From NCBI GenBank assembly GCA_017432025.1, contig JAFRJX010000004.1, positions 1,028 through 65,027 on the forward strand: a stretch of DNA of 64,000 bases, in the 5' to 3' direction. The notes under the pieces were generated by a model that saw only the letters and a program-made list of their open reading frames with translations, was not told the DNA's origin and made no database searches. Positions within the stretch are counted from its first letter, which is position 1. Every line of letters begins with the position of its first letter. The DNA is from Candidatus Saccharimonadota bacterium (GTDB lineage: Bacteria > Patescibacteriota > Saccharimonadia > Saccharimonadales > Saccharimonadaceae). The position numbers were made by a program, and so were the translations under genes. This document shows, piece after piece, positions 1-64,000 of the stretch.

Positions 1-322
1 CATCGACCTCGCCATCGACGGTATCACTTCCTTTACTACTTCACCTCTTAAAGTTGCGACCTATATTGCCATTCCAACTACCATCATGTTTGTCGGTTAC
101 TTCATTTATGCCATCGCTAAGGCTATTATTACCCAGATTCCGGTTCAAGCCTACCAGGCTATTATTCTGCTCATCCTCTTCTTTGCCGCTGTAAACATCA
201 TGCTCTTTGGTATTGTCGGCGAGTATCTCGGTCGCATCTTCAAAGAGTCCAAATCACGCCCACTTTATTTCGTCGATGAATATAACGGCAAGAAAGAAAC
301 CAACGAAAAAGAGAGTAAATAA
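1..322 (+). CDS. GT2 glycosyltransferase, GtrB-like (polyprenol-phosphate glycosyltransferase), 3' part only
   Basis: Frame is open from nt 2: IDLAIDGITSFTTSPLKVA, two TM segments, then GIVGEYLGRIFKESKSRPLYFV, the typical GtrB C-terminus. The 5' end lies outside the window. Confidence 0.85.
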   Translation, partial: IDLAIDGITSFTTSPLKVATYIAIPTTIMFVGYFIYAIAKAIITQIPVQAYQAIILLILFFAAVNIMLFGIVGEYLGRIFKESKSRPLYFVDEYNGKKETNEKESK

Positions 323-323
323 T

Positions 324-1964
324 ATGGAAAGCATCAAATCTCAGCTTGAACAAACTATCAAAGAACTATATAACCTTGATTTTGATGTCGATTTAACTCC
401 TGCGCCAGAGAACATTCCAGCCGATTATTCCACGAACGCTCCGTTAAAACTTGCTAAAGACTTGCATAAAGCTCCAATGGTCATCGCCGAAGAGTTAAAA
501 GGGAAGTTCGATAACGCCGAAGTTTCAGCTCCAGGCTTTCTCAATTTCACTATCATGGGCTCCGAATTAGCCGAGAGAATTAACGCTTTAGGTCATGATT
601 TTAGCGCCCACGTTTCCTCCGGTGAATACGCCGGGAAAACCGTGATTTGTGAGTTTAGCGATCCGAATCCGTTTAAAGTTTTGCATGTTGGGCACCTCTA
701 TACTTCGATCGTTGGCGACGCGATTTCGCGCCTCTTTGAAAACGCTGGCGCCAAGGTCATTCGCGCCAATTTCGGTGGCGATGTTGGTCTTCACGTCGCG
801 AAAACGATGTATGTTTTAAAGCAAAAATCCCTCGAAGAACTCACCATCGACGATATTGCGAGATGCTATGTTGAAGGCACTGCCGTTTATGACGAAGACG
901 AAGCCGCTCATGCCGAAATCACCAATCTAAACAAAGAAATTTATAAGATTAACGCCGAAGATCTTCACGATACCGACACCGCCAAACTCTACTGGCGCGG
1001 TCGTGAACTCTCCTATGATTATTTCAACGATTTCTATAATAAAATCGGCGTCAAATTCGACCGCTATTACCCAGAATCCACCGTCGCCGGCCTCGGCCTA
1101 AGGACTGTGAAAGAACAACTTGAAAAAGGCGTCTATGAATTAAGTGATGGCGCCACTATCTTTAACGGCGAAAAATTTGGTCTTCACACCCGTGTCTTTA
1201 TTAATAAAGAAGGCGTCCCAACCTACGAAGCCAAAGATGTCGGCCTCATCCTCACTAAGTGGCAAGACTATCATTTTGATAAATCTGTCGTGATTACCGG
1301 TAGCGAACAACTCGATTACATGAAAGTCGTTCTTAAATCTATCGAACAATTCGAACCAGAGCTTGTTGCAAAAACTAGCCACCTGACTCATGGTCTCGTC
1401 AAACTCCCGGGCAACGTCAAAATGTCCTCGAGGAAAGGGAACTTCTTAAAGGCTGTCGACGTTCTCGACATGATTAAAGACGAACTAAAAACCGAATATA
1501 ATTCCGAAGACGAAAACGTTATCCTAGCCGCCACAAAATACGCCTTCCTGAAGTATAAAATGGGTGGCGACATCATCTTCGATCCAAAAGAATCCGTCAA
1601 AATGACCGGAAACTCCGGCCCATATCTCCTCTATTCAGCCGTCCGCGCCAAGAAGATTCTGAACAAATCTTCTAGCAAAATTACCCCAATCGAGTCAACC
1701 GATTTTGAGCCAGCCGAAAAGAAGCTCATCAAGAAAATCCTTGAATACAAATCCATCCTAGCCGAAGCTACTGCCGAAATGGCTCCGCACAAAGTCGCGA
1801 ATTACTTATACGAACTCGCCCAAGACTTCTCTCGTTTCTACGAAAATTGCCAAGTGAACGGTTGCGAGAAAGAGTCCGAGCGTCTCACGCTCGTCCGTGT
1901 CTACCTCGCTACGATGACGCATGGTCTAAACATTCTTGGCATTAACATCCCGGAGGAAATGTAA
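324..1964 (+). CDS. argS: Arginine--tRNA ligase
   Basis: FSDPNPFKVLHVGH (HIGH motif), KMSSRKG, GNSGPYLLY and the anticodon-binding C-terminus. Start taken at ATG 324, just after the upstream stop. Confidence 0.97.
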   Translation: MESIKSQLEQTIKELYNLDFDVDLTPAPENIPADYSTNAPLKLAKDLHKAPMVIAEELKGKFDNAEVSAPGFLNFTIMGSELAERINALGHDFSAHVSSGEYAGKTVICEFSDPNPFKVLHVGHLYTSIVGDAISRLFENAGAKVIRANFGGDVGLHVAKTMYVLKQKSLEELTIDDIARCYVEGTAVYDEDEAAHAEITNLNKEIYKINAEDLHDTDTAKLYWRGRELSYDYFNDFYNKIGVKFDRYYPESTVAGLGLRTVKEQLEKGVYELSDGATIFNGEKFGLHTRVFINKEGVPTYEAKDVGLILTKWQDYHFDKSVVITGSEQLDYMKVVLKSIEQFEPELVAKTSHLTHGLVKLPGNVKMSSRKGNFLKAVDVLDMIKDELKTEYNSEDENVILAATKYAFLKYKMGGDIIFDPKESVKMTGNSGPYLLYSAVRAKKILNKSSSKITPIESTDFEPAEKKLIKKILEYKSILAEATAEMAPHKVANYLYELAQDFSRFYENCQVNGCEKESERLTLVRVYLATMTHGLNILGINIPEEM

Positions 1965-2491
1965 TGAAAAAAGCGAAACTATTATGGATTGATCTTGAAA
2001 TGACCGGCCTCGAGCCAGAAAAAGATAAGATTTTAGAAGTCGCCGCTATCGCGACTGACCTCGAACTAAACGAAATCGCAAATCTCGAAGCAGTTGTTAA
2101 AGTCGATGAAGACCTTATGAAATCTCGCATGGTTGGCGAATTTTGGGAAAAGAATAAAACGAGTTACGACGCGCTCTTCGCTCAGAACGCTTCTGGCGAA
2201 CCAGTTAAGGCAGTAGAGAAGAAACTCCTAGATTTCCTCGACCAGAACTTCGGCACCGAAATCTACCTTGCCGGCAACTCCATTCACCAAGATCGCAAAT
2301 TCATCGAGCGCGAAATGCCAGAATTAAATAAGAGGCTCCATTACCGCATGCTCGACGTTTCCGCCTGGAAGATTTATTTTGAAAACGCTCTTGATAAGAA
2401 ATTCACTAAAGCCGATCATCATCGCGCTCTTGACGACATCAAAGGCTCCATTGAAGAATTTAAATGGTATTTATCATTCATCAAGAAGTAG
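1964..2491 (+). CDS. orn: Oligoribonuclease
   Basis: LLWIDLEMTGL, GNSIHQDRKF, HYRMLDVS and HRALDDI DEDDh motifs; coupled to argS by TAATG. Confidence 0.97.
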   Translation: MKKAKLLWIDLEMTGLEPEKDKILEVAAIATDLELNEIANLEAVVKVDEDLMKSRMVGEFWEKNKTSYDALFAQNASGEPVKAVEKKLLDFLDQNFGTEIYLAGNSIHQDRKFIEREMPELNKRLHYRMLDVSAWKIYFENALDKKFTKADHHRALDDIKGSIEEFKWYLSFIKK

Positions 2492-2496
2492 GGAAC

Positions 2497-2775
2497 ATGG
2501 ATATTAAAAACGTCACCGGCATTGGCCCATATGAACAAAAAACTGAAGAACATCGCGAACTCTATTTAAAAGATGACAAAGTTTTTCTTGTGAAAAACAA
2601 GAATACCATCGAAGTCCGCACCGACCGCGAACTCGCCAAACTCCTCGAAGAGAAGTATGAATCTGTTATGGAATCGCGTTACTTTGGCCGTGGCGGCATT
2701 GAAATCGTCCTCGCCGGCCAACTCGACGAAAAAGAACTCGAAGATCTTGTTCGCCTGAGCTATAACCTTAGCTAA
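2497..2775 (+). CDS. MmcQ/YjbR-like small protein
   Basis: 92 aa from ATG 2497. The C-terminal LDEKELEDLVRLSYNL resembles MmcQ/YjbR. Confidence 0.55.
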   Translation: MDIKNVTGIGPYEQKTEEHRELYLKDDKVFLVKNKNTIEVRTDRELAKLLEEKYESVMESRYFGRGGIEIVLAGQLDEKELEDLVRLSYNLS

Positions 2776-2777
2776 TT

Positions 2778-3839
2778 CTAAACAATCCAATCTCTTGCCA
2801 CTGGTATTTTGTGGATTATTGCGGAAACTGAAACCGAAATCATAAAGATAATTACGGCAATTACTGGTATTGCAATAAACGGATTGAATGAGAAAGAATT
2901 AAAGTGTAGGAAGATATCAAATGCATAAAGAACAAACAAATGCACGAGATATGCCCCGAAACTATACTTCGAAATATTCGCAATTAAATGCCCAACCTTT
3001 TCACTTTTAGCTGGTTTGTTCACATGTTTTTTGAAAAATACAAACACGCTGATGCTTTGGAGTAGCACGTTAATTGTAAACGTATCATAGAAAATCGGCA
3101 CCGGAGTATTGCGTTTTATTGAAACAAAAGCGGTCGCAATCATCGTGAATAAAACTGAAGCCGCCCCCAGAATATATAACCACTTTTCTTTTTTACAATC
3201 AATCTTTGCAGTATGTAAGAGATGACCCAGCACAAACAGACCGCTATACGACAGCACAAAATCCAATTTTAAAGCATCTCGCATTGCTTGGAGAATCGAG
3301 CTGATTCCCGGCGATACTAATCCAATCACCTTGATTATTTCCGGTATCAAAAATGCAAAAGCGATCGATAGGGTTACAAAATAAATCGCTAGCTTTCGGT
3401 CCTCGACTAATTTCTGGAGCATTGGGCTAATCATATATAGACCTATAATCATATATACAAACCACAGGTGAACGTGACCAACCAACACCTCCTTCAGAAA
3501 AGCAATATTACTGTCAAAGGCGTGTGCGATATATTTTTGCCATAATGCATAGAGAATCGACCAGAAGAACATTGCAACTAGTAGTCTCAGGATATTTTTC
3601 TGATAGATTCTTTTAATCGGGCGTTTCTTTCCTAGAAACAAAGCGCCACTAATCATCACAAAAATTGGTACACCAAAACGTGCCAAGCTATCGTAAATAT
3701 TGCAAGCCTGCCATTCTGCCGTATTGGTCGGCGTAGTATACCAAAACTGTGAAGCCACGTGTAGCAACATCACCGCAAACATTGCGAGAATTCTAAGATA
3801 ATCAAAATACAGAATTCGAGGCTGCTGCGCTTCCTTCAC
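2778..3839 (-). CDS. Acyltransferase family 3 (OafA-like membrane O-acyltransferase)
   Basis: N-terminal FDYLRILAMFAVMLLH, ARFGVPIFVMISG, HLWFVY, SFGAYLVH; about 10 TM segments. Confidence 0.9.
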   Translation of the reverse strand: MKEAQQPRILYFDYLRILAMFAVMLLHVASQFWYTTPTNTAEWQACNIYDSLARFGVPIFVMISGALFLGKKRPIKRIYQKNILRLLVAMFFWSILYALWQKYIAHAFDSNIAFLKEVLVGHVHLWFVYMIIGLYMISPMLQKLVEDRKLAIYFVTLSIAFAFLIPEIIKVIGLVSPGISSILQAMRDALKLDFVLSYSGLFVLGHLLHTAKIDCKKEKWLYILGAASVLFTMIATAFVSIKRNTPVPIFYDTFTINVLLQSISVFVFFKKHVNKPAKSEKVGHLIANISKYSFGAYLVHLFVLYAFDIFLHFNSFSFNPFIAIPVIAVIIFMISVSVSAIIHKIPVARDWIV

Positions 3840-3842
3840 GAC

Positions 3843-4265
3843 TTACTTCTTTTCTTCTTTAGTTTCTTCTTTAGCGGCTTTCGCATCACGGCGACGGTTC
3901 AAACGGTTCATCGCCTTCACAATCATGAAGATTACCCATGCAACGATGAGGAATTGAATCACATTTTGTAAGAAGTTGCCATATTTAATCACGGCTGCAT
4001 CGCCCGTGCCAAAGAAATTTGGAATGGTGATTGCAAGGTTAGTAAAATCAACGCCACCGGCAATTAACCCTACAATTGGCATCACGATGTCATTGACCAG
4101 GGAATTAACAATTGCAGTAAATGCACCACCTACGGCGACACCTACAGCGAGATCGACGACTGAACCACGGTTGATGAATTCAATAAACTCTTTTTTGAAG
4201 CCGGAACTTTTCTCGTGAACTTCGTGCAATTTTTCTTTTGCCTTTTCAGATTTCTTTTCTGCCAT
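3843..4265 (-). CDS. mscL: Large-conductance mechanosensitive channel
   Basis: [41 protein letters not shown] and [15 protein letters not shown] signatures. Confidence 0.97.
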
Positions 4266-4277
4266 TTTGGCTCCTTT

Positions 4278-4892
4278 CTACTTTGCCTCTGAATAATTAT
4301 TAAATAAATCGTAAAGATTTCCCAAACTCTCGTACGGCGAGCCCAGTATCTCCTTCAGATTATTGTCTGAAGAAGCCTTGTCGATGGCTACCATCTCGGC
4401 CTGAATTAAGGAAATCTCGTACGCCATTTTATGAGCAAAAATATCATCGAGTAGTCCGCTGATTTTTGCTTCAAATAACTCATCATGCAAAGTTTGTTGT
4501 GCCTTCTCGGCCTTGGTCTTTGCTTTCTTTGCTTCGGAACCTTTCTTGTAAGAATATTTAGTCGTAATGTAGTCGACCAAGCTAGTATCAAAATTCGAAA
4601 GCACGGTGTTAAGCGATGCTGCGTTTGCTCTTAAGCTCGAATTCTTGATATATGGCTGGAAATTCTTAATCTCCGCCGTCGTGCCATCAGTATGTAGCTT
4701 CAAAGCTACAGCCATATCCTTCACACTCTTCTTGTTGCCAGAGATTACCGCACCAAAAATTGCAATACCGATAATGGCCGCCACTACAATCAGGCCATAT
4801 TTGAAAATCGCAGAAGAAAAGAAACTTGGTTTTGGTGCTTTTGGTGGCCTAACATTATTAGAGATTTGCGAGAGATACTCTTGTTGGTTCAT
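4278..4892 (-). CDS. Hypothetical single-TM, mostly helical protein
   Basis: 204-aa ORF with one N-proximal TM helix; it has its own -10 element 6 nt upstream. Confidence 0.75.
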   Translation of the reverse strand: MNQQEYLSQISNNVRPPKAPKPSFFSSAIFKYGLIVVAAIIGIAIFGAVISGNKKSVKDMAVALKLHTDGTTAEIKNFQPYIKNSSLRANAASLNTVLSNFDTSLVDYITTKYSYKKGSEAKKAKTKAEKAQQTLHDELFEAKISGLLDDIFAHKMAYEISLIQAEMVAIDKASSDNNLKEILGSPYESLGNLYDLFNNYSEAK

Positions 4893-4912
4893 GCTATAAT
4901 TATACCATGAAC
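4887..4912. promoter_or_regulatory. Palindromic bidirectional extended -10 promoter serving two divergent, apparently leaderless genes
   Basis: GTTCATGCTATAATTATACCATGAAC is a 24/26 palindrome. Each strand reads TGnTATAAT-N6-ATG (ATGs at 4907 on + and 4892 on -). Confidence 0.75.
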
Positions 4913-6541
4913 GATGCGAAGGAGGAAATTAAATCTCGGCTTAGCATTGAAGATGTGGTTGGGCGCTATGTGGAGCTGAAACGGGCCGGCCGGAACTTAA
5001 AAGGCCATTCACCTTGGGGAGTAGATAAGACTCCAAGCTTTATGGTTTCACCAGAAAAAGGCATTTGGCATGATTTTTCCGCCAACAAAGGTGGTGATAT
5101 TTTTACCTTCGTCATGGAAGTCGAAGGCATCAGTTTTAAAGAGGCCATGGAGAAACTCGCCGCTGAGGCCGGTGTTGATTTATCCAAATATCGTGGCGGC
5201 GACCCGAACGTCACCAAGCGTAAAGTCCGCGCAAAAGAAGCCCTTGTCCTCGCTACTCGTTTCTACCAAGCCTGCCTAGCTCGCAATCGTGAAGTCTGCG
5301 AATACGTTTTTTATAAACGAAACTTGAACCGCAACACCGTGAAAGAATTTAAAATCGGCTACTCGCCTGCAAGTGGCAAAGCCCTCTACGACGCTCTAAA
5401 AAAGCGTGGCTTCACCGACCAAGAATTAAAAGATGCCGGCCTTCTCAATCAATACGGTAAAGACATGTTTAGAGATCGCATGATGATCCCATTTATCGAC
5501 ACCACCGGCAACATCATTGGCTTCACTGCTCGCATCGTCGGCAAAGGCGAACCAAAATATTTGAACACTCAGGATACCATCCTCTTTAATAAATCCCGCT
5601 TCATCTTTGGTCTTTCTAACGCCAAAGAAGCTATTCGCCACAGTGGTTTTGTCGTCATTGTTGAAGGCAACATGGACGTGATTTCGTCACACCAAGCCGG
5701 CGTCAAAGAAGCCGTTGCGACTTCCGGTACCGCCATGACCGAGCAACAATTAAAAGCCCTTTCAAACCTTACCTCTGATATCCGTCTCGCCTACGACGGT
5801 GATGAAGCTGGTGTGAAAGCCACCGAGCGCGCCATCATGATTGCTGGTGACCTCGGCATCGACCTCACTGTAATTTCAAACTACCACGGCGCCAAAGATC
5901 CAGACGAACTCATCCAAAAGGACCCAACCCTCTGGCAAAATGCCGTCGAAGAACGCGTCCCAGCCGTCGATTGGCTCCTGAGCAAATATGAAGAAAACCT
6001 AAACCTCCGTCTTGCCCCGGACAAGAAGAAGTATTCTGATATCGCTCTGAAACTCTTAAGCTACATCAAAGACGAAATCGAGCGCGCCACTTACGAAGAA
6101 AAAGTTGCCAAAAAACTCGGCGTTGAAGTCACCATTCTTCGTGAAAAAGGGAAGCGCCTCGACGATAAATTAAATCAAACTACTAAATATTTGAAGAAGC
6201 CAAAAACCACTGTCGTCCCAGACTACATCAAAAAGCTCGAAGATAGTCTTCTCGCTCTGAAGCTATTCGGTGGCATCACGAAAATCAAAATTCCGCTCGA
6301 TGTCCCTGAGGACGAAACCAGAATCAGTGAACTTGAACTTATTTTTAACGCCAGCCACGAAAACGTCAAATCCCCAAATTACGAGCAAGAAGCCGCTGAT
6401 TTAATGGCGCGCTACAACGCCGAAATCAGGAAAGATCGCATCAAAGAACTGAACGAAAAACTGGCCGGATTAGACGATTCTTCCGATGAATATTTGAAGG
6501 TCCTGCAAGAGATTACTGACTTGCAAAAATCATCAAACTAG
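4907..6541 (+). CDS. dnaG: DNA primase
   Basis: N-terminal Zn-binding-like domain (SPW...KTPSF, WHDFS...GGDIF), FRDRMMIP, KYLNT, TOPRIM VEGNMDV and AYDGDEAG. Confidence 0.97.
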   Translation: MNDAKEEIKSRLSIEDVVGRYVELKRAGRNLKGHSPWGVDKTPSFMVSPEKGIWHDFSANKGGDIFTFVMEVEGISFKEAMEKLAAEAGVDLSKYRGGDPNVTKRKVRAKEALVLATRFYQACLARNREVCEYVFYKRNLNRNTVKEFKIGYSPASGKALYDALKKRGFTDQELKDAGLLNQYGKDMFRDRMMIPFIDTTGNIIGFTARIVGKGEPKYLNTQDTILFNKSRFIFGLSNAKEAIRHSGFVVIVEGNMDVISSHQAGVKEAVATSGTAMTEQQLKALSNLTSDIRLAYDGDEAGVKATERAIMIAGDLGIDLTVISNYHGAKDPDELIQKDPTLWQNAVEERVPAVDWLLSKYEENLNLRLAPDKKKYSDIALKLLSYIKDEIERATYEEKVAKKLGVEVTILREKGKRLDDKLNQTTKYLKKPKTTVVPDYIKKLEDSLLALKLFGGITKIKIPLDVPEDETRISELELIFNASHENVKSPNYEQEAADLMARYNAEIRKDRIKELNEKLAGLDDSSDEYLKVLQEITDLQKSSN

Positions 6542-6556
6542 TCTATACTTTATTCA

Positions 6557-7531
6557 ATGAATTCTAATAGTGATGATATTTTGAATCCGAGTGATTTAGC
6601 ACTCGACTTTGACGAGCCCGAAACTTCTGACCTTGAAGGTGAAGAAGAGTTTTCTGACGAAGACCTCGCCATTACCGCTGAAAACGTCGACGCTTTTGCC
6701 GACGACTCGGTGCGTCTTTATCTACGTGAGATTGGTAAAATCCCACTTCTCACTCCTGAAGAGGAAGCCGATCTTGCTCAGCGCATCGTCAAAGGTGATA
6801 AAAAAGCCAAAGACAAAATGGTCGAATCCAACATGCGCCTTGTCGTTTCCATCGCCAAGCGTTATGGTGGCCGTGGCCTCGACTTTCTCGATTTAATCCA
6901 AGAGGGAAACACTGGCTTACTCCGCGCCGTCGAAAAATTCGATCCAGAAAAAGGTTTCAAATTCTCAACCTACGCCACTTGGTGGGTGCGTCAAGCTATC
7001 ACGCGCGCTATCGCCGACCAAGCCCGTACTATTCGTATTCCAGTTCACATGGTTGAAACTATTAACAAAGTTCTGCGCACTACCCGTAAGCTTACCTCCG
7101 AATTAAACCGCGAACCGACTAACGAAGAAATTGCTAAAGAGCTCGACATGGAGCCAGAGAAAGTCGACTACGTCATGCGCATTAAGCAGGACATCGCTTC
7201 ACTTGATGCTTCCGTTGGTCGTGAGGGCGATGATGAAGATTCCGTTCTCGGTGATTTCGTCGAAGACGAAGAACGCGATTCGCCAGAAGATTCTGCTGCT
7301 AATCAAATTTTGAAAGAACAACTTTCCGAAATCATTGCTACCCTCACCGATCGTGAGCAAAAGATTATCCGTCTCCGTTTTGGCATTGGCGGTGGTCGTC
7401 CACACACTCTCGAAGAAGTTGGCAATGAGTTTGATGTCACCCGTGAGCGTATTCGTCAAATCGAAGCTAAAGCTTTGTCTAAACTTCGCAAGAATAAAGA
7501 CACCAAAAAACTACACGAATATTTAAAATAG
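6557..7531 (+). CDS. rpoD: RNA polymerase primary sigma-70 factor
   Basis: [42 protein letters not shown] and region 4 TLEEVG...TRERIRQIE; follows dnaG. Confidence 0.98.
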
Positions 7532-7538
7532 GAGGTAT

Positions 7539-8006
7539 ATGATTAGAAAAATTGCTCTAGCTCTCACCGCACTCGTACTCGGAGTTGCGACTATTGCTAC
7601 GCCGGCTCCAGCCATGGCTAGCGATGGCCCTAGCCAGCACAGCCAGACGACTCACACCACTAGTTCTACCGCCAAAACTGCAATTCTAAAATCTTGCGCC
7701 AATGATAATGGCAGCGGTAGTGGCATCATGTGTCTCTTAAAACAAGGTCTTGAGATTCTTTCTTGGGTAATTGGTGCACTTGGCTTTGCTGCTTTAGTCT
7801 TTGTTGGTTTCCAATATCTCACTGCCGGTGATAATGAAGAGCAGGTCAGAAAATCCAAACGTCGCATCGTTGAAATTGTCGTCGGCGTTGCACTCTTTCT
7901 CCTCGCCAATGTCATTGTCCAATGGCTTACCGGTGATGACCCAACGCAATATTATAATGATCAAGGTAACTCATCTCAGCAAAATAATAACGGTGCAAAT
8001 AGATAA
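7539..8006 (+). CDS. VirB2/TrbC-like pilin precursor
   Basis: Signal peptide (PAPAMA), then two hydrophobic helices joined by GFQYLTAGDNEEQVRKSKRRI, the pattern of the CPR pilin family. Confidence 0.7.
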   Translation: MIRKIALALTALVLGVATIATPAPAMASDGPSQHSQTTHTTSSTAKTAILKSCANDNGSGSGIMCLLKQGLEILSWVIGALGFAALVFVGFQYLTAGDNEEQVRKSKRRIVEIVVGVALFLLANVIVQWLTGDDPTQYYNDQGNSSQQNNNGANR

Positions 8007-8917
8007 TGCGCCGTCTCCTCGTTGTCTATAATCCAAACTCCTCGAATTATGTTCGAGTTAAGAATGAGGTCCTAGAAAAACTCCCGAGTATAAGTGGCTT
8101 TATGATTGGTAAATTTATCATTGAAAAAGCCCCCTTTGAGGACAACGTCAAGCGCCTTAAAAAGGTGCTAGAAGACGGCGACGTCGTCTTATCTGCCGGC
8201 GGCGATGCCACGGCTGCCGTTTCTGCCAACGCTATTTTAGAAAGTGGCAAGGATGTCACCCTTTCCGTTCTTCCATACGGCAACTTCAACGATCTCGCCC
8301 GCACGCTCAGAACCTTTAAGTTCGACGACATTTTGAACTCTGGCTTCAAATCCACCAACTTCTATCCGCTTGATGTCATTGTCGATGGCAAACATTGGCG
8401 CTACGCCTGTTGCTACGTCACGATTGGCATGACCGCCGAGGCCGTCGAACTCTTCGACAACCAAAAGATTCGTAAAAAACTCCAAAAAGGACACAAGAGT
8501 TCCTGGCGTTCCTATATTTATCTCGTCACCTGGTACTTCAAGAACCGTCGCAAAAAAGTTTTTATTCCAGAATTCAAATTGAACGGTGAACTCCAACACA
8601 AGAAAACTTCCGACTACGCCGCCGTGAACGGCCGCTCGATGTCCCGCGTTATGAAAGGTGGTGACGATTTCTTAAAACCAGAAATCTTCCGAAGCGAAAC
8701 TGATCGCCTCGCCACCAATTTCTGGCGTCTTACTAAACTCATGACTAAATCGGTCCTGTCGCGCGTTCCAGGCAAAGACACTAAAGGCGACACTCTCGAA
8801 TTTGTAAAACCTGCTACTGTCTCACTTCAAGCCGAAGGCGAGTATAAAACCTTCGAAAATGCCAATAAAATTGAAATTAGGAAACCATCCAAATGCCTGA
8901 AAGTCATTCTAAACTAG
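8006..8917 (+). CDS. Diacylglycerol kinase catalytic-domain family protein
   Basis: VVYNPNS, SAGGDAT (GGDGT-like), PYGNFNDLARTL, C-terminal QAEGE. Confidence 0.8.
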   Translation: MRRLLVVYNPNSSNYVRVKNEVLEKLPSISGFMIGKFIIEKAPFEDNVKRLKKVLEDGDVVLSAGGDATAAVSANAILESGKDVTLSVLPYGNFNDLARTLRTFKFDDILNSGFKSTNFYPLDVIVDGKHWRYACCYVTIGMTAEAVELFDNQKIRKKLQKGHKSSWRSYIYLVTWYFKNRRKKVFIPEFKLNGELQHKKTSDYAAVNGRSMSRVMKGGDDFLKPEIFRSETDRLATNFWRLTKLMTKSVLSRVPGKDTKGDTLEFVKPATVSLQAEGEYKTFENANKIEIRKPSKCLKVILN

Positions 8918-9693
8918 AACAAATTGTTGCTTACATGAAGTCTCACTGGCCAAGCCAGGTAAAAGAAGAGTGGCAAGTTTCAATCGAAGAATACCCAAAA
9001 ATCCTCCCACAAGTTTTAAAAGACCTCACCGAAGGCAAAACCAAAGGTAAAAATCTAATTCGTATTGCCGGCCTTTCTGGCTCTGGTAAAACCACCCAGC
9101 TTCTTCCGGCTACCGAAGCATTTTTTGAGAATAGGGAATTAAAGCCGGTTCTCGTCGCCGCTCGCGTCTTTGTTGAATATCATCCGCATCACGACGAAAT
9201 CAAGGAATTCTATGGCGAAGAAAACCTTCGTAAAATGACCGACGAGTTCTCGACCATTATGTTGTTCCTAGCCATTACCGAACTGATTAAAAACGGCTAC
9301 GACATTATCTTAGATGTTACTCTTCTCGACCCAGCCATGGAACACATCCTTCAAGAAATGCTCACCGCCGCCGGCTACAACCAAATCATCTTAATGATTG
9401 CAATTTCGCCAACTGTAACCGAGAAGTTCTTAAGTGGCCGTGCTTGGCGCCACACCAAAGAAACCGAAGCCGAATTTATCCGCGCTACCAAAAAATCCAT
9501 CGTTTATTATGCCGAAAACCATCCGGACACTCACATTATTCTCTGGAGCGTTTACGATAAACCGCCAATCTTTGACGGCAAGATTAAAGACTGTCTCGAT
9601 ATCTTCGAAGATTATTCGAATCGCACCGAACTCCCGAAAAAAGACGACGACGAACGTCGCGAAGCTAAGATCAATTATCTAAAATCTCTATAA
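8893..9693 (+). CDS. Zeta-toxin-like P-loop kinase
   Basis: Walker A GLSGSGKT followed by ARVFVEYHPHHDE, similar to the zeta toxin D-x-x-R-x-x-HP segment. Confidence 0.65.
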   Translation: MPESHSKLEQIVAYMKSHWPSQVKEEWQVSIEEYPKILPQVLKDLTEGKTKGKNLIRIAGLSGSGKTTQLLPATEAFFENRELKPVLVAARVFVEYHPHHDEIKEFYGEENLRKMTDEFSTIMLFLAITELIKNGYDIILDVTLLDPAMEHILQEMLTAAGYNQIILMIAISPTVTEKFLSGRAWRHTKETEAEFIRATKKSIVYYAENHPDTHIILWSVYDKPPIFDGKIKDCLDIFEDYSNRTELPKKDDDERREAKINYLKSL

Positions 9694-10500
9694 TTCCGGC
9701 AAATTGATTTCCGGGAAATTTGTGCGGATATGATCCGCATATCCGGCATCGATATTTTTCCATGCCTCTTTCATCCGGTCGATATCTGACGTATCAGCAA
9801 ACTGCGCAAGGAATGCTTCTTCAAATTCTTTTGGTACCGGTCTCGACAAGATTCTGGCCTCATCCATCTGTGGGTTACCAGTCCCGGCAAAACAGAAATC
9901 AATCACACCAATCACCCTGTCGTTTTCATCAAGTAAAATATTACCGAGGTTCAAATCGCCATGCACTAGTTTATCCTGTTCGGTCAACTTGATGAACTCA
10001 TGATCCTTATCAATGTGTTCCTTATAGTGTTCATAATCGAGCTCCTTCAAAAACTCCGAAAGCGGGAACTGCACCTCCTTTGGTGCACCTCTTAAATCAA
10101 TTCCTGAAAGTTCCTTAATAAACTTAGCCACATCGTAAGCCGCCCCCGTGAGTGCCGTATGTGACAAGTGATAAATCCTATCCCCCAGTGTATACCCTTC
10201 AATCTTCTCATGTACTGAATACGGACGATGCTTTTTGTCGTAATAAAGCTTCATCTGTGGTGTGTAAAAACTAGTCTTTCCATCGACAAAATTACAGACC
10301 GCTGCATCTTTTACAATCATCCTCGACCAAAACGGATTTCTCGGGAACCTAAAAAAATACGACCCTTCATTCGTCGTGACCTCAATTACTATATTTGTCC
10401 ATCCAGTCAAGATATGTTCGGTTTGCAGGATTTCTTTCTCTGGAAAAGTCTCCGAAATAATCTTATCTAATGGATCCTTGGTAGTAAAAAAACTCACCAT
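9688..10500 (-). CDS. Aminoglycoside phosphotransferase/choline kinase (APH) family protein
   Basis: GWTN, YFFRFPR, Brenner motif LVHGDLNLGNIL, GVIDF. Confidence 0.85.
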   Translation of the reverse strand: MVSFFTTKDPLDKIISETFPEKEILQTEHILTGWTNIVIEVTTNEGSYFFRFPRNPFWSRMIVKDAAVCNFVDGKTSFYTPQMKLYYDKKHRPYSVHEKIEGYTLGDRIYHLSHTALTGAAYDVAKFIKELSGIDLRGAPKEVQFPLSEFLKELDYEHYKEHIDKDHEFIKLTEQDKLVHGDLNLGNILLDENDRVIGVIDFCFAGTGNPQMDEARILSRPVPKEFEEAFLAQFADTSDIDRMKEAWKNIDAGYADHIRTNFPEINLPEL

Positions 10501-10530
10501 ATATATATTATATCATGTTATACTTTAGAT
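10501..10530. promoter_or_regulatory. Back-to-back extended -10 promoters, each 6 nt from an ATG
   Basis: Minus strand TGaTATAAT-atatat-ATG (10500); plus strand TGtTATACT-ttagat-ATG (10531). Confidence 0.65.
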
Positions 10531-11097
10531 ATGGAAAATGTGAAAATTCTTGCTATCGTGGGCATGAGTGGCAGCGGGAAGTCCGTCGTTGTTGATTATC
10601 TGACCGGAAAAGGTTATCCAAAAGTCTATTTTGGTGGCATGATTTACAAAGAAATGGAAAAACGTGGCATTGAACGCACTGAAGATGGTGAATCTGAGAA
10701 AAATTTCCGCGAAATGATCCGCGAAACCGAAGGTAAAGACTGGGTCGTGCGTCAAGTGATTGCCGAGACCAAAGATCTAATCACTGCCGGTCAAAAGCGC
10801 ATCGTCCTCGATGGCGTCTACTCTTGGACTGAATACAAGACTTTAAAGCATGAATTCCCACAATGTCTTACTTTTATCGCCATTGTTGTCGATAAAAAGA
10901 TTCGTTACAAGCGCGTCGCTGCCCGTCCAGACCGTTCCTTTGACACCGCCGCTATTCGTGAGCGCGACCGCTCTGAAATCGAAAATCTCGAAAAAGGTGG
11001 CCCAATTGCCGCTGCCGACTATTATATTTTAAACAATGGTTCCGTCGCCGACGTCGAAAAACGCATGGATGAAATCTTAAAGGAGATTGAGTTTTGA
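10531..11097 (+). CDS. P-loop nucleotide kinase (dephospho-CoA/adenylate kinase-like AAA family)
   Basis: GMSGSGKS, VLDGVYSWTE, RDRSE, ADYYILNNGS. Confidence 0.75.
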   Translation: MENVKILAIVGMSGSGKSVVVDYLTGKGYPKVYFGGMIYKEMEKRGIERTEDGESEKNFREMIRETEGKDWVVRQVIAETKDLITAGQKRIVLDGVYSWTEYKTLKHEFPQCLTFIAIVVDKKIRYKRVAARPDRSFDTAAIRERDRSEIENLEKGGPIAAADYYILNNGSVADVEKRMDEILKEIEF

Positions 11098-11537
11098 GCG
11101 ATATCGAAAAATTATCAAATGTAGCCTATAAAAAAGGAAACTGGCTCCGCTATTCATTTTGGGGCATCGCTGCCGCCTGTATTGTCATCTTGTTTTGTTT
11201 CTTCTTTAACACTATGATGAGTGGTGAAATCTCCGCTGCCGTGCCAGAAGGTTATCGCTTTGCCGTGACTGATAATTACGCCGAAGGCAGTAGTATTCGC
11301 ACCACTTATTATGTCTACAAAGACCACATCATCACCGAAGACGAGAGCTTTAACGACGGCGAAGTGAGCCGCTCGCTTTTAATTTATGACAACATCTCCA
11401 CTGCTACACTTAAATACGACGAAAATGATACTACTGAAATCTGCGAACTTGGCGCCTGTTATCAGCGTCCTAAAGTTCTCGCAGTGATAAAAAGATTAAT
11501 TTCGCGTAGGGTTGGCCGCGAGTATATAGGATTATAA
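11094..11537 (+). CDS. Hypothetical single-TM protein
   Basis: 147-aa ORF with a TTG start overlapping the upstream stop and one TM helix. Confidence 0.65.
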   Translation: MSDIEKLSNVAYKKGNWLRYSFWGIAAACIVILFCFFFNTMMSGEISAAVPEGYRFAVTDNYAEGSSIRTTYYVYKDHIITEDESFNDGEVSRSLLIYDNISTATLKYDENDTTEICELGACYQRPKVLAVIKRLISRRVGREYIGL

Positions 11538-11539
11538 CT

Positions 11540-13906
11540 ATGAAAAGACTAGTTCTAATCGATGGAAAATCGGTTTTCTATCGAGGTTATTTCGCAATGG
11601 GCGCCCTCAGCCTTTCTGATGGCACGCCAACCGGTGGCATTTATGGTTTTGCCGCCATCGCTATGGAAATTGTTAAAAAATTGCACCCTGACAAAGTTGT
11701 CGTGGCTTGGGATTCTAAAACTTCTGTCTCGAAGCGCCGCGCTATCTATCCAGATTACAAAGCTGGCCGCGTCAAACCGGGCGACGATTTTTATGCCCAA
11801 ATCCCTTATCTAAAAGAATTGATTCTTAATCTCGGCTGGAACTTCGTCGAAATCGATGATTACGAAGCTGATGATATCATCGGTACTCTTAGCCTTCATG
11901 CCGACAACGCTGGTGACTGGGAAACCTACATCATCTCTTCCGATCTTGATATGCTTCAAATTGTCGATGAAAACACCCATATGTGGCGCATTCTAAAAGG
12001 ATTCTCAAACATCGAACAGATTAATGTAAAGGAAGTCGAAGAGAAATACGGCATCAAAAAATCCCAGTTCCTAGATCTTAAATCTCTTAAGGGTGATTCC
12101 TCTGACAATATCCCAGGCGTCCCTGGTATTGGCGAAAAAACCGCTGTCAAACTCTTAAATGACTACGGCTCGCTTGATGGCGTCTATGAGAATCTAGACA
12201 AGATTTCTGGCTCTCTGAAAGAAAAGTTAAGCGCCGGGCGTGACTCCGCCTATATGTCTAAAAAACTTGCCGAAATCATGTTTGACGCCCCTGTTACACT
12301 AGAAGATATCGACGATTTTGTCTTCAATAAAGAAAAAGTCGTCGCCGGCCTCAAGAAACTTCAATTTAACTCTCTGATTCGCAAAATTGAAAAGGAACAT
12401 CCATCTGCACCAACTCCAGAAGCGCCAAAAGCTGCCCCAGTCTTCCCGGAATCCCCAGTTAAACCAGTCGAAGTTCCAAAGGACCTTCCGTTCCTAAGTT
12501 ACGATATTAAAGGAGAAATGCATCAGTCAAAAGATGCTGCAAAGAGAATTCTAAGTGGCGAGAAATTCTGGGATTTATCCCAAGCGGCCTTCCTCATTAA
12601 TCCACTCGCTCGTCCGGAGGAAGAAGAGCGAAATCCTAATCTTGTCGCTGAATATCAAACTCAACTCGAATTCTTCAAAAAGACGCCGAAACTATATAAC
12701 GTTTTAACCGAGCTCGATTTGCCACTCATTCCAGTCCTCTACAAGATGGAAGATAAGGGCATGCTCATCGATCGTGCCTACTTCGATAATCTAAAAACCG
12801 AGTACGAAGCCGAGGTAAAGAAGCTTGAACAAGAAGTTTATTCACTCGCTGGCAAAGAATTTAATGTCAATTCACCGATCCAGCTCTCCGAGGTCCTCTT
12901 TGACTTTCTCCAACTTCCGACCAAGGGTATTAAAAAGACTTCGCGTGGCTACTCCACCGGTGCTAAAGAACTCGAAAAACTAAAAAATCTCCATCCAGTC
13001 ATCGCTAAAATCACCGAGTATCGCGAGGCCGCCAAACTCCTTTCGACCTACATCATTCCAATTCCGGAGCTCGCTGATAAGAACGACCGCATCCATACGA
13101 CCTTTACCCAAAATGTGACCGCCACCGGGCGTCTCTCCAGCTTAAATCCGAATCTCCAAAACATCCCAGTTCGTACCGAAGAAGGGAAGCGCATCCGTAC
13201 CGGCTTTGTCGCACCAGCGGGTAAAGTCCTTGTCTCTGCCGATTACTCTCAGTTCGAGCTTCGTCTTGCCGCCATTCTCTCTGGCGACACCAAACTAATT
13301 GACGATTTCAATTCCGGTATCGACATCCACACTAAGACTGCTTCCGAAGCCTTCCACGTGCCATTTGGTGAGGTTACCAAGAACCAACGCCGCGCTGCCA
13401 AGGTCATTAATTTCGGCATCATTTACGGTATGAGTGTGAAGGGTCTCTCTGATGCTACCGGCATGCCAATTGGCGAAGCCAAACAGTTCATCGACGATTA
13501 TTTCAAACTCCGTGCTCCAATCAAGCAAAAGCTTGAAGCCATCCTGACCCAGGCGAGAGAGGCCGGCTATGTCGAAACCTTCTACGGTCGCCGTCGCCCA
13601 ACTCCGGATGTGAAATCTAGCAACTGGGTGATCCGCCAAGCCGCTGAGCGCGCTGCCGCCAACATGCCAATCCAGGGCACCGAAGCCGATCTCATGAAAC
13701 GGGCCATGATTCATGTCGATAAAGCCCTGCCAGAAACCGCCAAACTCGTTATGCAAGTCCACGACTCACTCATCGTCGAATGCGACGAAAACGAAGCCGA
13801 AAATGTCGCGAAAATCTTACAGCAGGAAATGGAATCCGTCGCGCCGGAACTTGCGATTAAACTAGCCGTTGAAGTCACTATCGGGAAGAATTGGGGCGAG
13901 CTCTAG
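11540..13906 (+). CDS. polA: DNA polymerase I (5'-3' exonuclease + polymerase; 3'-5' exonuclease domain reduced)
   Basis: LIDGKS, EADDIIG, GDSSDNIPGV, TATGRLSS, DYSQFELR, KVINFGIIYG, QVHDSL. Confidence 0.97.
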   Translation: MKRLVLIDGKSVFYRGYFAMGALSLSDGTPTGGIYGFAAIAMEIVKKLHPDKVVVAWDSKTSVSKRRAIYPDYKAGRVKPGDDFYAQIPYLKELILNLGWNFVEIDDYEADDIIGTLSLHADNAGDWETYIISSDLDMLQIVDENTHMWRILKGFSNIEQINVKEVEEKYGIKKSQFLDLKSLKGDSSDNIPGVPGIGEKTAVKLLNDYGSLDGVYENLDKISGSLKEKLSAGRDSAYMSKKLAEIMFDAPVTLEDIDDFVFNKEKVVAGLKKLQFNSLIRKIEKEHPSAPTPEAPKAAPVFPESPVKPVEVPKDLPFLSYDIKGEMHQSKDAAKRILSGEKFWDLSQAAFLINPLARPEEEERNPNLVAEYQTQLEFFKKTPKLYNVLTELDLPLIPVLYKMEDKGMLIDRAYFDNLKTEYEAEVKKLEQEVYSLAGKEFNVNSPIQLSEVLFDFLQLPTKGIKKTSRGYSTGAKELEKLKNLHPVIAKITEYREAAKLLSTYIIPIPELADKNDRIHTTFTQNVTATGRLSSLNPNLQNIPVRTEEGKRIRTGFVAPAGKVLVSADYSQFELRLAAILSGDTKLIDDFNSGIDIHTKTASEAFHVPFGEVTKNQRRAAKVINFGIIYGMSVKGLSDATGMPIGEAKQFIDDYFKLRAPIKQKLEAILTQAREAGYVETFYGRRRPTPDVKSSNWVIRQAAERAAANMPIQGTEADLMKRAMIHVDKALPETAKLVMQVHDSLIVECDENEAENVAKILQQEMESVAPELAIKLAVEVTIGKNWGEL

Positions 13907-13916
13907 TTGTGGAAAA

Positions 13917-13971
13917 ACTCCACATTTAGTGTTAAAAAGTCCTTGACACCACTATATATAGTGTATATAAT
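13917..13971 (+). promoter_or_regulatory. Sigma-70 promoter overlapped by two tandem NrdR boxes
   Basis: TTGACA (13943-13948), 17 bp, TATAAT (13966-13971). Box 2 CCACTATATATAGTGT (13949-13964) sits between -35 and -10; box 1 ACTCCACATTTAGTGT (13917-13932) is 32 bp upstream. Confidence 0.8.
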
Positions 13972-14026
13972 GGATTTCAGGTAATGCTTATAACAAATTA
14001 AAAGTCTAAACGACAGAAAGAAAACC

Positions 14027-14464
14027 ATGAAGAAAATCATCTACCGAAATCCGAATGATGCCTGCACTTTCGACATCAAGCGTTTCGTGAAATCGCTCGA
14101 AAGGTATGCCAAAGTCAGCGAAAAAGAAGTTGCTACTGCACTCGAAGATTTCGAACAATATGAAACCATGCATGTCTCCTGCCTTGTTGAGGTTGGCATG
14201 AGACTCATCGCCGAGAAAAAAGGCGAAGCCGCCGCTAAAGAGTATTTCAAAGAATACGCCGAATACTTCGATGAAGGCAAATTTGAGCGCCTTCGCCGCA
14301 TCACTGGCTATCTCGTCGGTACACTTGATCGTTGGAACGATGCTAAAAAAGCCGAAGAGTCTGCTCGTGTGAAGCACTCTGTTAACTCCGCCATCGATGA
14401 TGCCGAGCGCCTTGCTGCCCTCGAAACTCAAGCGATGGAACAGAACATCGCCTACGCTCACTGA
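14027..14464 (+). CDS. Small NrdD-related protein: degenerate ATP-cone-like N-terminus plus class III RNR glycyl-radical C-terminal motif
   Basis: FERLRRITGYLVGTLDRWNDAKKAEESARVKH matches the NrdD C-terminus; there is no catalytic barrel. Confidence 0.8.
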   Translation: MKKIIYRNPNDACTFDIKRFVKSLERYAKVSEKEVATALEDFEQYETMHVSCLVEVGMRLIAEKKGEAAAKEYFKEYAEYFDEGKFERLRRITGYLVGTLDRWNDAKKAEESARVKHSVNSAIDDAERLAALETQAMEQNIAYAH

Positions 14465-14483
14465 GGTGTGATATAATACGGGT

Positions 14484-15332
14484 ATGCCAGAGCTTCCCGA
14501 GGTTGAGACAATTAAACGTGGTCTAAGTAAGTTTATCATTAATAAGAAGCTTACGAGGACCACGATTTTGTGTGCTAAATCTTTTGTCGGTACCCCTGTT
14601 ACTGGTACCGTGAAAGCCATTCGTCGCTTCGGTAAAGCCCTGATTATCGACTTAGATAACGGTAAATCTCTGATGATCCACCTCCGCATGACCGGACAAT
14701 TGATTTACGACGGCAAGGAACGCTTCGCTGCCGGTCACCCGAGCGATAATTTCATCGATAAACTCCCGAACAGGCAGACCCGCGTTGTCCTTGAATTCGA
14801 CTCCGGCTCGCTCTTCTTTAACGACCAGCGCAAATTCGGCTTCATAAAAGTTATCGACACTAATCAGGTTGAGCAGGACGCTTTCATCAAAAAACTCGCC
14901 AAAGAGCCTTGGCAAATGTCTGGCGATGAATTCTACGAAAAACTGCAAAAGCACAAAAACTCTCCAATTAAAGCGGTCTTGCTAGATCAAACTATCATCT
15001 GTGGTCTTGGCAACATCTATGCCGATGAAAGCTTGTTTATGTCTGGTATCCATCCCGCCACGAAGGCCGGGTCTCTCACCAAAAAGGAAGCGACAGTTCT
15101 TCTTAATATGGCAGATAGAGCCATGAATATCTCCATTGCTTCAGGCGGCTCGACTATGAAAGATTATGTTAAAGCTGACGGCACTAAAGGTGATTACCTC
15201 GACAAATTTGCTCAAATCTTTAATCGGACCGGGAAACCGTGCTTAGTTTGCGGCACCACCGTCGAAAAGATTCGTGTCGCCGGCCGTGGCACCCATATTT
15301 GTCCAAATTGCCAGAGGAGGAAAGATGATTAG
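14484..15332 (+). CDS. mutM: Formamidopyrimidine-DNA glycosylase
   Basis: MPELPEVET, HLRMTG, DQRKFG, GLGNIYADE, C-terminal Zn finger CLVC...CPNCQ. Confidence 0.98.
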   Translation: MPELPEVETIKRGLSKFIINKKLTRTTILCAKSFVGTPVTGTVKAIRRFGKALIIDLDNGKSLMIHLRMTGQLIYDGKERFAAGHPSDNFIDKLPNRQTRVVLEFDSGSLFFNDQRKFGFIKVIDTNQVEQDAFIKKLAKEPWQMSGDEFYEKLQKHKNSPIKAVLLDQTIICGLGNIYADESLFMSGIHPATKAGSLTKKEATVLLNMADRAMNISIASGGSTMKDYVKADGTKGDYLDKFAQIFNRTGKPCLVCGTTVEKIRVAGRGTHICPNCQRRKDD

Positions 15333-15933
15333 AATCTTCTATGGCGACGACCGCGTGAAAGCTAATGCCAAGATTAAAAGCCTCCTCGGCGAGAATTACG
15401 AGATTGTCGATGGCGAAAACCTCGAACTCACTGACCTACCGAACATATTTCTAGGCGCCTCGCTCCTCTCCGGCACGAGAAGCATCTTAATTCGCGACCT
15501 TGCTCTTAATAAACCCGCCTTCGAGCAGCTCCCAAGCTATTTAAACACTCCGCATAACATCATTTTGCTTGAATCTAAACTCGACACCCGTACCGCCGCT
15601 TTTAAGGAGTTAAAAGAGAAAGTCGAAGTCACCAAATTCGAACTCCCAGAAGATCCAAACTTTCGCCTCGTTTTTGATGTTTATAAAACCGCCAAAAGAG
15701 ACGGCAAAAAAGCCATCTCGATGCTCGGCAAAATCAAACAAGATGAGGATCCAATCATGTTTTTTGGTCTTCTCGCCTCTCAGGCCATCAAAGACTTTAG
15801 CATTAACCAGGGAACAAAGGAAAAACAAGTTCTAAAAGAACTCGCGAAACTTGATCTCGATATGAAATCAGCCAAGGTTGAACCTTGGCTGCTTATCGAA
15901 TCTTTTTTGCTGAGGCTTTCGTCTTTAAGCTAA
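15325..15933 (+). CDS. holA: DNA polymerase III delta subunit-like protein (short form)
   Basis: IRIFYGDD N-terminus and SLLSGTRSILIRD; lies convergent to rpsT, the conserved holA-rpsT neighbourhood. Confidence 0.65.
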   Translation: MIRIFYGDDRVKANAKIKSLLGENYEIVDGENLELTDLPNIFLGASLLSGTRSILIRDLALNKPAFEQLPSYLNTPHNIILLESKLDTRTAAFKELKEKVEVTKFELPEDPNFRLVFDVYKTAKRDGKKAISMLGKIKQDEDPIMFFGLLASQAIKDFSINQGTKEKQVLKELAKLDLDMKSAKVEPWLLIESFLLRLSSLS

Positions 15934-16179
15934 TTTCACGCCAGCTTTTTTAGCGAATTCATGAAGGTTGGCTTTGCGACGTGCAGCAGTATTCTTCTTG
16001 AGAAGATCTTTCTTGACGGCTTTATCATATTCAGATTGAGCAGCAGCAAGAGTCTTAGCGCTTGGCTTAGCTTTGAAAGCCTTCACCGCGGCCTTGATAT
16101 CCTTCTTGATTTCTACATTATGCTCAGTACGCTTATCAGCTTGACGAGCAGCCTTCTTGGCAGATTTAATAATCGGCAT
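15925..16179 (-). CDS. rpsT: 30S ribosomal protein S20
   Basis: MPIIKSAKKAARQ...DKAVKKDLLKKNTAARRKA. Confidence 0.95.
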   Translation of the reverse strand: MPIIKSAKKAARQADKRTEHNVEIKKDIKAAVKAFKAKPSAKTLAAAQSEYDKAVKKDLLKKNTAARRKANLHEFAKKAGVKLA

Positions 16180-16327
16180 TTTTTTCCTATATAGATTAAA
16201 AATTAATTGCTTCTCCACATTATAACTCTTTTCTCTCTAAAAGTAAAGAGTAGAAAATTTGACAAAAATCTTAAAACGCTTGCACTTAAGTCAAGCTTAT
16301 GGTAATATGATGATTAGAAAGGTAAAA

Positions 16328-18109
16328 ATGCCTGATCAGGATAACACAAAAACACAGCCAGTTGACTCGCCGACTCCTGTAAGCGACCCAGGAGCTGATA
16401 ATCCGACTCCAATCATCCCGAGTGATGCTATTTCTGATGACGCCGTCAAAAACGATGCGGCAGATGGTGCTGTTAAAGATGGAGAAGAAAAGAAAGAAGA
16501 GACCGTCGACAACTCCGAAACTGTTGCTGCCGTTGCTTCTAAAATTGGTGAATCGCACAATATCTTAGTTGCGTTATCTTCTGATCCCTCAATTGACGAA
16601 CTCTCCGCTGCTATTGGCCTTTCACTTTATCTAGATCGTATTGGCAAGCGCGTTACTGCCATTTATTCTGGCAACACTCCAAACGTCCTGAAATTCTTAA
16701 AGCCAGAAGAAACCTTTGAATCATCCGCCGATATCCTTCAAGATTTCGTAATCGCCTTAAATAAGGAAAAAGCCGATCATCTTCGCTATAAACTCGATGG
16801 TGACTACGTCAAGATTTTCATTACTCCATATCGTTCCCGTATTACCGCCGACGACCTTGAGTTTTCTTATGGCGATTTCAACGTCGACCTTGTGCTCGCG
16901 CTCGATGTTGCCAATGGCGTCGACCTCGATGACGCGCTCCGCGAACACGGCCGCATTATGCACGATGCCGTGGTTGTTAATGTTACTACCGGTAAACCTG
17001 GCAAACTTGGCGAAATCGAATGGAGCGACAAAACCGCCAGCTCCGTTTCCGAAATGCTCGCCGAGCTCCTTTATGGACTTGGCAAGGAAGGCCTCCAAAA
17101 AGAAGAAGCTACTGCCTTCCTCGCTGGTATTGTCGCCTCCACCAATCGTTTTGCCACTGCCTCTACTACCTCTCGTACGATGAAATTATCTGCCCGCCTC
17201 ATTGACTCGGGCGCCAATCAGCAGCTCGTCTCTAAGAACATCACCTCTGATGTCGACAACCAATTATTTGGCTTTGGCGGTATGGGCTTCGAAAAGTCCG
17301 ACCGTGACCAAACCAAACTCGATATTCAGCACGGCAACGAAGAAGACGTCGACGAAACTGTCGAAATCGATGCTTCTGTTAACGAAAAAGAATCTACGCT
17401 TCTAAATGACCTTAAAGCCGCTGAAGCCAGCCTTTCTGGTGCTGCCGCCGAAGTCACACCGGATGATAGCAACAAACCAGTTGACCTCGACAAAACCAAT
17501 GAGCCAAAGAAAGCCGAAACCCCGGCCCCAGAAGCACCGGCCGCCGAAGCCACAGAAGCTCCTGAAGCCCCGGAAATCAAATCTGAATCTCAAACCCCAG
17601 TCGAAGAGCCAACTGCAACCGGTACCGAATATGCTGCTAGAACCTCTGATGTTCCAGAACACGAGCAAAGCGCTGAAGAACAAGCCGCCGTTAATAACTT
17701 CGAAGCCGCCGTTAAACCAGAAAAAGTTATTGGCGTCCCAACTGATTTCACTCCGGAAACCCTCGGAGAGGGAACTAATAAATACGGTCGCATGCTTGAA
17801 GATGCGCTTGCCGAAGCCCAAGCCGAGCTCTCTGATCCAAACGCAATTATTGCGAGCCCATCTGATTATCCAAATCCAGCCGCTAGCGCCGCCCCATTTG
17901 CCGCTTCCGCCCCAGAGATTAATGGTGTGCCAGATATTAATTATATGCCACTTCCAGGTGACGAAGTCTTACCGCCACCACCAACCCCACCGATTGATAT
18001 GAATGCTGGTCCAGCTCCAACTCCGCTTGGTCCAAATCCAGCTATGCAAGACCAAATCTATGGTGCCCAGGCCTCTAATCCGGGTGCTTTCCAGATCCCA
18101 GGCATGTAA
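16328..18109 (+). CDS. DHH/NrnA-like phosphoesterase-fold protein with degenerate active site and long acidic/Pro-rich extensions
   Basis: HNILVALSSDPSIDELSAAIGL, ASSVSEM, ATAFLAGIVASTNRF. Promoter TTGCAC-17-TAATAT at 16280-16308; start taken at ATG 16328. Confidence 0.7.
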   Translation: MPDQDNTKTQPVDSPTPVSDPGADNPTPIIPSDAISDDAVKNDAADGAVKDGEEKKEETVDNSETVAAVASKIGESHNILVALSSDPSIDELSAAIGLSLYLDRIGKRVTAIYSGNTPNVLKFLKPEETFESSADILQDFVIALNKEKADHLRYKLDGDYVKIFITPYRSRITADDLEFSYGDFNVDLVLALDVANGVDLDDALREHGRIMHDAVVVNVTTGKPGKLGEIEWSDKTASSVSEMLAELLYGLGKEGLQKEEATAFLAGIVASTNRFATASTTSRTMKLSARLIDSGANQQLVSKNITSDVDNQLFGFGGMGFEKSDRDQTKLDIQHGNEEDVDETVEIDASVNEKESTLLNDLKAAEASLSGAAAEVTPDDSNKPVDLDKTNEPKKAETPAPEAPAAEATEAPEAPEIKSESQTPVEEPTATGTEYAARTSDVPEHEQSAEEQAAVNNFEAAVKPEKVIGVPTDFTPETLGEGTNKYGRMLEDALAEAQAELSDPNAIIASPSDYPNPAASAAPFAASAPEINGVPDINYMPLPGDEVLPPPPTPPIDMNAGPAPTPLGPNPAMQDQIYGAQASNPGAFQIPGM

Positions 18110-18153
18110 AACTTGCAATTTAGTTAAAAGTACGCTATAATAACGAATACAGT

Positions 18154-18230
18154 GGAATCGTAGCTCAGTTGGTTAGAGCGCTGCCCTGTCACGGCAGAGG
18201 TCGCGAGTTCGAGTCTCGTCGGTTCCGCCA
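18154..18230 (+). tRNA. tRNA-Asp(GTC)
   Basis: Cloverleaf GGAATCG...CGGTTCC, anticodon loop CT-GTC-AC, GTTCGAG T-loop, encoded CCA. Confidence 0.98.
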
Positions 18231-18292
18231 TTTTTTATGCCAAATCTCATCTCTTGCTATTCTCTATACTCTGTGCTATAATAGCTAGCGAT

Positions 18293-18511
18293 ATGGCTAT
18301 TAAAGTTACTAGAAAAGATCAGGGTGAGGCGAACGAGAATATTATTCGTCGTTTCAACCGCAAGGTTCTTCAGAGTGGAGTTATGCCTCTTAAGAAGTCG
18401 CAGATGCGTTTTAGCAAGCCAATTTCTAAGCGCGAACGCCGCCTCAAGGCTATCATCCGCGAAGCTCGGAAGGCCGAAAAGACCGAACGTATTAAGTTAG
18501 GGCTTAAATAA
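18293..18511 (+). CDS. rpsU: 30S ribosomal protein S21
   Basis: EANENIIRRFNRKV...FSKPISKRERR. Confidence 0.9.
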   Translation: MAIKVTRKDQGEANENIIRRFNRKVLQSGVMPLKKSQMRFSKPISKRERRLKAIIREARKAEKTERIKLGLK

Positions 18512-18515
18512 AGAG

Positions 18516-18543
18516 ATACCCCCAGTTATCGGGGGTATTTTTG
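18516..18543 (+). terminator. Intrinsic terminator after rpsU
   Basis: ATACCCCC-agttatc-GGGGGTAT followed by a T run. Confidence 0.85.
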
Positions 18544-18569
18544 TGCTATAATATATATAAAGGAGAATT

Positions 18570-19163
18570 ATGATCATTTTATTTGGTTTAGCAGGGTCGG
18601 GCAAAGGTACCCAAGGTAAAGCTCTTTCCGAGATCTTTGGTTGGCGTTCACTTTCGGTCGGTCAAGCTATTCGTGACACCGGTGGCTACACAGAAGCCAC
18701 CAATAAAGGGGAACTAATCCCAGACGAAGACGTGATTAACCTCATGAATCGTCAAATCGAAAAAGCCGAGGCTGAAGGGTTCGACGTGATTTTAGACGGC
18801 TATCCACGCACTGCTGCCCAAGCTGAATACATTGTGAACAACATGGCCGAAAAAATCGACGGCGCCATTATTTTGGAAGTTCCAAAAGAAGAATTATTTA
18901 ACCGCCTGGAACTCCGTGGCCGTGACGACGATAAAGAAAAATCTAGCATTGAACGTCGTTTTGAAATCTTTGAACAAAATATTTGTTCAATTCTACCTCT
19001 GTTAAATCAGGTCAATATTCCAGTTGAGCGCGTCAATGGCGTTGGTAAAATCGAAGAAGTCACCAATCGTTTAGTCGACGTGATTAAAAAATTTAACCCA
19101 TCTGCCGTTGAACAAATTAATGATGTAAACGGCGAGGAGCTTGAAAAAAGCTATGGTGAATAA
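18570..19163 (+). CDS. adk: Adenylate kinase (short-LID type)
   Basis: GLAGSGKGTQ, GELIPD, ILDGYPRT, RGRDDD. Confidence 0.93.
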   Translation: MIILFGLAGSGKGTQGKALSEIFGWRSLSVGQAIRDTGGYTEATNKGELIPDEDVINLMNRQIEKAEAEGFDVILDGYPRTAAQAEYIVNNMAEKIDGAIILEVPKEELFNRLELRGRDDDKEKSSIERRFEIFEQNICSILPLLNQVNIPVERVNGVGKIEEVTNRLVDVIKKFNPSAVEQINDVNGEELEKSYGE

Positions 19164-19929
19164 AGACAACGCGACTCCAGCTGAGCTCCAAGAAAAGATC
19201 ACTGCCATGCGTGAAGGCGGTAAAATTCTCGGTAATCTCCTAAGAGACCTCAAGAATTACGTGAAACCAGGTATGACCGGTAAAGAGGTCGATGCTTGGG
19301 TACGCAAGGAAATCGTCGCGCGTGGCGCCAAAGTCGCCTACGACATGCTCGACGAAGACTTTCCGGGTGCCATTTGTATCTCTGTTAACGACGAACTCGT
19401 CCACGGCGCACCAAAAGATGAACCCTTCGGGGTTGGTGACAAGGTCTCCTTTGACCTCGACATCTATTACAAGGGTTATTTCACCGATTCTGCTTTTACG
19501 ATGCTCATCGGTGGCGAAGGTTCTCCGGCCATCAAAAAGATGATTTCCGTTACCGAATCCTCGATGTGGGAGGGAATTGAACAGGTAAAGCCTGGCGTCC
19601 ACATCGGTACGATTGGCCACGCCGTTGAGCAAGTCCTTCGTAAAGGTCACCTTGGCGTGATTGAGAATTACGTCGGTCACGGCATCGATAAAGAGATGCA
19701 CTCCGCTCCCGAAGTCCCAAATTATGGCAAAAAAGGCCACGGCTACGTCCTTGTGGAAGGTGACACTATCTGTATCGAACCAATGTCTTGTCTCGGTAAG
19801 CCAGCCAATCATATCGAAGGCGACGACAACTGGACCGTCAAAATGAACGACGGCTCCATTGGTTGCCACTGTGAGCACACCGTCCTCGTAACTAAAGATG
19901 GCTACGAAGTTTTGACACTACCTGATTAA
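19153..19929 (+). CDS. map: Methionine aminopeptidase type I
   Basis: CISVNDELVHG, DLDIYYKGYFTD, GHGI, IEPM, HCEHT; follows adk. Confidence 0.96.
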   Translation: MVNKDNATPAELQEKITAMREGGKILGNLLRDLKNYVKPGMTGKEVDAWVRKEIVARGAKVAYDMLDEDFPGAICISVNDELVHGAPKDEPFGVGDKVSFDLDIYYKGYFTDSAFTMLIGGEGSPAIKKMISVTESSMWEGIEQVKPGVHIGTIGHAVEQVLRKGHLGVIENYVGHGIDKEMHSAPEVPNYGKKGHGYVLVEGDTICIEPMSCLGKPANHIEGDDNWTVKMNDGSIGCHCEHTVLVTKDGYEVLTLPD

Positions 19930-19947
19930 TTGTGTTACAATAAGCTT

Positions 19948-21186
19948 ATGGATGAAACGAAACGCTTTGTTACAGGCTTAGACGTCGGCACTGAAAACGT
20001 CCGCGCTGTAATCGCTTCCATTAACCGAAACGGGGAACTTGCCGTTGTTGGCTACAATGAAAGCAAAACTGCTGGTATGCGTAAAGGTGTCCCAGCCAAT
20101 CTTACTGGTCCAGCCGAGTCAATCGATCGCATGCTTGGCGAAGCTGAACGCATGGGCGGCTACGAAGTCCGTGATGCCTATGTCTCAATTAACGGTTCTC
20201 AGATTCTCTCCACCAAAGTTGAGGGAATGATTGCTATCGGTACAGCCGAGCACGAAGTTAACGGCACTGATCTTGATCGTGTTGAAAGTGTCGCTGTCAC
20301 CGGACGCATCCCAAATAACCGCGATGTCTTAAGTGTTGTCCCACTCGAGTATGCTCTCGATGGTCAAGCCGGCATCAAAGACCCAATCGGTATGGCTGGT
20401 GCCCGTCTCGAAATGCGTGCCAATGTCGTTTCAGCCCTTACCCCAAACTGTGAAAATTTGAAAAAAGCTACTCTTACCGCTGACGTTCGTGCCGAACGTC
20501 TCATCCCAGCCGTAGTAGCTGCCGCTAGAGCCGTTTTATCCGAACGCCAAAAAGAAAATGGCGTCGCTGTAGTTGATTTAGGTGCCGCTACAACCTCCGT
20601 TGCCGTCTACGAAGAAGGCGATCTCCAATATGTTGGCGTGGTCCCAGCCGGCTCGAACAACATCACAAATGACCTTGCCATTGTTCTTGCTATCGACCCA
20701 GAAATGGCCGAAGAAATTAAAACTCGTTTCATTACCGGTAATTTTGGTTCCGATAAGGGCGATCTTATCCGCATCGGCAAAGAAGGGAAAGGCGAACGCG
20801 TCTTTGAACGTAAAGAAGTTGAAGAAGTTGTAAAAGCTCGTCTCGAAGAAATCTTTGGCGAAATCCGCAAGAAACTGAAAGCCGCTAAATATGATCAGCG
20901 CCTCCCAGAGGGAATCGTCCTGACTGGTGGCGGTGCTAAGCTCCGCGACATCGACGTTTTTGCAAAAAAAGCGCTTGAAGCATCCATTAAAATTGGTGTC
21001 CCTGGCGGTCTTGGTGGCGTCTCTGAAGCCATCGAAACACCGGAGTATGCCACTGCGGTCGGACTTGCTCTCCTTGCTGCCGAAGATTACCAGCACGACA
21101 TGCCTGTTTCCAAGAAGTCCGGCAAATCGTTCAAACTTGGTCGTAAAGGCCCAGGCCTATTTAAGAAGATTTTCTCCAAATTCTAA
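19948..21186 (+). CDS. ftsA: Cell division protein FtsA
   Basis: GLDVGTENV, VDLGAATT, LTGGGAKL, YATAVGL; upstream of ftsZ. Confidence 0.97.
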   Translation: MDETKRFVTGLDVGTENVRAVIASINRNGELAVVGYNESKTAGMRKGVPANLTGPAESIDRMLGEAERMGGYEVRDAYVSINGSQILSTKVEGMIAIGTAEHEVNGTDLDRVESVAVTGRIPNNRDVLSVVPLEYALDGQAGIKDPIGMAGARLEMRANVVSALTPNCENLKKATLTADVRAERLIPAVVAAARAVLSERQKENGVAVVDLGAATTSVAVYEEGDLQYVGVVPAGSNNITNDLAIVLAIDPEMAEEIKTRFITGNFGSDKGDLIRIGKEGKGERVFERKEVEEVVKARLEEIFGEIRKKLKAAKYDQRLPEGIVLTGGGAKLRDIDVFAKKALEASIKIGVPGGLGGVSEAIETPEYATAVGLALLAAEDYQHDMPVSKKSGKSFKLGRKGPGLFKKIFSKF

Positions 21187-21254
21187 TCTTATTTCACTCT
21201 TGATTTTAAGATTAGAATGGAGTATATTAAAGATAAATAAAGCGAGGATATAAA

Positions 21255-22439
21255 ATGCCAGAAATTAAACCGACAGAGGTGGAAAGCAAAGCAAGTATTA
21301 AAGTTGTAGGCGTCGGCGGTGCCGGTGGTTCCGCAGTTGAACGCATGAAAGAAGTAGGCCTTACCGGTGTTGAATTTGTTGCAATTAACACCGATGCTCA
21401 AGCTCTTCATCATTCATCAGCCGATGTCAAAGTTCACATTGGCAAAGGTTTAGGCGCTGGTGGTGATCCAGAAAAAGGCCGTGAAGCTGCTGAAGAGTCC
21501 CGTGAAGCTATCGATAACGCTCTCGAAGGTGCTGATATGGTCTTCATTACCCTCGGTGCTGGTGGTGGTACTGGTTCTGGTGCCGGCCCAATCGTTGCCG
21601 AAGAGTCACGTAAAAAAGATATTCTTACCGTTGGTGTCGCTACGAAGCCATTCACTTTCGAAGGTGCTCGTCGCCGTGCTAACGCCGAAATTGCTATCGA
21701 TAAGCTTGCTCGCCAAGTTGATGCAATTATCACTATTCCAAACGATCGTCTTTTGCAGACTATCGATCCTCGCACTCCGCTTCTCGAAACCTTCAAGATT
21801 GCCGACGATGTACTTCGTCAAGGCGTCCAGGGTATTTCTGAGCTCATTACTGAGCACTCGCTCATCAACCTCGACTTCGCCGATGTTAAATCCATTATGA
21901 AAAACGCCGGCTCTGCTCTTATGGGTATCGGTCGTGCCTCTGGTGAGAATCGTGCTGTCATTGCTGCTCAACAAGCCGTTGAATCTCCATTAATTGAGGT
22001 TAAAATCGAAGGCGCCCGTGGTGTACTCTTCTCAGTGGCTGGTGGATACGACATGTCAATGTCTGAAGTCCAAGAAGCTGCCGAGGTTATCACCGGCTCC
22101 GTCTCTCCAGATGCGAACATCATCTTTGGTGCTTCCATTCGTCCAGAGCTCGAAGACGAAATCGTCGTCACCGTGGTTGCTACTGGCTTTGATTCCGAAT
22201 ACTTTAATGCGCAAGCCGCTGCTACTGCTACTGCCGAACCAGAAACCAAAGAGTCAGCCCCAGCCTTTACTCCAGAAGCTCCGGCTGCTGATACTAAAGA
22301 ATTTGCCGCCGAACCACGCTCCAACATGTGGGATTCTATCAAGAACGAACCGGAACCAGAACCAGCTGCTACTGACGACGAAATGGATGTGCCACCATCC
22401 TTGCGTGACCGCTTGAGGAGCAAAAAGAATAAGAAATAA
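21255..22439 (+). CDS. ftsZ: Cell division protein FtsZ
   Basis: [15 protein letters not shown] tubulin motif, NLDFAD, C-terminal [10 protein letters not shown]. Confidence 0.99.
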
Positions 22440-22451
22440 TAGGAGTAAGAC

Positions 22452-22901
22452 ATGGACCACAAATTCCGTATTGGAGACAGCAAAGTTCTTGAAAGTCGAG
22501 AAACGGTAGATGGCACCATGATTCGTCGCCGCCGTGAAACGCCGGATGGTCGGCGTTTTACTACTTACGAGCGTATTGAAATGCCACCACTTACTGTCTT
22601 AAAACGTAGTGGCAACAAAGAAATCTTTGATCGTGATAAGCTTCTTCTTGCCGTTAAGCGCAGCGTTGGTAAATTCTTCAATTCCGAACTTGAAATCGAA
22701 GAAGTCATCAACCGTGTTACCGACATCCTCTATTCTTATGGCACCGAGCAGATCACTTCAAAACAAATTGGCGAAGCCGTCCTCGATGTCCTCGCCGATG
22801 TTAACGAAGTCGCTTACGTCCGTTTCGCTAGCGTCTTCCGCGAATTTAAAACTCTCGAAGATTTTGAAAACATATTGAAGGAACAAAAAGGGAAGAAATA
22901 A
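22452..22901 (+). CDS. nrdR: Transcriptional repressor NrdR (no Zn-ribbon cysteines)
   Basis: SKVLESR, IRRRRE, RFTTYERIE, ATP-cone VLKRSG...FDRDKL, VAYVRFASVFREF. Confidence 0.93.
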   Translation: MDHKFRIGDSKVLESRETVDGTMIRRRRETPDGRRFTTYERIEMPPLTVLKRSGNKEIFDRDKLLLAVKRSVGKFFNSELEIEEVINRVTDILYSYGTEQITSKQIGEAVLDVLADVNEVAYVRFASVFREFKTLEDFENILKEQKGKK

Positions 22902-23156
22902 ATGCGGGTGGTTTGTGTATACCGTGACAACGAGGATTATACTCGCAGCGTCACTGAATGGATTGAGAATATGCGCCGTCAAACTGGCTATGAAATCGAA
23001 GAAATGAGCCCAGATGAGGATCCTGGGTTTTGCGAAGCCTACGACATCGTCGAGTACCCAACGATTATCGCCATCGACGACAACGGCGCCGTCCGTAACG
23101 CTTGGCGTGGCCGCACATTGCCACTTTTAAACGAGGTCCTCTACTACCTAATCTAA
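22902..23156 (+). CDS. Small thioredoxin-fold-like hypothetical protein (no CxxC)
   Basis: 84 aa; YDIVEYPTIIAI resembles the thioredoxin cis-Pro strand; directly follows nrdR. Confidence 0.55.
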   Translation: MRVVCVYRDNEDYTRSVTEWIENMRRQTGYEIEEMSPDEDPGFCEAYDIVEYPTIIAIDDNGAVRNAWRGRTLPLLNEVLYYLI

Positions 23157-23163
23157 GGAAACT

Positions 23164-23964
23164 ATGGATAACATTGCTCAAGATATTTTCGAAAACGTCT
23201 GGTTTAAGCGGATTTTTTGGTCGCTCATCGTCATTATTGTGAACACTTTGTTTTATAGCATTGTGTCACATCTTATTTCTCGTCGTGAGAAAAAGAATTC
23301 TCGTGTCTTTTCGAACAAAAAGAACCGCACCTATCTCAAGATGCTAAAAAGTATCATCCGCTACGCTCTCATTATCGCTTCCGTTCTTGCTATTATGCGC
23401 ATTTTTGGCATTGATATCAGTTCGATGCTCGCCGGCGTCGGCATTGTTGGTGTCGTGATTGGTTTTGCCGTCCAAGACGCATTAAAAGACATTATCAAAG
23501 GCTTTGATATCATCTCGGACAATTACTATGCCGTTGGCGACATTATTAAGTTTAACGGCCAAACCGGCAAAGTCCTTTCTGTCGGTCTAAAAACCACTAA
23601 AATCCAAGACGTCCTTTCTGGTAACATCGTCAGTATCGCTAACCGCAACATCGAACTCGTCGAAGTGATTTCTGGCGACATCTTGATTGATATTCCACTT
23701 CCGTATGAGCTCAGTGTCAAAAAAGCCGAAGCCGTTTTGAAAGAAATCGTCACTAAAGTTGAGAAGGATCCAGCCATTACGTCAACTCAGATTCTTGGCC
23801 TTACCACGCTCGGCGAATCGGCTCTGATTTACAAAATTAAACTCGCCTCCACCCCTGAACAAAAAGGCCAAGCCCGCCGCGACGCACTTAAAACTATCGT
23901 CGAAACTCTCGAAGCCCACAAGATCTCGATCCCATACAACCAGCTCGACGTTCATCAAAAATAA
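23164..23964 (+). CDS. MscS-family mechanosensitive channel
   Basis: AGVGIVGVVIGFAVQDALKDII, VGDII, VGLKTT, IANRNI, IPYNQLDV. Confidence 0.92.
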   Translation: MDNIAQDIFENVWFKRIFWSLIVIIVNTLFYSIVSHLISRREKKNSRVFSNKKNRTYLKMLKSIIRYALIIASVLAIMRIFGIDISSMLAGVGIVGVVIGFAVQDALKDIIKGFDIISDNYYAVGDIIKFNGQTGKVLSVGLKTTKIQDVLSGNIVSIANRNIELVEVISGDILIDIPLPYELSVKKAEAVLKEIVTKVEKDPAITSTQILGLTTLGESALIYKIKLASTPEQKGQARRDALKTIVETLEAHKISIPYNQLDVHQK

Positions 23965-24023
23965 TATAAGCATTTTCTTTTCTGTTAAAAATATGCTAAA
24001 CTAAATCTATTAAAGCGTTTTTA

Positions 24024-24170
24024 GCAGCTATCAACTGCGAGCTGACGGAAGAAAGGGAAACTGATTAGAACCGTTCGTGAATCCGCGTGAGTGATTAATT
24101 AAGTGCCGAATTATCGGAAATTGGATGGTACCGCTCTAAGGAGTTCCAATGCGAAAGCATTGGATTTTTT
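24024..24170 (+). promoter_or_regulatory. ileS T-box riboswitch (ultrashort Stem I, Ile specifier ATC, antiterminator/terminator)
   Basis: Stem I GCAG-ctATCaa-CTGC (24024-24038); Stem II-like GAGC...CGGAAGAA...TAGAACCG; T-box GGA-TGGTACC-GC (bulge 24126-24132); terminator TCCAATGC-GAAA-GCATTGGA-T6 (24145-24170); directly upstream of ileS. Confidence 0.85.
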
Positions 24171-24187
24171 AATAATAAGGAGTCAAT

Positions 24188-27130
24188 ATGAAATATAAAG
24201 CAGGTGAACGTCGGAAAGCCACCGTTTACGAAAAAGCCGTCTGCGAATGGTGGAAGAAGAACAAAACCTTCGAAAAATCCGTTGAAAGCCGGTCAGTCGA
24301 CAAATCTTACGTCTTTTATGACGGCCCTCCGTTTATTACTGGCAACCCACACCACGGTACGCTTCTTAGCTCCATCGTGAAAGATGCCGTGCCACGTTTC
24401 TGGACCATGAATGGCTACCGCGTTGAACGTAGGTGGGGTTGGGACTGCCACGGTCTTCCAGCCGAAAACTTCGTTGAGAAGCAACTTGGCATCACCGATC
24501 GTCGTGATATCGGCACCAAATGGTCACTTGAAGACTATATTATCAAGGCTCGCGAATCCATGGTCGCGAATTCTGAAACTTGGCGCTCTACCATCGACCG
24601 CATTGGCCGTTGGGTGGATTTCGACAATGCTTACCGCACGATGAACAAGGACTTCATGGAATCGGTCTGGTGGGCCTTTAAACAGCTCTACGAGGCCGGT
24701 AAAATCTATGAAGGGCGAAAAGTATTAATGTATGATACAAAGTTCGCTACGCCGGTTTCTAAGGCCGAAGTCACGATGGACAACGACGCCTACCAAACTG
24801 TCACTGACCCATCTGCCTACGTCAAATTCAAAGTTAAAGATAGTGATGAATACTTCCTCGCTTGGACCACGACTCCTTGGACCTTGCCTGGCAATCTCTA
24901 TCTCGCTATCAATCCTGATCTAGATTATGGCGTTTATGAAGTAAATGGCGAGAAACTGATCGTCGCTCTTGAGCGTGGTAAAATCCTCTTCGAAGGACAG
25001 AAGCCATTAAAAGCTATGAAGGGTAAAGCCCTCGTTGGCAAAGCTTACGAACCGATTATTAAAGTTGCTGACGGCCTCTTCGATTTAGGTCTCCGTGGCG
25101 ACAAGGGAACCGTGGCAAGGAAAGATACCTACACCGTCCTCCCAGGCGACTTTGTTTCCGCCGAAGATGGTACCGGCATTGTCCACTGTGCGCCTGCCTA
25201 TGGTGAAGACGACTTTGCTCTCGCCAATAAGCACGAAGTCGATTTCGTCGACTGTCTTGATGAAAATGGCTACTACTTACCAGAAATGGCCACCGAACTC
25301 CATAAACTTGGCGTTCGCGATACCGATGAACACGGCATCCAAGCCTGGGCCGGCAACAAATTCATCGCAAAATGCCTCGAAGACAAGGGAATCATCTGGA
25401 AAATCGAATACATTCAGCACGAATATCCATTTAACCCTCGCTCGAAGGAGCGCATCATGTACCGCGCCTTCCCATCTTGGTTCTTTGATGTTGAAGGCCA
25501 AAAGACCATGATGCTTGCCGAGAACGAGAACATCAACTGGTTCCCAGAGCACTTAAAGCACGGCCGCTTCGCCAAGAACATCGAGCAAGCTCCAGATTGG
25601 AATCTCTCGCGTGATCGCTTCTGGGCCACCGCTATGCCGGTCTGGAAGGGCGACAAGGGAAGCATCCGGGTTGTCGGCTCCTACAAAGAGCTCGAAGAAC
25701 TCTCTGGCAAGACCTTAAATGATTATCACCGCCCATGGGTTGATGAAATCACCTTCGATATCGACGGTGAGCACTTCACTCGTATCGAAAAGGTTCTCGA
25801 CTGTTGGTTTGAATCTGGCTCTATGCCGTTTGCCCAGATGCATTATCCGTTCGAAAATAAGAAGAAATTTGAAGCCAACTATCCAGCCGACTTCATCGTC
25901 GAATACGTCGGTCAGGTCCGCGCTTGGTTCTACTATGTCCACACTGTAAACACCGCTCTTGCGGAGATTGGTGCCTTCGGCGACAAGGCTAAAAACGGTG
26001 CGAAAAACGCCTACAAGAACGTCATTACCACTGGTACACTTGCAGGCAACGATGGCCGTAAGATGAGTAAATCTCTCGGTAACTTCACCGATCCAAACGT
26101 CTTAATGGATCAATTCTCAGCCGATTCGCTCCGCTTCTTACTTCTTTCGAGCCCGGTTCTCTCTGGCGAAGACTTCGCTCTGCTTGATAAAGACGTCTCC
26201 GACGTCAACCGCAAGCTCGCGATGCTCTGGAATGTCTATGACTTCTTCACGACTTACGCTGCCGTCGACGGCATCGATAGTGACGATTTGAAGCTCGACC
26301 CGAAGCATCCGCTCGACCTCTGGATCCTCTCCCGTATGTACCAACTCCGCGGCGAAATCACCACTGGTATGGAAGAGTACAACATTCCAAAGGCTTTGGA
26401 GGGTGTCCTTCCATTTATCGACGACCTCTCAAACTGGTATGTCCGCCGCTCTCGCCGTCGTTTCTCTAAGAACGACGATGAGTCCGATAAAATGCAAGCC
26501 TACGCAACTCTTCACTACGTTTTAATCTATACTTCGAAGATTCTTGCTCCGTTTATCCCGTTCTTAACCGAAGAGCTCTATCAAAAGATGACCGGCAAAA
26601 ACGAATCCGTCCACCTCTTAGACTGGCCGGAAGCTGGCGTCATTGATACCGCCATCCTCGATGAAATGGCCCACACTCGCGCCATCATCACCGATGCACT
26701 CGCTCTTCGCATGCAGAAGTCCGATACCGAGGAGCAAATCAAGGTCCGCCAGCCACTCGCCTCACTTACTTATACCGGCGATAAGCTCGACGATTTCTAT
26801 GAACAAATCATTATGGACGAAGTCAACGTTAAAAAAGTTGAATGCGGTAAAGAATTTGTGCTCGACAAGACCTTAACCGACGATTTGAAGAGGGAAGGGC
26901 TCGCCCGCGACATCATCCGCGCCGTCCAGTCCGCCCGTAAAAACGCTGGCCTCAGTGTCGACGACCACATTAAGCTCTCTATCTCGGTCAATCCACCAGA
27001 GGGATTCGCGGATCTCATCCGCACCGAAGTCCTCGCCGATGATATCAAACAAGGTGAGAACTACGCCTACGACGAAGTCGCGAAGATTGCTGGCGAAAAC
27101 GTCACCATTTCGCTCGAAAAAGTCGCCTAA
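24188..27130 (+). CDS. ileS: Isoleucine--tRNA ligase (type 2)
   Basis: DGPPFITGNPHHGT, GWDCHGLP, AWTTTPWTLP, GTGIVH, SRDRFWAT, KMSKS; no C-terminal Zn finger of type 1 enzymes. Confidence 0.97.
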   Translation: MKYKAGERRKATVYEKAVCEWWKKNKTFEKSVESRSVDKSYVFYDGPPFITGNPHHGTLLSSIVKDAVPRFWTMNGYRVERRWGWDCHGLPAENFVEKQLGITDRRDIGTKWSLEDYIIKARESMVANSETWRSTIDRIGRWVDFDNAYRTMNKDFMESVWWAFKQLYEAGKIYEGRKVLMYDTKFATPVSKAEVTMDNDAYQTVTDPSAYVKFKVKDSDEYFLAWTTTPWTLPGNLYLAINPDLDYGVYEVNGEKLIVALERGKILFEGQKPLKAMKGKALVGKAYEPIIKVADGLFDLGLRGDKGTVARKDTYTVLPGDFVSAEDGTGIVHCAPAYGEDDFALANKHEVDFVDCLDENGYYLPEMATELHKLGVRDTDEHGIQAWAGNKFIAKCLEDKGIIWKIEYIQHEYPFNPRSKERIMYRAFPSWFFDVEGQKTMMLAENENINWFPEHLKHGRFAKNIEQAPDWNLSRDRFWATAMPVWKGDKGSIRVVGSYKELEELSGKTLNDYHRPWVDEITFDIDGEHFTRIEKVLDCWFESGSMPFAQMHYPFENKKKFEANYPADFIVEYVGQVRAWFYYVHTVNTALAEIGAFGDKAKNGAKNAYKNVITTGTLAGNDGRKMSKSLGNFTDPNVLMDQFSADSLRFLLLSSPVLSGEDFALLDKDVSDVNRKLAMLWNVYDFFTTYAAVDGIDSDDLKLDPKHPLDLWILSRMYQLRGEITTGMEEYNIPKALEGVLPFIDDLSNWYVRRSRRRFSKNDDESDKMQAYATLHYVLIYTSKILAPFIPFLTEELYQKMTGKNESVHLLDWPEAGVIDTAILDEMAHTRAIITDALALRMQKSDTEEQIKVRQPLASLTYTGDKLDDFYEQIIMDEVNVKKVECGKEFVLDKTLTDDLKREGLARDIIRAVQSARKNAGLSVDDHIKLSISVNPPEGFADLIRTEVLADDIKQGENYAYDEVAKIAGENVTISLEKVA

Positions 27131-27148
27131 AAAGCCTAAGCGAAATCG

Positions 27149-27176
27149 AAATAGCCCCCACTCGGGGCTATTTTTT
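27149..27176 (+). terminator. Intrinsic terminator after ileS
   Basis: AAATAGCCCC-cactc-GGGGCTATTT followed by Ts. Confidence 0.85.
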
Positions 27177-27243
27177 ACATGAGTTTTTGCCATTTTTACC
27201 CCTGTAAATTTGACAAACCCACAAAAAATAAGCATAAACACTA

Positions 27244-27272
27244 TTGACTTTTTTAGCAAAGTGTGCTACAAT
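27244..27272 (+). promoter_or_regulatory. Sigma-70 promoter
   Basis: TTGACT, 17 bp, TACAAT with TGTG extension. Confidence 0.75.
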
Positions 27273-27343
27273 GAATTTAAGTTAGAAAATAAAATAAACA
27301 TTCTAACAAATAACAAAAATAAACAACAAAAAAAGGAAAAATC

Positions 27344-27550
27344 ATGGCGGAAACATTAAAATTACCAAACGCAGTCGTTGACTCAGACTGGAAAGATGAT
27401 GTCGACGTAGACTACGCCATCTATGGCGGCAACGAAAAACAAGAACGCGAATACGTCTCGCAGGAACAACTCAGTAAAGAAAAGATCGATAGAATTAAAA
27501 AACGCAAAATTGGTATGGTTGCTCTCTTTAGTAGCCAAAATACAGCGTAA
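27344..27550 (+). CDS. Hypothetical 68-aa protein in its own transcription unit
   Basis: Promoter upstream, AAGGA RBS, terminator at about 27600. Confidence 0.65.
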   Translation: MAETLKLPNAVVDSDWKDDVDVDYAIYGGNEKQEREYVSQEQLSKEKIDRIKKRKIGMVALFSSQNTA

Positions 27551-27577
27551 AGGAAAAACTTCCGATGTAATATTATA

Positions 27578-27599
27578 AATTTCAAGCCATAAATTACAA
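27578..27599 (+). repeat. 22-nt motif, copy 1 (copy 2 at 59691-59712)
   Basis: AATTTCAAGCCATAAATTACAA versus AATTTCTAGCCATAAATTACAA (21/22 identical). Confidence 0.8.
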
Positions 27600-27625
27600 A
27601 AACCGAACACTTTGTTCGGTTTTTT
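27598..27625 (+). terminator. Intrinsic terminator
   Basis: AACCGAAC-acttt-GTTCGGTT followed by a T run. Confidence 0.8.
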
Positions 27626-27736
27626 CTTTACCACAAATATGAAAAAAGTCGAAAAAATGTCAATATTTATTTGCTAAAAATAAAAGCTTATGCTAAGATG
27701 AAATACAGAAAGGTCATCATTAATCAAACAAACTCT

Positions 27737-28063
27737 ATGCAACAATATTTTATTGAGCGCGATACCTTGGAAAAGTTCGTCAATCCAATGATCGCCGAGA
27801 AATACCCAGACGGAACGCCTGAAAATATCGATACGATTCGGGATACAGCCGTCGAACAATTAGACGACAAAATCCTAGACGCCCTGTTCGGTAAACTTAC
27901 CAAATCGCAGGTTGCAGAAGTCAACATTATGTTTGACCAAGAAGAAGACAATCCGGATGCTTTCCGTGATTTCTTTAAAAAAGTCGGCATCGACGTTGAA
28001 GCCGAGATAACCGAAGCCGTAAAACAATTTGGCTTAGAATTTATAGGAGGTCAAAATGCCTAG
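27737..28063 (+). CDS. Hypothetical acidic helical protein
   Basis: Open frame overlapping the next start; the start (ATG 27737) is uncertain. Confidence 0.65.
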   Translation: MQQYFIERDTLEKFVNPMIAEKYPDGTPENIDTIRDTAVEQLDDKILDALFGKLTKSQVAEVNIMFDQEEDNPDAFRDFFKKVGIDVEAEITEAVKQFGLEFIGGQNA

Positions 28064-29972
28064 TCCAGAAAGCTTCCCAAGCGGGGAACCAGCCGACGAA
28101 AAAGCTCCAGTCGAAGCTCCAGCAGCTACCGCCGAAACCGGAACCGACGAATCCGAAGTGATTGGCGAAAAAGAGCGCAAGACTTATGAGGAACGTGGCG
28201 AAAAAGCCTTAGAAGCCGATAAAGCGACTGCTGCTGAAAAATCCACCAGAGCTGAGCTCGAAAAAGAGCGCGAAAAGCTCATGGAAGAGATTAAAATGTT
28301 AAAAATGCGCCGTGAACTCCTGATTAAGTACGGTGCCACACCAAAAGCTGAAAGAGTTAGTGATGACAAACCGGAAGAGACCACTTCCGAATCTGATTCA
28401 GCCGCCGCTACCGCTGCTGCCGCTGCTATAGCCGGAGCTGCAGCTGCCGCCGGAGCCGAAAAGCCAACCAGCGAATCTAAACCAGAGGGAACTGCCGAAG
28501 ACGAACCGGCTTCCCCAGAAGACATTAAAGAAGTTAAAAAGCGCGCCAAAAAGAACAGCGCTGCTCGTAAATACGCCGCCGGCGTTTGTGCGCTCATCGC
28601 TGCTGCCGGTATCGGTCTTGGTATTTGGGGTGCCGCTAAAGGTAACAGAGCCGATGATGCATCTTTGAACGGCACACCTGCTGTTATCACCGTTGCTAAC
28701 GAGACTGGCGAAAGAGAAAAAGGCATTTACGATGGCTATGGCGAAAAGGGTATGTACCTCTCCGAGCATAAGACCAGCGCAGTTGCCTTTGCCAATGCTA
28801 CCGAAGTTGCCGAAGTCTGCAATGCCGACGAAGTCGACATGATCCTTTACACCGCTCACAACCAAGTTGAAAGCTTTGCCGACTATCTCGCCAACCTTCC
28901 TGAAGAACTTCAACCAGATGGCTTCAAGGGCTTAAGCCTCACCGAGACCGAAGCGAAGCTCGAATCGCTTAGCGACGAAGACTTCACTGCCCTCGAAGGT
29001 ACCTTCGCCACTATTATGAATAACGCGTTGACTAGAAGAGTCACCCTTAATGGTCGTTACGATAACGCTTACATGCGTGTTAAGAACCCAGGTCAAGATA
29101 TTGTTCACGAAAACATGGAACTCGTCCGCTGTACAACTAACGAAAACAATCTCGAAGTCACCCAGTTCTACTGGACTGATGCTAGCGGTAGAGAAATTGG
29201 TACTATGACCGTTAAGATGACGCCAATCCGTGACGAAAAAGGCGTAATCTCGAGCTTCAAGGGCTGCGAACAGGTCGTCAACCCAGAAGGCTCCAGCACA
29301 ATCTATACCGGTATGCCTACTATCCCGGATCCAGAGCCTCAGCCGGATCCAGACCCTGATCCTCAGCCAGATCCGGATCCACAGCCAGACCCTGATCCAC
29401 AGCCTGAACCAGAACCAGAGCTTACTCCAAAGAATCCTGATGAAGAAATTGAACACGCTAGCCCGGATGTCGACCCACGTATCCTCGACGAAACCGTCAC
29501 TCCACCAACGACCCTGGAACAAGACCAAGCTAACTTCTCTGCGATTGAACAACAAAGGCAAGAAGATGCCGCTCGCGCCGCCGAAGCTGAACGCGTCGCC
29601 GCTCAGCAAGCCGAAAACGAACGTCAAGCTGCCGTTCAAGCCGAAGCTAGACGTCAAGCTGAAGCTGAAGCTGCCGCTCAACGTTCAGCTCAGGAAGCAG
29701 CCGCTGAAGCTGCTCGCCAAGCCGAAGCTAATCGTGCTGCTGAAGCCGCCGCTCAGGCCGCCGCTCAGGAGCAACAAGCCCGCGCCGCTCAAGAAGCAGC
29801 CGCTGCCCAAGAAGCTGCTCAGCGCCAAGAAGCTCAAAACCAAGCTGACGCCGCCGCTCCAGCCGCTGCCCAAGAAGCCGCTGCTCAGCAAGCTGCTCAA
29901 AATCAAGCTTCTCAAGCTGGACAATCGATGGGCGACTTCAACGCTGACATAATAAACAATGGTGATTTTTAG
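28056..29972 (+). CDS. Type II membrane/surface protein: acidic N-terminal region, TM helix, globular ectodomain, PDPDPQ repeats and Ala/Gln/Glu-rich coiled tail
   Basis: 638-aa ORF, TM ALIAAAGIGLGIWGA, low-complexity repeats visible. Confidence 0.8.
   Translation: MPSPESFPSGEPADEKAPVEAPAATAETGTDESEVIGEKERKTYEERGEKALEADKATAAEKSTRAELEKEREKLMEEIKMLKMRRELLIKYGATPKAERVSDDKPEETTSESDSAAATAAAAAIAGAAAAAGAEKPTSESKPEGTAEDEPASPEDIKEVKKRAKKNSAARKYAAGVCALIAAAGIGLGIWGAAKGNRADDASLNGTPAVITVANETGEREKGIYDGYGEKGMYLSEHKTSAVAFANATEVAEVCNADEVDMILYTAHNQVESFADYLANLPEELQPDGFKGLSLTETEAKLESLSDEDFTALEGTFATIMNNALTRRVTLNGRYDNAYMRVKNPGQDIVHENMELVRCTTNENNLEVTQFYWTDASGREIGTMTVKMTPIRDEKGVISSFKGCEQVVNPEGSSTIYTGMPTIPDPEPQPDPDPDPQPDPDPQPDPDPQPEPEPELTPKNPDEEIEHASPDVDPRILDETVTPPTTLEQDQANFSAIEQQRQEDAARAAEAERVAAQQAENERQAAVQAEARRQAEAEAAAQRSAQEAAAEAARQAEANRAAEAAAQAAAQEQQARAAQEAAAAQEAAQRQEAQNQADAAAPAAAQEAAAQQAAQNQASQAGQSMGDFNADIINNGDF
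29325..29420 (+). repeat. Coding tandem repeat (18-nt units, PDP(D/E)PQ)
   Basis: CCGGATCCAGAGCCTCAG-like units, about 5 imperfect copies. Confidence 0.9.
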
Positions 29973-29993
29973 GAATAACTAGAAAGGAGAAAA

Positions 29994-31406
29994 ATGAGCC
30001 ACAAAAATATCAACTCTAAACACAGCAAGCTAAGGCTAGCTTTAGCTTCCATTCTTGCTGTATTTCTAGCCATTCTTGGCTTGGGTGGGGCAAAAGCTTC
30101 GGCCTGGGGACCGACACGTACAACCTACACCAACGAAAGCCCAGCACCATATGCGACTTTCAACTCCATCACCAACAACGCTGCGGTTGGCGATGAGCGT
30201 AACTTCGTTCGTGTTCGTGAACTTGGCAACAATAGCAAGTACTCTGATCAGGTTGAAGTCACTCCAGGCAAAGAATATGAAGTCTATATTTACTATCATA
30301 ACAATGCTGCCACTAACACCAACGCTAGTGGTCTTGGCTTGGCGACCGCTGCTAAAGTATCATCAGCCTACCCAACCATCCTAAAGACCAGCGAGCGGGG
30401 AATGATTAGCGGTATCATCACTTGGGATTACATCGAAAAGACTACTGACACCACTAAGAAAAATGGCAAAGTTTGGGACGAAGCCTATCTCACTACCAAA
30501 ACCGATGGTGTTGTCATGCGCTACAAGACCGGCACTGCCACTATTCATAATGGTGGTACTACTAACGGCTCGGTGCTTCCTTCTAATCTCTTTACTGAAG
30601 GTGGTACTTACCTTGGCTACAACAAACTCATTGGTAACTTACCAGGTTGTGCCGAATACTCCGGCTACATCACCTACACCCTCGTAGCTGAAAAAACCTC
30701 TGCCACTCTCGAAAAGAAAGTATCTCTCGACGGCACAACTTGGGCTGACACAGTAAACGCCAAACCGGGCGATTATGTCACCTATAGAGTAAAGTTTGAA
30801 AATACTGGTAACACCAACCTTACGAACGTCATCTTCAAAGACGTTCATGATAATGGCCTCACCCTTCGTACTGGTAGCACCAAGATCTTTAACTTAGCCA
30901 ACCAAAACGGCAAGCAAATCGATGACATCATCGACATCAGCGGTTATAATACTGGCGACCTCGCCGCTGGCGCTCTTGTCCAGGTCATTTACCAGGCTCA
31001 GGTATCGACCGACAAGACCTACTGCAAGAAGACTCTTAAAAACACCATTACTGCTAGTTACAATTCCAATCAAAACCAAAAGGATAGTGCTAACGTAGTC
31101 GTAGTCTGCGAAGAAGATCCAACTCCAGCCGAGACTTGTGAAACCAATCCAAATCTCCCAGAGTGTAAGAAGGATTGTACGACCAATCCAGAACTTCCAG
31201 AGTGCCAAGAGGAAGAAACCTGTAAGACTAATCCGAATCTCCCAGGATGCCAAGAAATCCCATCCACTGGTCCAGTCGAAATCGTGCTGGCCTCCGTTGT
31301 GGCAGCCGGTATCTTAGGTGGCGGTCTTTACCTCTATAAGACTCGTAAGACTTTGAAGTCCGTCGAAAGCGCCGTTAAGGGTGAAGACAAGGGTAAAGAG
31401 AAATAA
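29994..31406 (+). CDS. Secreted surface protein with DUF11-like Ig domain, three Cys-Pro repeats and LPXTG-like anchor
   Basis: Signal peptide; AKPGDYVTYRVKFENTGNTNLTNV; CxTNPxLPxC x3; IPSTG + TM + KTRK. Confidence 0.8.
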   Translation: MSHKNINSKHSKLRLALASILAVFLAILGLGGAKASAWGPTRTTYTNESPAPYATFNSITNNAAVGDERNFVRVRELGNNSKYSDQVEVTPGKEYEVYIYYHNNAATNTNASGLGLATAAKVSSAYPTILKTSERGMISGIITWDYIEKTTDTTKKNGKVWDEAYLTTKTDGVVMRYKTGTATIHNGGTTNGSVLPSNLFTEGGTYLGYNKLIGNLPGCAEYSGYITYTLVAEKTSATLEKKVSLDGTTWADTVNAKPGDYVTYRVKFENTGNTNLTNVIFKDVHDNGLTLRTGSTKIFNLANQNGKQIDDIIDISGYNTGDLAAGALVQVIYQAQVSTDKTYCKKTLKNTITASYNSNQNQKDSANVVVVCEEDPTPAETCETNPNLPECKKDCTTNPELPECQEEETCKTNPNLPGCQEIPSTGPVEIVLASVVAAGILGGGLYLYKTRKTLKSVESAVKGEDKGKEK

Positions 31407-31463
31407 CTCTTGTAAATAACCCCTGAATGTGATAAAATATTCAGAGTAACTTAAAGGATTAAT

Positions 31464-31772
31464 ATGAAGAAAGCAGTTATCCTCGTTGGCGGGAAGCAAT
31501 ATCTCGTTGAGGAAAAAGAGACCCTACGGGTGGACCTCCTCCCGGAAGGAACTAAAGAGCTCGAAACTGATGCTTTACTCGTAATTGATGGCGACAAGAC
31601 TACTGTCGGCACACCTACAGTAAAAGGCGTAAAAGTTTCAGCCAAGGTGAAAGCCGCAGAAGTTAAAGGTGACAAAGTCCGCGTGATCCGCTACCACAGC
31701 AAGAAGCGCGTCCACACCGAAACCGGCCATCGCCAAAAGTATTCCGAAATTGAAATCACCAAAATCGGTTAA
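31464..31772 (+). CDS. rplU: 50S ribosomal protein L21
   Basis: AVILVGGKQYLV, GTPTV, GHRQKYSEI. Confidence 0.97.
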   Translation: MKKAVILVGGKQYLVEEKETLRVDLLPEGTKELETDALLVIDGDKTTVGTPTVKGVKVSAKVKAAEVKGDKVRVIRYHSKKRVHTETGHRQKYSEIEITKIG

Positions 31773-31774
31773 CA

Positions 31775-31802
31775 AAATAAGCCCTACCAAGGGCTTATTT
31801 TT
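31775..31802 (+). terminator. Intrinsic terminator after rplU
   Basis: AAATAAGCCCT-acca-AGGGCTTATTT followed by Ts. Confidence 0.85.
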
Positions 31803-31822
31803 GTGTTATAATAATAAGCAGT

Positions 31823-32596
31823 ATGAGTGTGAAGGTAATATGTGTTACTAACCAAAAAGGCGGCGTAGGGAAGACTACGACGGCCGTCAACCTTTGCTAT
31901 TACCTCGCTAGAGATAAATTCCGCACTCTGCTCGTTGATTTCGATCCTCAGGGCAATGCCACCTCTGGCTTAGGCATTGATAAGAACAACGAAGCTTTAA
32001 AGACTACGATGACCGAAGTCATCCTTGGCACCGCTAGTCTATCCGAGGCTATTATTAAGACCAACTACAAGAATTTTGATTTAGCTCCGGCCACACCAGA
32101 ACTCGCCAATGCTGAAGTCGAGATTACCTCGATGGCCAAAAAGTTTGTCCGCCTCCGTGACGCCATCCGTCAGGTCGCCGAAAACTACGATTACATCGTG
32201 ATTGATCTTCCGCCATCCTTATCACTTCTCACCGTCAACGGCATGATTGCTTCAGATTATTTATTGTTACCAGTTCAGACCGAATTTTACGCTCTAGAAG
32301 GCGTTGCACAGCTTCTGGAGTCCATGAAGCTCGTCATGAAGCAGGCCAACCCGAAACTCCGCTTGCTCGGCGTCGTCGCAACGATGTACGACAAGCGCAC
32401 TTCGCTTTCTGCCCAGGTCCTGGCTGAAATCAAGAAATACTTCAAAAACCTTACCTTTAAGACTACCATCCCACGTAACGTTCGCTTAGCTGAGGCTCCA
32501 AGCCACGGCGTGCCGGTCGGTGCGTATGATAAATTTAGCAAAGGCGCCAAAGCCTATAAAGAATTTACTAGAGAAGTAGAGGAGAGAACCAAATGA
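31823..32596 (+). CDS. parA: ParA/Soj ATPase
   Basis: NQKGGVGKTTT, DFDPQGNAT, IDLPPSLS, IPRNVRLAEAPSHG. Confidence 0.96.
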   Translation: MSVKVICVTNQKGGVGKTTTAVNLCYYLARDKFRTLLVDFDPQGNATSGLGIDKNNEALKTTMTEVILGTASLSEAIIKTNYKNFDLAPATPELANAEVEITSMAKKFVRLRDAIRQVAENYDYIVIDLPPSLSLLTVNGMIASDYLLLPVQTEFYALEGVAQLLESMKLVMKQANPKLRLLGVVATMYDKRTSLSAQVLAEIKKYFKNLTFKTTIPRNVRLAEAPSHGVPVGAYDKFSKGAKAYKEFTREVEERTK

Positions 32597-33438
32597 GCAT
32601 GAAAGGTCTTGGCCGTGGATTTGAATCCCTCATTCCAACCGATTTAGTTGATGATGAATTTGATCCAACTGCCACCGAAGATAAGAAATCGAGTGATTTA
32701 AAAGAATTAAAACTCGAAGATATTATTCGCGATGAAGAACAGCCGCGTCGTGATTTTGATGAAGAAGCGATTAACGCTTTAGCTGCTTCCATTAAAGAAC
32801 ATGGCGTGCTCCAACCAATCGTTGTCACGAAGGAAGACGGCAAATATAAGATTGTCGCTGGCGAACGTCGTTGGCGCGCTTCGAAAGTCGCTGGACTTAA
32901 AACTATTCCAGCCATCGTCCGTACGCTTGATTCCCAGAATCGCCTTGAGCTTTCCATCATCGAGAACGCTCAGCGTGAAGATTTGAACGCCATTGAACTC
33001 GCGACTGCTTACGCCAAACTCAAGAATCAATTCAACCTCTCGACCGAAGACATCGCCGCCAAGGTTGGTAAAAGCGAAACCACCGTGCTTGGCACCATGC
33101 GTCTCTTAAATCTTCCAGACGATGTTAAGAAAATCATGGTCAAAGAAAAACTTACCGAAGGCGTCATGCGTCCGCTCGTTTCCGCTGACGAAAAAACTAT
33201 TAATAAGATTCTGCCAAAGATTATTAGCGAAGGCTGGACCGCGCGTAAAGTCGAGCGTTTCATGGCTACCAACAAGCCGCATTCCTCAACTGTTTTAACT
33301 AAAGCTCATCAATATCACAAAGAAGAAGATGCTCTCGAAAAGAAATACGGCTCGGTTGCCAAAGTTACCGGCCGCACCCTTACCTTTAAGTGCAAGAATG
33401 ACGAAGAATTGAAGAAACTGATCAAATCTCTGTTATAA
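32593..33438 (+). CDS. parB: ParB/Spo0J partition protein
   Basis: KGLGRGFESLI, QPRRDFD, GVLQPI, VAGERRWRA, IIENAQREDL. Confidence 0.96.
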   Translation: MSMKGLGRGFESLIPTDLVDDEFDPTATEDKKSSDLKELKLEDIIRDEEQPRRDFDEEAINALAASIKEHGVLQPIVVTKEDGKYKIVAGERRWRASKVAGLKTIPAIVRTLDSQNRLELSIIENAQREDLNAIELATAYAKLKNQFNLSTEDIAAKVGKSETTVLGTMRLLNLPDDVKKIMVKEKLTEGVMRPLVSADEKTINKILPKIISEGWTARKVERFMATNKPHSSTVLTKAHQYHKEEDALEKKYGSVAKVTGRTLTFKCKNDEELKKLIKSLL

Positions 33439-33445
33439 TAGAATT

Positions 33446-34921
33446 ATGAAAGAGAAAGATTCCGCGAGGGTTGAACGCGCGGTAGAGGTCGCCAAAAAGG
33501 CCCATGAAGGCCAATTTCGTAAAACTGGCGAACCATATATTATTCATCCGCTAGCTGTCAAAAAAATTCTCGAAGAGTGGGGTATGGATGAAGATACAAT
33601 TATTGCTGGCATCCTTCATGATACGATTGAAGACACTGATTTAACGCTTGACGATATCCGTAATGAATTTGGTGAATCCGTCGCCTTTCTCGTGGATGGC
33701 GTCACGAAGCTTTCTACGGCCCGTACCGGCATGCGTGACATCGACACCTATCTTCCGGAGACCAAAGACAACTTCCTCCGCCTGATGATTGCGCTTGGTG
33801 ATGATATTCGAGTCCTGATTATTAAGCTCGCTGATCGTCTCCATAATCTTCGCACTCTTTCCGCTCTTCCACCGGAGAAACAAAAGAAGATTGCTAAAGA
33901 ATCGCTCGAAGTTTTCGCGCCCCTCGCCGACCGTCTCAATATGGGGCGCCTCCGCGTCGAGATGGCTGACCTCGCCTTTAAATACGTCGACCCGAAACGC
34001 TTTGAAGAACTCAGTAACATCATTGAAAAATACAATAAATCCGCCGAGCGGTCTTTGAAACAAATCGAAAAGGAAATTGGCGATGCTCTGAAAAAAGAGA
34101 AGATTAAATTCGAAATCTCCGGCCGCGTTAAATCCGTTTATTCATTACATAAGAAACTCGCGAAGCACAATCAAAACATCAACGAGATTTACGATCTCAC
34201 CGCCCTTCGCATCATTGTGGACGACGTCACCGACTGTTATCTAACTCTCGGTATCATTCATTCGCTCTATCGCCCGATGGCTGGTCGTATTAAAGACTAC
34301 ATTGCCACACCAAAGCAGAATGGTTATCAATCCATCCACACGACCGTTATCACCAAAGACAAGCATGTCGTCGAATTTCAGATTCGCACGCGCGAAATGC
34401 ATGAATACGCCGAACGTGGTCTTGCCGCCAGCTTCTATTACAACGAGCAGAAACTTACTGAGAATTACAAAAAAGGGAAGATCGAACATCTCCCGACCAA
34501 TCTTCTTTGGATTACCGAACTTCAAATGACCGCCGCCCGTCTCCGCGAAGGTAAAAAAGTCGATTTGAAAAAACTAAAACTCAACTTATTTGCTGATAAG
34601 ATTTTCGTTTACACGCCAAAAGGTGACATTATTGATTTACCAAAAGGCGCCCTCCCGCTCGATTTTGCTTATCGCTTGCATTCCGAAATCGGCGATCACG
34701 TTGTTGGTGTAAAAATCAATGGCAAAATGAGTAATCTGAACAAAAAACTTGAGCAGGGTGATATCGTAGAAATTCTCACGTCCAAAAACCAAACGCCAAA
34801 AGTCTCTTGGCTTGAAAAGATTTTTACCCCTCATGCTCGTCATAAACTACTCCATACTTTGAACGATAATTCTCGGAATAGTACACCGGAACGCCCAATT
34901 CCACCAACTAGAAAAAAATAA
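33446..34921 (+). CDS. rel: RelA/SpoT homolog (HD hydrolase + synthetase + TGS; C-terminal regulatory domains absent)
   Basis: RKTGEPYIIHP, LHDTIED, KLADRLHN, RVKSVYS, NGYQSIHT, EFQIRT, FVYTPKG...LDFAYRLH. Confidence 0.92.
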   Translation: MKEKDSARVERAVEVAKKAHEGQFRKTGEPYIIHPLAVKKILEEWGMDEDTIIAGILHDTIEDTDLTLDDIRNEFGESVAFLVDGVTKLSTARTGMRDIDTYLPETKDNFLRLMIALGDDIRVLIIKLADRLHNLRTLSALPPEKQKKIAKESLEVFAPLADRLNMGRLRVEMADLAFKYVDPKRFEELSNIIEKYNKSAERSLKQIEKEIGDALKKEKIKFEISGRVKSVYSLHKKLAKHNQNINEIYDLTALRIIVDDVTDCYLTLGIIHSLYRPMAGRIKDYIATPKQNGYQSIHTTVITKDKHVVEFQIRTREMHEYAERGLAASFYYNEQKLTENYKKGKIEHLPTNLLWITELQMTAARLREGKKVDLKKLKLNLFADKIFVYTPKGDIIDLPKGALPLDFAYRLHSEIGDHVVGVKINGKMSNLNKKLEQGDIVEILTSKNQTPKVSWLEKIFTPHARHKLLHTLNDNSRNSTPERPIPPTRKK

Positions 34922-34977
34922 TTGTTCGTTTTCAAAACATTTGTGCTATAATTATTTTTAGCAAAAGGAGGTATTTT

Positions 34978-35193
34978 GTGAAGTCAAAGTATAAGAACAT
35001 TTTCTTTGTCCTAAGCCTGATTGCTAGTCTGGCCGTTAGCGCATTGATCCCTGTTGCTTGTACATTTGCAGAAGATGTCGTTGGTACTGAAAAAATCAGT
35101 AGTGCAAATTACAGTATGCTAATTGCGTCTGTTATTCTACTGACTTCCATCATTCTTACCACAGCGACGATTCGCCGTTTTCTGCATAAATAA
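34978..35193 (+). CDS. Small hypothetical membrane protein
   Basis: GTG start with AGGAGG RBS, signal-like N-terminus and a C-terminal TM helix. Confidence 0.6.
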   Translation: MKSKYKNIFFVLSLIASLAVSALIPVACTFAEDVVGTEKISSANYSMLIASVILLTSIILTTATIRRFLHK

Positions 35194-35221
35194 AAAGATA
35201 GCCCCTCGGGGCTGTTTTTTT
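35192..35221. terminator. Probably bidirectional terminator between the small ORF and tRNA-Thr
   Basis: A-tract, AGCCC-ctcg-GGGCT hairpin, T-tract. Confidence 0.7.
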
Positions 35222-35233
35222 GTTCGTAAAAAA

Positions 35234-35309
35234 TGGAGCCGATGGCAGGGATCGAACCTGTGACCTGCTCGTTACGAATGAGCTGCTCTACCAACTGAGC
35301 TACATCGGC
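35234..35309 (-). tRNA. tRNA-Thr(CGT)
   Basis: Reverse complement GCCGATG...CATCGGC-TCCA, anticodon loop TT-CGT-AA, GTTCGAT T-loop. Confidence 0.97.
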
Positions 35310-35364
35310 ACTTTTCATATTATATCACAAATGTGCTATAATAAATACAATTAAGGAGAGAAAC

Positions 35365-36024
35365 ATGTCTAAGGTGGATATTATTAAGCGTCCGGTCGAA
35401 CAGGCTGGCAGTAATATCAAAAGAAGGGCCTGGTCAGCAATTATTGAATCGGCCGTTATTCTTATTATTGGTATTCTCTTCGTTTTCTGGCCAGATGAGA
35501 TGAAGAAACTTCTTGCTTATCTCGTTGGTGCGTTCTGTATTATTAGAGGTGGCGTCCAAATTATCAGCTACTATATGGTCGAAAAAGGCCAAAATGATTT
35601 CTTCAATAATAATCTTTTATATGGTGTTGTCACGGTCGTCGTTGGTATTGCCGCACTTTGTATCGGTGAAAAAGTTGCCGATATTTTCCGTATTGTGATT
35701 GGTATCATCATTATTTACGAATCACTTGTTCGTATTGATGCGGCCGTTAAACTCCACAATGCCAAAATCAAAGCCTGGCAAGTCTTACTCGTCATTGCTC
35801 TTGCTATGCTCGTGATGGGTATTTTTGTCACCTTCTACTCCGGTGCAATTATGCAACTATTTGGTTGGATGATGGTCTTAACTGGTCTTGTTGGTATTAT
35901 CGGCGATGTCGTATTTATCAAACATGTAAATATTATTATCGATAAAATCACCGGCCAGGCTAAAGCTCACGAAGCAAAAGAAAAATACGCCGACGTTGAG
36001 GAAGCTGAAATTAAAGAAGACTAA
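35365..36024 (+). CDS. HdeD/DUF308-like membrane protein
   Basis: Six TM helices in the paired pattern typical of DUF308 repeats. Confidence 0.7.
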   Translation: MSKVDIIKRPVEQAGSNIKRRAWSAIIESAVILIIGILFVFWPDEMKKLLAYLVGAFCIIRGGVQIISYYMVEKGQNDFFNNNLLYGVVTVVVGIAALCIGEKVADIFRIVIGIIIIYESLVRIDAAVKLHNAKIKAWQVLLVIALAMLVMGIFVTFYSGAIMQLFGWMMVLTGLVGIIGDVVFIKHVNIIIDKITGQAKAHEAKEKYADVEEAEIKED

Positions 36025-36025
36025 A

Positions 36026-36388
36026 ATGAAATACCTCGCGGAAGACATCAAAAAGATTTATCTGCATGAACGCTTCATGTTGGTTTTGATGATCATTAAT
36101 CTGCTTGGTTCAATTGTTTTATTCATTTATAACATCCTGCATCTCCACACTGAAAGCGCCATCGTCAAAGTTGGTTATGGCGACATTGGTGGCTACCGCA
36201 GCGGTTCCTGGACGGATATGCTGACGTTCCTAATCCTTGCCGTTATCCTTGGCATTTTCCATAATATCATCGCCCTCCGCATCTATCATAAACGCGGTGC
36301 GGGCATGACTAAGTTCTTTTTGTTAACCACTAGCCTACTCATTATCGGCGCCTTCATCGTCCTTGCTCGTTTGACGGGAGAAGGTTAA
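36026..36388 (+). CDS. Hypothetical 3-TM membrane protein
   Basis: ORF coupled to the GT2 gene by TAATG. Confidence 0.7.
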   Translation: MKYLAEDIKKIYLHERFMLVLMIINLLGSIVLFIYNILHLHTESAIVKVGYGDIGGYRSGSWTDMLTFLILAVILGIFHNIIALRIYHKRGAGMTKFFLLTTSLLIIGAFIVLARLTGEG

Positions 36389-38010
36389 TGCGTAGGAATC
36401 TTGAGATTCCGCAAGGTAAGCGCACCCGCTCTTATCGCTTTTTCGAAATTTTGCCAGGCTTTTGTTCCTACGGCGCCATCATCCTATTATTTCTCTTGTC
36501 CTGGCTCTCGCCAGTGATTGGTGCAATTTATTTGTTCACGCTCATTGCGACCACATTAGTCAAAGCTATCAGCGTCGCCTATCGCGCCGTGCAAGGTTAT
36601 AACACTATTAAAACTGCCGAAAAAGTGGACTGGCGTAAACGCGTTGAAGATCTTGCGAATCCGCACGAAGCTTTTGAACGCCTTAGAAATAGCGATTCAA
36701 AGAGCTATAAACTCGACGAACATATCGAAAATCTCAAACTCATGGCGGCCATGGCCAAAGAATATCCAAATCCAGAAAAAATCTATCACGCCGTGATTGT
36801 TACTGCCTACGACGAAGGATATGAAATCATTCAACCGTCCATTATGGCCATTTCCAAAAACACTTTTCCGAACGAACGCATCATTGTGGTCCTAGCTTAC
36901 GAAGAACGTGGCGGGGAAGCAATTGAACAAACTGCGAAAAGACTCCGTGCCGAATTTAAGACTACCTTTAAGGATTTTCTCATCGTTAAACACCCAGACG
37001 GCTTACCAGGCGAAATCGTTGGTAAAGGTCCAAACTTAACTTATGCCGGCGAACGCCTCGCTGAATATGTCAAGAACAAACATCTCCCAGTCGAGAATGT
37101 CATTGTAACTTCACTCGATAGTGATAATCAAATGGGCGAGAAATACCTCGATGCCGTCGCCTATGAATTTATTGTTCATCCAAATCGTCAACGCTTAAGC
37201 TACCAACCGGTCTCGCTCTTCATGAATAATATTTGGGATGCTCCGGCACCAACTCGTGTCGTCGCCGTGTCGAACTCCTTCTTTAATGTGATTACTACTA
37301 TGCGCCCGCACGTGCTCCGTAACTTTGCTTCGCACTCGCAACCACTCCAAGCCCTCGAAGCCATGCATTTTTGGAGCAAACGCACTATTGTTGAAGACGG
37401 CCACCAATATTGGCGCAGTCTTTTCTTCTTTAGTGGTGACTACACAGTATTACCGATTCGTATTCCGATTTACCAAGATGCCGTCGTCGATGAAACCTTC
37501 CTAAAAACCGTCAAAGCCCAATTCATCCAGGTTCGTCGTTGGTATTATGGCGCTTCGGACGTCGCCTACGTCGGCACCAAACTCTTTACGAAAAGAGAAC
37601 ATCGCATCATGCCATTCTGGCAACTCTTCCCGAAATTCTGGCGTTTACTCGATAGCCACATCACCCTTGCTATCCTCGCTCCTATCGTCGCCTTTGGTGG
37701 TTGGGTTCCGATGATTATGAATATTTCCTCTCACGATATGGTTGCCTATAACCTCCCGAACATCGTCAGTATCGTTGAAACCTTCGCCTCAATTGGTCTT
37801 ATTGTTACCGTCCTCATTTCTCTTAAGATGCTTCCAAAACGTCCCGAAAAGTATCGAAAAAGTAAGAGTATCTCGATGCTTCTGCAGTGGATCTTGATGC
37901 CAGTCACCTCCATCATTTATCAGTCGCTTGCCGCTTTTTACGCTCAGACGCGGCTGATGCTTGGCAAATACATGGAAAAGTTTGATGTTACTAAAAAAGT
38001 TAAAAAGTAA
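36388..38010 (+). CDS. Membrane GT2 glycosyltransferase, processive type
   Basis: TAYDEG, SLDSD (DxD), TIVEDG and QVRRW (QxxRW), flanked by TM segments. Confidence 0.85.
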   Translation: MRRNLEIPQGKRTRSYRFFEILPGFCSYGAIILLFLLSWLSPVIGAIYLFTLIATTLVKAISVAYRAVQGYNTIKTAEKVDWRKRVEDLANPHEAFERLRNSDSKSYKLDEHIENLKLMAAMAKEYPNPEKIYHAVIVTAYDEGYEIIQPSIMAISKNTFPNERIIVVLAYEERGGEAIEQTAKRLRAEFKTTFKDFLIVKHPDGLPGEIVGKGPNLTYAGERLAEYVKNKHLPVENVIVTSLDSDNQMGEKYLDAVAYEFIVHPNRQRLSYQPVSLFMNNIWDAPAPTRVVAVSNSFFNVITTMRPHVLRNFASHSQPLQALEAMHFWSKRTIVEDGHQYWRSLFFFSGDYTVLPIRIPIYQDAVVDETFLKTVKAQFIQVRRWYYGASDVAYVGTKLFTKREHRIMPFWQLFPKFWRLLDSHITLAILAPIVAFGGWVPMIMNISSHDMVAYNLPNIVSIVETFASIGLIVTVLISLKMLPKRPEKYRKSKSISMLLQWILMPVTSIIYQSLAAFYAQTRLMLGKYMEKFDVTKKVKK

Positions 38011-38018
38011 GGAGAAAT

Positions 38019-38903
38019 ATGGCGAAAGTCTTTTACGTCAAAAAGATCACCCCCGAAAATCTCATCAAGGTTTATGAAGCTCTCGGCGTCAAACTTCCTG
38101 GTAAAGTCGGCATCAAGGTTTCTACCGGCGAAGACGGTGCCAAAGGATACCTAAAAGCCGACCTCATCGCCCCATTCGTAAAAAGTTTGAACGGCACAAT
38201 TGTTGAATGTAACACTGCCTACGGTGGTGCTCGTAACACTGTTAAAGACCATATGAAAGTCGCTGAGGCCCACGGCTTTACTAGCTTCGCCCCAGTAGAT
38301 ATTTTGGATGCTGATGGCGATAAAAAAATTCCAGTAAAAAACGGTAAATACCTAAAATATGATTTAATTGGTACTCACTTCGATAATTACGATTCATTCG
38401 TCAATCTCGCCCATGGTAAAGGTCACATGATGGGAGGTTTCGGTGCTAACCTCAAGAATCAATCCATCGGTTTCGCCTCTAGAAAAGGGAAGGCTTACAT
38501 TCATTCCTGCGGCAAAACCACCAGTCCACGTCTTTGTTGGGTTTCTAAACACGAACAAATTGATTTCATTCATTCCATGGCTGAAGCTGCTACTGCTGTA
38601 GCCGATTATTTAAAAGAACAGGGAAAACCAATCGTCTACATTACTGTTATGAATGCAATTTCATTAAGTTGTGACTGCGACTCCGAGCAAGATGATCCAG
38701 TTATGAGCGACCTTGGCATCGTAGCATCTCTGGACCCAGTTGCAAATGACCAAGCTTTCATTGATATGGTCTGGGCATCTAAAGAACCGGGTGCTGCCGA
38801 CTTAAGAGAGCGCATCGATTCTCGCCTTGGCCGTGAAATATTGCCATACGCCGAAGAACTCGGTCTTGGTTCTAGAGAATACGAACTTGTCGAGCTTCAA
38901 TAG
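38019..38903 (+). CDS. DUF362 family protein
   Basis: VGIKVSTGE, IVECNTAYGG, HGKGHMMGGFGANLKN, CDC, ASLDPVANDQA. Confidence 0.8.
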   Translation: MAKVFYVKKITPENLIKVYEALGVKLPGKVGIKVSTGEDGAKGYLKADLIAPFVKSLNGTIVECNTAYGGARNTVKDHMKVAEAHGFTSFAPVDILDADGDKKIPVKNGKYLKYDLIGTHFDNYDSFVNLAHGKGHMMGGFGANLKNQSIGFASRKGKAYIHSCGKTTSPRLCWVSKHEQIDFIHSMAEAATAVADYLKEQGKPIVYITVMNAISLSCDCDSEQDDPVMSDLGIVASLDPVANDQAFIDMVWASKEPGAADLRERIDSRLGREILPYAEELGLGSREYELVELQ

Positions 38904-38924
38904 ATATGGTATAATCATCTGAGT

Positions 38925-39001
38925 GGGTGATTAGCTCAGTTGGCTAGAGCGTCTCGTTTACACCGAGAAGGTCGGGGGTTCGAGCCCCTCATCACCCACC
39001 A
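38925..39001 (+). tRNA. tRNA-Val(TAC)
   Basis: GGGTGAT...ATCACCC-ACCA, anticodon loop TT-TAC-AC, GTTCGAG T-loop. Confidence 0.98.
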
Positions 39002-39043
39002 GATATAAAAAGAAAGACCCAGCGGGTCTTTATTTTTATATCT
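39001..39043. terminator. Long hairpin/terminator after tRNA-Val
   Basis: AGATATAAAAA-g-AAAGACCC-agc-GGGTCTTT-a-TTTTTATATCT (19 bp, one mismatch). Confidence 0.75.
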
Positions 39044-39067
39044 GCTAAGATATGGCTCGCCTCGCAA

Positions 39068-39123
39068 GGGGGTTCGCGCGAAGCAAGGCTTTGCCTCTGG
39101 CAAAGCCGCTGCCCCTCATCACC
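39068..39123 (+). repeat. Interrupted duplicate of the tRNA-Val 3' end
   Basis: GGGGGTTCG-[34-nt insert]-GCCCCTCATCACC versus tRNA GGGGGTTCG-A-GCCCCTCATCACC (38974-38996). Confidence 0.8.
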
Positions 39124-39162
39124 ATTCCAAATCTAGTCTATTGTGGAGTATAATTATAATCA

Positions 39163-40485
39163 ATGCGGATATTTAAAGAAAGGAATAATGTGGGTGACGA
39201 CTCTAGAGAGCGATACTTCATCATTAATAAGATGTATGCCGGAAGCTACTTAGCCGAAAATGATTTTCAAAACATCGGTCACGAAGTAGTAAATCTTTTT
39301 AGCGATGATAATGGCGACAATTATATTTATATTAATCCTACTGGGACCATACCATCCAAATATGATGACAAAATCGAGTATGTTATTTTAACTAAGCAAT
39401 ATAGCAAAGGCTGCCAAGAGGTATTGGGCATCGCTAAAGTGGGCGAACAATTAATTAAAAAATCAGAAAACAAGGAAGGTATACCAAAACAAGCGAAGAA
39501 ATACAAAAACCAAATAAAGTATAGAAAACAGACCCTCGCAAAAATATTCAAGGATAATATATATAATGGCGGAGAAGACAGCTATTCTGAAAACCCAGTC
39601 ATAACATTTAAATCGAAAGAGTTTTACTTACCAAGCAGGCGGATACTAATAGCCGAAAAAGGTTCTCCAATCCAAGAAGATGGGGTAACCATCTGTGAAT
39701 TAGACGACTATAAATTCGGGCACCAATCTCTAAGGTTTTATTTTTCCAATAAAGATAAAAAAACAAAAAACGCATTTAAGTCCCTTGAGAAACTTATAGA
39801 TAATAAGTCCTTATTTGACGACAAGAAAAAGCTCAACATGATTACAAAGGCCGACATAGACCGATACGGAAAAGAAGCAACCAGCTATCTAGAAATAATG
39901 GGGAAAATAAATAGTGAAAACATTTATTCAAACCTATTACACTATTTCTTAAAAACTGACCGTGAATTATTGGCGAAATTTTGCAAAAAGATTTGCGGTG
40001 TTGATATTCAGAAAAACAAAGCTAAGGTTGAAAGAGAGAAGCACGGACGAACCGATATCTGGATTGAAGATGATAAAAATGTAATAGTGATTGAGAATAA
40101 AATTGATGCCGGGTTGAGCGGGCCTAAACAACTTAAAAACTACAGTAAAAAAGCCCACGAAGAAGCCAAGGAAAGAAAGAAAAAAGTCACACTACGCCTA
40201 ATCGCCCCGAACCACTACAGTAAAATAAAACTAGATGAGAATAATGAGTGCGACGGTTTTAAGATGAAAAGATATAGCGAAATACATGAAGTTCTTAAAG
40301 ATTACCAAACTATCAAAATCAAAGGTGAAGATAAAGAATATGTAGAGAGAATAAACTTGTATTACTCAGATTTCTTGAGAGCTTTGAGTATTCATGGACA
40401 AAGTGAAAAAACTGCCGATCAAGAATCCGCCGAGCGATTGTTCTTTAAAAAGATTTACCTATTATCTAAAAATGATAAGCTTTAA
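39163..40485 (+). CDS. PD-(D/E)XK nuclease family protein
   Basis: REKHGRTDIWIE...IVIENKID...QLKNY; AT-rich with A-ending codons, unlike the flanking genes. Confidence 0.8.
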   Translation: MRIFKERNNVGDDSRERYFIINKMYAGSYLAENDFQNIGHEVVNLFSDDNGDNYIYINPTGTIPSKYDDKIEYVILTKQYSKGCQEVLGIAKVGEQLIKKSENKEGIPKQAKKYKNQIKYRKQTLAKIFKDNIYNGGEDSYSENPVITFKSKEFYLPSRRILIAEKGSPIQEDGVTICELDDYKFGHQSLRFYFSNKDKKTKNAFKSLEKLIDNKSLFDDKKKLNMITKADIDRYGKEATSYLEIMGKINSENIYSNLLHYFLKTDRELLAKFCKKICGVDIQKNKAKVEREKHGRTDIWIEDDKNVIVIENKIDAGLSGPKQLKNYSKKAHEEAKERKKKVTLRLIAPNHYSKIKLDENNECDGFKMKRYSEIHEVLKDYQTIKIKGEDKEYVERINLYYSDFLRALSIHGQSEKTADQESAERLFFKKIYLLSKNDKL

Positions 40486-40528
40486 TCCATATAAAACTAG
40501 TGATATAGAGAAAGGAACTGAAAAAAAT

Positions 40529-40783
40529 ATGGCAAAAGATTGGAAAGAATTAGTGGGAGAAAGAACTAATAGGTATTTTGTTAAAGACGGTATTGTAGTG
40601 ATGAGCGATTATGCTCGCTATGATTACAGGGCAGACGGATGGAAATATTCTCCAGACAGCTTTTTTGCTGACGTAATAAATTCTAACGATGCCGACGAAG
40701 TTTCGAAAGACGAAGCACGGAAAATTGTAGAAAAGAATGGCGGCACCAACTTTGACAGCCAAGATAAACTGATAACAGAATAA
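40529..40783 (+). CDS. Hypothetical 84-aa protein
   Basis: AAAGGA RBS; AT-rich, part of the same islet. Confidence 0.65.
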   Translation: MAKDWKELVGERTNRYFVKDGIVVMSDYARYDYRADGWKYSPDSFFADVINSNDADEVSKDEARKIVEKNGGTNFDSQDKLITE

Positions 40784-40841
40784 AGGAAAGAATCTTTATT
40801 CTGGCGCCTAATAAACAGTCTTTTTGTTCAAAATTTTTATT

Positions 40842-40863
40842 TTTTACTACATTTGTAGTAAAA
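40842..40863. promoter_or_regulatory. Palindromic operator, BlaI/MecI/CopY-type (TACA-N2-TGTA)
   Basis: TTTTACTACA-TT-TGTAGTAAAA, a perfect 10-bp inverted repeat upstream of a TGaTAAAAT -10 at about 40900. Confidence 0.55.
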
Positions 40864-40933
40864 CTCTAAAAATCGCCAAAATTCCGGTTTAGATCAGTGA
40901 TAAAATCGTGCGTACGGAGGAGAAAGGATTTTA

Positions 40934-41575
40934 ATGTTAAAAGTTGTGGTGTTTGATAGTGGGTATGGTGGGGAATTGTTTGCAGATTACCTGAGCGAAG
41001 AAGTCGGAACGCTCGAAGTAATCCGCGTAATCGATTGGCGAAATGCCGAGGACTTGCAAAAGAGTGCTCGCCTCGCCCGTAAAATCGCCGAAAACACGCT
41101 TCGGCCATATCTAAACCAGGTTGATCTCATCGTGTTTGCGAATTATCTTCTTTCCACTACTAGCTTGAACTATTTTCGCCGGAAGTATAAAAAGCAGAAA
41201 TTCGCTGGCCTCACACTCCCGAAGCTGGAATCAGCAAAACGCCCAGCCGTTTTAACTACTGCCGCCCTTAGCAGATCAAAATCCTTTCGCTATTACTCCG
41301 CGAGAAACCATCTTAAATCATTTATCCTGGATGATTGGCCGATTTTAATCGACGATGGGGAATTAGGCAACGCCAAATTTCGCCGTGATTTAAAACACGT
41401 GAAAACCTTTAGTCCTACCACCATTGTCCTCGCTTGCAGTCAATTCTCGGATCTCCTACCAGAACTGAGACGTTTTTTCGGCCACAATCTTAAGATTATC
41501 GATGGTTTCGAGGATACTCTACGTGAAACCGAGCAAATTCTAGGTCTTCGTGGCATCCTGAAAAAGAAGGACTAG
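40934..41575 (+). CDS. Glutamate racemase (MurI)-like protein with degenerate catalytic motifs
   Basis: VVVFDSGYGG N-terminus; FANYL and LACSQF at the positions of ACNTA and LGCTHY. Confidence 0.65.
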   Translation: MLKVVVFDSGYGGELFADYLSEEVGTLEVIRVIDWRNAEDLQKSARLARKIAENTLRPYLNQVDLIVFANYLLSTTSLNYFRRKYKKQKFAGLTLPKLESAKRPAVLTTAALSRSKSFRYYSARNHLKSFILDDWPILIDDGELGNAKFRRDLKHVKTFSPTTIVLACSQFSDLLPELRRFFGHNLKIIDGFEDTLRETEQILGLRGILKKKD

Positions 41576-42163
41576 TTATTTATAGAGCTTTTTCATGTAG
41601 AGTGTTTTCGGAATCATTCTCATCGCATCTACCGTTGCGCTCGAATCCATTTTCACTTTGCAGATTACAGCATACATTTCTTTGCCGAACTTCCCGACGT
41701 AGGCGAGCCCGTCTTCACTACTTGCTTCCAGCCAGCTAAACCCATTTACGGTATAGCTTTGGTTGGTGATTGATAAGCTATTGTCTTTTTTCTTGAGATA
41801 TTTATCTGGCGTCAAGCTAGACTTCTCAACGTAAACAATCACTTCGGCCTGGCTTTCAACCTCATCCAGGATAAAATGGTACACCCCATTACCTTTATCG
41901 CCATTCTTGAAAGCATATGGCAAGTAGAATTCCAGATTCTCAACTTCAATTAGATTGCCATTCGCTGAAACTCTAATATAAGGGTTTTCAACGAGCTCTT
42001 TACCATCATCCTCGCTGGTGCCTGGTTCATCGCCGCCACCGAGCTTAATTACGCCGGTACCAACTAGAACTGCCACACCGGCTACTAAAACCACAAGCAA
42101 GGAAACAATCACAATAAAGAATACGTTGGTTGGACTAACTCCGCTGCGCACTGTTCTTTTCAT
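41576..42163 (-). CDS. Hypothetical single-TM protein with beta-rich ectodomain
   Basis: 195-aa ORF, N-terminal TM, AGGAGAGG-type RBS. Confidence 0.7.
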   Translation of the reverse strand: MKRTVRSGVSPTNVFFIVIVSLLVVLVAGVAVLVGTGVIKLGGGDEPGTSEDDGKELVENPYIRVSANGNLIEVENLEFYLPYAFKNGDKGNGVYHFILDEVESQAEVIVYVEKSSLTPDKYLKKKDNSLSITNQSYTVNGFSWLEASSEDGLAYVGKFGKEMYAVICKVKMDSSATVDAMRMIPKTLYMKKLYK

Positions 42164-42239
42164 TTTTACCTCTCCTTTTTAAGAATTATACCAAACTTTA
42201 CATAAAAAATCCCCCATCTTGTGGGGGAATGGTGGTGGG

Positions 42240-42860
42240 TTACTCCAGATTGACATTGTGGTATCTCGCCAGCAAAGTCAGCGTTCTTTTGAGCGCAGTT
42301 CGAATCGTGTGCAACATGTCCGAGAGTTCCGGATAGGCATATTTTGCCTCTTTTAGAACCGGCATTAGCAACACATGTGTCTCGACAATATTCTTCACAA
42401 TCGCATCTTCCGTCAAAGCCCCCTCGGCATCGTTTAGATTAGCATTGCGATCAAACGCTTTACAAACAATCGCTTCTTTACTTTCTAAGAGCTTGCCGAA
42501 GTATAAACGTTTAATCGCGGGCTTATCGTCTTTCGGAACTTCCGGTACTGTCATTAGCTCGACACCACGCTTCACTACCGCATTGACCGGCAAAGCCGAC
42601 AAGGGAATACCACAATCCTCACACACATCGTGGAGCAAAATCGTAGCAATAATCTCGTCAGTTGCCCCTCTACATGCAATCGCATCACATGCCATCGACA
42701 GGGGATGAATGATGTACGGTCTACCATCTTTCCGTTCTTGATCCTTATGTGCCTTCCGAGCAAATTGTAAGGCTTTCTGGCTCTGTTCAAATCCTGGACC
42801 ATCTAACCTACCGCGTAGGTAAGTATACATTACTAGTTCGTCCAGTTCGTATGGGGTCAT
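42240..42860 (-). CDS. HD-domain small alarmone hydrolase (Mesh1/SAH-like)
   Basis: AHKDQERKDGRPYIIHP, LLHDVCED, KAFDRNANL; GGAGG RBS 8 nt before ATG 42860; terminator hairpin at about 42204-42229. Confidence 0.8.
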   Translation of the reverse strand: MTPYELDELVMYTYLRGRLDGPGFEQSQKALQFARKAHKDQERKDGRPYIIHPLSMACDAIACRGATDEIIATILLHDVCEDCGIPLSALPVNAVVKRGVELMTVPEVPKDDKPAIKRLYFGKLLESKEAIVCKAFDRNANLNDAEGALTEDAIVKNIVETHVLLMPVLKEAKYAYPELSDMLHTIRTALKRTLTLLARYHNVNLE

Positions 42861-42981
42861 TAAGACCACCTCCTCTATAAATTAAAGAGCCCCCACCAAT
42901 TCTTAAATTATGCCACACTTTCACCAAAAAGTCAATCTGTTAAACCTGTTAAAATAGCGAAAAATATGATAAAATAAGCAT

Positions 42982-43908
42982 ATGCAGATTGAACTCAGCG
43001 TATTTTATGCACGACTCGGTGCGATTGCGTTGATTTTGATTCTTGGCTTCATTCTTGGCAAATGTAAACTCATCTCTGAAAAAGCGAACAGGGAACTCAC
43101 TAACCTTCTACTTACTGTCTTCATGCCGGCCTCGCTCTTTATGGCCTTCCCAGAATCCTACGACGAATCCGCCGCTAACCTCTTCTATTCCGGTTTTATG
43201 GCCGGTGTAATTATCATGCTGGTCCTCATTCTGCTCGCTCGCATCATCTTCAACAAAAAGTGGATGAAAAAAGGTCTCTCGCTTGAATCACAGTTTGCCC
43301 TCATTTTTAATAATGCAACTTTTCTAGGCTACCCAATCGTCGCCAACACATTTGGTGGTACTGGCATTTTAGCCTACTGTGGTTTCATCATCGCGTTTAA
43401 TATCGCGCTCTTTTCGTATGGCGTTTGGTTGTTTGAACAAAAAGTTACCATCCGCCTGTTCCACAAAATTATATTTAATCCGAACATCATTGCCGTCGTA
43501 CTTGGCATGATCTTCTTCCTCGTCGGCATTAAAATCCCTGGTTTTGTCTCGGATGCCATCGGTTACGTTGGTGGTGCCACTACGCCACTTTCGATTATTT
43601 GTATTGGCGTGATGTTATCTCAAGCGAAAATAAAAAAAGTGTTCAAAAAATGGAAGCTCATGCTCACGGCGCTCATCCAACTCACCGTCGGCCCGCTCGT
43701 CACATGGGGCTTGCTCACATTAATGCAATTTCCAGTCGAAGTCATTCAAGTTTGCACATTAATCCAGACTCTTCCAACCGCCACTTCGCTCGGGCTTTTT
43801 GCCGTGAAATATGGTGGCAACGCCGAGGAGTCATCCGAGCTCGTCACTATCTCGACGCTCTTTTCCGTTGTGACAATGCCTCTCATGGTAATGTTATTAA
43901 TAGTGTAA
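42982..43908 (+). CDS. AEC (auxin efflux carrier) family transporter
   Basis: About 10 TM; VFMPASLF, FNNATFLGYP, PLSIICIG, LPTATS, STLFSVVTMP. Confidence 0.9.
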   Translation: MQIELSVFYARLGAIALILILGFILGKCKLISEKANRELTNLLLTVFMPASLFMAFPESYDESAANLFYSGFMAGVIIMLVLILLARIIFNKKWMKKGLSLESQFALIFNNATFLGYPIVANTFGGTGILAYCGFIIAFNIALFSYGVWLFEQKVTIRLFHKIIFNPNIIAVVLGMIFFLVGIKIPGFVSDAIGYVGGATTPLSIICIGVMLSQAKIKKVFKKWKLMLTALIQLTVGPLVTWGLLTLMQFPVEVIQVCTLIQTLPTATSLGLFAVKYGGNAEESSELVTISTLFSVVTMPLMVMLLIV

Positions 43909-43954
43909 TAATAAACCGCTTATGGTAAAATTAAAGAAGTAAAAAGGAGTAACA

Positions 43955-45433
43955 ATGGAACCAACTAAAACCCCAGCACCAGCACCAAATCCTGCACCAA
44001 CGCCGGCACCGGCTCCTACATCTGCGCCTGTCACTCCTCCAGCTCCAACTCCAGTAACGCCTACTTCAACCCCGGTCATTCAACCGGCTCCAGTAAAAAT
44101 GTCGACACCATCTGGTCAAAGCACTACAGCGAATCACCAAGGCACTACGATTGCTCGTCCAGTTGCCCCAGCTCCTGCACCGGCCCCGCAACCAACTCCT
44201 ACTCCGGTCACTCCACAACCACAGCAGCCAGCTCCGACGCCTACTCCTACCCCAGCTCCAGTACCGGCTCCTGCGCCTGAACCTGCACCAGTTCCGGAAC
44301 CACCAGTAGAAGAAACCGCTTCTGTCGCTGACGATCTTGAAAAAGCCCTGAATGAAGAAACCACCGAAATCGAAACCACGGTTACTCAAATTGAAGCTCC
44401 AACTGAGCCAATTACCCCGAAGAAACGTAGGGGTCAGCTCCCGCTTCTTATCGGCATTATTATCTTAGTAGCTGCCTCTATCTTTGGCGTCCTTTATGCA
44501 CTCGGAATTATTAGCTTTGGGAGTCCAGCCCCAGAGCCACCAAAAGAGGCCACTGGCCCGACCGCGACCATTTTTCAAGATGTTTGTTCTACTCGTAATA
44601 TGCGTTACGAAGAAGTTAGCGAAGGGAACAGCCTCTACGCATCCTATAAGGCCATTTTCGGCGACGATACGGCCAGCATTCATCATTGTATTACTACCGA
44701 GGAGACTATTGGCGATGAACCAAGTGAAGATAGCGTCGAAGAGTTTATCACGATTTTCTTCAACGGTAACTACAGCGAGTATAACGAGGAAAAAAGAGCT
44801 AATATTATTGGCAGCTATGTCGATGCCTACACCAAAGGGAGCGGCAACATCACCATTCTCGAAAATGGCACTGATTTCTTTAAAGAAATTACCGTGGCTG
44901 GCCCGACCTATACTTATGTCGCCGTCTACAAAGGCTCTTATACTTATATGAAAATCAACCAGATCGATGCCGCTGAAAGCATCTTAAAGGATCTTGAATA
45001 TCCAAATCGTAGCAACGCTTCGATTGAAAAGATCGAGCAAACTGCCGCTAACGCCGAAGCCGATGCTACGATTCTAAACGCCTTAATTACTTTTGACAAC
45101 AATTTCCTAAACTATATTTCCATTAACCAGAAACTCCCGAACATCACTGGCGAATCACAACTTAATATCAGCGAAACTGGCACCACTGATCTCGACGCCT
45201 TTTATCGCGACTATTTGTTTAACATCAAGAATCAAGCCGGCGAACATTATGCTTTCCAAGCTTCCGCTAAAGCCGACGAAACTCTTGCTATGAGTAAAGC
45301 CGTTACTGTCCACTATAAATCCAAATGTAATGCCGATAGCGGTAAACTCGAAGCCTTTGAATCAGATACCGCCTACGCCCTTACCTACATCGCTGCGGAC
45401 GGCAATCATTATCTTTGCGTATCAAATAAATAA
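43955..45433 (+). CDS. Type II membrane protein: Pro/Thr-rich N-terminus, TM, Cys-containing domain and C-terminal pilin-head-like domain
   Basis: 492-aa ORF; PAP repeats; TM LLIGIIILVAASIFGVLYALGII. Confidence 0.75.
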   Translation: MEPTKTPAPAPNPAPTPAPAPTSAPVTPPAPTPVTPTSTPVIQPAPVKMSTPSGQSTTANHQGTTIARPVAPAPAPAPQPTPTPVTPQPQQPAPTPTPTPAPVPAPAPEPAPVPEPPVEETASVADDLEKALNEETTEIETTVTQIEAPTEPITPKKRRGQLPLLIGIIILVAASIFGVLYALGIISFGSPAPEPPKEATGPTATIFQDVCSTRNMRYEEVSEGNSLYASYKAIFGDDTASIHHCITTEETIGDEPSEDSVEEFITIFFNGNYSEYNEEKRANIIGSYVDAYTKGSGNITILENGTDFFKEITVAGPTYTYVAVYKGSYTYMKINQIDAAESILKDLEYPNRSNASIEKIEQTAANAEADATILNALITFDNNFLNYISINQKLPNITGESQLNISETGTTDLDAFYRDYLFNIKNQAGEHYAFQASAKADETLAMSKAVTVHYKSKCNADSGKLEAFESDTAYALTYIAADGNHYLCVSNK

Positions 45434-45441
45434 GGAGAATT

Positions 45442-46257
45442 ATGGAGCGTAAATTCCCAAAACTAGAACCACTGCCAAAGGAAGAAACACCGGCTCCACT
45501 TATCATTCCAAAGCGCGAAAAGCCAGTTGAAAAACCAGAGGAGACAACCGAGAAACCGGAGGAAACCCCGGCGGTCGAAACTTCCGCTGAAAAAATTACC
45601 GAACCCGTCGCCGAAACTAGCCCTGCCGAAGAAAAAGCCAGCGCCGAAGCACGTGCGGAAGCTCTTATCATGTCTCATACGGCCAAGATTAAGCCAAACA
45701 CCAAGTCGAAAGCCCCACTCACCATCATCGGTATCCTTGCTGGTCTCGCTATCGCTGTGGGCATTCTCTTCGCTTCTGGTGTTATTAATTTCGAACTTCC
45801 AAATAATCCGTCCGGAGGAGAATCCAAAATTCCAAATACGACAACTGCTAAGCTTTTCTGCGAAAATGAAGGCCATAAATTCGGTCATCTATACGACGAC
45901 GAAGATGCCGCTCCGTTCATTGGTGGCGAGGAATTAAAGGAATACGTCAGCGGGCAATACTCTTGCTCTATGGCCGAATACACTGAAGATAGCGCGGAGC
46001 CAACCTTCGATTTCGTCTACATGGCTCTAGGAGATGAATACGAAAACATCGAAGCCCTTAAAGAAGTACTTACTTTGCTAGGCAAATATCAAAATGTTAA
46101 GAAAAACACCGACAAGTATTTCTTGTCTGTTGCCGAAAGCACTTCGCCATACATTTATCTCGCTGCCTATGGACGGGCCGTCGTTGAAATCTACGCCGAT
46201 GACGAAGAAACCGCCGAGACTGTTCTTAGGGAATTAAACTTCCCAAACTATAAGTAG
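45442..46257 (+). CDS. Type II membrane protein, paralog of the middle domain of the upstream gene
   Basis: Glu/Pro-rich N-terminus, TM, shared Y-x-Y-x-A-x-Y...AE-x-x-L-x-x-L-x-x-PN motif. Confidence 0.75.
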   Translation: MERKFPKLEPLPKEETPAPLIIPKREKPVEKPEETTEKPEETPAVETSAEKITEPVAETSPAEEKASAEARAEALIMSHTAKIKPNTKSKAPLTIIGILAGLAIAVGILFASGVINFELPNNPSGGESKIPNTTTAKLFCENEGHKFGHLYDDEDAAPFIGGEELKEYVSGQYSCSMAEYTEDSAEPTFDFVYMALGDEYENIEALKEVLTLLGKYQNVKKNTDKYFLSVAESTSPYIYLAAYGRAVVEIYADDEETAETVLRELNFPNYK

Positions 46258-46322
46258 TTTTTCTCTCTAATCCTTTTCTTGTGTTATAATTAAAAGATAT
46301 AAATAAAGGGAAAGGATAAAGA

Positions 46323-48077
46323 ATGAAAGATTCCGACAATCTAGAAAAAATGCGTCACACGCTGAGCCACATTCTTGCGGCCGCAGTTCAGGAGCTTTAT
46401 CCAACAGCCACATTTGGCATTGGCCCTGCTATTGATACCGGTTTCTACTATGATATCGACTTTGGTAAGACCAAAATTTCTGATGCCGACCTTGAGAAAA
46501 TCGAGAAAAAGATGCGCGGCATCGTTTCTCGTAAACTCCCAATGGAAAAGCGCGTTGTACCTAAGATGGAAGCACTTAACTGGGCTCGTGATCACAAGCA
46601 AAAATACAAAATTGAGTTGATTGAAGACCTCCCAGAAGGCTCTGAAATCTCTTTCTATGACATGGGCGACCTCTTTACTGATCTTTGTAAAGGCCCACAT
46701 GTCAAAGACACTGGCGAAGTTGGTGCCTTTAAGCTCATCCGCGTCGCTGGTGCTTACTGGCGTGGCGATGAGAAGAGGGAAATGCTTACCCGCATCTACG
46801 GTGTCGCTTTCGCTACCGAAGCCGAACTCGATGAATATTTGAAGCGCCAAGAAGAAGCTAAAGCGCGTGACCACCGTAAACTCGGTAAAGAACTCGATCT
46901 CTTCTGCTTCTCCGACCTCGTTGGTGCCGGTCTTCCACTCTTTACCCCACGTGGTACTGAGCTTCGTGAACTCATGGCTAACTATTCACTTAGCCTCCGC
47001 GGTCGTGAAGGCTTTAAGAAGGTTTGGACTCCACATATTACTAAGACCGACCTCTATAAGACTTCCGGTCACTATGCTAAATTCGGCGATGAGCTCTTCA
47101 TGGTTCACTCCCAAGTAAACGGCGAAGATTTCGCTATGAAGCCAATGAACTGTCCTCACCACGCGCAGATTTTCGCTTCACGTCCACGCACCTATAAAGA
47201 GATGCCAGTCCGCTACATGGAAGCAACTACCGACTATCGCGACGAAAAGACCGGTGAACTTGGTGGTCTCTCTCGCGTTCGTTCACTCACTCAGGATGAT
47301 TCACACGTCTTCTGTCGTAACGACCAGATTAAGGATGAAGTGAAGCGCCTTGTTGCTATCGTGAAGGAACTCTATAGCACCATGGGCATGCAAAAACTTC
47401 GTGCTCGCCTCAGCTATCGCTCAGATGAAGATAAATACCTTGGCGACAAAGCCCTTTGGGAAATGGCACAAAGCCAAATCAAACAAGCCGCTATCGATAA
47501 TGGCCTTGATTACTTCGAACAAGAAGGCGAAGCTGCCTTCTATGGTCCAAAGATCGACTTCATGGCTGAAGATGCCATTGGTCGTGAGCACCAACTTGCT
47601 ACGATTCAACTCGATTTCGTCCAACCAGAGCGCTTTGGCCTCGAATTCACCAATGCTAAAGGCGAAAAAGAACGTCCAGTCATGATTCACCACGCTACGC
47701 TTGGTTCGATTGAACGCTTCCTCTCGGTCTTTATTGAGCATACTGGTGGCTGGTTCCCATTCTGGTGCGCCCCAGAACAAGTTCGTATCGTCACGGTTAA
47801 TAATACGGTTTCAAAGTACGTTGATGAGATTAAAGAGATTCTAGACAGTGTCGTCCTCGACAAACCATTAAAGTACAACGAACTTCGCTATACGATTGAT
47901 GATTCGTCTGATTCGCTAGGGAAGAAGATTAAACGTGCCACTGACTTCAAGATTCCAGCTGTTCTCGTCGTCGGTCCAAAGGATGTCGAAGAAAAAGTCG
48001 TTTCCATCCGCCTCCGCGACAAAGAAGAAAAAGTAAAACTATCAAAGCTCGCCACCTTCCTTAAGGGCTTGAAATAA
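46323..48077 (+). CDS. thrS: Threonine--tRNA ligase
   Basis: MRHTLSHILA, DLCKGPH, RDHRKLG, KPMNCPHH, RVRSLTQDD, FYGPKID, TIQLDF. Confidence 0.98.
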   Translation: MKDSDNLEKMRHTLSHILAAAVQELYPTATFGIGPAIDTGFYYDIDFGKTKISDADLEKIEKKMRGIVSRKLPMEKRVVPKMEALNWARDHKQKYKIELIEDLPEGSEISFYDMGDLFTDLCKGPHVKDTGEVGAFKLIRVAGAYWRGDEKREMLTRIYGVAFATEAELDEYLKRQEEAKARDHRKLGKELDLFCFSDLVGAGLPLFTPRGTELRELMANYSLSLRGREGFKKVWTPHITKTDLYKTSGHYAKFGDELFMVHSQVNGEDFAMKPMNCPHHAQIFASRPRTYKEMPVRYMEATTDYRDEKTGELGGLSRVRSLTQDDSHVFCRNDQIKDEVKRLVAIVKELYSTMGMQKLRARLSYRSDEDKYLGDKALWEMAQSQIKQAAIDNGLDYFEQEGEAAFYGPKIDFMAEDAIGREHQLATIQLDFVQPERFGLEFTNAKGEKERPVMIHHATLGSIERFLSVFIEHTGGWFPFWCAPEQVRIVTVNNTVSKYVDEIKEILDSVVLDKPLKYNELRYTIDDSSDSLGKKIKRATDFKIPAVLVVGPKDVEEKVVSIRLRDKEEKVKLSKLATFLKGLK

Positions 48078-48078
48078 T

Positions 48079-48924
48079 ATGATGACGCCGGCGGGTGGCC
48101 GAAAAACCTTTTTCGAAGGGCCTAAGACTCGGCCGAGCGGCCCGGAGCGGCCCGAGAAAGAGGCTTTCGGCCAGGACCCGCCCACCATTGTCATTCTTGG
48201 TCCTACAGGCTCGGGCAAAACTGGTGTTAGTATCAAAATCGCGAAAGCCATCGGCGGCGAGATTATCTCCGCCGATTCTCGCGCGATTTATAAAGGTATG
48301 GACATCGGCACCGCCAAACCAACTAGGGAAGAGATGGACGGTGTTCCGCATTTTGGTCTTGATCTCGTAAATCCCGACGAACGCTTCACGGTCGCCGATT
48401 GGAAGGCCTATGCTGAGGCTAAAATCAAAGAAATTCGTGCCCGAAATCACATTCCAATGGTTGTTGGTGGCACTGGATTATACATTGACGCCCTCATTTA
48501 CGACTATCATTTCAAAGGCCCAACCGGCCAGAAAATCGGTGACTTTGAACAAAAAACTTGTTCAGACAGAACAGAGGTGAAAGGCAATTTTCTCATTATT
48601 GGCATTAAATGGCCAACAGAGGTACTGCGCGAAAGACTAAAACTACGCATCGACCAAATGTTTTCCGAAGATCTCTACCATGAAACCAGGGAATTAGTCG
48701 AAAAATATGGGTTTAACTGTGGTGCGATGAAGAGTGATATCTATGAATACGCCTGGAAATATCTGAGCGGCGAACTCACACTCGAAAAGGCCAAAGAACT
48801 ATGTTTTTATGAAGACTACCATTTGGCCAAACGCCAACTCACGTGGTTTAAACGAAATGAAAACATCAAGTGGTTAGAACTTGAACACATTTATCCTTTT
48901 GTGCTAAAATATATTGTAGGATGA
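48079..48924 (+). CDS. miaA: tRNA dimethylallyltransferase, with an unusual ~30-aa N-terminal extension
   Basis: ILGPTGSGKT, SADSRAIYKGMDIGTAKP, VGGTGLY, AKRQLTWF. Confidence 0.95.
   Translation: MMTPAGGRKTFFEGPKTRPSGPERPEKEAFGQDPPTIVILGPTGSGKTGVSIKIAKAIGGEIISADSRAIYKGMDIGTAKPTREEMDGVPHFGLDLVNPDERFTVADWKAYAEAKIKEIRARNHIPMVVGGTGLYIDALIYDYHFKGPTGQKIGDFEQKTCSDRTEVKGNFLIIGIKWPTEVLRERLKLRIDQMFSEDLYHETRELVEKYGFNCGAMKSDIYEYAWKYLSGELTLEKAKELCFYEDYHLAKRQLTWFKRNENIKWLELEHIYPFVLKYIVG
48090..48182. repeat. GC-rich palindromic element inserted in frame at the 5' end of miaA
   Basis: Arms GGCGGGT-GGCCGAAA / TTTCGGCC-agg-ACCCGCC enclose nested hairpins and a GAGCGGCCC direct repeat. Confidence 0.7.
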
Positions 48925-49523
48925 GTAAAGAAAATAACACGCCAATAGAAAAATTATTTGGTTCGAAGACTCGTGCCAAACTTTTAAAGCTCTTTTTCGA
49001 GAATCCAGAGAAATCATTTTACGTTCGCGAGATGACTCGTGTCATCGAAGAACAGATTAATTCCGTCCGTCGCGAGCTCCTAAACCTCGAAAGTATCGGC
49101 ATTATCAAAAATGAAACTTTTGATAATAAAGTTTATTATTCTGCTAACAGCAAGCACCCATTCTATCGCCCACTCATCGACATTTTCGCGAAAAAAATTG
49201 ATACAACGCGCGAAAAAGATGTACACGCTACCACGTGGGAAGAGTACTGCCGTCCAGTTAAGAACTATTTGAAAGGCCTTATTGTCACGAATCGCCTGCC
49301 GGGCCAGGACGGTGTCGACCTGCTTATTATTGGCAATGACAAAACCAAAAAGCTCACCCGCTGGGCCGAAGTCGTTGAAAAGAAGCAGGGCAAACCAATT
49401 AACTATGTTATTATGTCGCTCGAAGACTTCACCTATCGTCGCAGCGTTCGCGACCGTTTCTTAGACGATGTCTTTGAAATGGAAATCTCAGAAATTTACG
49501 ATCCAGAAAAAATCATAAAATAA
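48921..49523 (+). CDS. Winged-HTH protein with C-terminal nucleotidyltransferase-like domain
   Basis: LFGSKTRAKLLKLFF...YVREMTR...VRRELLNLESIG, then DGVDLLIIG. Confidence 0.7.
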   Translation: MSKENNTPIEKLFGSKTRAKLLKLFFENPEKSFYVREMTRVIEEQINSVRRELLNLESIGIIKNETFDNKVYYSANSKHPFYRPLIDIFAKKIDTTREKDVHATTWEEYCRPVKNYLKGLIVTNRLPGQDGVDLLIIGNDKTKKLTRWAEVVEKKQGKPINYVIMSLEDFTYRRSVRDRFLDDVFEMEISEIYDPEKIIK

Positions 49524-49533
49524 AAGGAGCTAT

Positions 49534-49980
49534 ATGTTCGATATCGAAAGCAAATCCCAGGACGACATCATCCTCACGACCAAAAAGACTACTATTAAAA
49601 TCAATATCGCCGAATCCGTCATCGACGCTAACCTATCAGTTGGTAAAATCGCTGGTCCAGGCGAATTCGAAATTGGTGACGCCACGATTCGTGGCATTGC
49701 GACTCCAAGTGGCAAAACGATTTACGATGTCGAAATCGGTGGTGTCCATGTTGGTATCACTGGCGGCATCGAAGAATGTCTTGACGATATCGTCGCTGAC
49801 GTCCTCTGTACTTCATCCATCCGCGCCATTCGCGAAATCGAACCAAAGCTTGTCGTCTCGATGGGCAACATCGATGCGATGGTCTCCGAACTAAAACTAT
49901 CTGCTCGTTCTGAAAAGAAACTAAAAATCAAATCTCTCGACTCGCTCCCAACCACTAAAGAAGTAGTGGTGCTAAGCTAA
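49534..49980 (+). CDS. Truncated MBL-fold (Lactamase_B_3-like) protein
   Basis: IAGPGEFEIGDATIRGI is characteristic of this family; metal-binding HxHxDH is absent. Confidence 0.55.
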   Translation: MFDIESKSQDDIILTTKKTTIKINIAESVIDANLSVGKIAGPGEFEIGDATIRGIATPSGKTIYDVEIGGVHVGITGGIEECLDDIVADVLCTSSIRAIREIEPKLVVSMGNIDAMVSELKLSARSEKKLKIKSLDSLPTTKEVVVLS

Positions 49981-50627
49981 TGGAATTCGACTTTCTCGGC
50001 TTAGTTATTGTTATAGCCGTAGTCGTGATTTCGATTTCTCTTCACGAACTCGCTCACGGGCTTGTTGCTTATTGGTTAGGTGATAACACTGCAAAAGACG
50101 CTGGCCGCCTCACCTTAAACCCCATTAAAAATATCGATCCATACATGTCGATTATCGTACCAGTCATCTTGTATTTATTAAAAGCTCCGGTCTTTGGTGG
50201 CGCCAAACCCGTGCCGGTTAACTCTGCCAATCTCAAATGGCGCGAGTGGGGAATGGCACTGGTGGCTCTAGCTGGTCCGTTCACGAATTTCTTACTCGCT
50301 TTCATCTTCTTCCTAATCGGCCATTTTACCGGTTGGGTTTATGGCACTGGTGGCGAAGTCGTCGCGATAATCTTTACTCAATTCATTTTCACCAATCTCG
50401 GCTTTATGATTTTTAATCTTATTCCAATTCCACCGCTGGATGGTTCGCGCGTGCTTTATGCTATTGCACCAGATAGCATTCGTCGCCTCATGATGAATCT
50501 AGAGGGAACCACTGGTATTATGATTGTCTATCTCCTAATCTTTCTCTTTGGTCAATTCTTCTCTCAACTGATGGTTGACGGCATGAACGCTGTCCTTCAG
50601 TTCTTCTATTTTGTGATTGGGATGTAA
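49980..50627 (+). CDS. Site-2 protease (M50) family protein
   Basis: HELAH, GRLTLNP, ALAGP, NLIPIPPLDG. Confidence 0.93.
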   Translation: MEFDFLGLVIVIAVVVISISLHELAHGLVAYWLGDNTAKDAGRLTLNPIKNIDPYMSIIVPVILYLLKAPVFGGAKPVPVNSANLKWREWGMALVALAGPFTNFLLAFIFFLIGHFTGWVYGTGGEVVAIIFTQFIFTNLGFMIFNLIPIPPLDGSRVLYAIAPDSIRRLMMNLEGTTGIMIVYLLIFLFGQFFSQLMVDGMNAVLQFFYFVIGM

Positions 50628-50646
50628 TATGCTATAATTAGATTAG

Positions 50647-50771
50647 CCCTACCGGCAGCATGATTTTCCTGAATAATCATGTTTTAGGGATTTCGTGGCT
50701 TACACCCGTGGGTGTATCGCATAAGATTTTACCCACCTTGTATATATTACGGGGAAAACAGGCCGGTGGGG
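50647..50771 (+). ncRNA. Candidate ~125-nt structured RNA (unknown class; sRNA or leader)
   Basis: TGcTATAAT at 50633-50638; 10-bp closing stem CCCTACCGGC/GCCGGTGGGG; three internal hairpins; TTTT after the stem; no ORF. Confidence 0.5.
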
Positions 50772-50792
50772 TTTTAAGACAAACGGTGGGAC

Positions 50793-51641
50793 ATGAAACA
50801 AAGAATTCGCGTTGTTGGTATTATCAGAAGTGAGGATGGCATCCTCATCTTGAAACGAAACCTGGGCAGAAGTGACGCCCCGGTTTTTTGGGAACTTCCC
50901 ACTGGTAAGATTAAATTTGGCGAGCAACCTGAAGAAGCCATCGTCCGCTCACTCGAAGAATATACCGGGCTCAAGGTCTCTTCCGTTAAGATTAAAGACG
51001 TCATTACTTTTCTCGCTCTTGAAGACTCTAGTCGCATGAGTAACTTATATATTATATATGACGTAAATATCGTGGGCGACCTTAAACCAGTTCCACGCGA
51101 TCGTTACGTTGCTTACAAATTTATTAAAGATTTTTCATCCGCTGGCGTAAGACTCAACGAAGCGAGCACTTCTGTTTTCGAGATTATTGAAGGCCGCATT
51201 ACTTCAGATCGTATCTCTGCTCGCGACACAGCGAGTTCTGTCGCTATCTACGTTGATGGTGCCTCGCGTGGCAACCCTGGTCCAGCCGGTACCGGTTATC
51301 GGGTAGTTGGCATCGATGGCCATACGGTTGAACAGGGCGGGGAGTTCATTGGTTTCGCCACTTCTCGCGTCGCCGAATACTTTGCTATGAAAGACGGTAT
51401 CGAAAAAGCGATCGAAAAAGGTTACAAAAGTGTTCGTTTCTTCTCGGATAGTTTGATGGTTGTAAATCAATTGAACGGTATTTTTACAATTAAGAATCCA
51501 GACATCATTCCAATCTACAACGACATCCAAAAATTACTCGAGAATTTTGATAGTGTTTCCTTTACGCATATTCCGCGCTCCGAAAACACCATTGCTGATG
51601 GCGAAGCGAACCGCGCCATCGACAATCTGATTAAACACTAG
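50793..51641 (+). CDS. NUDIX-domain / ribonuclease HI fusion protein
   Basis: NUDIX box-like GKIKFGEQPEEAIVRSLEEYTG; RNase HI YVDGASRGNPG, AEY, SDS, ADGEAN. Confidence 0.88.
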   Translation: MKQRIRVVGIIRSEDGILILKRNLGRSDAPVFWELPTGKIKFGEQPEEAIVRSLEEYTGLKVSSVKIKDVITFLALEDSSRMSNLYIIYDVNIVGDLKPVPRDRYVAYKFIKDFSSAGVRLNEASTSVFEIIEGRITSDRISARDTASSVAIYVDGASRGNPGPAGTGYRVVGIDGHTVEQGGEFIGFATSRVAEYFAMKDGIEKAIEKGYKSVRFFSDSLMVVNQLNGIFTIKNPDIIPIYNDIQKLLENFDSVSFTHIPRSENTIADGEANRAIDNLIKH

Positions 51642-51673
51642 TATTTTTTAGAGATATGTGATATAATACAGTG

Positions 51674-52006
51674 GAGCCTGAAAGATGGTCGCTTTTTATT
51701 AAGAGGAAAGTCCGGGCAACATAGAGCAAGGTAGTCGCTAACAGCGACCGTCCGCAAGGATAGGGAAAGTACCACAGAAACTGATACCGCCCGCAAGGGT
51801 AAGGGTGAAAAGAGTGAGGTAAGAGCTCACAACGTGTCGTAGCGATATGTCACGGAGGCAAACCCTACCTGTTGCAAGGAGTGCTACAAAACCCCTGCTC
51901 GGGGATGTACGTTTACCGCTAGAGCGTTATAGCAATGTAACGCCAAGATAGATGACCATCGACTATATATTATATATAGTTACAGAACCCGGCTTATCGA
52001 CGGCTC
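51674..52006 (+). ncRNA. rnpB: RNase P RNA (type A)
   Basis: GAGGAAAGTCCGGGC, CACAGAAAC, GGGTGAAA..GTGAGGTAAGAGC, GGCAAACCC, ACAGAACCCGGCTTA; P1 GAGCC/GGCTC. Confidence 0.96.
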
Positions 52007-52014
52007 AAATCATC

Positions 52015-52043
52015 AAAAAACCACCCCTTAAGGGTGGCTTTTT
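52015..52043 (+). terminator. Terminator after rnpB
   Basis: CCACCC-ctta-(A)GGGTGG hairpin flanked by A and T runs. Confidence 0.8.
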
Positions 52044-52123
52044 GTAGGCGCGATTGAAAAACATAGTCGGTTTGGTATAATAAAACATAGAGAAAAGCAC
52101 TGGCGCCCACATATACAATAACT

Positions 52124-52831
52124 ATGATAAGATTAATAAACTTAACTAAAAAATACGGCGATAAGCTTATAATAAACAAAGCCAATATCTTTATTGCGGA
52201 TGCTTCATTTGCTATTCTATGGGGGAAGAGTGGCTCTGGGAAAACTACGGTTTTAAATTTGATTGGCGGTCTAGAAAAACCAACCGAAGGTGAAATTGTG
52301 GTGAATAAAAAGAATATCGATAAACTATCTGAAAAAGAGCTCGTACAATATAGGCGCGAATCGGTTGGTATAATTTTTCAAAACGCATATCTTCAGCCAC
52401 AATTGTCAATTTCGGATAATATTATGTTGCCTGGGATTTTCAGTGGGCTTCCCAGAGAAAAACGTATAAAAAGGATGTCTATTTTGGCTGAAAAATTTGG
52501 TATAACTAATGAACTTAATTCTTTGCCAAAAGAAGTCTCTGGCGGGCAAGCAGAGCGTGCTTGTATAATAAGAGCAATTTTTCTTGGGCCGAATATTATT
52601 CTTGCAGATGAGCCAACCAATAATCTTGATGACAGTAATTCAAAAATAGTTCTAGACACACTTGATACTCTCAGAAAACAGATGGGCATTACAATTGTTA
52701 TGTCAACGCACGATAAAAATGCCATAAGATATGCCACCCAGATATTTGATATATCGGAGGGCGTCATAAATGAAATTCCGAATGAAAAGATCGCTACTTT
52801 TCGTAATCCAGGAGAAAACGATGGGAGTTAG
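52124..52831 (+). CDS. ABC transporter ATP-binding protein (LolD/MacB-like)
   Basis: GKSGSGKTT, IFQN, VSGGQAER, ILADEPTNNLD, H-loop STHD. Confidence 0.93.
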   Translation: MIRLINLTKKYGDKLIINKANIFIADASFAILWGKSGSGKTTVLNLIGGLEKPTEGEIVVNKKNIDKLSEKELVQYRRESVGIIFQNAYLQPQLSISDNIMLPGIFSGLPREKRIKRMSILAEKFGITNELNSLPKEVSGGQAERACIIRAIFLGPNIILADEPTNNLDDSNSKIVLDTLDTLRKQMGITIVMSTHDKNAIRYATQIFDISEGVINEIPNEKIATFRNPGENDGS

Positions 52832-53717
52832 GGAACTAGTAAAGTTATCCCATACTAATATATCAGCTCACCGTAGTAAGACTATATCGGCCATATTAAC
52901 CATTAGTATAATCATTTGCATACCAATCACCATAGCATTTGTTAATGCTGGCAGTCAAAACGTAACTATCAAATATTCTGATGATGAAAATAACGGTCAG
53001 ATATATATAGCATGCTTATACGAAGATGGACAAGATGTCGTGATTAAACGTGCCGATAAGTATCATGGCGAAATTGTTTCATATAAAAAAGAGCGCTATG
53101 AAACAAATAAACACTTAAATTTCGAACCAAGTTCATTGGTAATATTTGATAATTTTGATGAGGCGATTGGTTTTTATCTTAAAAACGATGTAGATGAGTT
53201 TGAATACAATCCGAAAAAATTTCACATCGCAGAAATAATTAGTGATCGTATAGGCATTTATGAAGAATATAAAAAAAGAGACGCAGAATTAATCCGGCCT
53301 GCCATTATTATTTCCTTGATAACATCATCATTGATTGCGGCGTTTACGCTTGCCCATATTATTTCTCAAGATTCTAAGCTCTTTACATTATACAAAACGC
53401 TTGGCGCAACAAATGGTCAAATTGTATTAATTTATTTTCTCTACATCTTAGAATTATATGTTTGTATAATAATTATATCGACTGCGCTATCCATACTATT
53501 GTCATTAATAATATCAGCAATTGAATGGAACAATATGTCAAATATATTAAGTAACGCATACCCAAATTCTGACAAATATCCACCGATACTGATTGGAGTT
53601 AATTATTGGTATCCGACAATAGTGGGCCTCACATTATTATCGGCACCAGTATCATTTTTACTATGTATTGACCAGTTTAGCTCAAAAAAAATCGCTTTGA
53701 GGTTGAAAGGGGAATAA
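52821..53717 (+). CDS. FtsX-like ABC permease
   Basis: N-terminal TM, extracytoplasmic loop, YKTLGATNGQI motif, C-terminal TMs. Confidence 0.8.
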   Translation: MGVRELVKLSHTNISAHRSKTISAILTISIIICIPITIAFVNAGSQNVTIKYSDDENNGQIYIACLYEDGQDVVIKRADKYHGEIVSYKKERYETNKHLNFEPSSLVIFDNFDEAIGFYLKNDVDEFEYNPKKFHIAEIISDRIGIYEEYKKRDAELIRPAIIISLITSSLIAAFTLAHIISQDSKLFTLYKTLGATNGQIVLIYFLYILELYVCIIIISTALSILLSLIISAIEWNNMSNILSNAYPNSDKYPPILIGVNYWYPTIVGLTLLSAPVSFLLCIDQFSSKKIALRLKGE

Positions 53718-54995
53718 GTGAAAACTTTCGATTTGTTAAAAATCGCGATAGGAAAAATTGAGACCCATAGAAAAAAGTCTATATATTTACTACTGTCAGT
53801 TAGCATCATATTTATTTTGTCCTTCTGTATCAATTATCTTTTTCTAGGCTATAAACAAAAATATATACAATATGCAGAGTTAGCAACTGATGGCGAAGTA
53901 ATCATACTTGCCGAGTATTGCCTGGAGGACTGCGGGAATAATCTAGAATATGTAAAAAATGATATCGCCAAATATAACGGAAGATTTATAAACACTAGCC
54001 TCCCGGCGGGATACATCTCGCTGCCCCAAGAGCTAATCAAGAAAATAGCAAATGATAAAAGTAATATATCAATACATGAAGACGAGACACCAATGCTAGT
54101 CTCGACTGCTTGGGCGGAATACAAATTTGGGATTAGTGTTCCTGTAAAGTTTAGGAATATTGAAGAGAGAATGACCTCATACACAAACTATAGAAATAAC
54201 ATAATTGGAAAACACTTTATTGATGATGACGGAAAAAAATATGTAATTGTTGGTCTTTCGCCGGCCGGGTATCATTTATCTAATTTGTCATTTAAAGAGC
54301 TATCTAGTAGTAATGCTGGATTATTGGATCCAATCTTGGAAGCGGTACAACTATCTAGTGGTGTAACTATGGTTGCTAGTAGTGATGCACAAAATGGTTC
54401 AGACAGTAATAATGTGCCAAACGAGATAGGAACAGGAATTGCGATTTTTACATTTTCAAATAAAACAGATGCGTTAGCCTATCTAAATGGCGGTGAAGGA
54501 AAGTTTTCTAATGTCGGATTAAGTAATAAAGAATATGCTGTCAGCACTATCGCTGGGCCAAACCCAGAAGCACTGTACACGCTAGATTGTCTTGAAGCTA
54601 TAGTTGATGCTATATGTACTGTCTTATCCATCATGGGCGCGATAATTGTCATTCTTACGTCGCTTCGTATTATCGAGCAAGAGATGCCGACTATTGAACT
54701 GTACCGTAGCGTTGGTGCATCAAAAAAACAAATTCGGTTGATTTATCTAGTTTATTTTACCACCATTGCACTATGTTCATTATTTTTATCACTAATCGCT
54801 GCATTTATAATAGCCATCATTTATTCCGTATCCAATCAAGAAATATTAGAAGCTTTATTTATCACAGCATTCAGTTTAGAAGAAACGGGTTTTGTATTGA
54901 TTGCCGGAATAAACCATATGACCGTCGTTATCGCTATTATACTTCTATCTTCCGCACCGCTCTGCGTTACGATTAATAGAAAACGTTTACATTAA
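53718..54995 (+). CDS. FtsX-like ABC permease
   Basis: GTG start; N-terminal TM, large loop, YRSVGASKKQI motif, three C-terminal TMs. Confidence 0.8.
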   Translation: MKTFDLLKIAIGKIETHRKKSIYLLLSVSIIFILSFCINYLFLGYKQKYIQYAELATDGEVIILAEYCLEDCGNNLEYVKNDIAKYNGRFINTSLPAGYISLPQELIKKIANDKSNISIHEDETPMLVSTAWAEYKFGISVPVKFRNIEERMTSYTNYRNNIIGKHFIDDDGKKYVIVGLSPAGYHLSNLSFKELSSSNAGLLDPILEAVQLSSGVTMVASSDAQNGSDSNNVPNEIGTGIAIFTFSNKTDALAYLNGGEGKFSNVGLSNKEYAVSTIAGPNPEALYTLDCLEAIVDAICTVLSIMGAIIVILTSLRIIEQEMPTIELYRSVGASKKQIRLIYLVYFTTIALCSLFLSLIAAFIIAIIYSVSNQEILEALFITAFSLEETGFVLIAGINHMTVVIAIILLSSAPLCVTINRKRLH

Positions 54996-55028
54996 AAAAG
55001 ATTCGACCATCGCAGACGAATCTTTTTT
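54994..55028. terminator. Bidirectional terminator between the ABC islet and rpmB
   Basis: AAAAAAGATTCG ... CGAATCTTTTTT inverted repeat. Confidence 0.8.
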
Positions 55029-55034
55029 ATTACA

Positions 55035-55250
55035 TTATTTGCTAGCTTTAGCTTTTGGGGCTTCGACTAAACCTTTTTTCTTCAAAGTACGAAGAGCAGA
55101 GGTTGAAACATTACATTTGATCTTTTGGCCGTTAATTACAAGCGTACGCTTCGAGACATTTGGTTTAAATACCTTACGAGTGTGCCTCTGGGAGAACGAA
55201 ACATTATGGCCGTACATCTTACCTTTGCCGGTGACTTCACAAATTGCCAT
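55035..55250 (-). CDS. rpmB: 50S ribosomal protein L28
   Basis: CEVTGKGKMYGHNVSFSQRHTRKVFKPN. Confidence 0.95.
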   Translation of the reverse strand: MAICEVTGKGKMYGHNVSFSQRHTRKVFKPNVSKRTLVINGQKIKCNVSTSALRTLKKKGLVEAPKAKASK

Positions 55251-55251
55251 C

Positions 55252-55599
55252 TTATTTCTCCTTTACAGTATTAACGATTGCTTTGAATGCATCAGGATTG
55301 TTAACAGCAAGATCAGCGAGCACTTTGCGATCAAGGTTAATGTTCTTAGCTTTCATACCAGCAATGAGTTGCGAGTAGGAAATACCAAGTTCTCTTGAAG
55401 CATTATTGATACGAGTAATCCAGATTGCTCTTAAATCGCGCTTGCGATTACGACGATCGCGATAGCTATAGCGAAGAGCCTTGATTACACCTTGTTTGCC
55501 TAAGCGGTAGCTGCGAGTGCGAGCATGTTGCATGCCCTTAGCAGCTTTCAAAATTTTCTTATGCTTGGCCATTGCGGCCACACCACGTTTTACTCTCAT
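55252..55599 (-). CDS. rplT: 50S ribosomal protein L20
   Basis: [40 protein letters not shown]. Confidence 0.98.
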
Positions 55600-55601
55600 G
55601 A

Positions 55602-55796
55602 TTAAACTCCTAATGCAGTCTTAACGTTTTTCTTGATTTTGCCGTTAATTGCAGCAGAGGTTTTCATGTTGCGCTTTCTGGCTTTGGATTTCTTAGCGAG
55701 AATGTGATTCCCGAATGCACGCTCACGCGTAATCTTACCAGAACCGGTAATCTTGATGCGCTTTGCGGTGCCTTTATGCGTTTTTAACTTTGGCAT
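55602..55796 (-). CDS. rpmI: 50S ribosomal protein L35
   Basis: [21 protein letters not shown]...HILAKKS. Confidence 0.97.
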
Positions 55797-55880
55797 AGGT
55801 TTTCCTTTAGTTTATAGTTAGTATTATTTGCAGAAAAAAATCTGCTGAATGTGCGACCAGGGAACCGTGAAAGTAGGAAA

Positions 55881-56402
55881 TTACTTCTTCCGTATTCCGA
55901 CTGATAGGTTACGTCCGTTAAATTGTGCTTTACCTTCGATTACGATGTCGTCACCGATGAGCCCGAGAATTTTATCAAGTAAATCTTGACCAATTTCTTT
56001 GTGAGCCATCTCACGACCACGGAATATGACCATGATTTTGACGCGATCACCGTCATCTAAGAATTCACGCATTTTGCGGACCTTGATGTTAAGATCGTTT
56101 TCTGAAATCTTGAGGCCAATCTTCATTTGCTTCAGTTCGGATTGTTTTTCACGAGCCTTCTTACGATTCTTGGCTTCTTCTTTCATCTTTTGATATTGGA
56201 ATTTACCCCAATCAATGATTTTAACGACCGGAGGGTTGGCATTAGCAGCGATTTCTACTAAATCCACTCCCTGTTCCTTCGCGAGAAGTTGCGCTTCACG
56301 ACTAGACATAATGCCCAGTTGTTCGCCACTTGAACCAATGACACGGACCTCAGGATAACGAATCTCTCCGTTGAGGCGGGTGTGCGAATTGTTTTTGATA
56401 AT
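55881..56402 (-). CDS. infC: Translation initiation factor IF-3 with non-canonical ATT/ATC start
   Basis: Frame extends 31 codons upstream of the listed ATG (RLNGEIRYPEVRVIG) to AAAGGA-ct-ATT-ATC; DLVEIA, DWGKFQY and FRGRE motifs. Confidence 0.95.
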   Translation of the reverse strand: MIKNNSHTRLNGEIRYPEVRVIGSSGEQLGIMSSREAQLLAKEQGVDLVEIAANANPPVVKIIDWGKFQYQKMKEEAKNRKKAREKQSELKQMKIGLKISENDLNIKVRKMREFLDDGDRVKIMVIFRGREMAHKEIGQDLLDKILGLIGDDIVIEGKAQFNGRNLSVGIRKK

Positions 56403-56491
56403 AGTCCTTTCTTCTCTGAATTAACCTGATACATATTATATCAAAAACCCCCTTGAATTACAAGGGGGAATTATGATTTTTTCAGAGAGAA

Positions 56492-56980
56492 TTATTTGTC
56501 GTCTTTTTTAGCTTCTTTTTTCTCTTCTTTTTTGGCTTCCTTTTTCTCAGCCTTAGCTGGAGCTTTGCCAATGGTTTGCTCAAGCTTGACGAAGTTGAGT
56601 ACGAGCATTGCTACACCAAAGATAAGGTAAAGCCATGCGCCAACACCTGGATGAGCAAACCCCGAGCCCTTAGCGAAACAGACAATCATACCAACAACAC
56701 CAAAGAATACTACAACACTTGGTACGGCGATGTTGATAATCTTTTCAACCTTGGCAGCCAGTTTAAGTTTCAAGATACCAAGACCTCTCAAGATGCCAAG
56801 TACATACCATGCTAGTGCCGCAAGCACAGAAAGCAATGTAAACACGCCTAGTACCGGTTCGCCGAAAATATTAGCCGAATATGATCCAAAGAGACCTAGC
56901 GAAACAGCAAACCATGGCAAAAATAGCATGATAAATGCCAAAAAGCTACATCCAGCTTGAATTAACGTTTTTAGTTTCAT
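56492..56980 (-). CDS. Hypothetical 4-TM membrane protein with Lys/Glu-rich tail
   Basis: 162-aa ORF with RBS and a terminator hairpin at 56448-56468. Confidence 0.7.
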   Translation of the reverse strand: MKLKTLIQAGCSFLAFIMLFLPWFAVSLGLFGSYSANIFGEPVLGVFTLLSVLAALAWYVLGILRGLGILKLKLAAKVEKIINIAVPSVVVFFGVVGMIVCFAKGSGFAHPGVGAWLYLIFGVAMLVLNFVKLEQTIGKAPAKAEKKEAKKEEKKEAKKDDK

Positions 56981-57043
56981 ATAACTCCTTTTATTAATTA
57001 ACTTAATTTTAGTATTTTTTTAAGGAAAATTCAAGCATAATTA

Positions 57044-58558
57044 TTACCGTTTTCGAAACGAAAGTGCTTCCGCAATGTGACTACTCTTTATAATATCCGA
57101 GCCGTCCAAATCGGCAATTGTTTGTGCGACTTTGATCGTTTTAAAGTATGACCGAGCTGACAAATTCATCGTCCTAGAAGCCGACTGTAGCAGCTTTTCG
57201 GCGGCCGGCTCTAGCTTCAATATCGTCGCAACTTGGTAGGACGAAAGCGCACTATTATAGACGCCTGCCTGCCCATATCTCGCCGTCTGACGTGATATTG
57301 CCTCTGTTATAGTATTTTTTACAACAATATGTTCACCCGTTTCGAGCCTGTCTCGCGCCATTAGGTCCTGGTTCTCGACCCGCTCGACCGTGATATTCAT
57401 GTCGATTCGATCAAGTAGCGGCCCGGACAGTTTCTTGTGATAATTTTGAATTTGCTGTTCCGAGCATTTGCATTCATGCGTTTTGTCGCCGAGATACCCA
57501 CACGGGCAGGGATTCATCGTAGCAATTAGCATAAAATCTGCTGGGTAAACGCACTTACTGCCGGCCCTAGAAATCGTAATTACTTTATCCTCGAGTGGCT
57601 GCCGGAGCGTTTCGAGAATCGAACGGGGAAATTCTGGCAGTTCATCTAAGAACAACACGCCCTTATGCGCCAGCGAAATCTCTCCCGGCATCGCATTCGC
57701 CCCACCACCCACGATCGACACCGCGCTAGCCGTGTGATGCGGGCTCCGAAACGGCCGCTTCATCATAATCTTGCTACTATTTAACCCCGCAATCGAATAA
57801 ATCTTCGTGACTTCAAGCATCTCCTCCGGCTTCAGTTCCGGCAGCAGGTTCGCCGCGACCTTCGCGAGCATCGTTTTGCCGGCACCTGGCGGTCCGGAGA
57901 TCAGTAAATTATGGTGTCCAGCTACGGCAATTTCGATCGCTCTTTTCGCGAGCTCCTGCCCACGCACGTGGTCCAGAATCTCACTATCCACCCCATCAGA
58001 CTCTGTTTTTGTAATTTTTACATCTAAATTTGTCGGGAAATTTTGCTGACTCGTCACGAGGGAAACAAAGAGTTCCTTAAGCGTCGTCACGCCATAAACC
58101 GTGACATCTCTTACTAGTGCCGCCTGCGACAGGTTCTTTATCGGCACATAAACCTCCCTAATTCCGGCTAGTTTCGCCGTTTCGACGATATTTATGATAC
58201 CTTTTACTGGCCGAAGCGTCCCATCCAGCGATAATTCGCCCACAAATAACTTGTTTTTCGTGTCAGCAAGCAGCAACTGCCGAGAAAGCACCAAAATTGT
58301 GAGTGCAATTGGCAGATCCAAATACGATCCGTCCTTCAAAATGTCGGCCGGGGCTAAATTTATCGTGATTTTTTTGTCCGGAAATGAAAAGCCAGAATTT
58401 ATAATTGCACTTTTTACGCGTTCTTTGGCTTCGTTGATGGTTTTGTTTGCCATGCCCACAATATTTAGTGCCGGCAGGCCACGATTTATGTCGCCCTCCA
58501 CGTCCACGAGCTTGCCATCAAAGCCGCATGGCACGACTGAATGTATTTTACTAATCAT
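57044..58558 (-). CDS. comM: YifB/ComM Mg-chelatase-related AAA+ ATPase
   Basis: GELSLDG, HNLLISGPPGAGKT, RSPHHTAS, GEISLAHKGVLFLDE, NPCPCG, GPLLDRID. Confidence 0.95.
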   Translation of the reverse strand: MISKIHSVVPCGFDGKLVDVEGDINRGLPALNIVGMANKTINEAKERVKSAIINSGFSFPDKKITINLAPADILKDGSYLDLPIALTILVLSRQLLLADTKNKLFVGELSLDGTLRPVKGIINIVETAKLAGIREVYVPIKNLSQAALVRDVTVYGVTTLKELFVSLVTSQQNFPTNLDVKITKTESDGVDSEILDHVRGQELAKRAIEIAVAGHHNLLISGPPGAGKTMLAKVAANLLPELKPEEMLEVTKIYSIAGLNSSKIMMKRPFRSPHHTASAVSIVGGGANAMPGEISLAHKGVLFLDELPEFPRSILETLRQPLEDKVITISRAGSKCVYPADFMLIATMNPCPCGYLGDKTHECKCSEQQIQNYHKKLSGPLLDRIDMNITVERVENQDLMARDRLETGEHIVVKNTITEAISRQTARYGQAGVYNSALSSYQVATILKLEPAAEKLLQSASRTMNLSARSYFKTIKVAQTIADLDGSDIIKSSHIAEALSFRKR

Positions 58559-58740
58559 GTTTTTGGCTTTTATTACAACACAAAAAACATTGCAACCCCC
58601 CACCAAATTTTTAAGCCTAGGCTTTTTAAAAAATACATTATTTATGCAGGTTGGGCCTGTGGAAAACTCTGCAAAAAAAAGTACAAAAATTGTTCAGAAA
58701 ATCTATTGACATAAGCTTTTTTTCGCGATATTATAGAGGT

Positions 58741-58850
58741 AGCTTCTGAATAATAAATTTATTCAGAAGGTAAAAACAAAAATTTAGCCAAAATAACTCC
58801 ACACTCTACACGAAGGCCGGTTTTCCTCGCAGTTACCGGCCTTTCTCTTT
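58741..58850 (+). ncRNA. Candidate ~110-nt small RNA upstream of tmRNA
   Basis: TTGACA-17-TATTAT promoter (58706-58734), 10-bp 5' hairpin, A-rich linker, terminator AAGGCCGGT/ACCGGCCTT; no ORF. Confidence 0.5.
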
Positions 58851-58892
58851 GCCTTGAAAAAAGCTTATCCCTGTGATATAATGTAAATAGTT

Positions 58893-59246
58893 GGGGCTGA
58901 CAAAGCTTAGACGGATCATTAACAGACATCAAGCGCGCCGATTAAATACCGTAAGTATTAATAAGTGCTAAAAACACGAAAACTGCGCATGTTATGTACA
59001 TGCCAGCTTATGCCTAATATATTCTAGGCTGGTTTCGGGCGGAGGTTCCGTAAGTCCGGAATTATCATACGACGGAAATAAGGCTGTTTAAGTAGCGAAA
59101 AATAGTTCGAAAATTTAGCTATGGCGTTCGTCAGTTTTGTTTTCTGCAGCTCACGATTTATGCCAAGACGAAACAGGAAACTATGCACGTAGAATGATGT
59201 CCACGTGGTGACTCGGACCCGGAGGCAGTATCCGGCAGCTCCACCA
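58893..59246 (+). ncRNA. ssrA: tmRNA
   Basis: GGGGCTGA 5' end, CAGCTCCACCA 3' end, tag ORF GCT...TAA at 58967-59017 (AKNTKTAHVMYMPAYA); own -10 TGTGaTATAAT. Confidence 0.95.
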
Positions 59247-59458
59247 ACTTGAAATTTGCCCGCCAAAATCGGCGGCTTTTTTGTGCGAAAAAATTGCCAA
59301 AAATAAAAAATCGTACACGAACCACGCACGATCCATGCTTAGAAATGCGACGAAAAATCGACCAAAAAAATCACACACATTTGTTCATGCAAAATCGCTC
59401 ACTTTTAACAACATGTAATTATTACAACACACGCCTCGCATCACAAATCCATTAAATC

Positions 59459-59534
59459 GTTGTAAATAACACAACAATAATAAATTATTTATACAACAGG
59501 GGAATTATAGAGTATATGTTGTGAATAAAACAAC
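59459..59534. promoter_or_regulatory. Two copies of a 17-bp palindromic operator-like site, GTTGT-N7-ACAAC
   Basis: GTTGTAAATAACACAAC (59459-59475) and GTTGTGAATAAAACAAC (59518-59534), 15/17 identical, upstream of the promoter at 59555. Confidence 0.6.
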
Positions 59535-59554
59535 ACTAAAACTGAATAAATATC

Positions 59555-59583
59555 TTGCATTTTTCATGGATCTGTGCTACCAT
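59555..59583 (+). promoter_or_regulatory. Sigma-70 promoter
   Basis: TTGCAT, 17 bp, TACCAT with TGTG extension. Confidence 0.7.
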
Positions 59584-59589
59584 GAAAAC

Positions 59590-59950
59590 AGTCGAGATGA
59601 CTAAAATAAAAACTAAAAATAAAAGGAAAAAATCATGAAGAGAACACGCGCAAAACCTAAATCACCATAGCATTTGGCGGGCGAAAAGGTAATTTCTAGC
59701 CATAAATTACAACATAGGAATTACCTAGAGCTCCGCCAAAGGCGTCGAGCGCGCAGTCAAATCTTTCATTAGTACATTAGAAAAACATAAACAAGAGTGA
59801 AAGAAAACGGCAGCAAGGACAATGCTTCACTATACGTGAAGCGGTCAAAGGGAATAAGCGGATCAGGGTTGTGGCCAATAGTTGTGATTTAAGCGCCAGA
59901 TAACCCCCCGCTTTCCCCCATATTAAAGGATAGGGAAAAACTCTTGGGGG
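59590..59950 (+). ncRNA. Candidate ~350-nt highly structured RNA containing an 11-codon mini-ORF
   Basis: Many stems found by manual pairing (see findings); RBS + ATG 59635 gives MKRTRAKPKSP-stop (59670). Confidence 0.5.
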
Positions 59951-59979
59951 ATGAACTAGTAAGTGATATAATAAGAATC

Positions 59980-60333
59980 ATGAAGCATAAACGTGTTGTC
60001 ATGATTGTTAGCATTGTAGGACTCGCAGCTTTAATTGCAATACTAACACTAACTACGCCGACGGACACAGGTCCTCTCGGTGTTTTATTATTTTTTACAA
60101 CACTTTATATCTCTGTATTTGGTATTACGTCTTTAATCATGCAAGCCTTCTATAGGCTTGCTTTTAAACGTGATAATTTCAGAAACAAAGACTACCTTTA
60201 CGCGGCAGTCTTTTCGTTTGGCCCGATCATGCTCCTCATGGCCCGTTCTTTTGGCGCTATTAGTATCTGGACCGTCGCTTTGATCATTTTTTTCATATTT
60301 TTAGCCGAATTTTTAGTGGCGAAACGCATCTAA
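59980..60333 (+). CDS. Hypothetical multi-TM membrane protein
   Basis: TGaTATAAT 7 nt before ATG 59980; hydrophobic ORF. Confidence 0.75.
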   Translation: MKHKRVVMIVSIVGLAALIAILTLTTPTDTGPLGVLLFFTTLYISVFGITSLIMQAFYRLAFKRDNFRNKDYLYAAVFSFGPIMLLMARSFGAISIWTVALIIFFIFLAEFLVAKRI

Positions 60334-60351
60334 GTATGCTAAAATAAGCAT

Positions 60352-60918
60352 ATGGACTATGGTCAGACCAAAAAACCTAGTGATAGCCAATCCTTTTTTA
60401 CGGCTGGCGTCGGTGATTTACCTGAGGATCAGAATTCTTTTGAAGCCGAAAACAATCTGAATCTCGACAATACCGGTACATCTTGGGCTCCTACTCGCGA
60501 CCCGCGCAACATCGGTAGTCGCGCTATTTTCTCCGCTCCGGAACCGGTCCCATCTCTAGATAATCAGGAAATTGTGAGCGTCGAACCAGAAATGACACTC
60601 GTCGAAAAACCGAATCTTCCGACCGACGTTGAACTCGCTCCGCCGGAGGTAGGTGGTCTCCCAGAAATGCCAAATTTCACACCTGAAGGTGCCCCAGCTT
60701 TAAATCCGGTAAAAGAAGTGCCATTCAATGAAAAAGTCATCAAAACTGAGGGCGATCACGTCAGTCATGCTACTATTGCTGAGATTGAAAAAACCATTAG
60801 TAAGCTAAATCACACCGGCAATGTAGCCGATTTCTACGCCGCCATCAGAGGTGATGACGCCCATCCAGGCATGGTTAGAAACAATCTCAAGAATTCATTC
60901 GGGAGAGATGTCGCATGA
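60352..60918 (+). CDS. Hypothetical acidic/Pro-rich protein
   Basis: TGcTAAAAT-N6-ATG; overlaps the next gene at ATGA. Confidence 0.75.
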   Translation: MDYGQTKKPSDSQSFFTAGVGDLPEDQNSFEAENNLNLDNTGTSWAPTRDPRNIGSRAIFSAPEPVPSLDNQEIVSVEPEMTLVEKPNLPTDVELAPPEVGGLPEMPNFTPEGAPALNPVKEVPFNEKVIKTEGDHVSHATIAEIEKTISKLNHTGNVADFYAAIRGDDAHPGMVRNNLKNSFGRDVA

Positions 60919-63641
60919 GTGAACAGTGGGTGGGAATTGCTATTTTCGTCGCTATTGTAGTACTTGTTGCTACGGTCATCTCTGTTTCTCGCATCTCTAA
61001 ACTCCGCAAAGCCAAGAAATACGAGCGTGGTATCAAGATGGTTTCTCTCTTGATTCACCTCCCGCCATCCACCGATGATATCGATGCTGGTGGTCGCGAT
61101 AAGCGCGACATCGCGGACGAAGCTATCTCTAAAGCCCAGGTGATGTACTCCATCCTATCATCGACAATTACCAAGGGAATCAAGACTAAACTTTACGGTC
61201 AGCGCCATTTCTCGATGGAAATTATCGCGAAAGACGGTATTATCCGCTATTATGCCATCGTTCCGGCCGTACTAACAGAGACGGTTAAGCAAGCCGTCCA
61301 GTCGGCCTATCCAACCGCTAGAATCGAAGAAAAGGGTGAAGAAAACATTTTCGCCCCTGATGGACGCGTCGACAATATCGCTGGCGCCGAGCTGACACTC
61401 CAAAAAGAAGCCTATCTCCCGATTGCAACCTATGAAGACATCAAGCGCGACGCTTCGATGGCGATTCTAAACGCCCTCTCTAGCGTGAGTAAAGATGAAG
61501 GTGCTGCCGTACAAGTTTTGTTCCGCCCTGCACAAAAAAATTGGTTTGAAACCGGCAAAACCTACATCGAAAACGTACAAAAGGGCAAAAAGGTCAAAAC
61601 TGGCGGTGCGATTCTAAGCGATTACGTCACCGATATTATCCGCGCCCCTTGGGAAGTCCCAGGAATGCATGAACAGGCTAAAGAAGAAGTCATCTTAACT
61701 AATGTCAAAAAAGAAGAAATCGACGCTATCACTAATAAAATGCGCTACCCAGGTTTCGAGACCTTGATTCGTATCATTGCTTGCTCTGCCACAAAACCGC
61801 GTTCAGAAGCGATTGTGGGGGGCATTGTGTCAGCCTTTTCACAGTTTGACAACCCAGAATACAACGGTTTCAAAGTTAATACCTTCAAGGATTCCAAGAA
61901 ACTCGCAATCGATTACACCTTCCGTTTCTTCCCGCTGAAAAGCACCGAAAACATCCTAAATTCTATCGAACTCGCCTCGATTTTTCATCTACCAGAGCAA
62001 AATGCTATCCCGAACTCCCAGGTCGAACGCCAGCTTACTAAACAAGTTGACGGCCCGGCCAAGCTCGCTACCGATGGCGTCTTCCTTGGTACGAACGAAT
62101 TTAGAGGGAACAAGAAAGCGATTTACCTAAATGATGACGATCGCCGCCGCCACATGTACGTCATTGGTCAAACTGGTATGGGTAAATCCGTCTTCCTCGA
62201 GAATATTGCCTTCCAAGATATGTGCGATGGTCGTGGCTTTGCCTTTATCGACCCACATGGTGACGCCGTAGAAGCACTATTAAAGCGCGTTCCAGAAGAG
62301 AGAATTGACGATGTAATTTACTTCGATCCGGCCGATATTGAGCATCCGGTCGGTATGAATATGTTCGAATTCACCTCTGAAGACCAGAAAGATTTCATTG
62401 TTCAAGAGGGAATTAGTATGCTCCAATCACTCTTTGACCCGTCTAACCAGGGTTTCTTCGGTCCGCGTGGTCAGCACATGTTTAGAAATGCCGCCCTTCT
62501 CTTGATGGCAGACCCAGCCGGTGCCACCTTCATCGATATTCCACAGTGTTTCACGGACCCGGAATTCGTGAAATCTAAGCTGAAATATGTCACTGATAAA
62601 GCCGTTTACGATTACTGGACTAAAGAATTCCCAGCCTCGCAAAAGTCGAACGACGCCGGTGAAGTCATCACTTGGTTTGCCTCAAAATGGGGCCCGTTCC
62701 TCTCTAACACTATTATGCGAAACACGCTCGGCCAGGTGAAATCCGGCTTTAACATCCGTGAAATCATGGATAATAAGAAGATTTTCCTCGTCAATCTCTC
62801 AAAAGGTCGCCTTGGTGAGATTAATGCCAATCTCCTTGGTATGATCTTTGTGATGAAGTTCCAACAGGCTGCCATGAGCCGCCAGGATATCCCAGAAGAC
62901 CAGCGCCAAGACTTCTGCCTCTATGTGGATGAGTTCCAGAACTTCGCCACTGATAGCTTCGAATCTATCCTTTCGGAAGCTCGTAAATATCGCTTGAATC
63001 TGATTGTCGCTAACCAGTTCATGACTCAGCTCACTGACAAGATTAGGGAAGCCCTCCTTGGTAACGTCGGTACGATTATCTGTGGCCGTGTTGGTGTAAC
63101 CGATGCCGATCTGATGGTGAAGGCCTTTACGCCGACCTTTACCGCCGAAGATCTCACCAAGACGCCAAACCACGCCGCTGTCTGTAAAGTGATGATGTTT
63201 GGCATGCCATCAGCCGCCTTTACCATGAATCTCCCACCTCCGATGGGCGAGCCAAACGATGAATTGATGCGCAACCTCAAGATGTACTCGGCTACCCGCT
63301 TCGCGAAGACCCGTGCCGAGGTTGAAAAGGAAATCAATGACCGCTGGAGCGTCGCTGAGAAGGCTAAAACCGCCGAAGAACCTAAACCAGCCACCCCACC
63401 AGCTCCGGCCGAAAAACCGGCTGACTCGGCGAAAGAAGAGCCGGAAAAGGGCTTTCTAGATGACTGGCTAGCGAATAATCCGGCCCCTAAGGCGGTCGAA
63501 AGCACCGAACCCGAGTCTGAGTCATCTCCAGCCGAAGAGGCGCCTTCTGAGCCCTCTGAAGCGGCCACAGAGCCTATTCCGGAACCTGAACCAACCCCAG
63601 CACCAAAAAAGCCTGACGAAATGGTCTTTAAAGTCCGCTAA
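60915..63641 (+). CDS. VirD4/TraG/TrwB-like coupling ATPase with N-terminal TM and extension
   Basis: RRRHMYVIGQTGMGKS, FIDPHGD, LVNLSKG, LYVDEFQNF, LSEARKYRLNLIVANQ. Confidence 0.88.
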   Translation: MSEQWVGIAIFVAIVVLVATVISVSRISKLRKAKKYERGIKMVSLLIHLPPSTDDIDAGGRDKRDIADEAISKAQVMYSILSSTITKGIKTKLYGQRHFSMEIIAKDGIIRYYAIVPAVLTETVKQAVQSAYPTARIEEKGEENIFAPDGRVDNIAGAELTLQKEAYLPIATYEDIKRDASMAILNALSSVSKDEGAAVQVLFRPAQKNWFETGKTYIENVQKGKKVKTGGAILSDYVTDIIRAPWEVPGMHEQAKEEVILTNVKKEEIDAITNKMRYPGFETLIRIIACSATKPRSEAIVGGIVSAFSQFDNPEYNGFKVNTFKDSKKLAIDYTFRFFPLKSTENILNSIELASIFHLPEQNAIPNSQVERQLTKQVDGPAKLATDGVFLGTNEFRGNKKAIYLNDDDRRRHMYVIGQTGMGKSVFLENIAFQDMCDGRGFAFIDPHGDAVEALLKRVPEERIDDVIYFDPADIEHPVGMNMFEFTSEDQKDFIVQEGISMLQSLFDPSNQGFFGPRGQHMFRNAALLLMADPAGATFIDIPQCFTDPEFVKSKLKYVTDKAVYDYWTKEFPASQKSNDAGEVITWFASKWGPFLSNTIMRNTLGQVKSGFNIREIMDNKKIFLVNLSKGRLGEINANLLGMIFVMKFQQAAMSRQDIPEDQRQDFCLYVDEFQNFATDSFESILSEARKYRLNLIVANQFMTQLTDKIREALLGNVGTIICGRVGVTDADLMVKAFTPTFTAEDLTKTPNHAAVCKVMMFGMPSAAFTMNLPPPMGEPNDELMRNLKMYSATRFAKTRAEVEKEINDRWSVAEKAKTAEEPKPATPPAPAEKPADSAKEEPEKGFLDDWLANNPAPKAVESTEPESESSPAEEAPSEPSEAATEPIPEPEPTPAPKKPDEMVFKVR

Positions 63642-63737
63642 CCCCTGTAAATTCAACATTATTTCTCTGTTTTTTCTCTTGAATTTTTTGTGCTGTCGGT
63701 GTATAATAGATAGGTATTATTAAGAAGAGGTATAAAA

Positions 63738-64000
63738 ATGGCCGAAAAAGCTGAAGCTTACGATTCGTCCGAAATTCGGGTACTAGAGGGGCTTGAGCCG
63801 GTGCGACTTCGCCCGGGCATGTATATCGGTTCGACTGGTTATGATGGTCTCCACCATCTCATCAAAGAGATTGCCGATAACTCAATCGATGAAGCGATTG
63901 CTGGTTTTGCCAACAAAATCGACATCACGATTCAAAACGATGGTGGCGTCCGTGTAGACGATAACGGACGTGGTATCCCTGTAGATATCCACCCAAAAAC
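63738..64000 (+). CDS. gyrB: DNA gyrase subunit B, 5' part only
   Basis: [43 protein letters not shown]; runs off the window. parE cannot be fully excluded. Confidence 0.9.

Follow-up and report, generated by a model that had tools for sequence, protein, structure and literature searches.

The small gene at positions 14027-14464 very probably encodes the trans-acting subunit that bears the radical in a class III ribonucleotide reductase (RNR) split naturally into two genes. It lies in a 64,000-nucleotide stretch of DNA (the window) from a genome of the genus Candidatus Nanosyncoccus, which is known from gut and rumen Saccharibacteria MAGs. The sole RNR of this genome, NrdD, stops before the glycyl-radical loop, the product of the small gene supplies such a loop, and no other RNR or glycyl-radical enzyme is encoded; the small protein, referred to here as mini-NrdD or the mini protein, is therefore most likely the radical subunit. 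We observed complementarity of the two chains, which cover one canonical NrdD without overlap, their co-occurrence (14/14), a common regulatory layout and selection on both genes, and we found no RNR or glycyl-radical enzyme as an alternative. That the gene is one half of a split RNR was among the options of the original prediction, which was made from the window alone, and it was borne out by an NrdD that ends before the loop and a small protein that supplies exactly the missing segment. Nothing was found in support of two other options, a decoy for NrdG and action on a host's enzyme.

The features of the window on which the argument draws are the following:
11540-13906, polA, the upstream neighbour of the mini gene.
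13917-13932, plus strand, NrdR box 1 (ACTCCACATTTAGTGT), upstream of the -35 hexamer; weight-matrix rank 7th in the genome.
13943-13971, plus strand, sigma-70-type promoter, TTGACA-17-TATAAT, with 12/12 consensus matches; conserved in orthologues.
13949-13964, plus strand, NrdR box 2 (CCACTATATATAGTGT), in the promoter spacer, 32 bp from box 1; best score of the genome, 22.5 bits.
14027-14464, plus strand, coding sequence of mini-NrdD, the putative detached glycyl-radical subunit, 145 aa; open reading frame and profile matches.
14027-14281, plus strand, N-terminal domain (the head), residues 1-85, predicted ATP-cone-like fold by AF2 and Foldseek; no Pfam ATP-cone match.
14282-14386, plus strand, glycyl-radical loop, residues 86-120, FERLRRITG94YLVGTLDRWNDAKKAEESARVKH, matching the NRDD C-terminus.
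14306-14308, plus strand, Gly94 codon (ggc) within RRITGYL, the radical glycine by alignment.
14387-14461, plus strand, C-terminal helix, residues 121-145 (AF2 helix at 125-144).
14484-15332, fpg, the downstream neighbour of the mini gene.
22452-22901, plus strand, nrdR, 149 aa, the presumed repressor for both boxes, with an ATP-cone match and a TIGR00244 score of 118.5 bits.

The 145-aa open reading frame described in the original prediction is real, as is the NrdD-type C-terminal loop with Gly94 that had been read from it. In Pfam NRDD, residues 85-117 matched nothing but the final 31 positions (532-562; E 2.5e-7, with a score above the gathering threshold), the protein matched positions 708-744 of the 746 in the NCBIfam NrdD model NF005497, and it aligned to residues 707-738 of P. 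copri NrdD (8p23). RRITG94YL is an RxxGY radical loop and is invariant among 35 family members, and more than 2000 close homologues of similar length exist. This small free-standing protein carries from the larger enzyme the radical loop alone. With profile matches to the end of NrdD only, the ten-stranded barrel with its Cys finger loop is absent from it, and it has no Zn-ribbon CxxC pair; as had been claimed, neither the catalytic barrel nor the Zn-ribbon cysteines occur in the open reading frame or in the polA and fpg flanks. The mini protein gave no match to the pyruvate formate-lyase-type Gly_radical family PF01228 at E<=10.

The gene had also been called monocistronic. This is not established, because there is no terminator-like site in the 20 bp between the mini stop and the fpg start. 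The same 20 bp contain no obvious ribosome-binding site for fpg, and an extended -10-like motif, TGATATAAT (window 14466-14486), ends 6 nt before the fpg ATG; judging from these letters, the fpg transcript may be leaderless or nearly so.

Besides the mini gene, the genome, a MAG of 859 kb in 8 contigs that is 97% complete, contains exactly one other NRDD match, in a large gene on contig C1:
Locus L001 1447-3642 (contig C1), minus strand, truncated nrdD, 731 aa, matching Pfam NRDD positions 2-529.
The large NrdD begins with an ATP cone and also contains the barrel and a Zn ribbon (C...CPHC). It ends in CPHCGRLEGDVPFEKVCNCAKGK followed by the stop codon, directly before the RRITGY loop and 4-6 residues short of the radical glycine. 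It aligned to residues 5-704 of 8p23 (ATP cone, barrel, Cys loop and Zn ribbon) and to positions 1-709 of the 746 in NF005497; with the mini protein taking up that profile at 708-744, the two proteins tile one canonical NrdD with no gap or overlap. An nrdG gene (TIGR02491, above cut-off) overlaps the nrdD stop codon. The genome search for nrdD, nrdG, nrdJ and nrdAB that the original prediction had proposed returned this truncated nrdD and nrdG, no full-length nrdD and no class I or II RNR in the 97%-complete genome. Nor is there another glycyl-radical enzyme: a genome-wide PF01228 search gave one marginal match, inside NrdD. The RRITGY loop missing from NrdD is encoded in this genome solely by the unlinked mini gene.

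Three other connections between the small gene and a large enzyme were rejected. Split-intein trans-splicing fails for lack of space for an N-intein, as the truncated NrdDs all have just 1-17 residues beyond FEK/FERL; read-through or frameshifting to join nrdD and the mini gene is impossible here, with the genes on different contigs; and a spare part for another glycyl-radical enzyme finds no such enzyme in the genome. Two features of the large protein were seen in passing. In all Nanosyncoccus NrdDs, full-length or truncated (L001, L089-L110), RDPVCG(F/Y)SG replaces the RCLDCGY of P. copri, so one canonical Zn-ribbon cysteine, the first of four, is missing genus-wide. The truncated NrdDs (L001 1447-1520, L101-L110) have short variable tails after FEK/FERL that are often cysteine-rich (CNCAKGK, CSCAKGK, EQNCNC, EQNCHC, CDCVNCDCADCSCTKKD); one, ending FERLG, has none. 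Such cysteines might stand in for a Zn ligand or have a redox function.

The original description of a consensus promoter with two NrdR-type boxes 32 bp apart proved accurate, and the arrangement is general: 40/40 orthologous loci examined have two palindromic NrdR-consensus boxes 31-32 bp apart, one of them inside the promoter spacer. A weight matrix was made from the orthologue boxes and scanned across the 859-kb genome. Box 2 of the mini gene came first, followed by a box upstream of the nrdD-nrdG operon, which is likewise paired at 32 bp. By its predicted tandem boxes and the presence of nrdR in the genome, the mini gene would belong to the NrdR regulon, and with the top two boxes at the mini and nrdD promoters the two enzyme halves appear to be the two main NrdR targets of the genome. 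Box 1 of the mini gene overlaps a terminator-like hairpin after polA. The nrdR gene itself follows directly after ftsZ, and its product lacks all four Zn-ribbon cysteines, with an N-terminus of MDHKFRIGDSKVLESR...RRRRETPDGRRFTTYE in place of CxxC...CxxC; its TIGR00244 score falls just under the cut-off (118.5 versus 124.65 bits). The conserved boxes suggest that this Cys-less NrdR still binds DNA.

We surveyed relatives for the two genes. Within Nanosyncoccus (genus g1), NrdD is truncated in 14 genomes, all of which have the mini gene (truncated NrdD without it, 0/14), and full-length in 13, of which 5 have it; in a second genus (g30), 2 of the 3 genomes with full-length NrdD have it, and other families of the order had no NrdD at all in the survey. 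In eleven truncated loci checked, nrdG lies directly downstream of nrdD wherever the sequence extends far enough. In the tree of NrdD proteins, a single clade (support 100/99) holds all the truncated ones and lies within the full-length ones; its sister is a genome with full-length NrdD only. The survey counts (14/14 versus 5/13) give a hypergeometric value of about 6e-4; because the truncation happened only once, what counts is that none of the 14 descendant species has lost the mini gene. In the mini-gene tree, the copies from the truncated-NrdD clade are likewise monophyletic. Their stem branch is long (0.6 changes per site, versus 0.08 for the matching NrdD stem), which hints at a burst of change in the mini protein on becoming obligatory. 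Comparison of mini loci (L009-L020, L114-L125) showed that in this clade polA and fpg flank the mini gene without exception, but in either orientation: some species have an inversion of the small cassette, which carries its own promoter. The mini gene of the other clade has unrelated housekeeping genes as neighbours.

These counts bear on the alternative that the mini protein is purely a GrcA-like spare, which repairs oxygen-cleaved NrdD only and is dispensable for normal activity. Such a spare would account for a mini gene under purifying selection also beside intact NrdD (in the 5 genomes of the genus and the 2 of another), and the genetic truncation point is near the expected oxygen-cleavage site of the full-length chain. 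However, the NrdD of this genome, like that of 13 relatives, lacks a radical glycine, so the mini protein is the only possible carrier and not a spare; we regard this alternative as unlikely. The spare part that the original prediction had considered thus fits the relatives with both full-length NrdD and mini protein, but here there is no cis domain to spare. It is probably the ancestral role of the mini protein.

The loop reads FERLRRITGY in all Saccharibacterial NrdDs and all mini proteins and FERIRRITGY in Firmicutes, and distant mini proteins have a G(V/Q)(Y/F)(S/T)xxEK tail that resembles the tail of full-length Saccharibacterial NrdD. On the strength of the common FERL loop and the like tail, the mini gene probably originated from the 3' end of a Saccharibacterial nrdD. 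The simplest history starts with a radical-domain gene beside an intact NrdD, where it would have served as a GrcA-like spare or alternative radical domain; later, several lineages would have lost the mini gene and one, that of this genome, the cis domain. The distribution fits reciprocal loss of redundant radical domains from an ancestral GrcA-like role, as is expected if the two domains are interchangeable.

The original prediction had also proposed that the N-terminal half is a degenerate ATP cone. The predicted fold agrees with this, but no sequence profile detects a cone. AF2 gave the whole mini protein a pLDDT of 72, with the loop region below 50; the head modelled well alone (pLDDT 87, pTM 0.74), with the element order beta-beta-alpha-alpha-beta-alpha-alpha. 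In Foldseek searches of the PDB, the top 45 matches to the whole model and the top 47 to the head model were all ATP-cone proteins (NrdR, cone-bearing NrdB, NrdA and NrdD). The head model superposed on PDB cones over about 86-92 columns at an rmsd of 3.4-4.3 A and a TM of 0.56-0.67; Foldseek E-values were just 0.07-0.3 for this model and 0.02-0.3 over both searches, and identities were 6-16%. Homology by sequence was pursued in four ways and rejected: PF03477 (ATP-cone) matched neither the mini protein nor any of the 35 family members at E<=10, a genome-wide PF03477 search found cones in NrdD and NrdR only, a PDB profile search detected no cone, and hhalign of the mini head against the genus's own NrdD cones gave 13% probability, out of register. 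The stretch equivalent to VxKRDG is IIYRNP in the mini protein and has YF, YK, YH, YT or KK in orthologues, so the phosphate-binding KR is not conserved in the family. Because the predicted fold alone matches the beta hairpin and four-helix bundle of a cone, sequence methods are silent and the KR is not conserved, we call residues 1-85 ATP-cone-like, as a predicted fold only, with a degenerate nucleotide site. One possible origin of the head is the NrdD cone, by an internal deletion in a duplicated nrdD. A phage origin of the head was rejected, as the N-domain profile has no relative in IMG/VR; matches to the mini protein in the phage collection covered only loop residues 82-127, mostly inside full-length phage nrdD genes.

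A cone-like head on a gene in the NrdR regulon might suggest a regulator or decoy that would tune RNR activity without supporting catalysis: nucleotides would be sensed by the head, and the tail would compete for NrdG or obstruct the NrdD barrel. This would leave the truncated NrdD without a radical source, though its gene is strongly conserved. Moreover, the KR of the nucleotide motif is replaced by YR, YF, YK and others, and no part of the mini gene is more constrained than the radical loop (dN/dS 0.02-0.04). We judge such a role to be improbable.

Selection on both genes is strong. The dN/dS comparison across orthologues that had been proposed for the mini gene gave about 0.08 for the clade with truncated NrdD and 0.12 for the other, and truncated nrdD has a pN/pS of 0.09 with its catalytic motifs intact; as synonymous sites are saturated (pS about 0.8), these ratios show strong purifying selection only, not exact values. 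There are no frameshifts or internal stops, and truncated nrdD and mini gene are unbroken in 14/14 genomes except where contig ends cut them. These results speak against a decaying class III system, in which NrdD has lost its radical domain, the host bacterium supplies the dNTPs, and the mini gene is a relic or has some unrelated function. Saccharibacteria do have reduced genomes and depend on hosts, and other families of the order lack NrdD; the argument that a sole RNR must work is itself not watertight, because epibiont Saccharibacteria could live on salvaged deoxynucleosides. Yet nrdG has been kept alongside the two intact, selected genes, and the NrdR boxes are conserved at both loci, which makes decay improbable. 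Relatives do have an intact nrdD, which the original prediction had linked with an assembly collapse or recent deletion, but we found no collapse, and the truncation is old, conserved and under selection in 14 species. An assembly or binning artefact (a collapsed full-length nrdD, or a mini gene from another organism) might be feared in a MAG of 8 contigs and is barely credible, given the same two-locus layout in 14 independently assembled genomes and loci inside long contigs (264 kb and 71 kb), with the mini gene between the core genes polA and fpg.

In the split class III RNR that we favour, NrdG would abstract the Gly94 hydrogen on the small protein, free or docked. The mini loop would insert in the barrel of truncated NrdD beside the Cys loop (GCRT, Cys425) and, in the manner of a cis domain, generate the thiyl radical there. 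What the N-terminal domain does is a guess: the ATP-cone-like head may tether the mini subunit to NrdD or NrdG and help docking or activation, possibly through a cone-cone contact. Cone-cone contacts drive oligomerisation in NrdR, in NrdA and in cone-bearing NrdB. Oxygen destroys glycyl-radical enzymes at the radical glycine, and to our knowledge GrcA/YfiD for pyruvate formate-lyase is the only remedy for this damage. In a split enzyme, the damage would hit only a 17-kDa part that is cheap to remake, and only the small subunit would be remade.

More tentatively, the radical could be carried on an exchangeable 17-kDa cartridge whose degenerate head docks on the NrdD cone or on NrdG, so that recruitment, RNR activity and recovery after oxygen are coupled to the ATP/dATP state. 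We put this forward as a possibility rather than an expectation. If it is true, the relatives with both forms represent an intermediate step, with a true NrdD spare part, and the question of whether spare parts exist beyond pyruvate formate-lyase is answered.

One genus that holds full-length NrdD with the mini gene, full-length NrdD only, and truncated NrdD with the mini gene is a natural genetic experiment on the spare-part question. The pattern speaks for the ability of a free radical domain of the NrdD type to stand in for the built-in one; it is natural genetic evidence that a radical domain can be detachable, or a spare, in an enzyme other than pyruvate formate-lyase. The enzyme would be the first two-chain class III RNR and would give a new role to the ATP-cone-like fold. 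It may help to explain dNTP synthesis in oxygen-exposed gut epibionts with class III as their only RNR, and its three small genes make a directly testable system.

Gut Firmicutes offer independent parallels. Operons of nrdD without a loop, a small loop gene and nrdG occur in Anaerovibrio sp. RM50, Schwartzia and several Oscillospiraceae, and we found none described in the literature searched; the parallels (nrdD without the loop plus a small loop gene, or unlinked loop genes) also include Selenomonas, and other Clostridia have unlinked small loop genes beside full-length NrdD. As in the Saccharibacteria with split genes, these truncated NrdDs end after the Zn ribbon, and RRITGY (as FERIRRITGY) is found on a small protein of its own. 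The small Firmicute proteins differ in being 51-103 aa long, headless or with an unrelated alpha/beta head, in being encoded mostly within the operon, and in having FERI rather than the Saccharibacterial FERL. At one such locus (L050), two in-frame stops and a ribosome-binding site separate nrdD from the loop gene. Anaerovibrio sp. RM50, a cultured rumen Negativicute, encodes at L041 1617-4724 an nrdD of 756 aa without the loop, a 101-aa loop protein and nrdG, and its genome (G191) has a second truncated nrdD (profile positions 1-532) without a loop gene of its own; it would be a tractable organism for work on a split class III RNR. In Oscillospiraceae, Eubacteriaceae and Clostridiales (L052, L068, L073, L084, L088), unlinked 87-94-aa proteins with a small alpha/beta head and FERIRRITGY stand beside full-length NrdD, and these are candidates for a second, unrelated set of NrdD spare parts.

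We compared the proposed two-chain enzyme with three known systems. The first is the canonical single-chain NrdD with NrdG (P. copri 8p23, S. thermophilus 9d3x, phage T4 1h78), of which 8p23 aligns to both proteins, and nrdG is adjacent to nrdD here. The difference lies in the break of the chain after the Zn ribbon and before the radical loop; an unlinked locus encodes this loop, with additional parts on its N- and C-terminal sides. A split class III RNR was not described in the open-access reviews and phylogenomic papers searched. A split class II RNR is known, NrdJa/NrdJb of, for example, Pseudomonas aeruginosa (PMC9669993). There too the catalytic chain is divided between two genes, with a C-terminal functional module on the second chain, but the enzyme is of class II and has no radical-storing residue, and the genes are adjacent, whereas nrdD and the mini gene are on different contigs. 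Among glycyl-radical enzymes, a June 2026 review names formate lyases as the only ones with known spare parts, those elsewhere being ‘yet to be determined’ (PMC13450708), and PMC8683613 says much the same. The spare parts in question, GrcA/YfiD of E. coli and Y06I of phage T4, are autonomous glycyl-radical cofactors for pyruvate formate-lyase. Like the mini protein, they are small free proteins with a C-terminal copy of the radical loop of a large enzyme and an N-terminal part besides; they are activated by the partner's activase and replace a missing or cleaved domain, and by analogy the mini protein may do the same. GrcA coexists with intact enzyme, and so does the mini protein in relatives of this genome (5 congeneric and 2 other-genus genomes). 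In contrast, the loop of GrcA is of the pyruvate formate-lyase type (PF01228, IPR011140) and that of the mini protein is NrdD-type, without a PF01228 match, and the N-terminal part is a disordered stretch in GrcA and Y06I and a predicted ATP-cone-like folded domain in the mini protein. Finally, unlike that of GrcA, the partner of the mini protein is genetically truncated here, which would make the small subunit, itself placed in the NrdR regulon by its predicted boxes, obligatory rather than spare.

Follow-up and report, generated by a model that had tools for sequence, protein, structure and literature searches.

T-boxes with an intermediate or ultrashort Stem I have been described as translational T-boxes, "mostly identified in Actinobacteria" (PMC7583486). 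The same account gives a kinetic reason: a transcriptional T-box has to bind its tRNA quickly, ahead of the arrival of RNA polymerase at the terminator, and depends for this on the elbow-binding Stem I platform, so that a truncated Stem I would be affordable only under translational control, which is reversible (PMC7583486). The TBDB database paper likewise names a truncated Stem I "class II translational"; this class was sought in Actinobacteria only, in addition to class I matches with a truncated Stem I. A 2026 review still gives the ultrashort ileS T-box as a translational class. The solved structures are those of actinobacterial ileS T-boxes (PDB 6UFG and 6UFM; PMC7583486, PMC12990946), and the class has members in M. 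tuberculosis, M. smegmatis and N. farcinica. Full-text literature searches on T-boxes together with Saccharibacteria, Patescibacteria or the candidate phyla radiation (CPR) returned nothing relevant, and older primary T-box papers may mention a few transcriptional ultrashort ileS leaders.

Here, we describe an ileS leader in a 64,000-nt stretch of DNA (the window) from a genome of 859 kb, in eight contigs and 97% complete. By published description, the actinobacterial class II ileS leaders resemble it in several respects: Stem I is truncated, has no elbow platform and presents AUC in its apical loop; Stem II (with its S-turn), the IIA/B pseudoknot, Stem III and an A1-bulge-A2 discriminator are retained; and the regulated enzyme is a type-2 IleRS. 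Nevertheless, there are two distinguishable differences. The host phylum is Actinobacteria for class II, whereas it is Saccharibacteria (CPR) for the window leader. The class II leaders end in a Shine-Dalgarno (SD)/anti-SD sequestrator, whereas the window leader has an 8-bp terminator followed by U6 and a free SD. Since the sequestrator was looked for and is absent, the window leader lies outside the actinobacterial translational class. With the canonical T-boxes of RF00230 (B. subtilis tyrS and glyQS) it shares a terminator 5' arm formed by the A1 3' strand, the U-tract, the UGGN-NCCA pairing, a purine after the specifier, a K-turn-like base, Stem II, IIA/B and Stem III. It differs from them in Stem I, which has only 4 bp; missing are the specifier internal loop, the AG bulge and the distal loop of a long Stem I, and with them the tRNA-elbow platform, so that there is no tRNA-elbow contact. 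The window leader is a member of the T-box family without a Stem I platform.

Architecture of the ileS leader

The element lies in a gap of 223 nt that is flanked by an MscS-like gene (23164-23964) and an open reading frame of 980 aa (24188-27130). Its features, in window coordinates, are as follows.

23994-24002, + strand: extended -10 promoter TGCTAAACT, with the TGnTAnAnT motif kept in related leaders
24009-24170, + strand: T-box leader, comprising Stem I, Stem II, the IIA/B pseudoknot, Stem III, the antiterminator and the terminator with U6
24014-24043, + strand: ultrashort Stem I, with a 3-bp base AGC/GCU, an internal loop, a 4-bp helix GCAG/CUGC and a 7-nt apical loop CUAUCAA
24030-24032, + strand: specifier codon AUC (Ile), invariant at loop positions 3-5 and followed by the conserved purine A24033
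24044-24075, + strand: Stem II, with the lower helix GACGG/CCGUU, an S-turn-like AAGAAA/AUUAGAA internal loop and a short capped upper helix (matched by Rfam)
24076-24096, + strand: Stem IIA hairpin CGU-GAAUCC-GCG and IIB pseudoknot (from pairing and covariation)
24101-24119, + strand: discriminator part 1, with the purine string AAGUG (RRRxG), Stem III CCGA-AUUA-UCGG and then AA
24120-24150, + strand: antiterminator, with A1 AUUGGA/UCCAAU, the 7-nt bulge UGGUACC and A2 GCUC-UAAG-GAGU (Rfam alignment)
24145-24170, + strand: intrinsic terminator of 8 bp with U6 (terminator scan)
24177-24182, + strand: SD AAGGAG, 5 nt 5' of the ATG (24188) and 7 nt 3' of the U-tract
24188-27130, + strand: ileS, encoding a type-2 IleRS of 980 aa, the regulated gene (Pfam and TIGR00392)

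A TGnTAnAnT motif stands 8-14 nt 5' of the Stem I base in all 19 related leaders checked, and transcription would start near 24008-24010, about 5 nt 5' of Stem I. The internal loop of Stem I carries GA on its 3' side and is K-turn-like. In most relatives this base reads 5' GCG-UUU-GA and 3' GA-GC; the 5' GA is UA in the window species and a few others, and the 3' GA is AA in some, so that the kink motif of the window leader may be degenerate. Stem IIA forms a hairpin at 24076-24087, whose loop bases 24081-24084 pair with 24091 and 24093-24095 to give the IIA/B pseudoknot. The discriminator (in full AAGUG-CCGAAUUAUCGG-AA) has AAGUG at 24101-24105 and the CCGA/UCGG stem at 24106-24117. The antiterminator is built from ATTGGA (24120-24125), TGGTACC (24126-24132), GCTC-TAAG-GAGT (24133-24144) and TCCAAT (24145-24150). 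The terminator hairpin TCCAATGC-GAAA-GCATTGGA (24145-24164), written also UCCAAUGC-GAAA-GCAUUGGA, is followed by T6 at 24165-24170.

The first-pass annotation had recognized a T-box beginning at 24010, with a 15-nt Stem I. The T-box stands, with its start corrected to near 24009, after the extended -10; Stem I is ultrashort as claimed, although it is not a single hairpin, its paired part consisting of 4 bp plus the 3-bp base. The ATC in the Stem I loop, Stem II, the CCGA/TCGG Stem III, the antiterminator and the mutually exclusive terminator with T6 are all present where that annotation had placed them. Its view that an Ile T-box is wired here to an intrinsic terminator and not to an SD sequestrator was likewise borne out by the free SD, the 8-bp hairpin and the U6.

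Two other roles for parts of this region were considered and rejected. One is an interaction of the true SD with the AAGGAG of A2 (24138-24143) or with the 5' strand of A2, but this loop sequence is not conserved in relatives. The hairpin might terminate the upstream MscS-like gene, but it sits 3' of the conserved promoter and overlaps A1.

Identity as a T-box and the two conformers

At gathering thresholds, Rfam reported no T-box in the gap. In E-value mode, RF00230 aligned from end to end over 24009-24151 with 40.3 bits (E = 8e-8 for a 291-nt stretch and 5.7e-8 for the whole genome), below its gathering threshold of 93 bits. Seven nucleotides stand in for 78 Stem I model positions in this alignment, and it is because Stem I is nearly absent that the score falls below the cut-off. 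A leader scoring 40 against 93 bits is consequently missed by standard annotation. It is the sole T-box match of the RF00230 search in the 859-kb genome, in agreement with our own search for an A1-UGGNAYC-A2 core pattern.

Two genes for tRNA-Ile(GAU) are present in the genome, each with A73 as the discriminator base and with an encoded CCA. The ACCA end of this tRNA is complementary to the bulge UGGU and its GAU anticodon matches AUC; AUC-A precedes ileS, so the specified amino acid agrees with the gene. Three features have been called indispensable, namely the purine string that flanks Stem III (RRRxG-Stem III-AA), a bulge of 7 nt and a G.U pair at the foot of A2 (PMC7583486). All of these discriminator hallmarks are present in the window leader, and the G.U pair is found in 24 of 24 genus leaders as well. 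Stem I consists of 4 bp and a 7-nt loop in all relatives, both in the genus and in the order. We regard it as almost certain that the element is a genuine T-box.

The computed energies are -7.1 kcal/mol for the antiterminator and -11.5 kcal/mol for the terminator hairpin. Six bases (24145-24150) are common to the A1 3' strand and the terminator 5' arm; thus, the two structures are mutually exclusive, and because the more stable terminator shares the A1 bases, the default state would be OFF. The SD pairs with nothing in either conformer, which makes control of translation initiation unlikely in the window species. The minimum free energy of the whole leader shows no extra stability over shuffled sequences (z = -0.2). 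Sites with a hairpin and a U-tract are enriched in the window genome (39 found against 24.7 +/- 5.0 expected). About 470 nt 3' of the ileS stop, a perfect 12-bp hairpin AAAAACCGAACAAAGTGTTCGGTTTTT with A5/T5 flanks (27598-27624) looks like a bidirectional intrinsic terminator, indicating that signals of this kind are in use in the genome. Judged from these sequence features, the leader most likely attenuates transcription.

The synthetase encoded downstream

The 980-aa ORF contains the Pfam domains tRNA-synt_1, Anticodon_1 and, at the C-terminus, DUF5915, and it scores 758 bits against TIGR00392 (ileS). Its best PDB matches, at 557-600 bits, are 8c8u, eukaryotic cytoplasmic IleRS and 1ile, which we take to be type 2 or eukaryote-like enzymes. 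The matches to 1ffy and 8c9e, presumably type 1 IleRS, are weaker (246-282 bits), as is that to 8wnf (178 bits). This contrast in scores by chain group, together with the presence of DUF5915, identifies the IleRS as type 2, as had been proposed from the sequence at first pass. The homologue search returned Saccharibacteria sequences only. The titles of the close relatives read Candidatus Saccharibacteria or Ca. Nanosyncoccus, and most of these sequences derive from metagenomes of the ruminant gut, in keeping with the CPR host assumed in the same annotation.

Conservation and loss within the genus

Among the close relatives, the leader is present at 24 of 80 ileS loci; a genome search supplied further genus leaders beyond these 80 loci, and ATC is invariant in all 34. 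In the alignment of the 24 terminator-type leaders (alignment A1), 97.7% of the cells are paired and 16 pairs show compensatory change, a result not reached in any of 500 shuffles; register-shifted controls gave 29-36% paired. Covarying pairs occur in Stem I (two of four), the lower helix of Stem II (four of five), Stem III (three of four) and the IIA/B pseudoknot (two of four). In the pseudoknot, the pair 24084-24091 is C-G in 16 leaders, U-A in seven and U-G in one, and the pair 24081-24095 takes four pair types.

The terminator is present in 24/24 of these leaders, with stems of 6-9 bp, loops of 3-6 nt and U5-7. The U-tract lies 15-25 nt from the ATG with the SD in between, which is the layout of the window. 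One pair of the terminator stem that is not dictated by A1 swaps among C-G, G-C and U-A across the 24 leaders.

The leader is absent from the other 56 of the 80 species, which implies that this control is dispensable. At 45 of these 56 loci (within L017-L092), a TAnAAT box stands 5-9 nt before the ATG and there is no SD; from its sequence, a start of the form TAnAAT-N5-9 looks like that of a leaderless mRNA. The midpoint-rooted IleRS tree has at least nine well-supported changes of leader state, pointing to repeated loss of the leader in the genus. At L048, a decayed T-box remnant is left in the ~50 nt before the ileS ATG: Stem I has given way to another hairpin, and the start codon follows directly on the 5' half of Stem II (CCAGCGGAAGAAAGGGAG).

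A sub-clade of the genus (L004, L006, L009, L012, L074, L079 and L082) has a long-range helix in which ACCGCCCGC..GGUUCU pairs with AGAAC..GGCGGGAG. In most of its members the GGGAG of this helix is the SD, followed by U5-AUG. By its sequence, this helix could possibly be a dual terminator and sequestrator, intermediate between transcriptional and translational T-boxes.

Distribution across the order and the CPR

A covariance model (R1; 145 positions, 31 pairs) was built from 25 leaders without the terminator. Full-length R1 matches were found in 326 of 401 genomes, representing 209 of 255 genera of the same order, usually one per genome. For 29 of the 30 best matches, ileS begins no more than 1.5 kb downstream, as the next gene or past one small ORF; at L121, no ileS was found over that distance. 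We aligned 90 leaders of the order, for which 96.9% of the cells are paired, against 74.5% in shuffled alignments, with 28 of 31 pairs compensated; as the alignment was fitted to R1, its pairing is somewhat inflated, and slid controls gave 29-48%. Covariation reaches 4/4 pairs in Stem I, 5/5 in the lower helix of Stem II, 4/4 in Stem III, 5/6 in A1 and 4/4 in A2. One Stem I pair is U-A in 47 leaders and C-G in 43. AUC is invariant in 90/90, which with the genus set makes 124 related leaders.

A phylum-wide R1 search of 401 genomes gave matches in 121, about 99 of them outside the class, among ~376 genomes of other CPR classes. The leaders inspected in these other classes have Stem I hairpins of 4-6 bp. 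Their specifiers are AUC before ileS, GUC before valS, GAC before aspS and, in one case (L223), AAC; the bulge is UGGU with the Ile and Val specifiers and UGGC with Asp and Asn, fitting the discriminator bases. In 35 of 40 such leaders, four or more consecutive T occur within 70 nt, and a single genome may have up to three T-boxes with an ultrashort Stem I. The valS, aspS and AAC-type leaders are among L129, L131, L134, L139, L141, L142, L145, L146, L207, L209-L211, L213, L215, L218-L220, L223 and L226.

The expression platforms differ while the aptamer is shared. We classed the 90 order leaders by the segment that serves as partner for the bases immediately 5' of the U-tract. In 82, from other genera of the order (among L095-L122 and L147-L206), the terminator is nested: its 3' arm captures the loop of Stem III together with the adjoining 3' strand, leaving A1-bulge-A2 folded on top (in L110, for example, AAUCACUUCUUUUG pairs with CAAAAGAAGUGAUU). 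These leaders share with that of the window the aptamer family (R1 scores of 84-151 bits), ileS, AUC, the ultrashort Stem I and a U-tract output. Their terminator takes Stem III, whereas that of the window and its genus takes the A1 3' strand, and Stem III has only 4 bp. Our script called five of the 90 canonical, including the window genome and one congener; the call for L162, whose U-tract lies 57 nt downstream, is probably a misclassification, and that for L174 may reflect an unrelated stand-alone hairpin. All seven of the other genera of the same family that were examined have the nested type (L095, L096, L101, L102, L106, L110, L117, L179, L183 and L206). From this distribution, the canonical terminator of the window genus looks derived from the nested type.

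Proposed mechanism and competing explanations

The reading that best explains these observations, and in our judgement a very probable one, is that the leader senses tRNA-Ile and, as a T-box, attenuates the transcription of ileS. Its tRNA binding, charge discrimination and termination are all deduced from the DNA. AUC in the apical loop would pair with the GAU anticodon of tRNA-Ile. Since the distal platform of Stem I is absent, this codon-anticodon helix would presumably draw its support from the S-turn of Stem II and from the IIA/B pseudoknot, by analogy with the solved actinobacterial ileS T-boxes. When the tRNA is uncharged, its 3' ACCA would pair with UGGU of the bulge; Stem III and the purine string would then lock the A1/A2 antiterminator, and RNA polymerase would read into ileS. 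When the tRNA is charged or absent, the 8-bp terminator (-11.5 kcal/mol) with its U6 would win the 3' strand from the weaker antiterminator (-7 kcal/mol), and transcription would halt ~20 nt before the ileS start codon.

Given the kinetic argument of PMC7583486, we counted the kinetics of an attenuator without a platform against the attenuation reading, along with the unremarkable folding energy of the whole leader, the U in place of G in the 5' GA of the K-turn-like motif and the lack of the leader in 56 of 80 species of the genus. The hairpin could instead act on ribosome access and not on RNA polymerase, as in the translational T-boxes of Actinobacteria; in reviews the ultrashort Stem I has so far been tied to translational control, and the sister sub-clade within the genus does bury its SD (GGGAG) in an alternative helix. 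However, the SD of the window is unpaired in both conformers, 7 nt beyond the U-tract, and the hairpin with U6 is a textbook intrinsic terminator in a layout kept in 24 species, so that we hold translational control to be very unlikely here. A leader that has gone deaf to tRNA, a decaying relic acting as a constitutive attenuator or terminator, would fit the loss of the leader at least nine times in the genus, the truncated remnant at L048 and the deviating K-turn-like motif of the window species. Against such decay, the leaders that are kept have AUC, UGGUACC, the G.U pair, the purine string and all helices intact, with compensatory changes maintaining the helices; moreover, a constitutive terminator before an essential single-copy aminoacyl-tRNA synthetase gene would be harmful. 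This too we consider highly improbable.

A different question is where the leader came from. Cultured Saccharibacteria live on Actinobacteria, and the first-pass annotation had suggested a hybrid, possibly acquired together with the type-2 ileS from an actinobacterial host. The confirmed type-2 IleRS and an aptamer type that agrees with what reviews describe for Actinobacteria are both consistent with a recent joint acquisition. Yet the same aptamer occurs in 209/255 genera (326/401 genomes) of the order, and leaders of the same design, including those of valS and aspS, occur in ~100 genomes of other CPR classes, which argues for an old, vertical presence in the CPR. With a spread across the order and the phylum, any transfer must be ancient, and its direction could be either way; we therefore think a recent acquisition very improbable, and the idea of a one-off hybrid does not hold. 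The architecture is common outside Actinobacteria in the genomes themselves, an outcome that the first-pass annotation had named as telling against its novelty, though we found no catalogue or paper that says so.

Implications for T-box diversity

Taken across the CPR, the tRNA-sensing attenuator of the window would be one case of a wider class, a proposal that we favour with some reserve: minimal T-boxes (~135-170 nt, with an ultrashort Stem I and no tRNA-elbow contact) acting by transcription termination on ileS, valS, aspS and probably other genes. Such a class would combine a stable aptamer with a freely rewired platform (nested, A1-capturing or SD-containing), and the leader would sometimes be lost for a leaderless promoter. 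If this is true, the window leader is the simplest natural test case for whether co-transcriptional tRNA sensing needs a Stem I platform; at ~160 nt and with a canonical terminator, it is a compact and easily tested model. An ultrashort Stem I before a terminator in hundreds of CPR species means that the kinetic argument of PMC7583486 needs revising. Possible explanations include a slow or paused polymerase, a high local tRNA concentration and capture via Stem II. The window leader is also one of the few identifiable regulatory RNAs in the reduced genomes of the CPR. Threshold-based Rfam annotation and the TBDB search for class II in Actinobacteria only miss a large share of T-box diversity.

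Further observations at related loci

Two leaders of other CPR classes, L127 and L132, have no U-tract. In L127, the A1 5' strand and UGG find their complement further downstream, which is a different kind of platform.

The contig of L072 (CAVDHS010000030.1) is titled Bulleidia sp.; it encodes an IleRS 71% identical to that of the window, preceded by the leaderless promoter typical of the genus, and it probably belongs to Saccharibacteria, having been mis-binned into a metagenome-assembled genome of Firmicutes.

At L095, L097, L101 and L110, of the same family or order, a small ORF of ~180-330 aa stands between the T-box and ileS, and its sequence appears GNAT-like. NCBIfam has a model (NF040702) of IleRS fused to an N-acetyltransferase domain, a fusion which suggests a recurrent functional link between IleRS and N-acetyltransferase.

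Follow-up and report, generated by a model that had tools for sequence, protein, structure and literature searches.

Background

RNAIII of Staphylococcus aureus, SgrS/SgrT and SR1/SR1P are dual-function base-pairing small RNAs. The RNA described here resembles them in several respects: it is a long multi-hairpin molecule with its own promoter, a short open reading frame (ORF), and an exposed loop complementary to a translation-initiation region. There is no sequence or structural homology between it and these RNAs, and it is absent from Rfam. Unlike theirs, its peptide is not conserved, which places it outside the dual-function class and leaves only the act of translation as something that can matter; it also differs in having one dominant seed of 15 nucleotides that faces a translation-factor gene, and in being built on an older module attached to a VirD4-like operon.

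Two other groups of systems offer partial parallels. In loop-mediated (kissing) antisense control, as in CopA/CopT of plasmid R1 and in OxyS-fhlA, and also here, the seed is presented by a loop on a stable stem and the ribosome-binding target is unstructured; the present RNA differs in being trans-encoded and chromosomal, and in facing, instead of a Shine-Dalgarno (SD) sequence, a putative target at the very 5' terminus of a near-leaderless mRNA. The leader-peptide attenuators, translational or transcriptional, of ermC, cat, trpL and pyrL share with it an SD-led mini-ORF that adjoins a helix with a 3' strand able to pair elsewhere. Unlike in these attenuators, neither a terminator nor an SD-sequestering helix is controlled here, and the next gene has its own promoter and lacks an SD. 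Proline followed by a stop codon is a slow-termination context, and many of the mini-ORF peptides considered below end in this way.

Among initiation factors, infC is autoregulated by IF3 via its AUU start codon. The control that we propose for infA, the gene of IF-1, would likewise operate after transcription, as a dedicated mechanism, on the start codon of an initiation-factor gene, with the difference that the effector is an RNA and not the factor itself. We know of no small RNA regulator of infA, and our searches of the full-text literature returned nothing relevant on a small RNA acting on this gene. More generally, no RNA controlling the synthesis of an essential initiation factor has, to our knowledge, been described in any bacterium. 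Saccharibacteria, like other members of the Candidate Phyla Radiation (CPR), have minimal genomes with few recognisable regulators, and we found no description of their regulatory RNAs, or of those of other CPR bacteria, in Rfam or in our searches of the full-text literature.

Results and discussion

Organisation of the locus

The window is a stretch of 64 kb from the 0.86 Mb genome of a Candidatus Nanosyncoccus (Saccharibacteria), a genus assembled from gut and rumen metagenomes. An initial annotation of this DNA, made by eye, had reported a densely paired RNA at 59590-59950, downstream of tmRNA, with its own promoter and operators, a tiny basic ORF, and a separate promoter for the next gene. 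Each of these elements is found again here. The tmRNA gene, detected by the Rfam scan of the window, occupies positions 58893-59246 and is followed by its terminator at 59260-75. An AT-rich spacer then separates this terminator from the promoter of the RNA, which, as read from the sequence of the plus strand, consists of a -35 box TTGCAT (59555-60), a spacer of 17 nt and an extended -10 box TGcTACCAT (59575-83). The pattern TTGnnn-N17-TGnTAnnnT can be aligned in relatives, and a strict regular expression finds it in 74 of 130 homologs. Upstream of the promoter stand two palindromic boxes GTTGT-N7-ACAAC, at 59459-75 and 59518-34, that form a candidate operator; the gene comM lies upstream of the RNA locus, on the opposite strand.

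The gene that follows the RNA encodes a small membrane protein of 117 amino acids (59980-60333, plus strand). It is the first of an operon that continues with a partner of 188 amino acids and a TraG/VirD4/HerA-like ATPase of 908 amino acids, a synteny kept in more than 100 loci. Its promoter, on the plus strand, has a -35 box TTGGGG (59944-49), a 17-nt spacer and an extended -10 box TGaTATAAT (59964-72). Since this -10 box sits only 7 nt 5' of the ATG (59980) and the gene lacks an SD, its mRNA is probably leaderless. Most relatives in the genus keep cTTGGGGG and TGATATAAT-N6-7-ATG, again without an SD, and the same spacing between the -10 box and the ATG of the membrane-protein gene is found in another family.

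The ends, the abundance and the expression of the RNA are deduced here from the promoters: that of the RNA is conserved, and the terminator scan of the window detects no intrinsic terminator for this copy.

A folded and covarying RNA

The region 59590-59920 encodes, on the evidence of its fold and of its homologs, a real and heavily base-paired RNA of about 330 nt. The single-sequence fold of the plus strand has an energy of -96.9 kcal/mol, with z = -4.8, and none of 100 shuffled sequences folds as well. When 43 homologous sequences are aligned with MAFFT, 94.5% of the cells in the columns of helices P1, P2, P5, P4, P6 and P7 are paired, and 215 cells are compensatory; sliding the partner by 1 to 3 columns as a control reduces this count to 19-35. 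A covariance-model alignment of 100 distinct homologs gives 95.9% of pair cells paired, a compensatory change in 40 of 53 pairs, and 627 compensatory cells versus 49-84 in the slid controls.

The predicted transcript starts with the hairpin P0, GTC-GAGAT-GAC (59591-59601), which covaries among relatives, where it reads GTCGTGAGAC, GTCCAAAAGAC, ATCGTAGGAACGAT or GTTCAAAAAGAAC. It is followed by an A-rich, unstructured leader (59602-59634) that has an unpaired probability of about 0.9 and contains the SD sequence AAGGA (59623-27), then by the mini-ORF, and then by a densely structured stretch of about 250 nt whose end lies near 59917.

Helix P1, formed by TTTGGCGGGC (59673-82) and GCTCCGCCAAA (59730-40), closes the hairpin that carries the seed. 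In the alignment of 100 sequences, 93.9% of its cells are paired and all 10 of its pairs show compensatory change. Inside it, the 12-bp helix P2 pairs AGGTAATTTCTA (59687-98) with TAGGAATTACCT (59715-26) around a loop of 16 nt (59699-59714) whose unpaired probability in the ensemble is at least 0.9. The cells of P2 are paired at 98.7%, and its lower stem covaries from GGUAAUU/AAUUACC to GCUUAUU/AGUAAGC. Farther along, P5 (59753-57 with 59810-14) encloses P4, in which TCTTTCATT (59762-70) pairs with AGTGAAAGA (59796-804) and whose loop holds the conserved UUAGYACMUU and CAUAAAC; compensatory changes, in the same alignment, affect 5 of 5 pairs of P5 and 9 of 9 of P4. The 3' module (59815-59920) comprises AAGGAC, the hairpin P6 (TGCTTCAC, 59823-30, with GTGAAGCG, 59836-43), the invariant GCGGUCAA, and P7, a long hairpin (59850-59917) with an AAUAGU loop and a GGAU bulge that is assembled from the strands GGGAA, AGCGG, GGGTT and TGGC and their partners.

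Most of the pairings initially proposed by hand are among these helices: P1, P2, P4, P6 and P7 are recovered in place and supported by covariation. Two others do not survive comparison. The pairing CGCGC/GCGCG involves mini-ORF sequence that is not conserved in relatives, and that of TCTTTCAT with the start of the mini-ORF is lost in species where P4 has covaried.

A further helix competes with P1. The segment GCTCCGC (59730-36), which belongs to the 3' strand of P1, can instead serve as the 5' strand of a pairing with GTCGAGC (59744-50). Of the cells of this alternative helix 98% are paired, and 2 of its 6 pairs are compensatory (GCUC/GAGC to GCUU/AAGC), a change that is also kept in a species with a 330-nt insertion between the two strands. 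By these comparisons, P1 and the alternative helix would form either a switch or a pseudoknot.

No known family accounts for the RNA. A gathering-threshold scan of the window with Rfam 15 reports only RNase P, tmRNA and three tRNAs, all elsewhere, and scans at E<=10 of the region 59240-60010 and of the copy in a second genome (G039) yield only miRNA noise. The suggestion of a new large class of non-coding RNA is thus supported, with no Rfam match at E<=10, strong covariation, and a presence in more than 119 species. Sequence comparison indicates a previously uncatalogued family with two parts, an order-wide core and a genus-specific arm.

An invariant loop complementary to the start of infA

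The RNA region is matched by blastn in 33 of 36 genomes of the genus. Identity across the genus is 90-100% in the P1/P2 hairpin, as against about 70% in its flanks, and more than 119 species-level genomes contain an 18-mer of the hairpin without a single mismatch. At its tip, the loop of P2 together with the top 3 nt of P2 forms the seed CTAGCCATAAATTAC (CUAGCCAUAAAUUAC, 59696-710, plus strand). It is unchanged in all 30 loci collected with blastn; invariance is counted on these loci only, since loci L031-L149 were retrieved with the seed sequence itself.

This seed is perfectly complementary, over 15 nt, to GUAAUUUAUGGCUAG at the start of infA in the same genome (contig C4, about 38750-38764, a different contig from that of the RNA and outside the window). 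Because the -10 box of infA, in the sequence of the locus, ends about 13 nt before the ATG, the complementary segment would be the first 15 nt of a near-leaderless mRNA, made up of a 7-nt leader, the AUG and 5 nt beyond it. The match was not part of the initial annotation.

The target is conserved together with the seed. The block of infA that stays invariant in 27 of 27 species extends from -7 to +8 and coincides exactly with the complementary stretch. Within the gene, synonymous or third positions of codons 2-4 are conserved at 1.0, 0.96 and 0.96, versus a mean of 0.71 and 3% invariant positions in the remaining gene, and three species with an insertion near the N-terminus of IF-1 still keep GTAATTTATGGCTAGTCAAA. 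The duplex has an energy of about -22 kcal/mol (-22.3). When the seed is compared with 114,456 windows of the genome, infA comes out as its best transcript partner (-21.9, versus a mean of -5.6 and a standard deviation of 2.4), exceeded only by the DNA strand that lies opposite the RNA gene. After infA, the longest perfect matches have 11 nt, some of them on other AUGGCUAG starts, such as that of rpsM. Fold prediction leaves the 5' end of infA unstructured. A conserved and accessible seed facing a translation-initiation region is what is expected of a base-pairing small RNA.

Several observations bear on how the match is to be read. On its own, a match of 15 nt has a blastn E-value of about 0.24. 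Neither the seed nor its target varies within the genus, hence no intermolecular covariation. The short conserved leader of infA also occurs, order-wide, in families that have no seed, and its conservation does not therefore require the RNA. Six genomes of sister genera have no equivalent antisense element against their own infA, only chance matches inside coding regions, and the hairpin loop of one copy (G088) has no meaningful match to its own infA. A 14-mer of the loop recurs in a few genomes, three of which carry the additional copy as the reverse complement of the infA start.

A short open reading frame that stops next to P1

The mini-ORF MKRTRAKPKSP* (59635-59670, plus strand) has 11 codons, and its stop codon TAG (59668-70) is located 2 nt before P1. 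This architecture is widespread: 84 of 130 homologs have an SD and an ATG-initiated ORF that ends between -2 and 14 nt before P1, where shuffled leaders predict 2.8, and in 61 the stop is within 4 nt of P1 (1.2 expected). The peptide itself varies from 2 to 27 codons with no conservation of sequence, and some species lack the ORF. Its last residue is P in 47 homologs, K in 23 and T in 19, and its richness in Lys and Arg follows from the A-rich composition of the leader. Since the arrangement of the ORF is kept while its length and sequence vary, the conserved feature appears to be the act of translation rather than the peptide.

The initial annotation suggested that structure gates the translation of MKRTRAKPKSP. 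The SD and the ATG are predicted to be at least 90% unpaired within the leader, so that structure does not gate the mini-ORF; if anything, the effect would go in the reverse direction, a ribosome that stops 2 nt before P1 remodelling the RNA.

A proposed model for the control of IF-1 synthesis

Assuming that the complementarity between seed and target is functional, it is natural to conjecture that an older RNA has been extended into an antisense regulator that controls IF-1 synthesis in trans, with a mini-ORF that modulates its structure or stability. We give this reading, the best supported of those considered, a probability of about one half. It takes as observed the fold and its conservation, the complementarity of two partners that are both accessible and invariant, and the conserved architecture of the ORF, and from them we infer pairing in vivo, repression and the role of the mini-ORF.

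A single non-coding RNA of about 330 nt would be transcribed from its own promoter, its 3' third being an old single-copy module (P6-GGUCA-P7). In Nanosyncoccus it would have gained a 5' extension, in which the rigid P1/P2 hairpin displays the invariant 16-nt loop. The loop and the top 3 nt of P2 (CUAGCCAUAAAUUAC) would pair with the first 15 nt of the infA mRNA, block the binding of ribosomes, and lower the synthesis of IF-1. Ribosomes recruited by the strong SD of the leader would translate the tiny ORF and come to a halt 2 nt short of P1. While terminating there, a ribosome would occupy the 5' strand of this helix, open it transiently and favour the pairing of 59730-36 with 59744-50; the loading of ribosomes could also shield the 5' end of the RNA from nucleases. 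The activity or the lifetime of the RNA would in this way be tied to ongoing translation.

Under this model, the RNA probably sets how much IF-1 gut Saccharibacteria make. The combination of a mini-ORF and an anti-infA seed suggests a feedback loop on translation capacity, and it points to a precise and testable target, 15 nt at the very start of the IF-1 mRNA.

An older module at the 3' end

The various parts of the RNA have very different distributions. A model of the full RNA (R1) has matches confined to the genus, plus one weak match elsewhere in the order, and the 5' two-thirds, namely the 5' hairpin, the A-rich leader, the SD and mini-ORF, P1/P2 and P4/P5, occur only in Candidatus Nanosyncoccus. 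A second model (R2) was built on the 3' third alone, with the P6 hairpin, the invariant GCGGUCA and the long P7 hairpin. Under strict speed filters, it has matches in 81 of 301 genomes of Saccharimonadales, representing 67 of 217 genera, with a single copy in each of these genomes, and covariation supports the module at the scale of the order as well. Across the order, the promoter is strong and is followed by a 5' hairpin equivalent to P0, GUAAG-(A-rich loop)-CUUAC, and, after a linker, by P6, GGUCAGUCA and P7. These comparisons indicate that the RNA of the window is a genus-specific elaboration, with a 5' extension of about 230 nt, of an older, order-wide RNA. The adjacency to tmRNA is seen in Nanosyncoccus and in only 1 of 20 other loci, and is consequently not a defining feature.

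In all 30 loci examined, the R2 match lies between comM and the genes of the membrane protein and VirD4-like ATPase. This constant position is that of a cis-acting leader, and the whole RNA could be one, a riboswitch or an attenuator that senses a protein or the ribosome on behalf of the VirD4-like operon, the match to infA being devoid of function. Across the order, in every family examined, the ATG of the membrane protein is 1-137 nt beyond the module or its terminator; a canonical intrinsic terminator follows the module in at least 14 of 28 loci of other families, about half, which is the classic layout of riboswitches; and the upstream ORF, together with the mutually exclusive P1 and alternative helix, resembles an attenuator. 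However, the terminator is absent from the window and from Nanosyncoccus in general. The gene downstream lacks an SD and is served by a conserved extended -10 promoter of its own, placed for a leaderless start; transcripts reading through from the RNA would therefore present an internal AUG without SD. In the order at large, too, the ATG of the membrane protein is almost never preceded by an SD. A cis-acting leader also leaves unexplained the invariance of the loop, its exact correspondence with the conserved block of infA, and the second transcript described below. We consider it unlikely as an account of the whole RNA.

For the 3' module, a role as a leader and an anti-infA function of the RNA do not exclude each other. 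One can go further and imagine a single RNA that couples translation initiation to the secretion machine, through a 3' part that is a sensing leader or small RNA of a new class, a ribosome-sensing mini-ORF switch, an anti-IF-1 arm, and, as a backup, a second RNA with the seed in its 3'UTR. This composite is quite unlikely in our judgement. Were it true, infA would gain its first RNA regulator and the Candidate Phyla Radiation its first defined circuit of a small RNA and its target, and translation-initiation capacity would be tuned together with the coupling-ATPase, or host-interaction, machine of an ultra-small parasite. The link to the VirD4-like ATPase operon would make the RNA a handle on the physiology of an epibiont.

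The large conserved remainder of the RNA, formed by P4/P5, P6 and P7, is not explained by the anti-infA model.

A second transcript and a shared palindrome

The motif GCCATAAATTAC of the P2 loop had been described as shared, and a second copy does exist, at 27586-27597. It belongs to a predicted transcript on the plus strand (about 27260-27625) with a look-alike promoter, a 5' hairpin, an A-rich leader and an SD context. This transcript contains a 68-aa ORF (27344-27550), a seed AGCCATAAATTACAA (27585-99), and an intrinsic terminator (27603-25), with the AGCCAUAAAUUACAA seed standing directly before the terminator. Homologs of the locus are matched in 8 genomes of the genus; five among the matches listed, as well as one more locus (L175 of G004), all carry anti-infA seeds, which are 8-13 nt long, lie in the 3'UTR, several of them directly 5' of a terminator, and differ in length and position between species.

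The palindrome GTTGT-N7-ACAAC provides another connection. The two boxes upstream of the RNA promoter are its only matches in the 64-kb window, where 0.04 are expected, which lends substance to the operators noted earlier. Nearly all RNA loci of Nanosyncoccus have one to four copies in this position, and one copy is found just after the stop codon of infA in at least 19 of 30 infA loci. The second transcript, and the palindrome common to the RNA promoter and the infA locus, can be taken as independent hints, at the level of sequence, of a circuit.

These same facts might be turned into a different explanation, in which the 15-bp box is a DNA operator, recognised by a transcription factor at infA (positions +1 to +15), at the RNA gene and at the 27k locus, and the hairpin is incidental. 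The same double-stranded sequence does occur at three loci, a box that overlaps the start of transcription of infA is in the typical position for a repressor, and the palindrome shows that the RNA promoter region and infA are already joined by a separate element. Against this, the box in the RNA gene is in the loop of a covarying helix, about 105 nt inside the transcript; that of the 27k locus is at the 3' end, by the terminator, with variable length and position and always in the antisense orientation; and the box is not palindromic. An operator of this kind is improbable.

Remaining readings and rejected candidates

A single-copy, order-wide module with invariant unpaired GCGGUCA, AAUAGU and GGAU could also be expected of an RNA with a housekeeping role or a protein partner, such as a 6S-like RNA or an SRP RNA that has diverged strongly, which would act by binding a protein instead of an mRNA, all the more since neither this genome nor 60 relatives yield a match to the SRP models of Rfam, and 6S is likewise not detected. 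The consensus has neither a GNRA-capped helix 8 with the SRP loops nor a long rod with a central bubble, the SRP and 6S models (RF00169, RF01854; RF00013) have no match here even at E<=10, the R2 module reaches only 81 of 301 genomes, though under strict filters, and a fixed position before one operon would be unusual; we rate the chances of such an RNA as slim. An identity with SRP RNA or 6S RNA is rejected on structure and model scores; for 6S in particular, the fold is multi-branched and supported by covariation, where 6S is a rod of about 180 nt with a central bubble, and RF00013 has no match.

A toxic or otherwise functional peptide with structure-gated translation, in the manner of a type I toxin-antitoxin system and close to the peptide-plus-antitoxin-like switch first suggested, would fit a short SD-led ORF conserved beside a stable structure, but is very improbable given peptides of 2-27 residues that are not conserved in sequence, basic (rich in Lys and Arg) rather than hydrophobic, and missing from several species, an SD and an ATG that are unpaired, and a promoter scan that listed no minus-strand promoter within 59590-59920.

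Some narrower proposals were also discarded. The hairpin is not coding: the frame 59674-59772 is open in this genome only, indels in the loop are not multiples of three, and on the minus strand all frames contain stops. The same evidence argues against a read-through of the mini-ORF stop into that frame. Species in which P2 reads GCUUAUU do not keep the inner alternative hairpin GUAAUUU/AAAUUAC, by which the seed would be hidden. As for a sense mimic of the infA leader (AAGGUAAUUU), its AAGG part is not conserved in infA, and the 5' strand of P2 covaries.

Some species have inserted hairpins, variable and up to 330 nt long, between P1 and P5, and in some the RNA reaches about 750 nt. With cmsearch, some species appear to have split or tandem copies; in the one such species that was examined (L086), they are parts of one long RNA with a 330-nt insertion, a single promoter and no internal terminator.

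Matches around the infA start

Throughout the order, the leader of infA, the gene of translation initiation factor IF-1, is very short and lacks a Shine-Dalgarno (SD) sequence (infA loci L181–L237; contig C4 of the window's own genome, G000, at ~38700–38990). The start reads GUAAUUU-AUG in the window's genus and GUUAUAUUU-AUG in other families; codons 4–8 read AAAAGGAAGUGAU and resemble a near-perfect SD sequence, but one that lies downstream of the start codon. Three loci (L207, L208 and L209, from genomes G033, G016 and G014) carry an IF-1 insertion of 13–16 residues just past the first 4–7 codons: despite the insertion, the first 20 nt of the infA mRNA are unaltered.

The seed of the structured RNA (59696–710), antisense to the infA start, also has matches of 10–11 nt at several other gene starts, of the form UAUGGCUAG, among them that of rpsM (ribosomal protein S13; G000 contig C4, 39158). 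Judged from these matches, rpsM and the other genes that begin with AUG GCU AG could be secondary targets of the seed. Partial copies of its core, the CAUAAA-type motifs, are found at 59787–59797 and 59664–59670: the conserved P4 loop contains the motif as CAUAAACMAGA, and many mini-ORFs end with it, as CCAUAA or CCAUAG. A further segment of the RNA, the 3' strand of P6 followed by GGUCAAA (59835–49), has a perfect 15-nt antisense match outside the window, at 59056–59070 of G000 contig C8, in the rpsH 3'UTR just 5' of a terminator; the match comes from one genome, with a blastn E-value of 0.24.

A small transcription unit lies at 27260–27625, with a promoter, a 5' hairpin, an A-rich leader and an SD context that all resemble their counterparts in the RNA. 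Its 68-aa ORF has no Pfam match, and an anti-infA seed (27585–99) stands immediately 5' of its intrinsic terminator. Homologs of the unit occur in 8 of the 25 genus genomes searched (24 relatives and the window's own); the relatives' copies that were read have seeds of 8–13 nt. The unit may be a second regulator of infA, derived from a 3'UTR.

Rfam searches and variation at the RNA locus

With controls detected, the 6S RNA model and the SRP RNA model RF01854 gave no match in G000, the one genome searched with them, and SRP RNA model RF00169 gave none in G000 and 60 relatives. SRP RNA is either missing from Saccharimonadales or very divergent.

In some Nanosyncoccus species, 300–400 nt separate the seed hairpin from the 3' part (L025, L026, L030, L050, L081, L086 and L139), and the mini-ORF is often absent. 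In L086, the one species whose gap was read, this is a structured, GC-richer insertion.

Within the window, the palindrome GTTGT-N7-ACAAC is confined to the promoter of the RNA (59459–59475 and 59518–59534). It recurs in most genus genomes in the infA-rpmJ spacer, directly after the infA stop codon (near position 1734–1750 of infA loci L181–L210), and is a candidate operator or hairpin common to the two loci. In the window's own genome, a variant with arms 11 nt apart is present.
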